A stretch of 46,903 nucleotides of DNA, taken from Candidatus Daviesbacteria bacterium RIFCSPHIGHO2_02_FULL_39_12 (GTDB lineage Bacteria > Patescibacteriota > Microgenomatia > Daviesbacterales > UBA10151). The stretch's first letter is position 1. Each line of letters begins with the position of its first letter. Where the stretch lies: NCBI GenBank assembly GCA_001777055.1, contig MFCX01000036.1, forward strand, positions 1-46,903, in the 5' to 3' direction. The translations under genes were made by a program, and so were the position numbers. Below are positions 1-46,903 of this stretch, piece by piece. The notes below the pieces were generated by a model, which saw nothing but the letters and a program-made list of their open reading frames with translations, was not told where the DNA came from and did not search any database.

Positions 1-1347
1 ACCTAAAATTTGCAAAGGCGTTGTTAAAACAAACCCTTGTCCAATAACCATATGTAAAGTATCACCCGGATACCAACCTTGACTCAAGGTTTTTCTTTTC
101 CAGGTATCGTTGGGTATCAAACCGCTTTCTTCCCCCGGTAAATCTATATCCAGCTTCCCTCCTAATTTTAATTTCTTTGCCCATTCTTCCAGGGCATTTT
201 CTCCAATTAACCTGCCTACTGAATAAAAATAGGTATCGTTTGATCTTTGCAGAGCCTTATTTAGATTCACCAACCCTTCTGTTTTACCATATTGATTAAA
301 ATACCAGTTGGTAAATTTATAAGGACCTAAAAACGTCACGCCGTTATCTTCAAAAACAGTGTCCGGCTTAATCTTGCCGGAAACCAAACCAGCCAAAGCG
401 GAAACAATCTTGAAAGTTGAACCCGGAGGATAAGTTCCGGCAATGACCCTATTTAACAAAGGCGAGAAACTTTGTGAAAAAATATCAGAAATTGCAGTAT
501 CATCTATATTTTGGACAATAATATTCGGGTCAAAAGAGGGCAAAGACAGTAGCGCCAAAACCTGACCGGTATTAGGATCCATCGCCACTGCTGCTCCGCA
601 ACAACTGCCTGTTTTACTAATAGTTTGAGTCAGTTGCTCATAAATTTTATCCTGCAAGTCGGCATCCAAAGTCAAGGTTATATTCTGACCGGGAACTGGC
701 GCTATTTGCCTTAAAGTTCTGATTTTTCTGCCTGATGAATCAACTTCAATAATCTCTCCGCCGTCTATACCGCGCAAAACTTCTTCATAGGTCGCTTCTA
801 TACCGGATTGTCCTATCATATCTCCGGGACGATAATTTTTAAACTGCAAGGCATTCAACTGAGCGCCGGAAACCTCTCCCACATAACCTACTACGTGAGC
901 CAATTTTTCTCCCATCGGATAAGAACGAACATTATCAATTTCTAAGCTGACAACCCGGGGGTCGTTTTTCACTTCCATTGCTAAAGATTCCTCGCGGCTA
1001 ATCAATCTAAATTTCTTACTTTGAGGGTCTAATAACCTGAAGGCCGGTAAATTAAATGCCAATATTTTGCCGTTCCTGTCAAAGATGACCCCCCGGGGAG
1101 CATGTATCATCTTGATTTGAATACGGTTACCGTCAGCCAAATCCCTATTGGTTTTTCCTTCCGCAATCTGCAGATGAAAAAGGCGCAAAAACAATATGAA
1201 AAACAAAATTAAACAAAAGACTTGAAAGACCGCTATTCTCCAGGGACTTTTGGTAAAGTGATTACCGAAGCTTGAATCAAAATTAGGCAAAAGAAAATCT
1301 GTCCAGTCGATTTCTCTATTTAATTTCTTTTCTTTCTCATGATACAT
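1..1347 (-). CDS. mrdA: Penicillin-binding protein 2 / peptidoglycan D,D-transpeptidase, 3' end cut by the window edge
   Basis: Hand translation of minus strand: MYHEKEKKLNREIDW..WRIAVFQVFCLILFFILFLRLFHLQIAEGKTNRDLADGNRIQIKMIHAPRGVIFDRNGKILA..GTYPPGSTFKIVSALAG (SxxK motif). ATG at 1347 overlaps the mreD stop (TAATG). Follows mreC-mreD. Confidence 0.85.
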   Translation of the reverse strand, partial: MYHEKEKKLNREIDWTDFLLPNFDSSFGNHFTKSPWRIAVFQVFCLILFFILFLRLFHLQIAEGKTNRDLADGNRIQIKMIHAPRGVIFDRNGKILAFNLPAFRLLDPQSKKFRLISREESLAMEVKNDPRVVSLEIDNVRSYPMGEKLAHVVGYVGEVSGAQLNALQFKNYRPGDMIGQSGIEATYEEVLRGIDGGEIIEVDSSGRKIRTLRQIAPVPGQNITLTLDADLQDKIYEQLTQTISKTGSCCGAAVAMDPNTGQVLALLSLPSFDPNIIVQNIDDTAISDIFSQSFSPLLNRVIAGTYPPGSTFKIVSALAGLVSGKIKPDTVFEDNGVTFLGPYKFTNWYFNQYGKTEGLVNLNKALQRSNDTYFYSVGRLIGENALEEWAKKLKLGGKLDIDLPGEESGLIPNDTWKRKTLSQGWYPGDTLHMVIGQGFVLTTPLQILG

Positions 1348-1793
1348 TATATTTTTAGTCTGATGTCTTTATGAACAATAAAACGTTCTTCCCATAGTCT
1401 AACTAAATATAAAATTGGTAAGGCTGCTAAACTCTCCCAAAAAACTCTAGGAAAAATTTGAGGAGTTTGCTGCAAAAATAATGAGATCGTCTGTTGATAT
1501 AAAACCAACAGGATTAGGCTTAAAGGCGCTATCAATAATAAATTACCAGCTAGTCTGAATTTAGATAAAGTTTGGGTTGTCTGAATCAAAATTAAGTAAA
1601 ATAGGCTGTTTAACCCCAAAGGAAGTAAGTTTAAATGGGAATCAAACAACCCAAAAGAAAAGGCCAGGAAAAGATTTGCCCTATCCAATTTAATGAAACT
1701 TCTGCAAATTAGAATAATCAGGACTAAATTTATAGGTAAAATAGTAGACTGCAAAAAAGATGCAATTATTAAGATGGCAATTAAAGTCTTCAT
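1347..1793 (-). CDS. mreD: Rod shape-determining protein MreD (polytopic membrane protein)
   Basis: 148-aa very hydrophobic ORF directly after mreC and overlapping the mrdA start. Position and composition fit MreD. Confidence 0.65.
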   Translation of the reverse strand: MKTLIAILIIASFLQSTILPINLVLIILICRSFIKLDRANLFLAFSFGLFDSHLNLLPLGLNSLFYLILIQTTQTLSKFRLAGNLLLIAPLSLILLVLYQQTISLFLQQTPQIFPRVFWESLAALPILYLVRLWEERFIVHKDIRLKI

Positions 1794-1803
1794 AACTTTT
1801 AAC

Positions 1804-2592
1804 TTATTCCTGTATCACGTACACCAGTTCTAAATCTCTGATATCAAAATTGGCAACAATTTTTGCTTGTTTGAAAACCTGAGTTGCCTGCTCCAAAACT
1901 TTATCTACCCTGCCTAAAATTAAACCCCGTGGCAGGAAAGTTTCAGTCCCTTCTGAATAGACTAAATCTCCCTCATTAATTTTTTCTTCCTGTAGTATTT
2001 TATCAAGTAAAATATCCGCTCCGAATTGCCCCAGTAATATTCCTTTTGCTTTCCCCAAAAGCCCCTGAGAGAAAGCAGCTACCTTGGAATCAGGATCTGT
2101 CAGAAGCTGCACATTAGCGCTTTTTTCTCCCGCCTGAACAATTTTGCCAACAAAGTTATCGTTATAAACTACTGCTGTGCCAACTTTGACACCTGAACTT
2201 GAACCTCTGTCAATTTTAAGATATCTACTAAGTCCAACCGGACGGGCAGGCAATAAATTATAGTTTGCAGGGTCCAAATACTTTTGCTGAGTTAGTTGGC
2301 TTTGCGCCTCAGCCAGTTCTTTTCTTATTCTGGCATTCTCGGATAATAATTGACCAATCTGTCCCTTGAGCGCCTTATTCTCTTGTGAGGCCGAACGTAA
2401 AGCCACGATGAAAAAAAGCTGTTTATCAATGTTTCTTCCGGTTTGATACAACCCAAAAGATATTGGGTTGGTTGCAAAAGACAACATTGACTTAGGTAAG
2501 TTTAAGAAATTAAGTAAATCCGCTGCTAAAATTAAGGATGAAAAAATGATTAAAATAATGAGGAGCTTGAGGTTAGGGAAGACTTGATCCAT
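1804..2592 (-). CDS. mreC: Rod shape-determining protein MreC
   Basis: N-terminal TM, coiled-coil (LKGQIGQLLSENARIRKELAEAQSQL), then beta-rich domain (GSSSGVKVGTAVV..GKIVQAG..ANVQLLTDPDSKVAA). Sits in the mreC-mreD-mrdA order. Confidence 0.85.
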   Translation of the reverse strand: MDQVFPNLKLLIILIIFSSLILAADLLNFLNLPKSMLSFATNPISFGLYQTGRNIDKQLFFIVALRSASQENKALKGQIGQLLSENARIRKELAEAQSQLTQQKYLDPANYNLLPARPVGLSRYLKIDRGSSSGVKVGTAVVYNDNFVGKIVQAGEKSANVQLLTDPDSKVAAFSQGLLGKAKGILLGQFGADILLDKILQEEKINEGDLVYSEGTETFLPRGLILGRVDKVLEQATQVFKQAKIVANFDIRDLELVYVIQE

Positions 2593-2618
2593 CGCCGAAA
2601 CAATATATCATAGGTATT

Positions 2619-2655
2619 TCGTCATTGCGAGCCCGAAGGGTGTGGCCCTCGTCAG
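2619..2655 (+). repeat. Copy of the CGTCATTGCGAG short dispersed element
   Basis: tcgtcattgcgag at 2619-2631 followed by cccgaagggtgtggccctcg. The same 12-13-mer recurs at 3449-3461 and 36134-36146, and as reverse complement at 27809-27819. Confidence 0.6.
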
Positions 2656-2698
2656 TTGCAAAGCTTGGCGGGTTTGGGTATATTTATGGGAGTAATGT

Positions 2699-3493
2699 AT
2701 GGCAAGCTTTAAAGATAAATTAAAAGTTAAATGGAACGAGAATAAATTTGTTTGCATTGGTTTGGACAAGGGAGAATTTGAATTTAATAAACAAATTATT
2801 GACCAAACAGCCCAACTTATTTGTGCTTACAAACTTAATAGCGCTTTTTATGAAGCTGAGGGATTAACAGGCAGAACAGCTTTGGAGAAAACTGTTAAGT
2901 ATATTCAAAACCAATATCCTGATGCCGTATTGATTTTTGATGCTAAAAGAGCAGACATTGACAATAGCAACCGAGGTTATGTTAAGGATATTTTTGATAA
3001 TTTAAATTTTGATGCTGTCACAGTTCATCCTTATTTAGGTAAAGAAGCAATGCAGCCATTTTTGAAAAGAGTGGATAAAGGTATTATTGTTTTGGTTAAA
3101 ACTTCAAATCCAGGTGCAGAAGAATTTCAGGATTTAATAGTAAGCTCCCAAAATATCCCTTTATATCAATATATTGCCTCAAAAGTAGCAAATGAGTGGA
3201 ATAAAAATGGAAACTGTGCAGTTGTGGTTGGAGCAACTTATCAAAAGGATCTTAAGATAATCAGAAAAATTGTGTCTGACATGCCAATTCTTGTACCGGG
3301 TATCGGCGCTCAAAACGGAGCCTTAGAAGAAACCTTAAAAAATGGTTTGGATAGTAATAAACAAGGTTTAATTATTTCCTCCTCAAGAGGAATCATTTTT
3401 GCCCAAAATCCCAAGGAAGCCACTTTAAAACTGCATCAGAAAATAGTATCGTCATTGCGAGCTATAGTCCTTCAAAGCGGGAGAATGAAATGA
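2699..3493 (+). CDS. pyrF: Orotidine 5'-phosphate decarboxylase (type 2)
   Basis: FVCIGLD, AYKLNSAFYE, IFDAKRADIDNSN, AVTVHPYLG and VLVKTSNPG motifs typical of long-form PyrF. The last ~15 codons run through a CGTCATTGCGAG element. Confidence 0.85.
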   Translation: MASFKDKLKVKWNENKFVCIGLDKGEFEFNKQIIDQTAQLICAYKLNSAFYEAEGLTGRTALEKTVKYIQNQYPDAVLIFDAKRADIDNSNRGYVKDIFDNLNFDAVTVHPYLGKEAMQPFLKRVDKGIIVLVKTSNPGAEEFQDLIVSSQNIPLYQYIASKVANEWNKNGNCAVVVGATYQKDLKIIRKIVSDMPILVPGIGAQNGALEETLKNGLDSNKQGLIISSSRGIIFAQNPKEATLKLHQKIVSSLRAIVLQSGRMK

Positions 3494-3528
3494 TGAAGTA
3501 ATCTGTTTAATGTAATAGAAAAGAAAAT

Positions 3529-4176
3529 ATGATTAATACATCACAAAAAGTAGCCCGAATACTCCTGGAACTTAGTGCTATTAGCTTAAACCTCAAAAAA
3601 CCCTACCGTTATGTTTCCGGTATGTTTTCCCCTGTTTATACAGATTGCCGGGTACTCATGGCTTATCCTGATAAACGCAAACTAATTAGAGATCTTTATA
3701 TAAATGCAGTTAAAAAATCCGGTATTGCCTTTGATGTTGTTGCCGGCACGGCTACAGCCGGCATACCTCATGCTGCCTGGATTGCCGATAAGTTAAACCT
3801 GCCAATGGTGTATGTTCGGGATAAAGCCAAGGATCATGGTAAGGAAAACATGATGGAGGGGATAATTAAAAAAGGACAGAAAGCTGTGGTAATTGAAGAT
3901 TTGGTTTCAACCGGAGAAAGTGCTATTAACAGCGTCAATGCTATAAGAGCTGCCGGCGGACAAGTCTCTGCTGTTTTCTCCATCATCACTTACGGCTTGG
4001 CAGCAGCTGATAAAAATTTAGCTGAAAACGATCTTAAATTAGTCTCTTTGACAGATTTTAACCAGGTAGTCGCTGAAGCTCAAATTATAAACCAAATTAC
4101 CAAAGAAGAAGTGTCAGCAATTTTAGATTGGGCTAAGAATCCTCAAGCTTGGGGGAAAAATTTAGGGCTTGAATAA
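3529..4176 (+). CDS. pyrE: Orotate phosphoribosyltransferase
   Basis: YVSGMFSPVYTDCR and the PRPP-binding motif VVIEDLVSTGES. In pyr gene context. Confidence 0.85.
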   Translation: MINTSQKVARILLELSAISLNLKKPYRYVSGMFSPVYTDCRVLMAYPDKRKLIRDLYINAVKKSGIAFDVVAGTATAGIPHAAWIADKLNLPMVYVRDKAKDHGKENMMEGIIKKGQKAVVIEDLVSTGESAINSVNAIRAAGGQVSAVFSIITYGLAAADKNLAENDLKLVSLTDFNQVVAEAQIINQITKEEVSAILDWAKNPQAWGKNLGLE

Positions 4177-5237
4177 TGATCAAATTGCCTGGACTGATTG
4201 ATACTCATGTACACTTAAGAGAACCCGGTGCCGCTCAAAAAGAAGACTTTGAAACAGGCACCAAAGCAGCTATTGCCGGAGGCTACACTACTATCCTGGA
4301 CATGCCTAATAACCCGGAACCTACTGTTACGCTGAACACCTTAGAGAAGAAGATAACACTTACAAAATCCAGAATTTATTGTGATTTGGGTTTTCATTTT
4401 GGAGCCACTTTAGACTCAGTTGCTTACTTTCCAAAAGTAAAAGATAAAGTCTTCGGGCTGAAAGTTTACATGAACCATACCACAGGCGGCTTACTGCAGG
4501 AAAATCCTCAAGTTTTAAAAAAGATCTTTGAGGCCTGGCTAAACGATAGGGTAATTATGGTCCATGCCGAGGGCCCATCCTTAGAAAAAGCTATAAGTCT
4601 GTCTAAACAATTTAACAGCAAACTGCACGTTTGCCACGTCAGTTTAGCAGAGGAAATAAGATTGATAAAACAGGCTAAAGATCAAAGATTGAGTATAACT
4701 TGCGAAGTGTCCGGGCACCATCTATTTTTGACGGATGAAGATTTAGGAAGATTGGAGGGATTTGGGAAAATGAGACCTCCCCTGCCTTCAAAAAAAGATC
4801 AGAAAGCTTTATGGGAAGCAATTGCAGATGGCACAATTGATACTATAGCCTCAGATCATGCTCCTCATACAAAAGAGGAGAAAAGTAGCAATAACCCGCC
4901 AAACGGAGTTCCGGGTTTAGAAACTACCCTGCCCTTACTTTTAACAGCAGTCAGTGAGGGCAGATTAATCATAGATGACATCATCCGTCTTTGCCACACC
5001 AACCCTAAAAGGATTTTTAATATTCCGGACCAGCCGGACACTTATGTAGAAGTTGATCCAACTATACGCTATACACTATACGCTATACGCTTATACACCA
5101 AATGCTCCTGGACTCCTTTTGAAGGCATGAAAGTTATAGGAAAAATCAAACGGGTAGTTTTAAGAGGAAATTTAGTGTATGATAATGGGCAAGTTTCAGA
5201 CCCACCAAAAGGACAGGTGATCTATCCAAAGAAATGA
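4176..5237 (+). CDS. pyrC: Dihydroorotase
   Basis: DTHVHLREPG metal-binding motif, VHAEG, ASDHAPH. Start overlaps the pyrE stop. Carries an in-frame heptamer-array insert (TIRYTLYAIRLYT). Confidence 0.85.
   Translation: MIKLPGLIDTHVHLREPGAAQKEDFETGTKAAIAGGYTTILDMPNNPEPTVTLNTLEKKITLTKSRIYCDLGFHFGATLDSVAYFPKVKDKVFGLKVYMNHTTGGLLQENPQVLKKIFEAWLNDRVIMVHAEGPSLEKAISLSKQFNSKLHVCHVSLAEEIRLIKQAKDQRLSITCEVSGHHLFLTDEDLGRLEGFGKMRPPLPSKKDQKALWEAIADGTIDTIASDHAPHTKEEKSSNNPPNGVPGLETTLPLLLTAVSEGRLIIDDIIRLCHTNPKRIFNIPDQPDTYVEVDPTIRYTLYAIRLYTKCSWTPFEGMKVIGKIKRVVLRGNLVYDNGQVSDPPKGQVIYPKK
5062..5098 (+). repeat. Heptamer-periodic array (ctatacg family) inside pyrC
   Basis: ctatacg ctataca ctatacg ctatacg cttatac. 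Same unit as the array at 7493-7534. Confidence 0.85.
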
Positions 5238-6364
5238 GTACTAACCTACCGGATCCAAAAGAATTTGTAGACCCCAACCAGCCTCCTTTGATATATGAAA
5301 TTGAAAAAAGCTGGGAAGAGGTAATTTCTAAACCTCCTGTATGGCTTTCCCATAAATTCCCTCCGCTTCCAATTGAAGCAAAGTATGAATTTTTGGGGCA
5401 CAAGTTAATTTCCCCTATTGCCATTGCTGCAGGCCCGGCCTCCGGCAAAATTTGGACCGACTTTTATTTTAAAATGGGTTACGGAATGGTCATCCAAAAA
5501 ACCAGAAGAACAGTACCAAGACTATCTAATACGCAACCAAATATTGCCATTGTTTACCTTGACAAACCGGTGGAAGAAGACGGCTTGGGAGAAACTTTAG
5601 CAGCAAGTAACGATCCCAGAGACTTTGAAAAATATAAAAGCATGACCAATTCCTTTGGCAATCCTTCCTCTGATATTTTAACTTGGGCTAAGGAACTACC
5701 TGATCAAAGAAAGATAATGCAACCAGGTCAAATATTAGCATGCAGTGTGACTGCTACCACCCCGGATGAGGCTGCCCAAATAGTGGAAACTGCCTCTGAT
5801 TTACTAGTCGGAGCAACTGCTGCAGTTTTGGGAGGGGCTGATGTCATAGAATTTAATTTAGCTTGTCCCAATGTGACGGAAAATCCCCAGGAAGGCGAGA
5901 TGTTTCAAAATGTCAAGCTTGTTAAATATGTCTTATCAGAATTTAAAAGAAGGTTTCCTAAAATTCCTGTAGGCATCAAATTCGGAGTATACAATTCCAA
6001 AGAACAAATGAAAAAAGTGTTTGCCGAAGCAGGGGAAAATTTGAATTATGTCTCAGGGATTAATGCCTTGAAAATGACGGTCTTAACTCCTGATGGCAGT
6101 GAAATTTTACCCGGCAGGAAAACTTCCGGAGTCTGCGGCATTGCAGATCAAATAATTGCTCTAAAACATATCCGATGGGCAGCCCAAATCAGACAGGAAG
6201 AAGGATTAAAATATCAAATTTTAGGCGGAGGGGGAATTATAGAGCCTTCTGATGCAGATAGATACTTATCAACCGGCGCAGATATGGTCCAAGTGGCAAC
6301 CATAGCCTTAGCAGACCCCTTGCTTGCCTATAAATATAGATTAGGTCATCGTTTAGTAACTTAA
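5234..6364 (+). CDS. pyrD: Dihydroorotate dehydrogenase-like flavoprotein (class 1-like, with N-terminal extension)
   Basis: NLACPNV, PVGIKFG and GGGGI TIM-barrel FMN motifs. ATGA overlap with pyrC. Confidence 0.65.
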   Translation: MSTNLPDPKEFVDPNQPPLIYEIEKSWEEVISKPPVWLSHKFPPLPIEAKYEFLGHKLISPIAIAAGPASGKIWTDFYFKMGYGMVIQKTRRTVPRLSNTQPNIAIVYLDKPVEEDGLGETLAASNDPRDFEKYKSMTNSFGNPSSDILTWAKELPDQRKIMQPGQILACSVTATTPDEAAQIVETASDLLVGATAAVLGGADVIEFNLACPNVTENPQEGEMFQNVKLVKYVLSEFKRRFPKIPVGIKFGVYNSKEQMKKVFAEAGENLNYVSGINALKMTVLTPDGSEILPGRKTSGVCGIADQIIALKHIRWAAQIRQEEGLKYQILGGGGIIEPSDADRYLSTGADMVQVATIALADPLLAYKYRLGHRLVT

Positions 6365-7431
6365 TATTTACGTAGTCCGCCAGTCACTTTCACTTTGCCT
6401 AAAAGATCCAAATTATTTAAGACTTCTCCGCAACCTCTGACCACTGTGGTTAACGGATCATCTGCCACATAAATTGGCAGCTTTGTTTCTTCGGCAATCC
6501 TTTTATCCAGACCCGGGATTAACGCGCCGCCTCCGGCCAGAAAAATCCCTCTTTCCACTATATCTGTCAAAAGCTCAGGCGGAGTTTCTTCCAAGACTTC
6601 CTTAATAGTAGAAATAATTTGTGAAATGATGGAAGATAGAGCTTCTCTGATCTCTGAAGCAGAAATCTTTAAAGATTTTGGCAAGCCTGTAGCCAAATCT
6701 CTCCCCCTGACAACGGTTGCTTGAGAATCCATTTTATCCACCGGAAAAGCAGACCCAATTTCAATCTTTATATCTTCTGCGCTTTTTTCACCAATTAACA
6801 TGCCATATCTTGTCCGCATATAGGAAACAATGGCTTCATCAAGTTCGTCACCGGCTACTCTGAGAGATCTGTTAATAACCATTCCGCCTAAAGAAATTAC
6901 GGCGATTTCCGTGGTACCCCCCCCAATATCTACGATCATCACACCTTCCGGTTCTTCTACCGGCAATTTTGCCCCAATAGCCGCGGCCATTGGCTCTTCA
7001 ATCAAAAATGCCTCCCTGGCTCCGGCTGACAAGCAAGCATCCTGGACTGCCCTTCTTTCGACTTCAGTCACGCCTGAAGGAATACCTACGGCAACTCTTG
7101 GCTTGGGGATTTTTGGCAGAGACCACATACTTTTTGAAGGGTTGTTGTGAACTTTGCGTATAAAATATCGCAACATAGCCTCTGTAGTATCAAAATCAGA
7201 AATTACCCCGTTTCTTAAGGGCCTGACTGCTTCAATTGCAGCCGGAGTCCTACCCAGCATTCTCTTTGCTTCTGTGCCAATTGCCAAAATTTGCCTGGTT
7301 TTTCTGTGCAATGCTACTACGGTAGGTTCTCTGATAACTATACCTTTGTTTTTTACCAAAACCAGAGTATTAACTGTACCCAAATCAATACCAACGTCAT
7401 GAGCAAAATAGCTCCAAAACCTATTCAACAT
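6361..7431 (-). CDS. mreB: Rod shape-determining actin homologue MreB
   Basis: DVGIDLGTVNTLV, MIVDIGGGTTEIAVISLGG, FLAGGGALIPGLD: canonical MreB/actin-fold phosphate and adenosine motifs. Confidence 0.95.
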   Translation of the reverse strand: MLNRFWSYFAHDVGIDLGTVNTLVLVKNKGIVIREPTVVALHRKTRQILAIGTEAKRMLGRTPAAIEAVRPLRNGVISDFDTTEAMLRYFIRKVHNNPSKSMWSLPKIPKPRVAVGIPSGVTEVERRAVQDACLSAGAREAFLIEEPMAAAIGAKLPVEEPEGVMIVDIGGGTTEIAVISLGGMVINRSLRVAGDELDEAIVSYMRTRYGMLIGEKSAEDIKIEIGSAFPVDKMDSQATVVRGRDLATGLPKSLKISASEIREALSSIISQIISTIKEVLEETPPELLTDIVERGIFLAGGGALIPGLDKRIAEETKLPIYVADDPLTTVVRGCGEVLNNLDLLGKVKVTGGLRKY

Positions 7432-7492
7432 GAATGGAGTTTAACATATTAATCAGGGAATAGTTAAGTAGCGTTTAGGATTCAGTTGACAA

Positions 7493-7534
7493 CTATACGC
7501 TATACGCTATACGCTATACGCTATACGCTGTCTT
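7493..7534 (+). repeat. Tandem heptamer array (ctatacg)x5 plus one degenerate unit, abutting the start codon at 7535
   Basis: Five perfect ctatacg units at 7493-7527, then ctgtctt, then ATG. TTGACA lies at 7485-7490 immediately upstream. Confidence 0.9.
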
Positions 7535-14818: not shown

Positions 14819-15849
14819 TTGAGTTTGGTACATAATTAAATTTGTACTACTCCAAAGCCCCAAAGTTTCCTCAACATGAAGCAAATGCAAGCCAGGTATG
14901 TCTGACCTATGAATGCTTTTATTCCCCGTATCCTCTCTCTTCCCAGCTTAAATGTTCTTTTTAAGGTGGAAAACAGCCTCTCGACCTCAGTCCTTTTATT
15001 GTAAATTGATTTCTTTATGCATCTCCCTTTAGCCTTTTCCTTCCAATTTTGATATGCCCCTCTAGGATTGTAGTTTTTGCCTTTATTAATCTTTTTAATT
15101 GGTATGGTAGCCTTAGCATGAAGTGATTTAACAATGTATTCCACAATATCAGAGGAGTCGTAACCTTTATCTGCCAATACATAGCCACACTTTTTAAGCC
15201 AAGGTCTGGCTTTCTTGAGCAGTGGTATGGCAACCTGGCTATCATGAGTAACCCCATCTCCTATAATGAGTGCAATCAATGCTCCGGAGTTGGCATCAAT
15301 TAAAGCATGTAGTTTGAATCCATAGCTTTCCTTATGTCCATTCCATCCTCCAGATCCTAACTCTTCTTTCCTGGAGTATGTTTTAACAAAGCTTGAATCC
15401 AGGGCTACTTTTTCACCTTTTATTAATCCCTTCTTATATGCATCTTTAACCAACCTTAGTAGTACCTTCTGGTAAACCCCAGCCTCATTAAACTTCCTAT
15501 TAGCTCTGATTAAAGTTGGATGAGACACAGAGGCCATTGAGGCCATTGTTCTATAGTCCCAGTTAGTAATCTTTTTGATTAACAACCAGACAAAAAGTAC
15601 CTGTTTGGGATACCCAATTCTTCCGCCTATAAATTCTTTCCGAGGTAGCAGTTCATCAACCAGGGGAAAAGAGAAATCCATCAAAAACTGGACTTTTTCT
15701 GGCCAATTTGGTGTAATTATCATGAAAAGCAGTTGACACCTCCATTCTGGAGCTTCCGTCTGTTTATTAGTTTGTAGCTGCATATTCAGACTAGTCAGCT
15801 GCTTTTTGTTTGTCAAGTCAATCTAAATGTAGTTTTGTACCAAACTCAA
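14819..15849. mobile_element. Intact IS4/IS5-superfamily insertion sequence (~1.03 kb)
   Basis: 14-bp perfect terminal inverted repeats TTGAGTTTGGTACA (14819-14832) and tgtaccaaactcaa (15836-15849) enclosing a single DDE transposase ORF. No unambiguous target duplication. Confidence 0.75.
14836..15816 (-). CDS. DDE transposase (IS4/IS5 type)
   Basis: DSSFV, LADKGYDS and YNKRTEVERLFSTLK give D, D and the Y(2)R(3)E(6)K signature. Confidence 0.85.
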   Translation of the reverse strand: MTNKKQLTSLNMQLQTNKQTEAPEWRCQLLFMIITPNWPEKVQFLMDFSFPLVDELLPRKEFIGGRIGYPKQVLFVWLLIKKITNWDYRTMASMASVSHPTLIRANRKFNEAGVYQKVLLRLVKDAYKKGLIKGEKVALDSSFVKTYSRKEELGSGGWNGHKESYGFKLHALIDANSGALIALIIGDGVTHDSQVAIPLLKKARPWLKKCGYVLADKGYDSSDIVEYIVKSLHAKATIPIKKINKGKNYNPRGAYQNWKEKAKGRCIKKSIYNKRTEVERLFSTLKRTFKLGRERIRGIKAFIGQTYLACICFMLRKLWGFGVVQI

Positions 15850-15858
15850 TTTTATTAC

Positions 15859-15910
15859 TTGACAATTTAGCTCAAATTTAATACGATTTAAATGTCCTAA
15901 AGGACATTTA
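15859..15910 (+). promoter_or_regulatory. Outward-facing promoter with a perfect 10+10 bp palindrome at the predicted start site
   Basis: TTGACA (15859-15864), 17 nt, TACGAT (15882-15887). taaatgtcct-aa-aggacattta at 15889-15910. Confidence 0.35.
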
Positions 15911-16101
15911 GTAGATGGCCTGAAGGACTGCCCTACTTAGCACGTTAAAAGCTGGATTAATTTTTCCTCCACTAATTGTTGATTTTAGTGTGATCCGGAG
16001 TTCATCCTTAGCTTTATGCGACGGATGACAGGATTTCCACCTTCCGTTTCGGGGGAAAAGATTCAGTTCACGTCTAAAGTAGGGAGAAATTATTTTTTTT
16101 T
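15890..16101 (+). ncRNA. Candidate structured non-coding transcript (~210 nt) of unknown class
   Basis: No ORF. Long-range pairing ccctactt (15931-15938) with aagtaggg (16078-16085). Local hairpins cactaa/ttagtg and tcatcc/ggatga. Ends in T9 (16093-16101). Confidence 0.2.
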
Positions 16102-16209
16102 ATAGTCATCCTGCTAAAATCGTACGGTACGATGAAGTTTTCCGCATACTTCCTCTCTTAAAATATTTTCACTAGAAATTAGCAGTTAAGAATTGATAGA
16201 ATATATAGA

Positions 16210-16280
16210 GCCTCCTTAGCTCAATGGCAGAGCGTATGTTTTGTAAACATATGACAACAGTTCGATTCTGTTAGGAGGCT
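16210..16280 (+). tRNA. tRNA-Thr (anticodon UGU)
   Basis: Hand-folded cloverleaf: acceptor GCCTCCT/AGGAGGC, D stem GCTC/GAGC, anticodon stem TATGT/ACATA with loop TTTGTAA, T arm AACAG-TTCGATT-CTGTT. CCA not encoded. Confidence 0.9.
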
Positions 16281-16311
16281 CCTGGCAATAACTTGTTAGA
16301 ATTGTGTTTAT

Positions 16312-16383
16312 GCCGACATGGCTCAGTGGTAGAGCACGTTCTTGGTAAGAACGGGGTCGCGGGTTCAATTCCCGCTGTCGGCT
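16312..16383 (+). tRNA. tRNA-Thr (anticodon GGU)
   Basis: Acceptor GCCGACA/TGTCGGC, D stem GCTC/GAGC, anticodon stem CGTTC/GAACG with loop TTGGTAA, T arm GCGGG-TTCAATT-CCCGC. Confidence 0.9.
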
Positions 16384-16469
16384 CCCATCCCCGAGTCGGC
16401 GGGGATAGGAGCATATTTACGATACAGCTCGAATTTATTTTACCAAAAATTACTGACTCGTGCTAGGTG

Positions 16470-16520
16470 AAGTTGCAACAAGAAAAAGGGGTTTAAGGGG
16501 AAAATGAATTGTTGCAACTT
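16470..16520 (+). other. Long perfect hairpin downstream of the tRNA pair
   Basis: aagttgcaaca (16470-16480) pairs with tgttgcaactt (16510-16520), 29-nt loop. Function unknown. Confidence 0.3.
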
Positions 16521-16700
16521 TTCGTTACCCAACCTCAATCGCCAACCCAACCGTTGTCGTTGCTCAGGCCTCGCTCCGCTCGGCCTTCGCTTTTGTCCTT
16601 AAATTTTCTCGTCCTTTTTCTTTTCTGCCTGTCTTTATTATCCTAGTTCCATGTATTGAATAACTATAGTTGACTATAGATTTATACTCAAATTGAGGGG

Positions 16701-16973
16701 TTATTTAAACTGAACTTGAAGGGTAGTATTAAGGGCTGCTGCCAGTCTTTTAAGCAAGGCAATAGAGGGACTGGTTCTACCTTGCTCAACTCTGGAAATA
16801 ACAGATTGAGTGGTATTCATTTTTTCAGCCAATTCTTTTTGAGTGATTTTGTTATCAATCCGTGCACGAATGATAGCTTTAGCAATCTCAAACTCAGGTT
16901 GAGACTCTTCATAGAGCTTTTTATATTCAGGGTCTTTTAGTAATTTTTGTTTATAGGTATCCCAGTTAGTCAT
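16701..16973 (-). CDS. XRE-family HTH antitoxin (HigA-like), now orphaned
   Basis: ITQKELAEKMNTTQSVISRVEQGRTSPSIALLKRLAAAL HTH. Clear paralogue of the antitoxin at 37732-38004, same 90-aa length. Confidence 0.8.
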   Translation of the reverse strand: MTNWDTYKQKLLKDPEYKKLYEESQPEFEIAKAIIRARIDNKITQKELAEKMNTTQSVISRVEQGRTSPSIALLKRLAAALNTTLQVQFK

Positions 16974-16979
16974 GATGAT

Positions 16980-17008
16980 ATATTATCGCAAATTTGCGAT
17001 ATTGTCAA
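16980..17008 (-). promoter_or_regulatory. Antitoxin promoter with a 16-bp perfect palindrome in the spacer; leaderless configuration
   Basis: Minus strand: TTGACA (17008-17003), 17 nt containing ATCGCAAATTTGCGAT (16985-17000), TAATAT (16985-16980), then 6 nt to the ATG at 16973. Confidence 0.5.
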
Positions 17009-17011
17009 TGA

Positions 17012-17233
17012 TCAATTCTTTTTTATTTTCCGCATAACATACTCTTGTAAACGTTCTTCAGCAATCCTAATTTCTTTGGTCGGTGTTTTCTGTTTTTTCT
17101 TCTTCCACAAACTCAGTTATTTCTAGACGTTCGCGGGAAGCAAACTCTTTTAATTCAGCAATTTGTGCAGGGATAGATAAAATTTGCCTATCTTTATCTT
17201 CCTGTGATTTTCTGCAATATGCTATGTATCTCA
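17012..17233 (-). pseudogene. Chimeric remnant: serine-recombinase 5' fragment fused to the 3' end of a HigB/Gp49-like toxin gene
   Basis: Minus strand ATG at 17233: MRYIAYCRKSQEDKDRQILSIPAQIAELKEFASRERLEITEFVEEEKTENTDQRN* (resolvase-type N-terminus with catalytic-Ser context). Another frame gives KQKTPTKEIRIAEERLQEYVMRKIKKN*, matching KKTQKTPSREIKTALAKL of the toxin at 38029-38343. Confidence 0.5.
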
Positions 17234-17600
17234 TATCTTCCTTCTAAAAGAAAGGTTCTTTTTAGCGTAGCTTAAATTTTTGCGTACCTTTATCTTTTTT
17301 GTTTCCTTTTTACTACGGCAACTTTTGCCAGAGTATAGATTGGGCTTTGCAGAGCTCTTTGCGCCCCCATCCGCAAAGAGCCTAAATTCCATCTTTTTTG
17401 GGAAATCCCAATCTGCAGGGATATACGATTACATCCGAACTTGCTTCAAATCGGCGTATCGTATCGATCGGTAGCCCCGCCTTTGGCAGAGCAAAGAACT
17501 TTTTCTTAAAAACTTAAAAAGCCGAAAGGAAAGTTTGAGACCAAAAAAATAATACCAAACTGCGTCAGTGGGGATCTAAATATTCTGGGTCAATTTTTTT

Positions 17601-17629
17601 TTGACAAAAGTGGGGTTTTGTGGTAGTAT
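17601..17629 (+). promoter_or_regulatory. Near-consensus extended -10 promoter
   Basis: TTGACA (17601-17606), 17 nt, TGg-TAGTAT (17621-17629). Confidence 0.5.
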
Positions 17630-17635
17630 TTATTT

Positions 17636-17720
17636 AAACTCCAGCCGAAGACTAATCGTACAGGTGAGCTGGTAGAGAAATCTATCTAGGCTGTTCCCCC
17701 TCGTAAGAGGGGGTTTTCTT
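17636..17720 (+). ncRNA. Candidate ~85-nt small RNA (promoter-to-terminator cassette without an ORF)
   Basis: Lies between the promoter at 17601-17629 and the intrinsic terminator at 17696-17720. Internal ccagc/gctgg helix. No coding potential. Confidence 0.4.
17696..17720 (+). terminator. Intrinsic terminator
   Basis: ccccctc-gtaa-gaggggg followed by ttttctt. The U-tract is on the plus strand only. Confidence 0.75.
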
Positions 17721-17725
17721 ATCTT

Positions 17726-18095
17726 TTACACCTCAACGAGTATTTTATCTTTGAGTGCTTTTTTAAAAATTCTTTCTGAATCTCCTGTTCCTTCCTCCAT
17801 AACATCTCTGACAAAACCACAAATGCTATCTGCCAGACGGATCATAGGATTATTTTCATCCTTTTTAACTCCTCTTACCTTGGTTGAAGATCTTATTTAT
17901 AAACTCAAGCCTTTGTTTTAAAACAGCTCTACCCCACTTAAACTGACTCTTACCGCTACTTTTCTCAATTTCCTTAATAAATTCAGCTATTTCTTCTTGA
18001 GCTTGAGCAGAAATAATTACTGATACAATGAAAATATCACCTTTAGTATCTTGTCCTGTTTCATCAACGTAACAATATAACTTTTTAATTACCAT
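17726..18095 (-). pseudogene. DUF3800-like gene split by a frameshift
   Basis: Part 1 (18095-17865) has MVIKKLYCYVDETGQD. Part 2, in another frame, reads KKDENNPMIRLADSICGFVRDVMEEG..LVEV* ending at 17726. The two frames join near the agttaaaaagg run. Confidence 0.5.
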
Positions 18096-18167
18096 ATTTT
18101 CATTATAACTTGTGGTTTAATAAATATCTTTGTTATAGTTTTATTTAATGGTAACAATTTATATTAT

Positions 18168-18612
18168 ATGAACCAAAAAGGATTTGCACCTATTTTTGTG
18201 ATTCTTATAATTCTTATTGTTGTTGGAAGTGGTTTGGTTATTTCCAAAAAAATTAACCTGCCAGTTGCCAATACCCAAACCAACCTTAAAACTGTTGAAA
18301 AACCCTCTTCTGATTCTGCAAAACCGGAAGCCACCAAAGATAAAGAGCAACCTAAAAGTAACCAACAAAAAAGTTTTCAAATCAACTCCTATTAAAGGAA
18401 CAGTTTACGTGGATCACAATGATAATAGACAAAAAGACTCAGACGATAAAGGCTTAAATGCTTTATTTGAGCTTTATAATAAAATTGGTGATGATAGCTG
18501 GCATCTTTATCAAAATATTACTGCTGATAAATCAGGTAACTTTAGTAGTGACGAAGAAAATTTGGATATTGGGATTTATAATAGTTGCTATTCTGCTAAG
18601 TTTTTTCTTTAG
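18168..18612 (+). pseudogene. Secreted/anchored protein with SdrD-B/Cna-B-like domain, frameshifted at an A6 run
   Basis: MNQKGFAPIFVILIILIVVGSG signal anchor in one frame. GTVYVDHNDNRQKDSDDKGL..ITADKSGNFSS in the next. The frames meet at aaaaaa 18367-18372, and removing one A joins them. Confidence 0.4.
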
Positions 18613-19033
18613 TATAAGTAAAGTTTCAGGTACCAGCATGGAGCCGAATATCAAAAATGGAACGATGGCTATATTTTTTAAGAATTCATTTTTTGGTCAG
18701 AATTTCAATAGAGGTAATATTGTGCTCTATCAAAAACCTGATGGGAGTGATTATATTGGAAGAATTGTAGCCTTACCAAAAGAATCAATTAGGTTTGATA
18801 AAGGTAATTTTTATATAAACAATAATGTCCAAAAATATAAAGTAGAAGAAGAATATTTAGCACCTGATTCGAAAACTTATGATAATACAGAAGATGGTAA
18901 TAGTTTAGATTGGATAAGTGTCGGGGAATATAAATATCTGATTCTTCCTGATAAAAGAAATGGAAAGTTTAATATAGAAAACCAATTAATAAATAAAAGT
19001 AATATAAGAGGAGACGTATTGACTCACGGATAA
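18491..19033 (+). CDS. Signal peptidase I (S26)-like protein, probably degenerate
   Basis: SGTSMEPNIKNG (catalytic Ser box), GNIVLY. The box that normally holds the catalytic Lys reads DYIGRIVALPKES (Gly where Lys is expected). Start uncertain because the region overlaps the upstream frameshifted gene. Confidence 0.5.
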   Translation: MIAGIFIKILLLINQVTLVVTKKIWILGFIIVAILLSFFFSISKVSGTSMEPNIKNGTMAIFFKNSFFGQNFNRGNIVLYQKPDGSDYIGRIVALPKESIRFDKGNFYINNNVQKYKVEEEYLAPDSKTYDNTEDGNSLDWISVGEYKYLILPDKRNGKFNIENQLINKSNIRGDVLTHG

Positions 19034-19806
19034 ATGACTCTTAACGCCAATCGTTGCCTCATGAGAAAATGTTACTGTAATTTAGTTGGTTTTAGTCTTT
19101 TTAATACAGCATCAATTTTCTCTTTAAGGTCAACAAGACTTATGCAGTAGCGGTAAAGGTGGGCATTGATGAACTCACTACCTGAATCAGAATCAATGCC
19201 TAAAAGAAAGAAGGGAAGTCTTGCTCTAATCCTTTCAATCCCTGCAAAAACATGAACTTGAGCTTTATTAATTACTGCTACTTGTTCCGTCCAGCAAACT
19301 TTAACATCAGTCCAGTTTAGGGTATGTGCAAAATCTCCTTTGGCCAAACCTCCCTCATGTCCCACTAAATCAATCTCTTCAAATCCCACCTTATTTTCAT
19401 CCCACCCACTAAAAGTCCTGATTGGTATCTGGCTTTTGAGTAATGTCCCAGACTTGGTATATGATCTACCCTTTAGTTTTGGCCTTTTCCGGTATTTCTT
19501 AAACAATCTGTCAATTGTTGCCGGAGATATCTTTAAGACCCTTTTCCTGTCCTCTCTAGTCAGTGTTATCTTATTTGTATACTGGTAAGCTCCTCTTAAA
19601 AGTTTAGCTGCATATTTTCTGTCATAATCTGCTGTTTTTGTGAACTCATCTAAAATCACCCTTTTTTCTTTTCTCCTGGCTTTTTTGTACCTTAACTTAA
19701 GAGAAGATGCGTATGCTTTTACTTGTTTATACATTATTCTCACCTCCTGACTGGGCAGAGGATTAGACTTATGATTTGGGAGTTAATTACCCGTGAGTCA
19801 ACGATT
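19014..19806. mobile_element. Decayed IS remnant with an internally deleted transposase
   Basis: Right end ccgtgagtcaacgatt (19791-19806). Two candidate left ends in the matching orientation: ttgactcacgg (19019-19029, 11/11) and aatcgttgcctcatgag (19049-19065, 13/16). Confidence 0.5.
19072..19743 (-). pseudogene. Truncated rve/DDE-type integrase-transposase
   Basis: VILDEFTKTADYDRKYAAKLLRG, PATIDRLFKKYR, EIDLVGHEGG, GIDSDSGSEFINAHLYRYC, then an abrupt short tail. The third catalytic region is missing and internal segments look deleted. Confidence 0.6.
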
Positions 19807-19844
19807 AGATTAGGGAGTTATTTTAAATGAGTCAATTCGGAACC

Positions 19845-19874
19845 TTGCAGTTTTAGCTCAATCTACTATATAAT
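19845..19874 (+). promoter_or_regulatory. Promoter of rpmG (leaderless configuration)
   Basis: TTGCAG (19845-19850), 18 nt, TATAAT (19869-19874). The ATG at 19882 is only 7 nt downstream. Confidence 0.45.
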
Positions 19875-19881
19875 CTATCCC

Positions 19882-20049
19882 ATGGCTAAAAAAGGAAACA
19901 GGAATTTATTTAATTTCCAGTGTTCTGTTTGTAAAAGCAGAAACTATACAGCATCAAAAAACACGGTCAATATCAAAGAAAAACTTAGTTTGAGGAAATT
20001 TTGTAAACATTGTAGGAAAACTACAGAGCATCAAGAAGTTAAACTATGA
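19882..20049 (+). CDS. rpmG: Ribosomal protein L33
   Basis: Hand translation: MAKKGNRNLFNFQCSVCKSRNYTASKNTVNIKEKLSLRKFCKHCRKTTEHQEVKL. Too short for the ORF track. Confidence 0.9.
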   Translation: MAKKGNRNLFNFQCSVCKSRNYTASKNTVNIKEKLSLRKFCKHCRKTTEHQEVKL

Positions 20050-20062
20050 GTAATAGTTCAGA

Positions 20063-20184
20063 CTCTTAACTCACCTTACGCAGTGTCATTCCCGCGTAGG
20101 CGGGAATCCATTCCCCGATCGGAGTCGAGGACAAGCTTTCATGGGAATGACAAGAGTGATTGCGTAACATGAGCTCTTAACTCA
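20063..20184. repeat. MITE-like 100-bp structured insert flanked by an 11-bp direct repeat
   Basis: ctcttaactca at 20063-20073 and 20174-20184. Interior has imperfect terminal inverted repeats (ttacgca..gtcattccc / gggaatgac..tgcgtaa) and a central cccgc-gtag-gcggg hairpin. Confidence 0.45.
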
Positions 20185-20224
20185 GGAATAATATCCATAT
20201 TTTTAGTATAATACATCATAAGTT

Positions 20225-20295
20225 AGGGCTGTGATGAAATGGTATCATGATGCTCTCCAAAAGCATTCTTTCAGGTTCAAGTCCTGACAGCCCTG
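20225..20295 (+). tRNA. tRNA-Trp (anticodon CCA)
   Basis: Acceptor AGGGCTG/CAGCCCT, D stem ATGA/TCAT, anticodon stem ATGCT/AGCAT with loop CTCCAAA, T arm TCAGG-TTCAAGT-CCTGA. Classic position between rpmG and secE. Confidence 0.85.
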
Positions 20296-20297
20296 CA

Positions 20298-20990
20298 TTA
20301 AAAATTCACCTTAATTCTGGCGTTTTGGACAAAGAGGATGGCATTTTGATCAGACTTCACTTGAATCGTGTATGTTTTTTGACCGCTTGGTAGCTTAAAA
20401 GTACTTGAAGTTTTTATCCCAAAACTGGTGGAAGTTGTATCAATCTGAGAAGAAACAGCATTGCTATCTGTAACATTATATAACCTGACAGAACCTGTGC
20501 TAGCTGCCTCATTTAACCTGAAATTTGCCTCAAGCTGCATACTGGAATAATTTGGATAATTTGCTGGATCAAGTATGACTTGATACTCAGACAAACTATA
20601 CCAACTTTGATCTTTCCAAGGTCCTCCTCCGGATCCCAACGGAATATAAACCACTGATTGTCCTGTACTTGCAGCGGGGGCAGGTGTAGCTTTTTCTAGA
20701 GTTGAAACTCTAGCTTTCAACTCTGTAACTGAAGCCTCTAAAATACTTACCCGAGAATCAGAAGAACCTGTTTCTTGTACTACTAATTTAGTGGTTAAAC
20801 TTTCTAATGCCTTAATACGCTCTTCCAACCCTGCTTGAGGCAAAGTCTTGGGTACTTCTATTGGTCTACTGTCTGATTCAGAACTAGTTTCAGATGAAAT
20901 TAAACTTGGTTTTGAGCCAACAAACCGCCAATAACCCAACCCACCTAAAACCAATGTTATTACCAATACAACGGGCAGCAGTCTTAGCAT
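20298..20990 (-). CDS. Hypothetical membrane-anchored protein with coiled-coil and beta-rich C-terminal domain
   Basis: N-terminal TM MLRLLPVVLVITLVLGGLGYW, coiled segments (LEERIKALESL, VTELKARVSTLEK). No recognised motif. Confidence 0.5.
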   Translation of the reverse strand: MLRLLPVVLVITLVLGGLGYWRFVGSKPSLISSETSSESDSRPIEVPKTLPQAGLEERIKALESLTTKLVVQETGSSDSRVSILEASVTELKARVSTLEKATPAPAASTGQSVVYIPLGSGGGPWKDQSWYSLSEYQVILDPANYPNYSSMQLEANFRLNEAASTGSVRLYNVTDSNAVSSQIDTTSTSFGIKTSSTFKLPSGQKTYTIQVKSDQNAILFVQNARIKVNF

Positions 20991-20999
20991 ATAATTATT

Positions 21000-21028
21000 A
21001 TAACGGTTATGATAATTATAACAGTTAT
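21000..21028. promoter_or_regulatory. Two tandem 11-bp palindromes (ATAAC-N-GTTAT) in the divergent gap before the GH1 gene
   Basis: ataacggttat at 21000-21010 and ataacagttat at 21018-21028, centres 18 bp apart. Confidence 0.3.
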
Positions 21029-21032
21029 ATTT

Positions 21033-22358
21033 ATGACAAGTTTACCCCCCAAACAAAAACACGACCATCACACTTTAAAATTTCCGGACAATTTTCTATG
21101 GGGAGCTGCCACCTCTGCATATCAGGTAGAAGGTAATAATAGCTATTCTGACTGGTGGGACTGGGAGGTACAGGGTAAATTACCTGCCTCAGGTATAGCT
21201 TGTGATCAATACAACCGCTTTGAGCAGGATTTTGATTTAGTCAAAAACTTAAACCATAATGCTCATAGATTATCTATCGAATGGTCCAGGATTGAGCCTA
21301 AAGATGGGGAATTTGATCATCACGAGATTGAACACTACATTAAATTACTGAAAGTTCTTAAGTCACTTAAGATAACAGTCATGCTAACTCTTTGGCATTT
21401 TACTTTACCCAAATGGGTAGCAGATATTGGCGGCTGGGAGAACGGGCAAACTGTAAAATACTTTGAGAGGTTTGTTAAAAGAATCGCCCCGGAACTTGGT
21501 GAATTCGTAGACATGTGGGTCACTTTAAACGAACCCGGGGTGTATGTTTATCAAGGCTTTGTTGAACGGGTTTGGCCGCCGGCTAAAAAAAGCTTTTTTG
21601 GCCAGGTTAAAACCATCCTTAATTTTGCTTCTGCCCACAAAAGAGTCTATAAATACTTACATAAAGCTTTTCCCAAAAAAGAGGTGGGGATAGCCAACAA
21701 TGTCCAGTCGTTTGAATCTTACCATAAACATTCTGTCGCAGAACAAGTGGCGGTTATCATTACCGACATCATCACAAATCACCTGTTTTACTTTCTGACC
21801 CGCGGCGCCCATGACTTTTTAGGTTTAAATTATTATTTCCATGTCCGCTTTAAACAGGGAGAGGGACTGATGCCGGAGGTAACTGCTGCATCCAATGAGT
21901 CCAGAGATGTATCTGATTTAGGCTGGGAAATATATCCTGAAGGACTTTTTGGAGTATTGGAAGATTTATCAGACGATTTACCGATTTATATAACCGAATG
22001 CGGCATTGCTTCTACTAATGATGATCGGAGAAACAGGTTTTTAATTACATATTTACATGAAGTCTACCGGGCAATAAAATCCGGCATTAATGTCAAGGGC
22101 TTTTTTTACTGGTCTTTGATAGATAACTATGAATGGCATAGGGGCTTTGAACCCAGATTTGGCTTGATTGAAGTGGATTATAAAACTTTGGAAAGGCGGA
22201 TCAGACCCTCGGCGCTGGTGTATACAGATATTATTCAACATAACGGGATTCCCCACTCCCTGCTTAGGTTTATTGGGCACACAGTCCAGGCAGAAGATGT
22301 TTTGGAAAAAAGATATAGAGAAATTAGTAAAGAGATCAAAGAAAGCCAAAAGAATTAA
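21033..22358 (+). CDS. Glycoside hydrolase family 1 beta-glucosidase
   Basis: FLWGAATSAYQVEG, acid/base TLNEP, nucleophile region YITECG (usually ITENG), WSLIDNYEW. An alternative ATG at 21009 is possible. Confidence 0.85.
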   Translation: MTSLPPKQKHDHHTLKFPDNFLWGAATSAYQVEGNNSYSDWWDWEVQGKLPASGIACDQYNRFEQDFDLVKNLNHNAHRLSIEWSRIEPKDGEFDHHEIEHYIKLLKVLKSLKITVMLTLWHFTLPKWVADIGGWENGQTVKYFERFVKRIAPELGEFVDMWVTLNEPGVYVYQGFVERVWPPAKKSFFGQVKTILNFASAHKRVYKYLHKAFPKKEVGIANNVQSFESYHKHSVAEQVAVIITDIITNHLFYFLTRGAHDFLGLNYYFHVRFKQGEGLMPEVTAASNESRDVSDLGWEIYPEGLFGVLEDLSDDLPIYITECGIASTNDDRRNRFLITYLHEVYRAIKSGINVKGFFYWSLIDNYEWHRGFEPRFGLIEVDYKTLERRIRPSALVYTDIIQHNGIPHSLLRFIGHTVQAEDVLEKRYREISKEIKESQKN

Positions 22359-22363
22359 ATTTT

Positions 22364-23215
22364 ATGAGCCATCTGCCTTTTACCATTCTTGCCTACTTTT
22401 TAAACAGCGTCTCGGTTACTACTAATAAGCTGCTTTTAAACAAAGCTATACCTGATCCTTTTTTATATATTTTTTATGTCAGTGTTTTCAGTTTAATTAT
22501 CTTGCCTGCCATAATTTTTATTCCAACTCCTACTCCTCAAGCTTTCCTGGCAGTTTCTTTGTCAACTATCCTTTGGACAATGGGAGCATATTTTATGTAC
22601 CGGGCGCTAAAGTTGGGACAAATGTCCAGAGTAATTCCGGTCATTGGCACGCTTATCTCTTTGATTTTACTTTTTGCAGCAGTCAAAACTGTAACTATTT
22701 CTCAAACTCAAACTTTGGCTGTAACCATCTTAATTTTTGGCATGATTGCCATTACTGTTTTTGACTGGACAGGAAAATTTAAAAGATTGGAGGCTGTTTT
22801 TGAAGTTATTTCTGCTGTATTTTTTGCCATTTCCTATATATTTTTGCGCCAAGCTTACACTTTAGGAAACTTTCTAACAATACTGGTTTGGGGTAGGGTA
22901 GTATTAGTACCCTTAGTTTTATATATCTTTTTAGCGCCGATTTTAAGAAAAAGGATAATCGGCAACCAGTTTAATATACGCCTGATCTTTTTTGGCGGAC
23001 AATTAGCAGGCGGAGCTTCGGAACTGCTGTTAACTTTTTCTATTTCTTTAGCCAATCCGGCTTTGGTTAATTCTCTACAGGGAGTTCAGTATGTATTTTT
23101 ACTGATTTTTGGCAAACCTTTAGGGGAAAAATATTCCAAATTGCAGCTTTTATCTAAAATTTTGGGAATAATCCTGATAGGAACAGGCCTTTATTTGCTG
23201 GCTGCAGCAGGATAA
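22364..23215 (+). CDS. EamA/DMT-family transporter
   Basis: About 10 predicted TM helices arranged in two similar halves. Typical size. Confidence 0.65.
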   Translation: MSHLPFTILAYFLNSVSVTTNKLLLNKAIPDPFLYIFYVSVFSLIILPAIIFIPTPTPQAFLAVSLSTILWTMGAYFMYRALKLGQMSRVIPVIGTLISLILLFAAVKTVTISQTQTLAVTILIFGMIAITVFDWTGKFKRLEAVFEVISAVFFAISYIFLRQAYTLGNFLTILVWGRVVLVPLVLYIFLAPILRKRIIGNQFNIRLIFFGGQLAGGASELLLTFSISLANPALVNSLQGVQYVFLLIFGKPLGEKYSKLQLLSKILGIILIGTGLYLLAAAG

Positions 23216-23255
23216 ATTTGCTATTGTATGGGTTCCTAAAAGTCAAATTCCCCTC

Positions 23256-23284
23256 TTGTGAGCTTAAATAAAATATCTTAGAAT
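23256..23284 (+). promoter_or_regulatory. Candidate promoter of the PBP1A gene
   Basis: TTGTGA (23256-23261), 17 nt, TAGAAT (23279-23284). Confidence 0.4.
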
Positions 23285-23322
23285 GACCTCAAAGCTCAAT
23301 CTTCGGTCCTAACCTCTTTTCT

Positions 23323-25524
23323 ATGGCTAAAGGACGCAGTGTAAAGCTAGTTAAAAAGCCCAATCTTTTAAAGCTTGTCTTCCTATTGCCTCAACTGGCC
23401 CTAATTAGAATCGGCCAAGTACCTTTGTTTATCGTATATCGTAGCTTCTTAAGGGGACGCGGCCGGCCCCGCAAGGCTTGGTTTCTTCCCTATTATCTTA
23501 CTAAGTGGCAAATCTTCATCAAAAGAAGGATTCCCAAAAAGGTAAAGGTGGCATTTGCCGGCGGTCTGTTTCTGGCTGCCCTATTTTTCTATACCCAGTT
23601 TATCTTTCTAACCGCCTATCAGTTGCCTACCCCGGCCAAACTCTCCTCCGGAAATATTCTGACAACAGAAGTTTTTGATAGAAACGGTAAATTGCTTTTC
23701 CGCTTTTACGAGGATAGGAACCGCAGCTTAGTCACCCTAAACGAGCTGCCAAAATATGTCATACAAGCTACCGTTGCAGCCGAGGACAAAAATTTTTACT
23801 CTCATATCGGCATTGATCCTTTGGCTATTATCCGCGCTATCATTGCCAATATTAAAAACCAAACTATGGAGGGCGCTTCCACTATTAGCCAACAGTTAAT
23901 TAAAAATACCTTGCTCACTCCGGAAAAAACCTACACCAGAAAGATCAAAGAAATAATTTTGGCCTTATGGGCAGAAAAACTTTACAGCAAAGATCAAATC
24001 CTGCAAATGTATTTGACGGAAGCTCCGTACGGCGGTCCGGCCTGGGGTATCGAGGCTGCTGCTCAAACTTACTTTGGCAAAAACAGCAGGGAATTAACTT
24101 TGGCTCAGGCCGCTTACTTAGCCGGGCTGCCTGCTTCTCCTACTCAATTCTCACCTTACGGCACAAATCCGGAACTTGGCAAAGAAAGACAAAAAGAGAT
24201 CTTAACAAGAATGGTTGAGGATAAATTTATTACTCAATATCAAGCTGATTTAGCCTATTTGGAAGATTTACACCTTCAGCCACAAATCAATAATATTAAA
24301 GCTGCTCATTTTGTGATGTATGTCAAAGATTTGCTCTCGCAAAAATACGGCCAACGGGTCGTTTCTCAGGGAGGGTTAAAGATCATTACTACCCTAGATT
24401 TAGATTTGCAAGAAGAGATTGAAAAGATTGTGGCTGATGAAACAAATAAATTAGGTAATCTGAATGTCAAAAATGCAGCAGCTATGGTAACTTATGCAAC
24501 CACAGGTCAAATCCTTGCTATGATCGGCAGTAAAGATTATCATCAGCCGGATTTTGGAGCCTTCAATGTAGCTGTCTCGCTTCGCCAGCCGGGCTCTTCT
24601 ATTAAAGTAGCCACATATGTAACTGCCTTCAAACAGGGTTTCAGCCCGGGCAATACTATTTTGGATGTGCCGGTCTCTTTCAGAGATGAATGGGGCACTG
24701 GTTATTCTCCTGTAAACTATGACGGGGCATATCACGGGGCAGTTTCGATCCGCCAAGCTTTGGGGTCCTCCTACAATATCCCTGCTGTAAAACTTTTGGC
24801 CACGGTGGGCTTGGATAATATGATACAAACTGCCAAAGATTTAGGTATCACCACTTTTACCGATCCCAAAAGATACGGGCTTTCTCTGACATTAGGAGCA
24901 GCTGAAGTGAAAATGACGGATATGATGACTGTTTACGGAACACTGTCTCAAATGGGCGCTAAAAGAATAGCTACTCCTATTTTGAAAGTTATTGATTCCA
25001 CAGGGAATATTCTGGAAGAGTACGAAGACCAGCCTAAACAGGTTATCCCTCAAGGCGTAGCTTATTTAGTCACCAACATCTTAACAGACAATAAAGCCAG
25101 AACTCCGGCTTTTGGAGACAAATCGCAACTTAAAATAGAAGGTAAGACAGTGGCAGTTAAAACCGGCACTTCAGACAATAAAAGGGACAACTGGACTTTC
25201 GGTTATACTCCGGAATATATCGTTGGAGTTTGGGTAGGCAATAATGATAATTCCCCCATGAACCCGTCTTTAACTTCCGGAGTGACCGGGGCTACTCCAA
25301 TTTGGCATCAAATCATGACACAGTTACTGGTAAATAAAACAGATATGGCCTTTGCCAGGCCGCCGGAAGTGATGGAAACAAGTATTGATGGCAGGAAAGA
25401 CTTAAGTCTGGCCAGTTTCCTGCCTAAAAGTTTAGTCAGAGTGATGCAAAAGGATGATAAGCTGCAGTTTAGCGACTCTTATTCTTCTTATGCCACCTCT
25501 GCTGCCCAGGCCGCTTTTCAGTAA
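23323..25524 (+). CDS. Class A penicillin-binding protein (glycosyltransferase GT51 plus transpeptidase)
   Basis: EDKNFYSHIGID, GASTISQQL, RKIKE (GT51 motifs). SSIK (SxxK), SYN (SxN), KTGT. Confidence 0.9.
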   Translation: MAKGRSVKLVKKPNLLKLVFLLPQLALIRIGQVPLFIVYRSFLRGRGRPRKAWFLPYYLTKWQIFIKRRIPKKVKVAFAGGLFLAALFFYTQFIFLTAYQLPTPAKLSSGNILTTEVFDRNGKLLFRFYEDRNRSLVTLNELPKYVIQATVAAEDKNFYSHIGIDPLAIIRAIIANIKNQTMEGASTISQQLIKNTLLTPEKTYTRKIKEIILALWAEKLYSKDQILQMYLTEAPYGGPAWGIEAAAQTYFGKNSRELTLAQAAYLAGLPASPTQFSPYGTNPELGKERQKEILTRMVEDKFITQYQADLAYLEDLHLQPQINNIKAAHFVMYVKDLLSQKYGQRVVSQGGLKIITTLDLDLQEEIEKIVADETNKLGNLNVKNAAAMVTYATTGQILAMIGSKDYHQPDFGAFNVAVSLRQPGSSIKVATYVTAFKQGFSPGNTILDVPVSFRDEWGTGYSPVNYDGAYHGAVSIRQALGSSYNIPAVKLLATVGLDNMIQTAKDLGITTFTDPKRYGLSLTLGAAEVKMTDMMTVYGTLSQMGAKRIATPILKVIDSTGNILEEYEDQPKQVIPQGVAYLVTNILTDNKARTPAFGDKSQLKIEGKTVAVKTGTSDNKRDNWTFGYTPEYIVGVWVGNNDNSPMNPSLTSGVTGATPIWHQIMTQLLVNKTDMAFARPPEVMETSIDGRKDLSLASFLPKSLVRVMQKDDKLQFSDSYSSYATSAAQAAFQ

Positions 25525-25717
25525 ATGGTTAATGATTGCTGGAAACTATCGGTTAGCCTGGATTTAAGTTCTTTCCTGTAAATGTCAATGTTTGTAAAAA
25601 CGTTTACTACTGCTGTTTTAAACTCAGGGAAGGTTTCATTGATTAGTGATGACCAAAAATCTCATGGGCAGGTAAGAGACGGAAGTGTCATCATGATTTA
25701 AAGATTACCGGTAAAAC

Positions 25718-26107
25718 TTAGTCCAACACCACCCAACCTCTTAAGTCTTTTTTAGTCAATTTAATAGGCGAGGTGATAAACCTTGAGGAATTGCCTATAA
25801 AGATTAACGTCCCGTATCTGGAGGTTTTTTTAGAAATCCAATAATCATTTGCCTGTCCGATCGGACCATTATATGTTTTTTTAATCTCTTCCAAATCCTC
25901 TGCTTCAAGCCCGTCATAAAAGATTACTTTTTTTACCCTGAACTGGCCGATTATATCTTTGCCGGAGGGCTTTATATACACCAAATCCCCGGCTGAAATT
26001 ACTCCAAAAGGAGACAGCTTGGCTTTGGAAAACCTGCTTTCAATGGTTTTTTCACCGGATAGTATTTTTTCTGCCCCATCACCCTTAAAAATTGCCAGGT
26101 GTTTCAT
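25718..26107 (-). CDS. ASCH domain protein
   Basis: MKHLAIFKGDGAEKILSGEKTIESRFSKAKLSPFG..GDLVYIK matches the ASCH-fold N-terminal pattern. Confidence 0.65.
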   Translation of the reverse strand: MKHLAIFKGDGAEKILSGEKTIESRFSKAKLSPFGVISAGDLVYIKPSGKDIIGQFRVKKVIFYDGLEAEDLEEIKKTYNGPIGQANDYWISKKTSRYGTLIFIGNSSRFITSPIKLTKKDLRGWVVLD

Positions 26108-26289
26108 ATAAAAAGGATTATACCACCTGAACCTATCCTGCTAAGATTAGGCTTGTGCCAAAATTGCGAAACGAATTATTTCTTCCCAGTCGATTTGTCA
26201 CCTTAAGTACATATTGCCACCTTGATATTTCCTATATATGTTTGTTATACTTAATATAATCAGTCAGGATGATTGTATCTTGACAAATG

Positions 26290-26313
26290 GGGTCTAAATA
26301 TAGACCCTTTTTT
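26290..26313 (+). terminator. Intrinsic terminator-like hairpin 23 nt upstream of secE
   Basis: gggtcta-aata-tagaccc followed by tttttt (26308-26313). Confidence 0.55.
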
Positions 26314-26336
26314 AGTGGTAATGCCAGACTCTAGCT

Positions 26337-26522
26337 ATGAATCAAGCGATCAACTTTTTTAAGGAGGTTTACCAAGAGTTAGTAAAAGTTGCCTGGCCCA
26401 CGCGCGAGCAAATTATCAGGTATACTATTTTAGTAATCCTGGTAGCTGTGGCAGTAGGGCTTTTTTTGGGAGGTTTGGATTATGTGCTAACCCTTATGAC
26501 AAGTTTTTTATTACGTAAGTAA
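26337..26522 (+). CDS. secE: Preprotein translocase subunit SecE
   Basis: 61 aa, FFKEVYQELVKVAWPTREQ followed by a single TM. secE-nusG-rplK-rplA synteny. Confidence 0.85.
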   Translation: MNQAINFFKEVYQELVKVAWPTREQIIRYTILVILVAVAVGLFLGGLDYVLTLMTSFLLRK

Positions 26523-26552
26523 GAAACTTGTTTATTAAATAAGCAATAAACT

Positions 26553-27143
26553 ATGGATGATAACAAACAGACAAAACAGACAATCAATCCTCTACCATCT
26601 ATCGTCAAATCCAACAATCCCAATGCCCGTTGGTATGTGGTTCATACTTACTCCGGCCATGAAAATAAAGTGGCTGTCACTTTAAAGCAAAGAATTGAAT
26701 CAGAGCACTTGGAAGAGAAAATTTTGGATGTACTGGTGCCAATGCAGGATAAAATTGAAATAAAAGGCGGCAAAAAATTATCAGTTAAAGAAAAAATCTT
26801 TCCCGGATATATTTTAGTGAAAATAGCGCTGGATGATGCTTCCTGGCTGGCTGTGAGAACTACCCAGGGAGTAACTTCATTTGTAGGCATGGGCAATAAG
26901 CCTACTCCTATTTCCGATGCCGAGGTTGCAACCATTGTCAAATTTACTCAAAGCGAAACCCCTGTTTATAAACAGGTATTTGGGGTTTCGGACACTGTTA
27001 AGATTGTGGATGGGCCATTTTCAGACTTTATCGGCAAAGTTGACAATGTGGATGAAGAAAGAGGTAAGGTAAAGGTGCTGGTGTCTATATTCGGCAGAGA
27101 AACACCGGTGGAATTAGATTTCCTGCAAGTGCAGAAAATATAA
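26553..27143 (+). CDS. nusG: Transcription termination/antitermination factor NusG
   Basis: [17 protein letters not shown] start, FPGYILVK, C-terminal KOW ([15 protein letters not shown]). Confidence 0.9.
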
Positions 27144-27174
27144 CAGTTATAATAATTATAAAAATTATATTAAT

Positions 27175-27603
27175 ATGGCCCAGAAAAAAATAAAAACTTT
27201 TATTAAACTAAACATCCCGGCAGCTACGGCTACTGCTGCTCCTCCGGTGGGACCGGCCTTAGGCCAGCATGGCTTACCTATTATGGAGTTTGTTAAAGCT
27301 TTTAATGAAAAAACCAAAAGTAAAACCGGTAATATTTTGCCGGTAGTAATCACAGTATATGAGGACAGAACGTTTTCATTTATTACCAAAGAGCCGCCTG
27401 TAGCTGAGATGATCAAAAAGACTTTAAGTTTAGAAAAAGGTTCAGGTACTGCTTTAAAAGAACCTGTGGGTACTCTAACCAAAGCTCAGGTGGAACAAAT
27501 TGCCAAAGCCAAGATGCCGGATTTGAATGCAAATTCAGTTGAAGCTGCCATGAAAATTGTAGAGGGAACAGCTCGTTCTATGGGCGTCAAAATAACCACC
27601 TAA
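27175..27603 (+). CDS. rplK: Ribosomal protein L11
   Basis: [22 protein letters not shown] is canonical L11. Confidence 0.95.
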
Positions 27604-27606
27604 CCT

Positions 27607-28497
27607 ATGGGTAAAACAAAGACTAAATTAATAGATGATTCAAAGTCAAAGGCTGAAGTCAAAGGTCAAACTTCCCTTCGGGGGCCCGAAGTCAAAAGTG
27701 TAGAAAACAAAAAAGCATCCAGACCTAAAGATGAGCTGGTGGAAAAACTGAAAGCTGAGCTGGGGATAGAAGAAACTTCCTCTCACCCTTCGACTGACGC
27801 TCAGGGTCCTCGCAATGACAAAAAAGGGCCGGTGCAAAAATCAAAGCCCCGTTCTAAAAAATATCAGGAACTAGTCAAAGATTTAGACAAATCCAAGACA
27901 TATCCTTTAAATGAGGCTGTAGAAACTGCTAAAAAGCTCTCTTACACTAAATTTACAGGCACGCTTGAAGCTCATATTAATACTTATAATACAGGCATCA
28001 GAGGCTTAGTCTCGTTTCCTTTCGCTTTAGGCAAAAAATTACACATCCTGGTTTTTGGAGCCAACACCTCGAAGGAGTCAGAACTCACCTTTAAGGTGAA
28101 TGGTGTTACTCTTGGCGATGATGCTGCCATTGAAGAAATTAACAAAGGCAAAATTAATTTTGATTTAGTAATCACTACACCTGAATGGATGCCAAAGCTT
28201 GCTAAAGTTGCAAAGAATTTAGGCCCAAGGGGTTTAATGCCCAACCCAAAAAGCGGGACAATTACAACAGACCTCAAAAAAGCTGTAGAAAGCTTTCAGG
28301 CAGGTAAGACAGAATATAAAACAGAACCAAAGGCAAAAGTTATGCACTTAGCCTTAGGCAAGTTAGATCAGTCAACAGAAGAATTATCAGCCAATATAAA
28401 AGCCTTGCTACAGGTACTTGGTAAAACCCGGGTCAAAAAAATAACTCTCTCCCCAACCATGGGCCCCGGAGTTAAAGTAGATTTAGCCAGTATATAG
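27607..28497 (+). CDS. rplA: Ribosomal protein L1 with ~80-aa N-terminal low-complexity extension
   Basis: Conserved part from KKYQELVK..: FDLVITTPEWMPKLAKVAKNLGPRGLMPNPKSGT, GKTEYKTE. The extension is built from repeat words and a CGTCATTGCGAG-family element. Confidence 0.9.
   Translation: MGKTKTKLIDDSKSKAEVKGQTSLRGPEVKSVENKKASRPKDELVEKLKAELGIEETSSHPSTDAQGPRNDKKGPVQKSKPRSKKYQELVKDLDKSKTYPLNEAVETAKKLSYTKFTGTLEAHINTYNTGIRGLVSFPFALGKKLHILVFGANTSKESELTFKVNGVTLGDDAAIEEINKGKINFDLVITTPEWMPKLAKVAKNLGPRGLMPNPKSGTITTDLKKAVESFQAGKTEYKTEPKAKVMHLALGKLDQSTEELSANIKALLQVLGKTRVKKITLSPTMGPGVKVDLASI
28180..28244 (+). repeat. Left copy of a 65-nt near-identical direct repeat (inside rplA)
   Basis: cctgaatggatgccaaagcttgctaaagttgcaaagaatttaggcccaag (50/50 identical to 31829-31878), one mismatch, then ggtttaatgcccaa (14/14). 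Confidence 0.85.
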
Positions 28498-28505
28498 TTA
28501 CCTAA

Positions 28506-28535
28506 TTGACAGCTCGACTAAACTAGTGGTACATT
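28506..28535 (+). promoter_or_regulatory. Extended -10 promoter of the inserted operon
   Basis: TTGACA (28506-28511), 18 nt, TGg-TACATT (28527-28535). The ATG at 28550 follows after ~14 nt. Confidence 0.5.
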
Positions 28536-28549
28536 ATTTTTTTTCCAAG

Positions 28550-30808
28550 ATGGGCAGAGAGCAAGATACTTTGGTATCAGGTTCGATTATTAATTTACCT
28601 CCTTTAGTCGATCTTCATGATCCCCGTTTACCCGGAGCCTTTAAGGGTTGGACAGATTTTAGTTTGAATCACGCCCGACAACTTAGCGGAATAGGTATAA
28701 TGAAACCAAGGCAAGTTGTTGACCTGGCACAAGAATTTTCAGGTACGATTAGTAAAGCAATTGGGGTTGGAATCGAGAGGAGTGGTCTTGCTTCTATCAG
28801 CGAAGATAAGTTGGTACAATTAACAAACATCGTTTCAGGCACGGGAAACAGGGTTATTTTTATGCGGCATGGCGAACAAAGCCCTCCCGAGTGGATATCC
28901 TCTTTAGCAAATCCGGCTTTACAAAAAATACGGATGATGAGGGATCTTTTTAACAGGCAGGATTTTTTGACAAATAACGGTTTAATAGATGTATTTGTTA
29001 CAGCCTTAGCTTTGCTGCATGTTCAAACCTCGACAGGTAAGAGAACTCGGATTTATTCTTCTGAAAACATAAGAGCAAAAAAAACAGCATATATAATTTC
29101 TACAGTTATTTCTGGTTCCACTGTATCAACTCTGGAAGGGTTAAATTGTGTCACCTATAAGGATGAAGTTGATCAGCCTCCTGTGACTGAAGAAGACTTA
29201 TTGACTGATTTACCTTTAGGTACGATGCCATGGAGTCCCCAGTTGGTGGATAAATTATGTAAAAGACCAAAAAGCGGCATGAGCCAGTCAGAAGCAATAA
29301 TCAATACAATTGGCGGGTTAGTTGAGTACGCGGATAGAAAAAATGGTAATAAATTAGCGATAGTGGTGACACACAACCAACAGGTTGCAGAGGTTTTAAG
29401 AGAAGCTGGGAAACTGGAAGACTCTGCCGTGCGTTTTCCCGAGCTGACAATGCTTATTGCACAAAATAAGAATGATCTTTTTGTTTTGGAAAAAGGCGTT
29501 TTATCTGAAAGGTCGAGCCGTCAACCTAAAACAGAAAGGAGCATGAGGAAGGTATTGGAGGTCTTCGGAGATGGTTATGAGTGGTATAAGATACGGCGAG
29601 CAGAATATCAGACAGAACAAAAGATTCCTTTCCGGGTATCTCCTTTTCCTCTGGATCTATCCCCTCAAGAAACCCAGGAATTATTGAGGATAGGTAGGGA
29701 TATTGTGGAATTTATAGATGCAGCAGATGAATTATACAGAACAGATGGTGATTTAAAGAAATTGCTTGATAGAGGAAAACCCGATTTGCTTAAGACAGGA
29801 AGATTGGCACATTACCTTTTTGTCAGACCGGATGTAATTATTACTCAAGAAGGGTTCTCTGTTTGCGAGATTGAAACGTCTCCATTTGGATTGGCTTTGG
29901 CAGAATTATTAAACAGGGCATACAGGTTTGCCGGTTTTGAGACTTTAATACCAGATGATATGTTAACAAAATTTATGAGAGAACATACTCCAGATAGAGG
30001 AAACTTAGTTTATAGTCAACATACTGCTTCTTATTCCGGACAACTACAGTTTCTGGCAGATAAAGTACTTTCTGGTAATGACAGGAGATGGAGTGTTGAG
30101 CAAGCTGGTTCTGTTTTGGATATGACTTCTCCTGCATTATACAGAGCGTTTTACCAGCATGAATGTTTAGATGATCCTGCTGTTGATAATATTATGCAAT
30201 TCTATGCCGGAAGGCAAACCCCAGAAGTTATTCCGTCATTCACGCCTCACATGGAAGAGAAGGCACTACTAGCCTTAATTTGGGATAAAAGATGGGAAGA
30301 ATTTTTTGTAAAGCAATTAGGAATTTCCTCTGTTGAGCATTTGAGAAAAGTGATACCTCCGACTTGGATTGTAGGACAAGAGCGGTTTTTCCTTCCTGGT
30401 TTACCAGATGGGGTTGAGTCAACCGAGGGATTGGCTTTGCTCTTTAAATCAAAGCGTAATTTTGTTTTGAAACAATCAGGTTTCGGCAGCGGTGGTTCTT
30501 GGGCAGAAGGAGTAAGTTTTCTGCAGGAGAAATCTGTCGTCAAGGCACAGGAACTCCTACATAATGCTGTAGAAGATTCATCCTCTTTGTATGTAATCCA
30601 GGAATTTAGGAAAGCAGAGGAACGAAGGATGTTTGATGAAGGAGATGGTTCTCTGTTAACAGAAATGTCTGCTAGGATTAGGCTTACTCCTTATTTTTCA
30701 ATGGTAGAAAGGAATTATGGACAATTGATAGCAATTAAAGCTACCGGTTGCGAAAAGACAAATTATATCCATGCATCTACTGGAAGTATAAATACGGCAG
30801 TTGCCTAA
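28550..30808 (+). CDS. Fusion protein: histidine-phosphatase (PGAM-like) N-domain plus ATP-grasp-like ligase C-domain
   Basis: N-half: VIFMRHGEQS (RHG motif), SSENIRAKKTA, AIVVTHNQQV (second His). C-half: HYLFVRPDVIITQEGFSVCEIETSPFG, FVLKQSGFGSGGSW, YVIQEF, resembling eukaryotic-type GSH synthetase or circularly permuted ATP-grasp folds. The GTG at 28526 lies inside the promoter, so ATG 28550 is preferred. Confidence 0.6.
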   Translation: MGREQDTLVSGSIINLPPLVDLHDPRLPGAFKGWTDFSLNHARQLSGIGIMKPRQVVDLAQEFSGTISKAIGVGIERSGLASISEDKLVQLTNIVSGTGNRVIFMRHGEQSPPEWISSLANPALQKIRMMRDLFNRQDFLTNNGLIDVFVTALALLHVQTSTGKRTRIYSSENIRAKKTAYIISTVISGSTVSTLEGLNCVTYKDEVDQPPVTEEDLLTDLPLGTMPWSPQLVDKLCKRPKSGMSQSEAIINTIGGLVEYADRKNGNKLAIVVTHNQQVAEVLREAGKLEDSAVRFPELTMLIAQNKNDLFVLEKGVLSERSSRQPKTERSMRKVLEVFGDGYEWYKIRRAEYQTEQKIPFRVSPFPLDLSPQETQELLRIGRDIVEFIDAADELYRTDGDLKKLLDRGKPDLLKTGRLAHYLFVRPDVIITQEGFSVCEIETSPFGLALAELLNRAYRFAGFETLIPDDMLTKFMREHTPDRGNLVYSQHTASYSGQLQFLADKVLSGNDRRWSVEQAGSVLDMTSPALYRAFYQHECLDDPAVDNIMQFYAGRQTPEVIPSFTPHMEEKALLALIWDKRWEEFFVKQLGISSVEHLRKVIPPTWIVGQERFFLPGLPDGVESTEGLALLFKSKRNFVLKQSGFGSGGSWAEGVSFLQEKSVVKAQELLHNAVEDSSSLYVIQEFRKAEERRMFDEGDGSLLTEMSARIRLTPYFSMVERNYGQLIAIKATGCEKTNYIHASTGSINTAVA

Positions 30809-30810
30809 CT

Positions 30811-31260
30811 ATGTTTGACACAATAATTTTTGACTGGAAAAGGACTTTGTATGATCCCGACCGACAGGTTTTGATTGGTGGTGCAATGGAGCTTTTGGAT
30901 TTAATAAAAAGTAAAAATCTTCTCATGGTTTTAATTGGTAAAGGTGGGGAGGATATGAAGCAGGAGGTGAAACGCTTGAAGATAAGTAAGTATTTCACAC
31001 ATATTGTGTTTGCAGAAGGTGAAAAAGATCCTCAGGTATTTCTGCCTTATATATCAAAAAATAATCCTAAAGAAACTATTTTTATTGGAGATAGAATTAG
31101 GTCAGAATTAGCAATTGGAAAAAACTTAGGTGCAACTACTATCTGGATCAAACAAGGCAAATTTGCTGTAGAAGAACCGGAAAATAACGATCAGGAACCT
31201 GATTATATTGTTTCATCCCTAAAAGATTGCTTAAAGTTAATTTCAGGGTTAGTGGTATAG
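30811..31260 (+). CDS. HAD-superfamily hydrolase-like protein with atypical motif I
   Basis: MFDTIIFDWKRTLYD (D-x-K-x-T instead of D-x-D-x-T), motif IV FIGDRIRSEL. The ATG is 2 nt after the upstream stop. Confidence 0.65.
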   Translation: MFDTIIFDWKRTLYDPDRQVLIGGAMELLDLIKSKNLLMVLIGKGGEDMKQEVKRLKISKYFTHIVFAEGEKDPQVFLPYISKNNPKETIFIGDRIRSELAIGKNLGATTIWIKQGKFAVEEPENNDQEPDYIVSSLKDCLKLISGLVV

Positions 31261-31457
31261 GCATAAACATGAGGAGAATTTATAAATAATAAAGTAAGGA
31301 TTAAGGAAAAAATTAATACAATTGTTATCCCATACTTGATAGGGAATCCATAAATATGCAATAATTTTTTAGCCTCCGTGATACAGATTATTTTGTGGTA
31401 TATTGATAACAATTCTGTGTGAGGCGATATAGATAGTTTGCTGTCTACCGTAACACT

Positions 31458-31483
31458 AAAACCATCCGTAAGGGTGGTTTTTT
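31458..31483 (+). terminator. Intrinsic terminator downstream of the inserted operon
   Basis: aaaccatcc-gtaa-gggtggttt followed by a T run (31478-31483). One G-U pair in the stem. Confidence 0.65.
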
Positions 31484-31545
31484 GGTGGAATTCCAGGCTG
31501 CTATTTACTAGAGAATCGTATATACTGCCAAATACCTGTATTCCC

Positions 31546-31759
31546 CTAATCTCCCTTCCTTACCTTACGCCACACCTGGCCCAGGTCAAACTTCAGTAAA
31601 TATAGCGAGGTTATACCAAAGACCAACAAGCAAACAGTAGTTATAATATGCATCAAGACTGTTGCAGCTGAAGCCAGGTTTGACTCCAAACCCAATACTC
31701 CTCCAAAAACCGCCAACCCCGAAACCTCGGCAGAGCCCACATAACCCGGAGCAGATATT
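31546..31759 (-). pseudogene. 3' fragment of a UPF0104/LPG-synthase-TM-like membrane protein gene
   Basis: ISAPGYVGSAEVSGLAVFGGVLGLESNLASAATVLMHIITTVCLLVFGITSLYLLKF..* resembles the C-terminus of flippase-like UPF0104 proteins. The 5' part is missing and the fragment abuts the rplA fragment at ~31760. Confidence 0.4.
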
Positions 31760-32146
31760 GTGGGAGATGAAAGCGTCATTGAATCCATCAACAAAGGAAA
31801 AGTTGATTTTGATTTAGTCATAACTACCCCTGAATGGATGCCAAAGCTTGCTAAAGTTGCAAAGAATTTAGGCCCAAGAGGTTTAATGCCCAATCCCAAA
31901 AACGGCACTATTACTGATGCTTTGAAAAAGACTGTCGAATCGTTCCAAGCCGGCAAAACTGAGTACAAAACTGAGTCTAAAGCTGCGGTTATTCATATTG
32001 GACTGGGTAAATTAAACCAACCTACGGAGCAGTTAGCAGCTAATGTCAAAACCTTACTCGCAACCATCGGTAAAACAAAAATTAAAAAAGTAACCCTGTC
32101 TCCCACCATGGGCCCGGGCGTGAAGGTGGATCTCTCCGGACTTTAA
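31760..32146 (+). pseudogene. Orphan second copy of the rplA 3' part (L1 C-terminal 128 aa)
   Basis: GDESVIESINKGKVDFDLVITTPEWMPKLAKVAKNLGPRGLMPNPKNGT..TLSPTMGPGVKVDLSGL aligns end-to-end with residues ~169-296 of the L1 at 27607-28497. No L1 N-terminal half precedes it. Confidence 0.8.
31829..31893 (+). repeat. Right copy of the 65-nt near-identical direct repeat
   Basis: Matches 28180-28244 at 64/65 positions. Confidence 0.85.
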
Positions 32147-32165
32147 GTGACTTAAGTAACCTAAG

Positions 32166-34619
<2,454 letters not shown>

Positions 34620-34635
<16 letters not shown>

Positions 34636-36140
34636 AGCTTGATAAGCTCCTCCTTTTTTTTCAATACATTGGCAAGTAATTTATCCATATCCTCAACCTT
34701 GGACAACTGGGCAAGCAAACCTTGGACATGTAAATGGGTATAGTTTTTGACTAAATTAAGCCTGCAGACCGATATGGGAAAGCGGGGATCATCCCCGATC
34801 AGCCTCTGCCAGATCAAGGCAAAAAGCGCTGTCTCTGCATCCTGCGGCAAAATTAAATTGTAGGACTGGTCGAAAAATTCAGTAATTTTTTCACCCATTA
34901 TAAGAATTTGTTTTGTTTCATCAGTCAGCTCCGCTCCGAAATGGGAAATATTTTGGGCAGTCTCATATTTAATTAAAAAATCGTTAACAATACGGCTGAT
35001 GGATTTTTGCAGTTTACCCTGAGTCTGTTTCCCCACCCTGGTGACAGATAAAGGCGCGTTAATGGCCGGCCTTCTGCCTTTATAAAAAATATTGGAATCA
35101 AAAAAAATATGCCCGTCTGTTACCCCCATTAAATTAGTAGTAATATATCCTGTCAAATCCCCTTCTAAGGTTTCTGCCAAAGGCAAACAGGTAATGGAAA
35201 TCTCATCGCCGCGATCCGTCTTAAAATTACCGGCTCTTTCAAGCAACCTGGCGTGAGTATAGAAAATATCCCCGGGATAGGAATCGCGCCCGGGAAAACG
35301 GCGGGCCAGCAGGGCAATTTCCCGGTAAAAACGGGCATGGGTTGATAAATCATCCAATAAAACAAGGGTGTCTTTACCATTATCTCTAAAATATTCAGCC
35401 AAAGACATGGCAGCAAAAGGGGTAAGATGAATTAAACCGGGAGAATCAAAAGAGCTGGTTGCCACCATCACCATATTTTTTAGCAGCCCTTCTTTCTCAA
35501 AAAACTCCTCCAACGCCTTAATCTCGCTTTGTCTTTTGCCAACCGCAGCATAAATTACAACAGGGGGATTGTCATTACAAGTTAGTTGAGCTTTAGCAAT
35601 AGAACGCAGCAAGGCGCTTTTGCCGGTCTTTCTGTCCCCTAAAATCAGCTCTCTCTGGCCGCAGCCCAGGGGCACTAAAAAATCCACCATGCTGATTCCG
35701 GTATGTAAAGACTTTTTAATCCGTGCCCTCTTACCTATTCCTAAAGGCTTAACTTCCAAAGGATATCTTTCTACCTTCCTCCCTATTCCCCCTACCTCCC
35801 CTATTTCTCTTTTGATTCTATCTTTATCCAAAGGGTTTCCCAAAGGATCTATTAATTGCCCCAGCATCTGTCTGCCAACCGGCAGGGAAAGTTTTTCTCC
35901 GGTTAACACCCCCTTGCTGCCTGTTTGAAGCAAGCCCTTATAGAAAACCAAAACATCAGCCGTTGAATCTTCTAAACTATAAATTTGGCCCAACCGGTTA
36001 TGTTCAAAAACTACCACCTCATTTAAGAAGGCGTTTTTAAGGCCTTTGACTTTAACCAAAGGAAACCGGACTTCTGTTACTATACCAATGTTTTTACTTT
36101 TGTAATCAACAAAGCTCTTCATAATTTCTCCACCCGTCAT
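34620..36140 (-). CDS. atpA: F-type ATP synthase alpha subunit
   Basis: GDRKTGKS P-loop, ITCLPLAETLEGDLTGYITTNLMGVTDGHIFF, RPAINAPLSVTRVG. The first codons overlap a CGTCATTGCGAG element, so the true start may be the second Met. Confidence 0.95.
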
Positions 36141-36168
36141 TGCGAGGAATCTGCACAGATAGTTATCA

Positions 36169-36963
36169 TTAAAATTTTAAAATTAATGATGCTATAAACA
36201 CTCCTGCTCCTACTACTACCACTGCCAACACCACATTTATAAACATTCCCATTTCAATAATCTTTTGAGCCATGGGGTTTCTGCCTAAAGCCTCCAAGCC
36301 CTTATTGGCAGTCCTACCAAACATAAATAACCCTGCCCCAACTGAAGCTACTATCACCAATCCTGCCATAAAATATTTAAAAACTAAAGTCGGAGATTCT
36401 GTAGCTGCCAAGGTAGATAAAGAAAAGAAATCTTTTAAGGAACCACCGGTTGTAGCTTTTAAACTATTAAAATGGATATTTAAAGAGACTGCAATTTGCC
36501 CTATCCCTTCAGAATCAGAAGTATCAAAATCTTCTAAAGCTGTACCCAACACATAACCTGACTTAGTAGCTTTCATTCCAACCCCAGGAGTATCTGAGGT
36601 AGTAATTAGATCCCCTTTGGTTATACCTCCATTTTTAGCAGAAACATTGACTAAGGCTGTGCCGTTGGACATTACCGGCTGAGCTCCTTCTAAAGCTTCC
36701 TCTGCTAACATTATGGCTGCTTTGGAAGTAATTACCCCCACTATATTAGGGTCATAGGCTAATTTGCTTAAAATATAATTTCTATTTGAGGAGGAAATAA
36801 TATCTCCATCTTTAGCACTGCTGTCAGTAATCGGCTTATAATTGGCTATTCCCAAGGAAGTATCCGCAGTACTAGCTTCCGAGGTGGCTTCCTCTTGAGC
36901 TGAAACAACCTGGGGAACTAAAGCAAAACAGAAAATACTTAAAACAATCAGGCAGAACTTCAT
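36169..36963 (-). CDS. Secreted domain fused to an ATP-synthase c-subunit-like two-helix hairpin lacking the mid-helix carboxylate
   Basis: Signal peptide MKFCLIVLSIFCFALVPQVVSA. C-terminus VGAGLFMFGRTANKGLEALGRNPMAQKIIEMGMFINVVLAVVVVGAGVFIASLIL resembles the c-subunit G-rich helix, R(N/Q)P loop and second helix, but no Asp/Glu sits in helix 2. Confidence 0.4.
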   Translation of the reverse strand: MKFCLIVLSIFCFALVPQVVSAQEEATSEASTADTSLGIANYKPITDSSAKDGDIISSSNRNYILSKLAYDPNIVGVITSKAAIMLAEEALEGAQPVMSNGTALVNVSAKNGGITKGDLITTSDTPGVGMKATKSGYVLGTALEDFDTSDSEGIGQIAVSLNIHFNSLKATTGGSLKDFFSLSTLAATESPTLVFKYFMAGLVIVASVGAGLFMFGRTANKGLEALGRNPMAQKIIEMGMFINVVLAVVVVGAGVFIASLILKF

Positions 36964-37014
36964 ACTTTTATCATGTCACATCAGACGGTTATTTTCCAGT
37001 ATTTAATTCAAAAA

Positions 37015-37620
37015 TTAAAAGTTTTTCCTTTTTTGTTCCAGCCGTTTCTTAAAAAGATTTTCCCTAAAGCCGCCTTTTTGGACAAACTTTTCTTCCAGAG
37101 ACTCTTGCAGCCTCTTTTGTAAATAAATAGCTTGGTTAATCAAGGTTATCATTAGATTTACAGCTTGAGCTAAATCTTTGGGAAGGTCAGGGAAGTTGGG
37201 GGAGTCGGGAAGGGTTGGGGTAGCCTTTAAAATCCCCCATACTTTCCCAACCTCCCTTACTCTCCTAACCGTTTCTTCCTTTACCCAAATCTCCACCTTA
37301 TTTTGCCTGGCAAAGGAAAGAAAATCTTTTAAGAGTTCTTCCAAAGAGCCTTTATTAACTCCTGTAAGTTTTATGTAACCCTCCAGACTTGCTTGTTGGT
37401 TGCCTTCGGGGATATTAGTCATGCCGCTTCTTGCAGCCTGAACCATTTGATCAAAAGTTCGGTGGGAGGAAAGGTTGGGGTAGTTAAGGAAGTTGGGGGA
37501 AGAACAGCGTTTACAAAAGACTACGGTGTAGTCGTAAATTGGCACGGTAATTTTATAAGCTAACAGGTACTCATACCCAGCATGGTATTTTATTTTTGTT
37601 TCCTTACTTTGCTGATTCAT
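37015..37620 (-). CDS. Four-helix-bundle protein (23S rRNA IVS protein / Avd-like family) with C-terminal suffix domain
   Basis: FDQMVQAARSGMTNIPEGN (family hallmark Q..RAa.S...NI.EG), C-terminal KGGFRENLFKKR. Two nonamer-array inserts. Confidence 0.7.
   Translation of the reverse strand: MNQQSKETKIKYHAGYEYLLAYKITVPIYDYTVVFCKRCSSPNFLNYPNLSSHRTFDQMVQAARSGMTNIPEGNQQASLEGYIKLTGVNKGSLEELLKDFLSFARQNKVEIWVKEETVRRVREVGKVWGILKATPTLPDSPNFPDLPKDLAQAVNLMITLINQAIYLQKRLQESLEEKFVQKGGFRENLFKKRLEQKRKNF
37180..37224. repeat. Nonamer-periodic array (G-rich family) inside the four-helix-bundle gene
   Basis: gggaaggtc agggaagtt gggggagtc gggaagggt tggggtagc. Relatives at 37461-37503 and 37631-37656. Confidence 0.7.
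37461..37503. repeat. Nonamer-periodic array, same G-rich family
   Basis: ggtgggaggaaaggttggggtagttaaggaagttgggggaaga. Confidence 0.65.
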
Positions 37621-37630
37621 TGTATTTTTA

Positions 37631-37656
37631 ACCTACTTCCCCCACTACCCCTACCT
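37631..37656. repeat. Nonamer-periodic array remnant just upstream of the start codon at 37620
   Basis: acctacttcccccactacccctacc is the reverse complement of ggtaggggt agtggggga agtaggt. Confidence 0.6.
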
Positions 37657-37658
37657 TT

Positions 37659-37733
37659 TTATGGCGCTCCGCTGCTTGGTCCAAAAAATACTGCTCCATT
37701 GTTATATACCCTGACATCATCAATCTGGCCGTT
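37659..37733 (-). pseudogene. Displaced 3'-terminal remnant of a LamG-protein gene
   Basis: Minus strand: NGQIDDVRVYNNGAVFFGPSSGAP*, matching the C-terminus NGQIDDVRIYNYALTVTQVKDLYNGGAVNFAPSSGAP* of the gene ending at 38347, with an internal deletion. Confidence 0.6.
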
Positions 37734-38004
37734 AAAGGGATATTTGAAGTTTGCCGCCCAGAGCTTTTGATACTTTTTCCAGAAAGGCAACCGAGGGATT
37801 AGTAGTACCTCCTTCAAGTCTGGCTATGGCAGATTGTTTGGTACCAACCTTTTCAGCTAACTGTTTTTGAGTCAGCCCTTTTTCCAGTCTTTTTCTGATA
37901 ACTTGCTCAATAATGCTGAATTCAAGTTCAAGAGCATCATAAGCCTTTTTAAGTTCAGGATCTTTGGCAAAAGCTTCTTTTTTAAAGTCCTCGAAGTCTC
38001 TCAT
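37732..38004 (-). CDS. XRE-family HTH antitoxin (HigA-like)
   Basis: LTQKQLAEKVGTKQSAIARLEGGTTNPSVAFLEKVSKAL. Follows the toxin gene. Confidence 0.8.
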   Translation of the reverse strand: MRDFEDFKKEAFAKDPELKKAYDALELEFSIIEQVIRKRLEKGLTQKQLAEKVGTKQSAIARLEGGTTNPSVAFLEKVSKALGGKLQISL

Positions 38005-38013
38005 AGTGGAGGT

Positions 38014-38043
38014 ACTATAACATATATGTTATGTGTTTGTCAA
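38014..38043 (-). promoter_or_regulatory. Internal antitoxin promoter with a 16-bp perfect palindrome, embedded in the toxin 3' end
   Basis: Minus strand: TTGACA (38043-38038), 18 nt, TATAGT (38019-38014). ATAACATATATGTTAT at 38017-38032. The ATG at 38004 is 9 nt after the -10. Confidence 0.5.
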
Positions 38044-38343
38044 GATTCTTAATTTAGCTAAAGCAGTTTTAATCTCTCTTGATGGTGTTTTCTGCGTCTT
38101 TTTAACAAATCCATGAAGAAGAACAACTTGGTTTTGGTGGAAGGTATAAAATATACGTGTTTCTTGTTGCCCTTTTGTGCGTAATTCAAATAAATTATTT
38201 CCTAGTGATTTGCTGTATGGCATACGTAACCGATATTCGAATTCTCTTAATAGGTCAATAGTTCTTAATGTTTTTGAGTAAGTGTCTCTTTCCAAAGAGT
38301 CAATAAAATCTTCCAGATTCTGGTCAAATGTTTTAACAATCAT
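38029..38343 (-). CDS. RelE/ParE-superfamily toxin (HigB / phage Gp49-like)
   Basis: 104 aa. RLRMPYSKSLGNNLFELRTKGQQETRIFYTF..VVLLHGFVKKTQKTPSREI is the typical Gp49/HigB pattern. Toxin precedes antitoxin, as in hig loci. Confidence 0.75.
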   Translation of the reverse strand: MIVKTFDQNLEDFIDSLERDTYSKTLRTIDLLREFEYRLRMPYSKSLGNNLFELRTKGQQETRIFYTFHQNQVVLLHGFVKKTQKTPSREIKTALAKLRILTNT

Positions 38344-38346
38344 ATT

Positions 38347-40932
38347 TTATGGCGCACCGCTGCTTGGGGCAAAGTTCACTGCCCCGCCGTTATATAAATC
38401 TTTTACTTGGGTGACAGTTAAGGCATAATTATAAATCCTGACATCATCAATCTGGCCATTAAAATAACTGGTTGAAGTATATGAGCGGGTGCCAAGGGTA
38501 ATATTAGAGGTAGTGGCCATGGCATCGGTGCCCATAGCTGCAGTTGAACCATCAGCTTTGCCGTCAATATATATTTGTCCGTTGCCATCCCTGTCAATAG
38601 TACAGCCTATTAAATGCCAGTTGGTATCAGCAATAGTAGAAGTTGAGGTGACATCGGTTGCATCCTCGGAGCATTGGACAGTGTTAGAGCCGGTAAAAAG
38701 CAATCTATAGCCGTCATTATCCGCGTCCTCTTTACTTAGGATATATTCTGCGCCGGTGGTTGTTCTTTTGACCCAGGCAAAAAGAGAAAAATCATCAGTG
38801 GAGTTATTAAAGCGCAGGTTGGCAGTATCAGCAACAGCTACTTTATCATCAGTCCCGTCTAGACTTAAAGAATAATTTCTCTTGCCTGTTGCACCGCTGC
38901 CCCAGGCGGTGGAAGAAGTTGAGCAGGTGCCCACAGTATCTTCTCCTCCTGTTGCTCCAATAGTAATAGTACCGGTATTTCCGTTACCCGAAGAGTCATT
39001 GGCAGTTGTTCCCTGACATTCATCCATCTTCCAATACCCAACCGGCGCCCCCCTGTTATAATCCCAAGCAATCTGGGCAGCACTCCGGGCATAATTAAAA
39101 ATTCTAACTTGATCAATTTGCCCATTAAAATACTTCCAGGCACCAGAAACACCAGTTCTCCCAATTTCAAATGAAGCATTACTGAAAGTAGTACCACCAT
39201 AATTACCACTGGCTACCTGTACTCCATTCACATAAAGAATTGTGTTGCCACTGGAGTCATAAGTATAGGTTATATGTTTCCAGGTATTCTGCCAATTAGT
39301 AGGAGTCGTATACTCTAAGCCAGCATATCCACCTCTAGAAAATCTTAACTTACCTTGATAAAAGAAGTGTTGAAGAGCACTGGCAGTAGTGTCGGTGGAT
39401 GAATAAAAAAGCCCTCTTGTCGTGGAAGAAGTTGTATCAAAATTTGGATTCATCCAATAGGATAAAGTACCTCCGGTAGTCACGAGAATAGCAGAAGTTT
39501 TCTCAGCGTAATCATCCGTTCCATTAAAATTACCCGCCTTACCAACCTTTCCAGATTTATATCTAGGAAATCCAGTTCCATACCAAGTGCCATTATATGC
39601 ATTGCCAGAGGTATCCAAAACATTATTTTCAAAATCCCATCTGGCTACCGGGGCAGTACAGGAAGTGGTATCTCCTGGAATACAATATTCCTGGTTAGCA
39701 GCTTGAGGTTGATAAGAGGAGTTATCAGAAAGTGAGCCTAAAACTTGGGAAGAACCTCTATTATAATCCACCTTTACCTCATCAGCAGTTAAAGCATACC
39801 TGTAAACTTTTATCTCATCCAAATCTCCATTAAACTCATCTCCGTTATCTACTCCATCTCTGTCTCCAGCATAAATGGATAAAGAATTAGCCAGAGTTGC
39901 AGTCGTGGTATCTGTATCAGAATCTTTTAATACTCCATCTATATAAATATATGTTTTATCTTGGGTTACATCTCTAACTGCCGCTACATGATGCCAGGTA
40001 TTATCATAAACATCTGTAGATGTGCAGGAGGCGATATCTGGTCCCCAGGTTGTATCATCATCTATGCCAAAACATAAATAACCTGAAGTATTGGTATAGA
40101 TAGCATAACCTGCGGTGGTGGCATTGGCTTTATTAAATAAATACTCTGCAGCTCCTGGATTATTGGCAGAGTCTGATTTAAACCATAAAGATATAGAGTA
40201 ATCATCTGTGTCAGTAACATCAAAATCAGAATCATCTGCTTTGGACAACCATATAGCTCCTGTACCATTCCAGGCTTTACCAAACTTGCCGCTGTCTGTC
40301 CATGACGTAGAAGAAAGGGTCAAATTATTCGCATTAGGGGTACTATCATTAGCAGTAGTCCCATATCCTTCATCAAAGTCCCAATAGCCTACAGCCGACC
40401 CAACAGGAGAGCCAACAGCGGGGTGGCCTGCGTTCATGTCTTGCACAATTTGCTTTTGAGTGCGGGCATAGTTATATACCTGAAACTGGTCTACCGTGCC
40501 TATAAAATTAGTATAAAGGGCATCTGCAGAATCATCTTCACCCACCAAAAAGTTATTGGCAGTATCATCAACTGCTACTGTTAGGGACTGTGAACCAACC
40601 TGCACCCCGTTAACATAAATCCTTAAATTTACTTTATCATATGTGCAGGAAATATGGCTCCAAGTGTTTAGAGTGAGGGCGCTTGTGCCGGAAGCAGCAG
40701 TCTGCCAGGTGGTACTTTTGATCTGGCAGCCCGGAAGACCTGAGGCATCGGTAAAAAGCCTGACCTCCTCTGCTTTGCCCACCAAGGCCTTGCTTGTTAC
40801 AGAAGTTTGCGGATTGAAATATAAAGATATTGTAAATTGGTTAGCGGTCTCTCCTGCTTTAGCAGGAGAGGGAAACACTAGACTCATGAGAGTCATGAGT
40901 CCCATTAGACATATGAGATTTATGTATCTCAT
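38347..40932 (-). CDS. Large secreted protein with four LamG/concanavalin-A-like lectin domains
   Basis: Signal peptide. Recurrent domain ends GTVDQFQVYNYARTQKQI, GDLDEIKVYRYALTADEV, GQIDQVRIFNYARSAAQI, GQIDDVRIYNYALTVTQV. Confidence 0.8.
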   Translation of the reverse strand: MRYINLICLMGLMTLMSLVFPSPAKAGETANQFTISLYFNPQTSVTSKALVGKAEEVRLFTDASGLPGCQIKSTTWQTAASGTSALTLNTWSHISCTYDKVNLRIYVNGVQVGSQSLTVAVDDTANNFLVGEDDSADALYTNFIGTVDQFQVYNYARTQKQIVQDMNAGHPAVGSPVGSAVGYWDFDEGYGTTANDSTPNANNLTLSSTSWTDSGKFGKAWNGTGAIWLSKADDSDFDVTDTDDYSISLWFKSDSANNPGAAEYLFNKANATTAGYAIYTNTSGYLCFGIDDDTTWGPDIASCTSTDVYDNTWHHVAAVRDVTQDKTYIYIDGVLKDSDTDTTTATLANSLSIYAGDRDGVDNGDEFNGDLDEIKVYRYALTADEVKVDYNRGSSQVLGSLSDNSSYQPQAANQEYCIPGDTTSCTAPVARWDFENNVLDTSGNAYNGTWYGTGFPRYKSGKVGKAGNFNGTDDYAEKTSAILVTTGGTLSYWMNPNFDTTSSTTRGLFYSSTDTTASALQHFFYQGKLRFSRGGYAGLEYTTPTNWQNTWKHITYTYDSSGNTILYVNGVQVASGNYGGTTFSNASFEIGRTGVSGAWKYFNGQIDQVRIFNYARSAAQIAWDYNRGAPVGYWKMDECQGTTANDSSGNGNTGTITIGATGGEDTVGTCSTSSTAWGSGATGKRNYSLSLDGTDDKVAVADTANLRFNNSTDDFSLFAWVKRTTTGAEYILSKEDADNDGYRLLFTGSNTVQCSEDATDVTSTSTIADTNWHLIGCTIDRDGNGQIYIDGKADGSTAAMGTDAMATTSNITLGTRSYTSTSYFNGQIDDVRIYNYALTVTQVKDLYNGGAVNFAPSSGAP
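40879..40932. repeat. Nonamer-periodic array (catgag family) encoding the signal peptide of the LamG protein
   Basis: gactcatga gagtcatga gtcccatta gacatatga gatttatgt atctcat. Translated on the minus strand as MRYINLICLMGLMTLMSL. Confidence 0.7.
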
Positions 40933-41543
40933 TTATTTTTAAACTCCCTTCTTTTCTGAAAAAGATTTTCCCTAAAACCGCCTTTCTGGATAAAGCTTTT
41001 CTCAATTCCTTTTAAAAATCTGTCTAATAAAAACCCTTCCTTGGTGCAAAGGGTAATCATTAAATTAGCAAAAGCTTCTGGATCAGAAAATTTTATTCCA
41101 TGAGACTCATTAGACTCATGAGTCACATGAGGCTCATGGGGATTTATTAGTATGGAGCGCAGGTGTAAAACCCGCGGGTCGTTTTTATCCCAAAGCTTGA
41201 GTCCTTTATTAAATAGAAAGTCCTGGTAGTCTTCTATTAGTTCTCCGTAACTTGCTCTTGATACACCAGTTAGCTTCAGGTTGCTTTCTACAGAATTTTC
41301 CAAAGAACCTTCAACCAAGTCCTGTTTGCCTGAACGGGCTGCCTGTTCCATTTGGTCAAGGGTTCGGGAAAATTTAGAGATGTAAAGCTTTAAAAAAATA
41401 CTGTTAAGGTTGTAGATCTCTACTGCAAGCCAATAAACCAGAGTATTTTTAATTCCTCCTAGGCTTTTTCCATGAGACTCATTGGTCTCATGTGACTTAT
41501 TTGACTCATGTATTTTATCTTGACTCATATTATTAAAAATCAC
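40929..41543 (-). CDS. Four-helix-bundle protein (23S rRNA IVS / Avd-like) with suffix domain
   Basis: LDQMEQAARSGKQDLVEGS, C-terminal KGGFRENLFQKR. ATGA overlap with the downstream LamG gene and 11-nt overlap with the upstream one. Confidence 0.7.
   Translation of the reverse strand: MIFNNMSQDKIHESNKSHETNESHGKSLGGIKNTLVYWLAVEIYNLNSIFLKLYISKFSRTLDQMEQAARSGKQDLVEGSLENSVESNLKLTGVSRASYGELIEDYQDFLFNKGLKLWDKNDPRVLHLRSILINPHEPHVTHESNESHGIKFSDPEAFANLMITLCTKEGFLLDRFLKGIEKSFIQKGGFRENLFQKRREFKNK
41098..41141. repeat. Nonamer-periodic array (catgag family)
   Basis: ccatgagactcattagactcatgagtcacatgaggctcatgggg, translated as HEPHVTHESNESHG. Confidence 0.7.
41470..41529. repeat. Nonamer-periodic array (catgag family) at the four-helix-bundle gene 5' end
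   Basis: catgagact cattggtct catgtgact tatttgact catgtattt.., translated as HESNKSHETNESHG. Confidence 0.7.

Positions 41544-46903: not shown

What the first reader, a model, noticed from the sequence alone, without database searches (positions are those of the whole stretch)
28180..31893. 3.65-kb insertion in rplA bracketed by a 65-nt near-identical direct repeat and a duplicated rplA 3' end
A full-length L1 gene (27607-28497) is followed 3.3 kb later by an orphan copy of only its last ~128 codons (31760-32146). In the 108 nt I aligned by hand downstream of the repeat, the copies match at 68/108 positions with third codon positions nearly saturated. Within 28180-28244 versus 31829-31893 they match at 64/65, including a 50-nt perfect run. 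This geometry is what an integrative element leaves when it targets the 3' part of a conserved gene and brings a surrogate 3' end (attL/attR). A recent gene-conversion tract is the alternative. The enclosed DNA has its own extended -10 promoter (28506-28535), a two-gene operon and a terminator (31458-31483). No integrase is present, and the right edge abuts a truncated membrane-protein fragment (31546-31759), so the element looks decayed or non-canonical. Integration into a ribosomal protein gene inside the conserved secE-nusG-rplKA cluster is unusual.
Basis: partly seen in the sequence, partly recalled or inferred. Interest (0 to 1): 0.8.

Follow-up and report, generated by a model that had tools for sequence, protein, structure and literature searches.

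The report
Hybrid rplA with orphaned gene tail
A groundwater Daviesbacterium spliced 3.65 kb from the matching chromosome region of a different Daviesbacterium into its ribosomal protein L1 gene, which left a hybrid L1 gene, two imported enzyme genes and the orphaned original gene tail; this is a well-resolved scar of gene transfer by recombination, not a new kind of mobile element.

Summary
A full rplA (27607-28497) and an orphan rplA tail (about 31748-32146) lie 3649 nt apart. They are 71% identical overall but 64/65 identical in 28180-28244 vs 31829-31893. Synonymous difference is 0.14 in this core against 0.57 and 0.97 in the flanks. Twenty-seven other Daviesbacteria rplA pairs reach only 44-59/65. 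Independent assemblies carry the same structure.

The closest relative (L012: rplK 97%, atpD 84%) has the empty site, with rplA directly convergent on atpC. The tail of the full gene is foreign. It groups with L092 (73/83 aa), whereas the orphan tail groups with L012 (quartet sites 20:5:2). The "truncated membrane protein" is the C-terminus of the LPG-synthase-like gene that normally follows rplA in Daviesbacteria. It is 84% identical to the L092 copy and 49-64% to six others. Its joint to the orphan fragment is an 8-13 nt microhomology.

So the insert is a piece of another Daviesbacterium's rplA locus, captured by homology in rplA plus one illegitimate joint. There is no integrase, the cargo pair sits elsewhere in other genomes, and a second case (Levybacteria L036) uses a different part of rplA. 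Interest is moderate.

The parts
27607..28497 (+). Full-length, hybrid rplA (L1, 296 aa): native 5' part joined to a foreign 3' end
   Evidence: Pfam Ribosomal_L1 8e-33. The 5' part groups with the sister genome L012 (72:35 informative sites). The last 250 nt do not (26:33; Fisher p=0.005).
28111..28179 (+). Upstream arm of copy 1 (U); probably native
   Evidence: 55/69 identical to L012, against 47/69 for the other copy. Too short to be decisive.
28180..28244 (+). Core repeat, copy 1 (TPEWMPKLAKVAKNLGPRGLMPN); the likely crossover or conversion tract
   Evidence: 64/65 identical to 31829-31893 with a 50-nt exact run. pS is 0.14, against 0.49-0.78 in the other pairs tested.
28245..28497 (+). 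Surrogate, donor-type 3' end of rplA
   Evidence: 73/83 aa identical to L092/P0005, against 60/83 to L012 and 59/83 to the orphan copy. Quartet sites (A,L092|B,L012) are 20, against 5 and 2 for the alternatives. The rare PKSG motif right after the core is shared with donor-like L1s.
28506..28535 (+). Promoter-like site of the imported operon
   Evidence: TTGACA-18-TACATT with TG. The -35 TTGACAGC is conserved upstream of the homologue in L094. Nucleotide homology to cargo loci starts at 28505-28525.
28526..30808 (+). Cargo gene 1: 760-aa fusion of a histidine-phosphatase-like N-domain and an ATP-grasp ligase domain that resembles eukaryotic-type glutathione synthetase
   Evidence: No Pfam, NCBIfam, PADLOC or PDB sequence hit. 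AF2 model pLDDT 87. Foldseek matches glutathione synthetases at 1.7e-11 and PGAM5/RosC-type phosphatases at about 1e-5. RHGE motif at residue 114.
30811..31260 (+). Cargo gene 2: small HAD-like hydrolase, always paired with gene 1
   Evidence: Pfam Hydrolase_like 1e-10. The pair is conserved in L006, L009, L010, L093 and L094. Motif I is FDWKRT (Asp+2 replaced by Lys) in all homologues.
31261..31545 (.). AT-rich spacer with a hairpin/T-run terminator at about 31460-31483
   Evidence: GC 0.31-0.35. The fold gives AAAACCAUCC-GUAA-GGGUGGUUUU followed by U's.
31546..31758 (-). C-terminal 67-70 codons of an LPG_synthase_TM-family gene, imported with the insert
   Evidence: Pfam PF03706 C-terminal end. 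84% aa identical to the gene that directly follows rplA in L092, against 49-64% to six other Daviesbacteria orthologues. The gene is absent next to rplA in the sister genome L012.
31746..31758 (.). Illegitimate joint with microhomology (CCGGAGCAGATAT) between the membrane-gene fragment and the rplA fragment
   Evidence: Membrane-gene homology (minus strand) ends at 31755-31758 and rplA homology (plus strand) starts at 31746-31748. L092 carries CCGGCGC at both corresponding places.
31748..31828 (+). Stub and upstream arm of the orphan copy (PGADIV + U); probably donor-derived
   Evidence: 51/69 identical to copy 1. It is of the 'SGAD..GDE' loop-less type, as in L092 and L012. Its origin is not resolved.
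31829..31893 (+). Core repeat, copy 2
   Evidence: See copy 1.
31894..32146 (+). Displaced native 3' end of rplA (orphan, still an open frame)
   Evidence: 191/250 nt and 66/83 aa identical to L012, the best of the genome references. 57/57 aa identical to the uninterrupted partial L1 P0203. It lies 19 nt from the atpC stop, as in the L012 empty site. Only 5/168 changes at reference-invariant sites and no excess of rare residues, so the displacement is recent.
32166..32441 (-). atpC, native right flank (convergent)
   Evidence: 82% aa identical to L012, where it abuts the single rplA. Pfam ATP-synt_DE_N.

Best explanation
The 3.65-kb segment is a piece of the rplA locus of a different Daviesbacteria lineage, inserted into the recipient's rplA by homology-anchored recombination. 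It is not a self-mobile element.

Shown:
- The recipient lineage had rplK-rplA directly convergent on atpC, as its closest sampled relative L012 still has.
- The donor lineage had the usual Daviesbacteria order, rplA followed by a convergent LPG-synthase-like membrane gene. Here a two-gene enzyme cassette sat in the variable slot between them.
- The imported DNA runs from inside the donor rplA (about codon 165), through the donor rplA 3' end, the cassette and its terminator, to inside the donor membrane gene (about codon 237).
- One junction is an illegitimate, microhomology-mediated joint (CCGGAGC..., 31746-31758).
- The other lies within rplA homology, at or near the 65-nt block that is now 64/65 identical in both copies.

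Inferred route (about 55:45 over the variant listed as the first rival): the donor fragment was circularised at the microhomology. It then integrated by a single RecA-type crossover in the most conserved stretch of rplA, a Campbell-type insertion-duplication. Mismatch correction of the heteroduplex homogenised the core.

Result: rplA is now a functional chimera (native 5' two-thirds plus donor tail). The cassette is expressed from its own promoter. The native tail is an orphan next to atpC. The near-perfect 65-nt direct repeat could also mediate precise loss of the insert.

The confidence of 0.75 is for the general statement (homology-anchored capture of a donor locus segment, by either route).
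For: - Empty site: in L012 nusG is 97.6%, rplK 97.2%, atpC 82%, atpD 84% and ORF264 82.6% aa identical, and a single rplA abuts atpC.
- Xenology of the tails: the two tails are less alike (97/128 aa) than each is to other lineages (111/128 and 104/128). pS between them in the downstream arm is 0.97 with pN 0.18, so both evolved as functional genes in separate genomes.
- Mosaic: in the downstream arm the quartet (full-gene tail, L092 | orphan tail, L012) has 20 nt sites against 5 and 2, and 9:1:0 at the aa level. The full gene's 5' part groups with L012 at 72:35 but its tail at 26:33 (p=0.005).
- Two separate parts of the insert point to the same donor clade. The tail is 73/83 aa identical to L092. 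The membrane fragment is 84% identical to the L092 gene that directly follows rplA there, against 49-64% to six others.
- rplA followed by a convergent LPG-synthase gene, with 0-3 kb of variable genes in between, is the common arrangement (L014-L018, L092, L098).
- Microhomology joint.
- No recombinase in the window and no other flanking repeats.
- The cargo pair sits in unrelated contexts elsewhere.
- The core is an outlier in nucleotide and synonymous identity.
- For the crossover-in-core route: copy 1's upstream arm is closer to L012 than copy 2's (55 vs 47 of 69; informative sites 12:4). The uninterrupted partial L1 P0203 has a tail identical to the orphan tail (57/57 aa), but its upstream arm is closer to copy 1 (19/22) than to the orphan copy (16/22).
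- The recent, intact state of the orphan tail.
- A second case, L036, has a 143-nt perfect block at another position in rplA.
Against: - The donor genome itself (rplA-cassette-membrane gene) was not found in any collection. L092 is only a 73% nt relative and has no cassette.
- The 69-nt upstream arm is too short to assign. All references, including L092, are closer to copy 1 there.
- A free breakpoint scan of the full gene against L012 and L092 peaks near 27990 rather than at the core.
- A plain crossover does not by itself make the core identical in both copies, so a conversion or repair step must be assumed.
- P0203 is a short, DNA-less partial sequence. It could be an assembly chimera across the shared core, and its N-part is only 33/43 identical to the window's L1.
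- Whether these organisms are transformable was not tested.
Confidence: 0.75

Rival explanations
1. Same source and same donor DNA, but a one-step homology-facilitated illegitimate recombination of a linear fragment. The homologous crossover lay upstream of codon 165 (around 27970-28100). The microhomology joint was made directly to the recipient's rplA. On this reading the whole tail of the full gene from the crossover onward is donor and the whole orphan copy is native. The 64/65 core arose later by a short gene conversion between the two direct repeats. This is a sub-variant of the best explanation; its 0.3 is part of that 0.75.
For: - One-step HFIR with short microhomology at the illegitimate end is experimentally established in transformable bacteria (cited in PMC5361080 and PMC3240628).
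- The microhomology joint is present.
- The max-chi-square breakpoint of the full gene against L012 and L092 is near 27990 (66:23 before, 47:53 after).
- The orphan stub 'GADIVGDE' is of the same loop-less type as L012's 'GADLVGDE'.
Against: - The orphan upstream arm is less like L012 than copy 1's arm (47 vs 55 of 69).
- P0203 shares the orphan tail exactly but not the orphan upstream arm.
- It needs an extra, independent conversion event placed exactly where the full gene switches to donor type.
- The region 27997-28116 aligns poorly because of a loop indel, so the breakpoint scan is unreliable there.
Confidence: 0.3
2. A site-specific integrative element (genomic islet, IME-like) that targets a 65-nt att core in rplA and carries a surrogate 3' end. 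It has either lost its integrase or is mobilised by one encoded elsewhere.
For: - The attL/attR-like geometry, with a near-perfect core flanked by diverged homologous arms.
- Its own promoter and terminator.
- Integration of ICEs into the 3' ends of ribosomal protein genes is known in streptococci, with 12-54 bp repeats (PMC4701971).
- A pre-existing identical core would not need a conversion step.
Against: - No tyrosine or serine recombinase, excisionase, or replication or transfer gene in the insert or the window.
- The cargo pair is not associated with rplA in any other genome.
- The element would consist of both chromosomal flanks of a donor locus, joined at a microhomology inside two ORFs.
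- No other instance of this core duplication in 86 L1 loci.
- The 26-mer from the core had 0 hits in the viral and metagenome collections.
- The only other case (L036) has its core elsewhere in rplA.
Confidence: 0.08
3. In-situ segmental (tandem) duplication of the rplA 3' end and its downstream DNA, followed by divergence and a recent gene-conversion patch.
For: The direct-repeat geometry and the identical core.
Against: - The copies are not each other's closest relatives.
- The quartet analysis splits them between two lineages.
- pS of 0.97 with omega about 0.1-0.2, plus an intact orphan frame with no excess of rare residues, is incompatible with long decay of a non-functional copy.
- The sister genome has a single copy.
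- The membrane fragment has no native counterpart at this locus in L012.
Confidence: 0.03
4. Assembly chimera of two co-occurring Daviesbacteria populations joined through shared k-mers.
For: Several related Daviesbacteria co-occur in these samples, and the core is shared.
Against: - The identical structure occurs in independent assemblies from different samples and assemblers, including k=141 contigs that exceed the 65-nt repeat.
- The second junction shares only 8-13 nt.
- A chimera would give one hybrid gene, not a duplication.
Confidence: 0.02

Closest known systems
Homology-facilitated illegitimate recombination, or 'homologous recombination at the border' (foreign DNA capture during natural transformation; de Vries & Wackernagel 2002, Prudhomme et al. 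2002, Meier & Wackernagel 2003, as cited in PMC5361080 and PMC3240628)
   Same: One end of the foreign DNA is anchored in a conserved gene shared by donor and recipient. The other end is a novel joint at a short microhomology. The inserted DNA is ordinary donor chromosome, and no recombinase is carried.
   Different: Here the homologous segment is duplicated on both sides of the insert, with a near-identical core. This suggests a circular intermediate (Campbell-type insertion-duplication) or a later conversion. It is a natural event in an uncultured CPR bacterium, in an essential ribosomal protein gene, between lineages about 30% diverged.
C-terminal displacement with orphan 3' modules in rhs, cdiA and T6SS effector loci (Jackson et al. 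2009; Poole et al. 2011; Kirchberger et al. 2017, PMC5361080)
   Same: A full-length gene acquires a new 3' end plus downstream genes by recombination in its conserved part. The old 3' end is pushed downstream as an orphan that keeps a stub of the conserved region.
   Different: It is not a polymorphic toxin/immunity system. There is no evidence of diversifying selection, and the displaced piece is the tail of a housekeeping ribosomal protein. Only one displacement is seen, not an array.
Integrative elements that insert in the 3' end of conserved genes and restore it (streptococcal ICEs/IMEs in rplL, rpsI and rpmG, PMC4701971 and PMC5357655; from memory, phage e14/21 in icd with a surrogate 3' end)
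   Same: Direct repeats inside the 3' part of a conserved (ribosomal protein) gene. The gene stays intact through an imported 3' end, and the cargo lies between the repeats.
   Different: Those elements encode a site-specific integrase and use one defined att sequence in all hosts. Here there is no integrase, the ends are arbitrary points inside two donor genes, and the only other case uses a different site in rplA.
Campbell-type insertion-duplication by a circular molecule carrying an internal gene fragment (laboratory insertion-duplication mutagenesis; own knowledge)
   Same: Exactly this topology: a hybrid complete copy, the insert, then a truncated copy that begins at the fragment's 5' end.
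   Different: It is known as a laboratory tool. Here it is inferred as a natural event with homeologous DNA.

Membership tests
Site-specific integrative element (ICE/IME/prophage-like island) | Encodes, or lies next to, a tyrosine/serine/DDE recombinase responsible for integration | tested here: not met
   Pfam and NCBIfam found none in the insert. Precomputed Pfam covers 17.6-38.5 kb, and Pfam scans of the remaining large ORFs found only an unrelated DDE transposase at 14836-15816.
Site-specific integrative element (ICE/IME/prophage-like island) | Flanked by direct repeats (attL/attR) that contain the target's 3' part | tested here: met
   64/65 core with diverged homologous arms. This feature is shared with homologous-recombination products, so it does not discriminate.
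Site-specific integrative element (ICE/IME/prophage-like island) | The same att core and the same target are used by related elements in other genomes; the cargo travels with the att site | tested here: not met
   The cargo pair sits in five other contexts without rplA. No second L1 fragment occurs in the other Daviesbacteria loci. The L036 core is at another position in rplA. A 26-mer from the core had 0 hits in the viral and metagenome collections.
Site-specific integrative element (ICE/IME/prophage-like island) | Excises as a circle, leaving an empty site, within the population | not testable with these tools
   No read data are available. The predicted empty-site L1 protein is absent from the 15-billion-protein collection.
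Homology-anchored capture of foreign chromosomal DNA (HFIR / Campbell-type) | One junction lies within sequence homologous between donor and recipient | tested here: met
   The switch from L012-like to L092-like sequence lies inside rplA.
Homology-anchored capture of foreign chromosomal DNA (HFIR / Campbell-type) | The other junction is a novel joint at a short microhomology | tested here: met
   8-13 nt overlap of the two homologies at 31746-31758.
Homology-anchored capture of foreign chromosomal DNA (HFIR / Campbell-type) | The insert is collinear with a donor chromosome region | tested here: met
   The rplA tail and the LPG-synthase C-terminus both best match L092, where the two genes are adjacent. 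The same synteny holds in L014-L018 and L098. The donor with the cassette itself was not found.
Homology-anchored capture of foreign chromosomal DNA (HFIR / Campbell-type) | A recipient-type empty site exists | tested here: met
   L012 has rplK-rplA convergent on atpC.
Homology-anchored capture of foreign chromosomal DNA (HFIR / Campbell-type) | DNA uptake and RecA machinery are present in the host | not tested
   Only a 46.9-kb window is available.
C-terminal displacement (rhs/cdiA-type) | New 3' end plus downstream genes, with the old 3' end kept as a downstream orphan | tested here: met
C-terminal displacement (rhs/cdiA-type) | The variable 3' end encodes a toxin with a cognate immunity gene | tested here: not met
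   The gene is ribosomal protein L1. The cargo consists of an ATP-grasp/phosphatase fusion and a HAD-like protein, with no PADLOC hit.
Segmental duplication | The two copies are each other's closest relatives | tested here: not met

The most novel reading that the evidence does not exclude
The 3' part of rplA may be a recurrent capture site in Microgenomates. rplA is the last conserved gene at the edge of a variable slot. It may act as a shared recombination anchor through which co-occurring, quite diverged CPR lineages exchange gene cassettes, reversibly via the direct repeats. This would produce chimeric L1 proteins.

In its strongest form, a trans-acting recombinase or another dedicated mechanism would recognise conserved rplA sequence.

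Hints: two independent cases (this Daviesbacterium and Levybacterium L036), and a third co-occurring L1 (P0203) that shares the orphan tail exactly but not the rest.
Probability: 0.15. Interest if true: 0.6.

Novelty: new member of a known kind. Interest (0 to 1): 0.4.

Why it matters
- **Recombination between diverged CPR lineages.** This is an unusually well-resolved natural footprint of recombination between diverged CPR (Patescibacteria) lineages. The recipient-type empty site, a donor-type locus, both junctions and the crossover region can all be identified from sequence.
- **An essential gene as chimera and entry point.** It shows that an essential ribosomal protein gene can be chimeric and can serve as the entry point for accessory genes. 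That is relevant to how these reduced, uncultured bacteria acquire genes, and to the use of L1 in concatenated ribosomal-protein phylogenies.
- **What it does not show.** It does not reveal a new class of mobile element.
- **The cargo.** The cargo is a conserved but unannotated Patescibacteria two-gene module: a histidine-phosphatase/glutathione-synthetase-like ATP-grasp fusion plus an atypical HAD protein. Its product is unknown.

Tried and rejected
- **Donor search.** Cargo homologues from the 5.8-billion-protein search and their contigs and a metagenome scan with the cargo protein gave only unrelated contexts. An exact 26-mer from the core had 0 hits in the metagenome and viral collections.
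- **Origin of the 69-nt upstream arm.** I tried informative-site tests against seven genomes, correlation across 119 L1 homologues and a loop-indel marker. All were inconclusive. The first correlation test also suffers from selection bias, because the hits were ranked on the whole query.
- **GC3 and composition.** Neither distinguishes insert from flanks.
- **Rfam and tRNA scans.** They found nothing in the region, so there is no tRNA/tmRNA-type att.
- **Other repeats.** No terminal inverted or direct repeats other than the rplA duplication.
- **Short L1 ORFs as further orphans.** P0239/L101 is split by masked N's. P0200/L102 has a single in-frame TAA. Neither is an orphan fragment.
- **Predicted empty-site L1 protein.** It is not in the protein collection.
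- **P0203.** It has no DNA on record.

Full report
**1. What is there**

The window comes from a Candidatus Daviesbacteria genome. The L1 protein is identical to OGE24974.1 of RIFCSPHIGHO2_02_FULL_39_12.

Gene order around the finding:
- secE (26337), nusG, rplK.
- A full rplA (27607-28497, 296 aa).
- A 760-aa ORF (28526-30808).
- A 149-aa HAD-like ORF (30811-31260).
- An AT-rich spacer with a hairpin terminator.
- A minus-strand C-terminal fragment of an LPG_synthase_TM-family gene (31546-31758).
- An rplA 3' fragment (about 31748-32146).
- The convergent atpC-atpD-atpG-atpA genes.

The only long repeat in 27000-32600 is the rplA duplication, with a spacing of 3649 nt.

**2. Checking the observation**

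The two tails share 274/387 nt and 97/128 aa. The block 28180-28244 vs 31829-31893 is 64/65 identical with a 50-nt exact run. The next 108 nt match at 67/108, with third positions at 8/36.

Codon-wise, the synonymous difference pS is 0.14 in the core, 0.57 in the 69-nt upstream arm (U) and 0.97 in the 250-nt downstream arm (D). pN is 0.18 in both arms.

As a control I took rplA tails from seven other Daviesbacteria genomes. In 27 other pairs with 64-77% overall identity, the same 65 nt match at only 44-59/65, and the longest exact run anywhere is 11-29 nt. Core pS in the pairs tested is 0.49-0.78. The block is therefore not explained by the invariant peptide it encodes.

Two independent assemblies span the whole structure at 99.99-100% identity: ENA megahit k141 (L001) and JGI (L002). 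Short contigs L003-L005 cover only the left junction. The orphan ORF is on 13 contigs. The second junction shares only 8-13 nt, so an assembly artefact is very unlikely.

**3. Direction of the event: an empty site exists**

A genome scan with the orphan tail returned L012 (CAZYBP010000028.1). Its record title says Gammaproteobacteria, but its L1 is P0007, which NCBI names Daviesbacteria.

L012 is by far the closest relative at this locus:

| Gene | aa identity to the window | Other Daviesbacteria |
|---|---|---|
| nusG | 97.6% | 69-86% |
| rplK | 97.2% | 77-86% |
| atpC | 82% | not available |
| atpD | 84% | not available |
| ORF264 | 82.6% | not available |

In L012 a single rplA (568-1434) abuts the end of atpC (1446). 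The 3.65 kb is therefore an insertion into an rplA-atpC arrangement.

**4. The two tails come from different lineages**

- The tails are less similar to each other (97/128 aa) than each is to other Daviesbacteria L1s. The full gene's tail matches P0005 at 111/128, and the orphan tail matches P0010 at 104/128.
- In the D arm, the four-taxon pattern (full-gene tail with L092/P0005 | orphan tail with L012) has 20 nt sites, against 5 and 2 for the alternatives. At the aa level it is 9:1:0.
- The full gene is itself a mosaic. Its 5' 504 nt side with L012 over L092 at 72:35 informative sites, its D arm at 26:33 (Fisher p=0.005). At the aa level its D arm is 73/83 to L092 and 60/83 to L012.
- The first residue that differs after the core (PKSG vs PKNG) is already donor-type.
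- The orphan tail has evolved under purifying selection relative to L012 (omega about 0.09). It has only 5/168 changes at reference-invariant sites and no excess of rare residues. So it was part of a working gene until recently.

**5. What the insert is**

*The membrane-gene fragment.* P0005's contig (L092) shows rplA followed immediately by a convergent 307-aa LPG_synthase_TM gene. The window's membrane fragment is 84% identical to residues 240-306 of that protein, but only 49-64% to the orthologues in six other Daviesbacteria. Two separate pieces of the insert therefore point to the same L092-like clade.

*The usual neighbourhood.* rplA followed by a convergent LPG-synthase gene is the common Daviesbacteria arrangement. 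The two genes are adjacent in L016, L018, L092 and L098. In L014, L015 and L017 they are separated by 2-3 kb of unrelated accessory genes: an AAA_14/DUF4143 ATPase, GT2 plus PaaX-like genes, and an IS200-type transposase. This is a variable slot.

*The cargo.* The window's cargo pair is a conserved two-gene module found in other Patescibacteria in unrelated places:
- between lgt and an NTP-transferase/efp (L006, 85% aa and 84% nt identity);
- after an OTCase (L009);
- after SpoU (L010);
- and in L093 and L094.

Nucleotide homology is confined to 28505-31247, and no rplA or membrane fragment lies nearby.

*No mobility genes.* No integrase, recombinase, or transfer or replication gene occurs in the insert or the window.

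**6. The second junction**

On the plus strand, rplA homology begins at 31746-31748. The sequence there reads PGADIVGDES, compared with L012 SGADLVGDEA and L092 SGADKIGDES. On the minus strand, membrane-gene homology ends at 31755-31758 (…ISAPGYVG). The 8-13 nt CCGGAGCAGATAT belongs to both. In L092 both genes carry CCGGCGC at the corresponding spots. This is the signature of a microhomology-mediated illegitimate joint between two coding sequences, not a designed element end.

**7. Mechanism**

*Established.* A segment of an L092-like donor locus was inserted into an L012-like recipient rplA. The segment comprises rplA codon about 165 to the stop, the cassette, the terminator, and the last about 70 codons of the membrane gene.

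*Two routes fit.*
- **M1.** The fragment circularised at the microhomology and integrated by a single crossover in the core. On this route the full gene's U arm is native and the orphan's U arm is donor.
- **M2.** A linear fragment integrated by HFIR. The homologous crossover lay upstream of codon 165, and the microhomology joint was made directly to the recipient. On this route the orphan copy is wholly native and the core identity comes from a later conversion.

*Evidence for M1.*
- The full gene's U arm is closer to L012 (55 vs 47 of 69; informative sites 12:4).
- The core coincides with the switch to donor type.
- P0203, a partial but uninterrupted L1 from a sister sample (SRR3989344), has a tail 57/57 aa identical to the orphan tail. 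Its U arm matches the full gene at 19/22 and the orphan at 16/22.

*Evidence for M2.*
- It needs only one established step for integration.
- A free breakpoint scan peaks near 27990, though that region aligns poorly.

*Limits.* P0203 has no DNA on record and could be a chimera. All references are closer to the full gene's U arm, so that arm is not decisive.

Either route needs a mismatch-repair or conversion step to make the core identical. I put M1:M2 at roughly 55:45 within a combined confidence of 0.75.

**8. A second case**

In Levybacteria locus L036, a full rplA (5554-6378) is followed 4.68 kb later by an rplA 3' fragment (10873-11058).
- A 143-nt perfect block (6220-6362 = 10900-11042) is flanked by a left arm with five synonymous differences and a diverged last 16 nt.
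- The insert encodes surface proteins (WxL-interacting/LysM) and no recombinase.
- The perfect block lies at codons about 222-270 of 274, not at the window's core.

This argues against a common att site. It favours homology-driven events anchored in rplA, which in these genomes is the last conserved gene before variable DNA.

**9. Cargo function (side result)**

- The 760-aa protein has no Pfam, NCBIfam, PADLOC or PDB sequence match.
- An AlphaFold model built from 43 homologues has a mean pLDDT of 87.
- The C-terminal about 420 aa resemble eukaryotic-type glutathione synthetase and glutathionylspermidine synthetase ATP-grasp ligases (Foldseek 1.7e-11). The N-terminal domain resembles PGAM-type histidine phosphatases (about 1e-5) and carries an RHGE motif.
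- Homologues occur as the ligase domain alone (about 420 aa), or fused to PEP-utilising enzyme domains.
- The HAD-like partner has a conserved FDWKRT motif, with Lys in place of the second catalytic Asp.

**10. Comparison with known systems, and verdict**

The structure works like homology-facilitated capture of foreign DNA. It looks like the C-terminal displacement known from rhs, cdiA and T6SS effector loci (PMC5361080). It resembles ICE/IME integration into the 3' ends of ribosomal protein genes (PMC4701971) only in geometry, and the defining recombinase and common att site were tested and not met.

It is a new, well-documented member of a known kind of event, in an unusual gene and phylum. 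Interest is moderate (0.4). The reading that rplA is a recurrent cassette-capture hotspot in Microgenomates remains open, at about 0.15.

Noticed in passing
L036:5554-11058 (MFNL01000004.1, Candidatus Levybacteria RIFCSPHIGHO2_01_FULL_37_17): A second, independent rplA 3'-end duplication brackets a 4.68-kb insert of surface-protein genes. It has a 143-nt perfect block (6220-6362 = 10900-11042), diverged arms on both sides and no recombinase. The core lies at a different position in rplA than in the window.
   Followed up: partly
window:28526-31260; also L006, L009, L010, L093, L094: An unannotated but conserved two-gene module of Patescibacteria. Gene 1 is a histidine-phosphatase-like domain fused to a glutathione-synthetase-like ATP-grasp ligase. 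It also occurs as the ligase alone, or fused to PPDK_N/PEP-utilising domains (P0141, P0150). Gene 2 is a small HAD-like protein whose motif I is FDWKRT, with Lys replacing the second catalytic Asp. The product is unknown.
   Followed up: partly
P0203 (SRR3989344_3495095, 147 aa, no DNA on record): A partial uninterrupted L1 from a sister sample. Its tail is 57/57 aa identical to the orphan fragment. Its N-part is only 33/43 identical to the window's L1, and it lacks the loop. It is either a third lineage sharing that tail through recombination, or an assembly chimera across the shared core.
   Followed up: partly
window:27607-27888 and 28060-28110: Daviesbacteria L1 carries a Lys/Glu-rich N-terminal extension of about 94 aa that is highly variable between lineages. 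The window's L1 also has a 7-aa loop insertion (ELTFKVNGVT region), shared by only 11 of 119 homologues.
   Followed up: partly
window:28497-32166; L012-L018, L092, L098: rplJ-rplL do not follow rplA in these genomes. The usual downstream neighbour is a convergent LPG_synthase_TM gene, with a variable slot of 0-3 kb in between. Only the window and L012 have atpC there. The window holds no full-length LPG_synthase_TM gene.
   Followed up: partly
window:31748-31762: A GGAG lies 8 nt upstream of the GTG at 31760. The orphan L1 fragment could therefore be translated if it is transcribed, although a hairpin terminator lies upstream at about 31460-31483.
   Followed up: no
L102:140-1036 and L103: Another Daviesbacterium has a single in-frame TAA inside an otherwise intact rplA (…LPFVSGK*LRILAFG…), seen in two assemblies. 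It could be a sequencing error, a pseudogene or readthrough.
   Followed up: no
L012 and many other loci: The record titles of 'binchicken' MAGs call clear Patescibacteria contigs 'uncultured Gammaproteobacteria' or 'uncultured Pseudomonadales'. The titles are unreliable for taxonomy.
   Followed up: no
window:14836-16385 and 37732-38343: A DDE_Tnp_1 transposase lies next to two tRNA-Thr genes. An HTH/Gp49 (HigB-like) toxin-antitoxin pair and large LamG-domain surface proteins lie downstream of the atp operon. ORF 36169-36963 has only a C-terminal subunit-c-like match.
   Followed up: no

What the first reader, a model, noticed from the sequence alone, without database searches (positions are those of the whole stretch)
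28506..31260. Cargo operon: histidine-phosphatase/ATP-grasp fusion protein plus a HAD-like protein with D-x-K motif I
The 752-aa protein joins a PGAM-type histidine phosphatase half (RHGE, ..VVTHNQQ) to a C-terminal half with ATP-grasp ligase hallmarks (RPDVIITQEGFSVCEIETSPFG, VLKQSGFGSGGSW, YVIQEF), reminiscent of eukaryotic-type glutathione synthetase or circularly permuted ATP-grasp enzymes. I do not recognise this fusion as a described architecture. The next gene starts 2 nt after its stop and encodes a HAD-fold protein whose second catalytic Asp is replaced by Lys (FDWKRT). A ligase plus two phosphatase-type modules on a mobile-looking insert suggests a self-contained small-molecule or peptide modification module: metabolite repair, nucleotide- or peptide-derived signal, or a conflict system. 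The function is open.
Basis: partly seen in the sequence, partly recalled or inferred. Interest (0 to 1): 0.7.

Follow-up and report, generated by a model that had tools for sequence, protein, structure and literature searches.

The report
Phosphatase–ligase fusion enzyme cassette, function unknown
A Daviesbacteria (candidate phyla radiation) genome carries a compact two-gene cassette, a histidine phosphatase fused to a glutathione-synthetase-like ATP-grasp ligase plus an atypical cap-less HAD protein; the enzyme set is conserved across Patescibacteria, has no database family or published function, and probably ligates and then dephosphorylates a small metabolite.

Summary
Window 28550-30808 encodes a 752-aa protein and 30811-31260 a 149-aa HAD-fold protein that starts 2 nt after its stop.

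Structure prediction plus fold search shows three things:
- Residues ~100-318 are a branch-1 histidine phosphatase with the R-H-R-H set intact.
- Residues 332-752 are a glutathione-synthetase/GspS-type ATP-grasp (pLDDT 92, Foldseek E 1e-12). No Pfam or NCBIfam model recognises this half.
- The HAD protein is a cap-less HAD-IA core. It keeps the Asp nucleophile, but Asp+2 is Lys and the motif II Ser/Thr is Gly.

The ligase family has about 900 clusters at 50% identity, nearly all Patescibacteria. In 76 non-redundant loci:
- 41 have this HAD directly downstream.
- 30 have a histidine phosphatase: 12 fused, 16 as a separate ~180-aa gene, 2 as a standalone N-half.
- 17 have neither.

The phosphatase half is also found fused to a rifampin-phosphotransferase/PEP-synthase-like enzyme.

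Other recurrent neighbours are aspartate carbamoyltransferase, dihydroorotase, GTP cyclohydrolase II, riboflavin and lumazine synthase, AsnB and CysRS.

The 2.7-kb cassette sits at different loci in close relatives. Here it is flanked by a duplicated rplA 3' fragment.

Best reading: a ligate-then-dephosphorylate small-molecule pathway with an unknown substrate. There is no sign of a defence system. It is a new variant of a known kind.

The parts
28500..28549 (+). Upstream edge of the cassette, with a promoter-like site (TTGACA 28506, 18-nt spacer, TACATT to 28535). There is no obvious Shine-Dalgarno sequence.
   Evidence: promoter-like scan; the number of such sites in the region is not above the shuffled expectation; nucleotide homology to relatives L011 and L001 starts at 28500 and 28525; sequence.
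28550..28846 (+). N-terminal ~100-aa helical extension of the fusion protein (aa 1-99). No known domain. It is conserved in all N-half homologues.
   Evidence: alignments; model: helices 27-95; residues 1-16 disordered.
28847..29503 (+). Histidine phosphatase domain, branch 1 (aa ~100-318). It carries RHG (R106, H107), SSENxRA (R175) and THxQQ (H275).
   Evidence: His_Phos_1 at E 0.11, below threshold; model plus Foldseek: RosC, Rv2419c, PGAM5, dPGM at E 1e-6 to 1e-4; invariant residues; PMC12051542 for the R/H/R/H signature.
29543..30808 (+). ATP-grasp ligase domain of the glutathione-synthetase/GspS (permuted) type (aa 332-752, plus stop). It also occurs widely as a stand-alone ~420-aa protein.
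   Evidence: stand-alone homologue aligns to aa 332-752; pLDDT 91.9; Foldseek hits to GSS, Cp1B, YgiC and GspS; invariant residues; 904 family clusters.
30811..31260 (+). Cap-less HAD-fold protein ('HAD-DWK'), probably translationally coupled (2-nt gap). Motif I is D8-W-K10-R-T12, motif II Ser/Thr is replaced by Gly43 followed by invariant K44, motif III is K72, and motif IV is G93-D94...E99.
   Evidence: Hydrolase_like 1e-10, HAD_2 5e-6; alignments; closest solved relative PH1655/2hoq, with the cap region missing; directly downstream of the ligase in 41 of 76 clusters.
31458..31484 (.). Hairpin (AAAACCAUCC-GUAA-GGGUGGUUUU) flanked by an A-run and a U-run. It looks like a bidirectional terminator, lying between the cassette and the gene-fragment scar.
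   Evidence: sequence; -17.6 kcal/mol, z -2.8. It was not reported by the simple terminator scan.
28107..28497 (+). The 3' end of the intact rplA gene (27607-28497). It is copy A of a diverged direct repeat.
   Evidence: repeats D1/D2, spacing 3649 nt, 73-75% nucleotide identity; Ribosomal_L1; 75% amino-acid identity between the copies.
31546..31758 (-). C-terminal remnant of an LPG_synthase_TM-type membrane-protein gene. It abuts the rplA fragment.
   Evidence: PF03706, profile positions 257-302 of 302, E 0.0015, below threshold; no L1 homology upstream of 31756.
31756..32146 (+). Orphan rplA 3' fragment (128 codons, open frame). It is copy B of the repeat. Together with copy A it brackets a 3649-bp block that contains the cassette.
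   Evidence: (Ribosomal_L1 1e-27, profile positions 69-198); present in independent assemblies.

Best explanation
This is a self-contained two-gene metabolic cassette of a Candidatus Daviesbacteria (Patescibacteria) genome. It most likely carries out consecutive 'ligate, then dephosphorylate' steps on a phosphate-bearing small metabolite.

Shown:
- Gene 1 fuses a branch-1 histidine phosphatase fold, with its catalytic Arg-His-Arg-His set intact, to a glutathione-synthetase-type ATP-grasp fold.
- Gene 2 is a cap-less HAD-fold protein that keeps the Asp nucleophile and the Mg2+ site but lacks the Asp+2 general acid/base and the motif II Ser/Thr.
- Across Patescibacteria the ligase is followed by this HAD, or by a canonical ~180-aa histidine phosphatase, or is fused to the N-half.
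- The cassette moves as a unit between genomic sites.

Inferred:
- The ATP-grasp half activates a carboxylate as an acyl phosphate and joins it to an amine.
- The substrate or product carries a phosphate that the phosphatase module(s) remove. This releases the product and makes the route irreversible, as in other biosynthetic 'X-phosphate then phosphatase' pathways.
- Because HAD-DWK lacks the general acid, it may prefer a good leaving group (acyl-phosphate, P-N or anhydride) over a simple ester.

More speculative: recurrent neighbours suggest the substrate is aspartate-derived, or a ribose-5-phosphate-linked aminopyrimidine or nucleotide-type intermediate. These neighbours are aspartate carbamoyltransferase with dihydroorotase-like or cytosine-deaminase-like amidohydrolases, GTP cyclohydrolase II, lumazine and riboflavin synthase, AsnB, PRPP synthetase and a PfkB kinase.
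For: - Folds: C half, pLDDT 91.9; GSS, Cp1B, YgiC and GspS at E 1e-12 to 1e-7; N half, histidine phosphatases.
- Catalytic residues: invariant.
- HAD anatomy.
- Functional coupling: three architectures exist (fusion, stand-alone ligase, stand-alone N-half).
- Census of 76 non-redundant ligase loci: HAD-DWK at +1 in 41; a histidine phosphatase in 30 (12 fused, 16 separate, 2 stand-alone N-half); both in 11; neither in 17. Every fusion locus with downstream sequence has HAD-DWK at +1.
- HAD-DWK and the 180-aa phosphatase occupy the same +1 slot in different lineages. This mirrors the documented HAD versus histidine-phosphatase alternation for the riboflavin ARAPDP phosphatase (PMC12051542).
- Neighbours: ATCase in 6 clusters from very different lineages, and also next to a stand-alone N-half. 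GTP cyclohydrolase II sits at -1 with 14-nt and 2-nt gaps. RibE and RibH are present in L026. AsnB appears.
Against: - No substrate is identified.
- The neighbour signals are each present in under 10% of loci and point to more than one pathway (pyrimidine, riboflavin, CysRS).
- No riboswitch was found in 21 loci.
- Similarity of the C half to GSS is structural only. HMMER against PDB and hhalign against four GSS sequences were not significant, so equivalence of the catalytic residues is not proven.
- HAD-DWK lacks two canonical catalytic residues and could be inactive or do something other than hydrolyse a phosphate.
- 17 of 76 ligase loci have no phosphatase gene nearby.
Confidence: 0.42

Rival explanations
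1. Opposed activities in one polypeptide. The ATP-grasp half phosphorylates (or ligates) a metabolite and the fused histidine phosphatase reverses or limits the reaction. The protein would then set the level of a phosphorylated or signalling metabolite, as PPIP5K/Vip1, PFK-2/FBPase-2 or GspS synthetase/amidase do.
For: - The same N half (78% identical) is fused in related Daviesbacteria to a rifampin-phosphotransferase/PEP-synthase-like ATP-grasp plus swivel-His phosphotransferase in place of the C half. Its partner is therefore always an ATP-dependent phosphoryl-transfer enzyme.
- The domain order (N-terminal hydrolase, C-terminal GSS-like ATP-grasp) is that of GspS, which is among the fold hits.
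- PPIP5K is a known ATP-grasp plus histidine-phosphatase fusion (PMC11836120).
Against: - The solved relatives of this ATP-grasp type that came up are ligases, not kinases.
- Most ligases are not fused, and they pair with a phosphatase-like gene in a simple operon, which looks like a pathway rather than a switch.
- No sensor or regulatory domain is present.
- A second phosphatase-type gene is kept even in the fusions.
Confidence: 0.2
2. Protein- or peptide-modifying module. The ligase adds an amino acid or amine to a carboxylate of a protein, in the manner of RimK or TTL. The cap-less HAD and the histidine phosphatase act on a phosphoprotein.
For: - Cap-less (C0) HADs typically take macromolecular substrates (established knowledge of the HAD superfamily). 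HAD-DWK lacks the cap.
- The histidine phosphatase family includes protein phosphatases such as PGAM5 and Sts, which are among the fold hits, and SixA (weak hit).
- In the window the cassette follows rplK-rplA. In L008 it lies near rpsF-ssb-rpsR.
Against: - No conserved small ORF or target protein accompanies the cassette.
- Adjacency to rplA is unique to this organism.
- The closest folds act on small molecules.
Confidence: 0.1
3. A glutathione-like low-molecular-weight thiol or peptide synthetase of Patescibacteria.
For: The best fold matches are glutathione and homoglutathione synthetases. A cysteinyl-tRNA synthetase gene lies next to the cassette in 5 of 76 clusters, in three different arrangements.
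Against: - No gamma-glutamylcysteine ligase or other thiol-pathway gene was seen nearby.
- There is no sequence-level similarity to GSS.
- The neighbouring CysRS looks like the housekeeping enzyme: full length with DALR_2.
- The phosphatase partners are left unexplained.
Confidence: 0.06
4. Cargo of a mobile element with a conflict or defence role.
For: The cassette sits at different loci in genomes with ~85% identical copies. In the window it is bracketed by a duplicated rplA 3' end and a membrane-gene remnant.
Against: - No PADLOC hit for the fusion, the HAD or the dikinase variant.
- No integrase, transposase or inverted repeats were seen at the ends.
- Neighbours in other genomes are metabolic or housekeeping genes, not defence islands.
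Confidence: 0.03

Closest known systems
Eukaryotic-type glutathione / homoglutathione synthetase (e.g. 2hgs, 3kal, 1m0w) and the fungal E-64 ligase Cp1B (9cjn)
   Same: The C half has the same overall fold (Foldseek E 1e-12, TM 0.55-0.69, with Cp1B the best TM). Motifs lie in the same order: E-I-E-T-S-P-F-G against E-I-N-T-I-S-A-S-F-G-G, Y-R-G-F-Y against F-R-D-G-Y, V-L-K-x-S-G against V-L-K-P-Q-R-E-G-G-G, and Y-V-I-Q-E-F against Y-I-L-M-E-K-I. These come from a low-confidence alignment. Cp1B was likewise reported to have no detectable sequence identity to characterised ATP-grasp enzymes despite the fold (PMC12568646).
   Different: There is no significant sequence similarity. The family is bacterial (Patescibacteria). 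It is fused or paired with phosphatases. No equivalent of the GSS Mg ligand E368 appears in the alignment. The substrate is unknown.
Glutathionylspermidine synthetase/amidase (GspSA, 2io8) and YgiC/YjfC
   Same: The ATP-grasp is of the GSS-like type. GspSA also has an N-terminal hydrolase fused to the C-terminal ligase.
   Different: The hydrolase here is a histidine phosphatase, not a CHAP amidase, so it cannot simply reverse an amide ligation.
PPIP5K/Vip1 (ATP-grasp kinase plus histidine acid phosphatase) and PFK-2/FBPase-2
   Same: One polypeptide combines an ATP-dependent phosphoryl-transfer domain with a histidine-phosphatase-superfamily domain (PMC11836120; PFK-2/FBPase-2 from general knowledge).
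   Different: The domain order is reversed. The phosphatase is branch 1 rather than branch 2 (versus PPIP5K). The ATP-grasp is GSS-type rather than RimK or inositol-kinase type. The protein is bacterial, and a third HAD-type partner is present.
HAD-IA hydrolases of the PH1655/CTE7 (TIGR02253) and YjjG type
   Same: HAD-DWK aligns to the core domain and to motifs I, III and IV.
   Different: The whole C1 cap is missing. Asp+2 is Lys (Asn or Leu in some members). The motif II Ser/Thr is Gly, followed by an invariant Lys.
ARAPDP (riboflavin pathway) phosphatases: HAD enzymes (YigB and others) or the histidine family phosphatase HFP (9mmh)
   Same: The same two superfamilies alternate for one dephosphorylation step (PMC12051542). 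HFP and RosC are among the fold hits of the N half. GTP cyclohydrolII or RibE/RibH lie next to the ligase in 6 clusters.
   Different: No ligase is known in riboflavin synthesis. Most cassettes have no rib gene nearby. No FMN riboswitch was found.

Membership tests
ATP-grasp superfamily, glutathione-synthetase/GspS (permuted) type | Three-dimensional fold matching GSS/GspS-type enzymes | tested here: met
   AlphaFold model pLDDT 91.9, pTM 0.92. Foldseek against PDB gave 44 hits at E<=1e-3, all of them GSS, hGS, Cp1B, YgiC/YjfC or GspS, with probability 1.00 and TM 0.5-0.69.
ATP-grasp superfamily, glutathione-synthetase/GspS (permuted) type | Match to a curated sequence profile (Pfam GSH_synth_ATP, GSP_synth, CP_ATPgrasp_1/2; NCBIfam) | tested here: not met
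   The C half has no Pfam or NCBIfam hit at E<=1. Distant homologues reach only sub-threshold CP_ATPgrasp_2 (E 0.19 and 0.009). The profile against PDB sequences found nothing relevant.
ATP-grasp superfamily, glutathione-synthetase/GspS (permuted) type | Conserved Mg2+/ATP-binding residues (acidic E-x-E/N pair, ATP-binding lysines, Gly-rich loop) | tested here: inconclusive
   E109, E111, K240, K310, Q353 and K399 are invariant or nearly so in 55 sequences. They fall opposite GSS E144/N146, K305, K364 and M398-E399 in an hhalign alignment, but that alignment is not significant (probability <1%).
ATP-grasp superfamily, glutathione-synthetase/GspS (permuted) type | ATP-dependent carboxylate-amine ligation via an acyl phosphate | not testable with these tools
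   Requires an enzyme assay.
Histidine phosphatase superfamily, branch 1 (PGAM-like) | Catalytic Arg-His (RHG), second Arg and second His | tested here: met
   R106-H107-G, R175 (in SSENxRA) and H275 (in THxQQ) are invariant in 23 and 7 sequences. The signature is as listed for HFP (R8, H9, R58, H149) in PMC12051542.
Histidine phosphatase superfamily, branch 1 (PGAM-like) | Pfam His_Phos_1 at gathering threshold | tested here: not met
   12.6 bits against a cut-off of 21.7, E 0.11.
Histidine phosphatase superfamily, branch 1 (PGAM-like) | Fold | tested here: met
   Model pLDDT 85.6. 125 PDB hits at E<=1e-3, with the 50 best-scoring hits listed all branch-1 members, target-normalised TM 0.43-0.63.
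HAD superfamily phosphatases | Profile match and core motifs I (nucleophile Asp, Thr), III (Lys) and IV (GDxxxxE/D) | tested here: met
   Hydrolase_like 41.9 bits (cut-off 22) and HAD_2 27.1 bits (cut-off 23.8). D8, T12, K72 and G93-D94...E99 are conserved in 25 sequences.
HAD superfamily phosphatases | Asp+2 general acid/base in motif I (DxD) | tested here: not met
   The residue is Lys in 22 of 25 members, Asn in 2 and Leu in 1.
HAD superfamily phosphatases | Motif II Ser/Thr, and a cap domain | tested here: not met
   Gly43 aligns with the motif II Thr of PH1655. The region equivalent to the PH1655 cap (residues ~18-96) is absent.
Mobile genetic element / integrative island | Recombinase or transposase gene and defined terminal repeats | tested here: not met
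   None was seen among the ORFs in the 26-36 kb stretch around the cassette. The rest of the window was not fully annotated. The only flanking repeat is the 73-75% identical rplA 3' duplication.
Mobile genetic element / integrative island | Variable genomic location among close relatives | tested here: met
   84-85% nucleotide identity to L011 and L001 is confined to 28500-31235, and the flanks are unrelated.
Known anti-phage defence systems | Match to a PADLOC model | tested here: not met
   No hit for the fusion, the HAD or P0032.

The most novel reading that the evidence does not exclude
The ligase, histidine phosphatase and DxK-HAD trio is a Patescibacteria-specific route to an as yet unknown amide-linked metabolite built on a phosphorylated pyrimidine or nucleotide-type (or aspartate-derived) intermediate. 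One example would be a non-canonical branch or bypass in pyrimidine or riboflavin-type cofactor synthesis. In this reading the DxK HAD acts on a high-energy phosphate (acyl-phosphate or P-N) rather than a phosphoester. That would be a new reaction set and would fill a metabolic gap in these reduced genomes.
Probability: 0.15. Interest if true: 0.75.

Novelty: new variant of a known kind. Interest (0 to 1): 0.52.

Why it matters
Patescibacteria are among the most abundant and least understood bacteria, and their small genomes are thought to lack most biosynthesis. This work defines an enzyme set with about 900 sequence clusters that no family database recognises. Gene fusion, translational coupling and positional replacement tie its three components together. 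Its gene neighbours point toward nucleotide and cofactor metabolism.

If the substrate were found, three things would follow:
- A pathway would be added to CPR metabolism.
- The known chemistry of glutathione-synthetase-type ATP-grasp ligases would be extended.
- The role of a HAD fold that lacks its general acid would be explained.

The finding also gives a clear case of a small metabolic cassette relocating between CPR genomes without any visible mobility gene.

Tried and rejected
- Sequence-only assignment of the C half failed. Pfam and NCBIfam gave nothing. A 55-sequence profile against PDB sequences gave only a chance hit. hhalign against human GSS alone, and against four GSS sequences, gave probability <1%. 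The fold assignment therefore rests on AlphaFold plus Foldseek.
- Riboswitch search as a ligand clue: Rfam at gathering threshold over 21 loci (286 kb) found only tRNA and tmRNA genes.
- Defence role: PADLOC was negative.
- The 'giant' 7465-aa homologue P0159 was rejected as architectural evidence. Its sequence looks like several proteins read through, with a repeated LGCFLPGLIFLPL junction.
- The idea that the ligase replaces dihydroorotase was dropped, because a dihydroorotase-like gene sits in the same operon in L055.
- A link to ribosomal proteins was rejected. rplA adjacency exists only in this organism.
- Literature searches for the fusion, for GSS-like enzymes in Saccharibacteria and for ATP-grasp plus ATCase plus HAD neighbourhoods found nothing relevant.
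- The Hainich Patescibacteria HGT paper mentions riboflavin genes among transferred genes, but not this cassette.
- Which rplA 3' copy is native could not be decided, because no relative's rplA was available.


Full report
**What is there**

The window comes from a Candidatus Daviesbacteria (Microgenomates, Patescibacteria) genome. The HAD protein is identical to an NCBI entry from Daviesbacteria bacterium RIFCSPHIGHO2_02_FULL_39.

The local gene order, is:
- PBP1, an ASCH protein (minus strand), secE, nusG, rplK
- rplA (27607-28497)
- the 752-aa gene (28550-30808)
- the 149-aa gene (30811-31260)
- a ~500-bp scar region
- an orphan rplA 3' fragment (31756-32146)
- the atp operon, on the minus strand

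The stated start, 28506, is a promoter-like hexamer rather than a start codon.

**The N half**

Pfam sees His_Phos_1 only at E 0.11. An alignment of 23 homologues shows these invariant residues:
- R106 and H107 (RHG)
- R128, N135 and D138
- S171-E-N-x-R175-A
- E206
- T274-H275-x-Q-Q

The AlphaFold model has pLDDT 85.6. It matches only branch-1 histidine phosphatases, including RosC, glucosyl-3-phosphoglycerate phosphatase, PGAM5, the riboflavin-pathway phosphatase HFP and dPGMs, at E 1e-6 to 1e-4. The R/H/R/H signature given for this superfamily in PMC12051542 is complete. The first ~100 residues form an extra helical segment with no match.

**The C half**

No Pfam, NCBIfam or PDB-sequence hit was found. 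The model is very confident (pLDDT 91.9, pTM 0.92). All 44 significant Foldseek hits are glutathione or homoglutathione synthetases, the fungal E-64 ligase Cp1B (best TM, 0.69), YgiC/YjfC, or glutathionylspermidine synthetase.

The link is structural only: hhalign against GSS sequences is not significant, although the conserved motifs line up in the same order.

**The HAD protein**

It passes the Pfam thresholds for Hydrolase_like and HAD_2. In 25 family members the following are conserved:
- D8, T12 and K44
- G93-D94 and E99
- K72 (nearly invariant)

The Asp+2 position is Lys in 22 members, Asn in 2 and Leu in 1.

Against its closest solved relative, PH1655 (2hoq), three differences stand out:
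- The whole cap is missing.
- The motif II Thr is Gly.
- An invariant Lys follows that Gly.

The family has at least 484 clusters at 90% identity. All listed members are about 150 aa long and none is fused to another domain.

**Family and architectures**

The fusion has 82 word-indexed homologues, all from Patescibacteria. They fall into three architectures:
- Fusions of ~750 aa.
- Stand-alone ligases of ~420 aa, which align to residues 332-752.
- Proteins of ~1170 aa, in which the same N half (78% identical) is fused to a PPDK_N plus PEP-utilizers enzyme of the rifampin-phosphotransferase/PEP-synthase/PigC type.

The N half also exists alone, at 320-335 aa. An exhaustive profile search finds 904 ligase clusters at 50% identity.

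**Neighbourhood census**

I pooled 113 ligase loci from GTDB genomes, metagenomes and contig look-ups. They collapse to 76 clusters at 90% identity.

| Partner next to the ligase | Clusters (of 76) |
|---|---|
| HAD-DWK directly downstream, same strand | 41 |
| Any histidine phosphatase | 30 |
| of which a canonical ~180-aa His_Phos_1, usually in the same +1 slot | 16 |
| of which fused | 12 |
| of which a stand-alone N-half | 2 |
| Both HAD-DWK and a histidine phosphatase | 11 |
| Neither | 17 |

Every fusion locus with downstream sequence has the HAD at +1. The remaining flanks differ completely between genomes.

In the dikinase variant (L006) the operon continues with a split AsnB, a His_Phos_1 gene and HAD-DWK.

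Fusion, tight coupling and positional replacement together show that the ligase and the phosphatase-type proteins work in one process.

**Other recurrent neighbours**

- Aspartate carbamoyltransferase (above the NCBIfam equivalog cut-off) is next to the ligase in 6 clusters. These span Kaiserbacteria, Saccharimonas, other Saccharibacteria, Peribacteria and marine lineages. It is accompanied once by a dihydroorotase-like gene and once by a cytosine-deaminase-like amidohydrolase plus AsnB.
- An ATCase and a His_Phos_1 gene also lie beside a stand-alone N-half, whose gene overlaps an M20 deacylase gene.
- A GTP cyclohydrolase II-like gene sits immediately upstream in 5 clusters, with gaps of 14 nt and 2 nt, and a PfkB kinase gene lies on the opposite strand.
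- Riboflavin synthase and lumazine synthase follow the ligase in L026.
- CysRS is adjacent in 5 clusters.
- No riboswitch was found.

Each signal is a minority one. Together they lean toward aspartate, pyrimidine-ring and nucleotide-cofactor metabolism. In that area, 5'-phosphorylated amine intermediates and HAD or histidine phosphatases are already known to meet (PMC12051542).

**Mechanism**

I commit to a 'ligate, then dephosphorylate' small-molecule pathway, at confidence about 0.4. The steps are:
1. The ATP-grasp half makes an acyl phosphate and forms an amide.
2. The histidine phosphatase and/or HAD-DWK remove a phosphate from the substrate or product.

Only the folds, the conserved residues and the genomic coupling are shown. 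The chemistry and the substrate class are inferred.

The main rival, at about 0.2, is an opposed synthetase (or kinase) and phosphatase pair, as in PPIP5K or GspS. The N half's alternative fusion to a phosphotransferase supports it. The other readings are less likely:
- Protein modification: about 0.1.
- A glutathione-like thiol synthetase: about 0.06.
- A defence role: about 0.03, with PADLOC negative.

**Mobility**

Nucleotide homology to the two closest relatives (84-85% identity) covers only 28500-31235. That stretch is the promoter-like site plus the two genes, and the cassette lies in unrelated contexts in those genomes.

In the window a 3649-bp block (28107-31755) is bracketed by two rplA 3' ends that are 73-75% identical in nucleotides and 75% in amino acids. 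The block ends in a C-terminal remnant of an LPG_synthase_TM gene. The arrangement recurs in independent assemblies.

The pattern fits acquisition by recombination with foreign DNA that carried its own rplA 3' end. No recombinase or terminal inverted repeats are visible, and which copy is native remains unknown.

**Verdict**

- The fusion is not a described architecture. It is the fused form of a widespread, uncharacterised Patescibacteria enzyme set.
- Novelty: a new variant of a known kind.
- Interest: moderate.

Noticed in passing
window 28107-28497 and 31756-32146; 31546-31758 (minus strand): The 3' third of rplA is present twice (73-75% nucleotide identity, 75% amino-acid identity). The second copy is an orphan 128-codon open frame that abuts a C-terminal remnant of an LPG_synthase_TM-type gene on the other strand. 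The 3649-bp block between the copies contains the cassette. It looks like a recombination or HGT scar without any mobility gene.
   Followed up: partly
window 27607-27930: Ribosomal protein L1 is 296 aa long. The Pfam L1 domain covers only residues 110-287, so the protein has a ~109-aa Lys/Glu/Ser-rich N-terminal extension.
   Followed up: no
L006 8001-14382 (Daviesbacteria JACQIW010000012): The same phosphatase N half (78% identical) is fused to a rifampin-phosphotransferase/PEP-synthase/PigC-like ATP-grasp plus swivel-His enzyme. It is followed by a split AsnB (GATase and Asn_synthase as separate ORFs), a canonical His_Phos_1 gene and a HAD-DWK gene. This is a domain-swapped variant of the cassette.
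   Followed up: partly
L066 5257-10179: A stand-alone N-half gene overlaps the start of an M20 (ArgE/DapE-type) deacylase gene. A CbiA-like ATPase gene follows, with ATCase, His_Phos_1 and YdjC genes on the opposite strand. Here the phosphatase half is paired with an amide hydrolase instead of an amide ligase.
   Followed up: partly
L044 3334-3792 (minus strand); L051 2397-2855: A second small (~150 aa) HAD-like family with motif I D-x-N-G-T lies next to the ligase in two distant loci.
   Followed up: no
L040 7001-8234; L047 4932-6241: The ligase gene is split into two ORFs in two related loci. This could be a frameshift, a pseudogene or a sequencing error.
   Followed up: no
P0159 (7465 aa; ligase domain at 1399-1835): This 'giant protein' appears to be several proteins read through, with a recurring LGCFLPGLIFLPL junction motif. 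It is probably a gene-calling artefact from a contig that uses an alternative genetic code.
   Followed up: partly
window 38347-46842 (minus strand): A run of large proteins carries multiple Laminin_G_3/ConA-like lectin domains, DUF2341, and a Peptidase_S74 (endosialidase chaperone) plus SH3_3 protein. These are likely surface, adhesion or tail-fibre-like proteins.
   Followed up: no
window 11781-13877; 21009-22358; 4176-5237: A PrkA-type AAA serine kinase homologue, a GH1 glycosidase, and an amidohydrolase with weak similarity (E 3e-15) to the dihydroorotase-like neighbour seen in L055.
   Followed up: no
GTDB loci L020, L024, L025, L031, L033, L036-L039 and others: Many contigs that carry Patescibacteria-type cassettes are titled 'uncultured Clostridia', 'Gammaproteobacteria' or 'Rhabdochlamydiaceae'. 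L049 and L050 (labelled Peribacteraceae and Rhabdochlamydiaceae) show identical gene coordinates. This suggests mislabelled or mis-binned MAGs.
   Followed up: no
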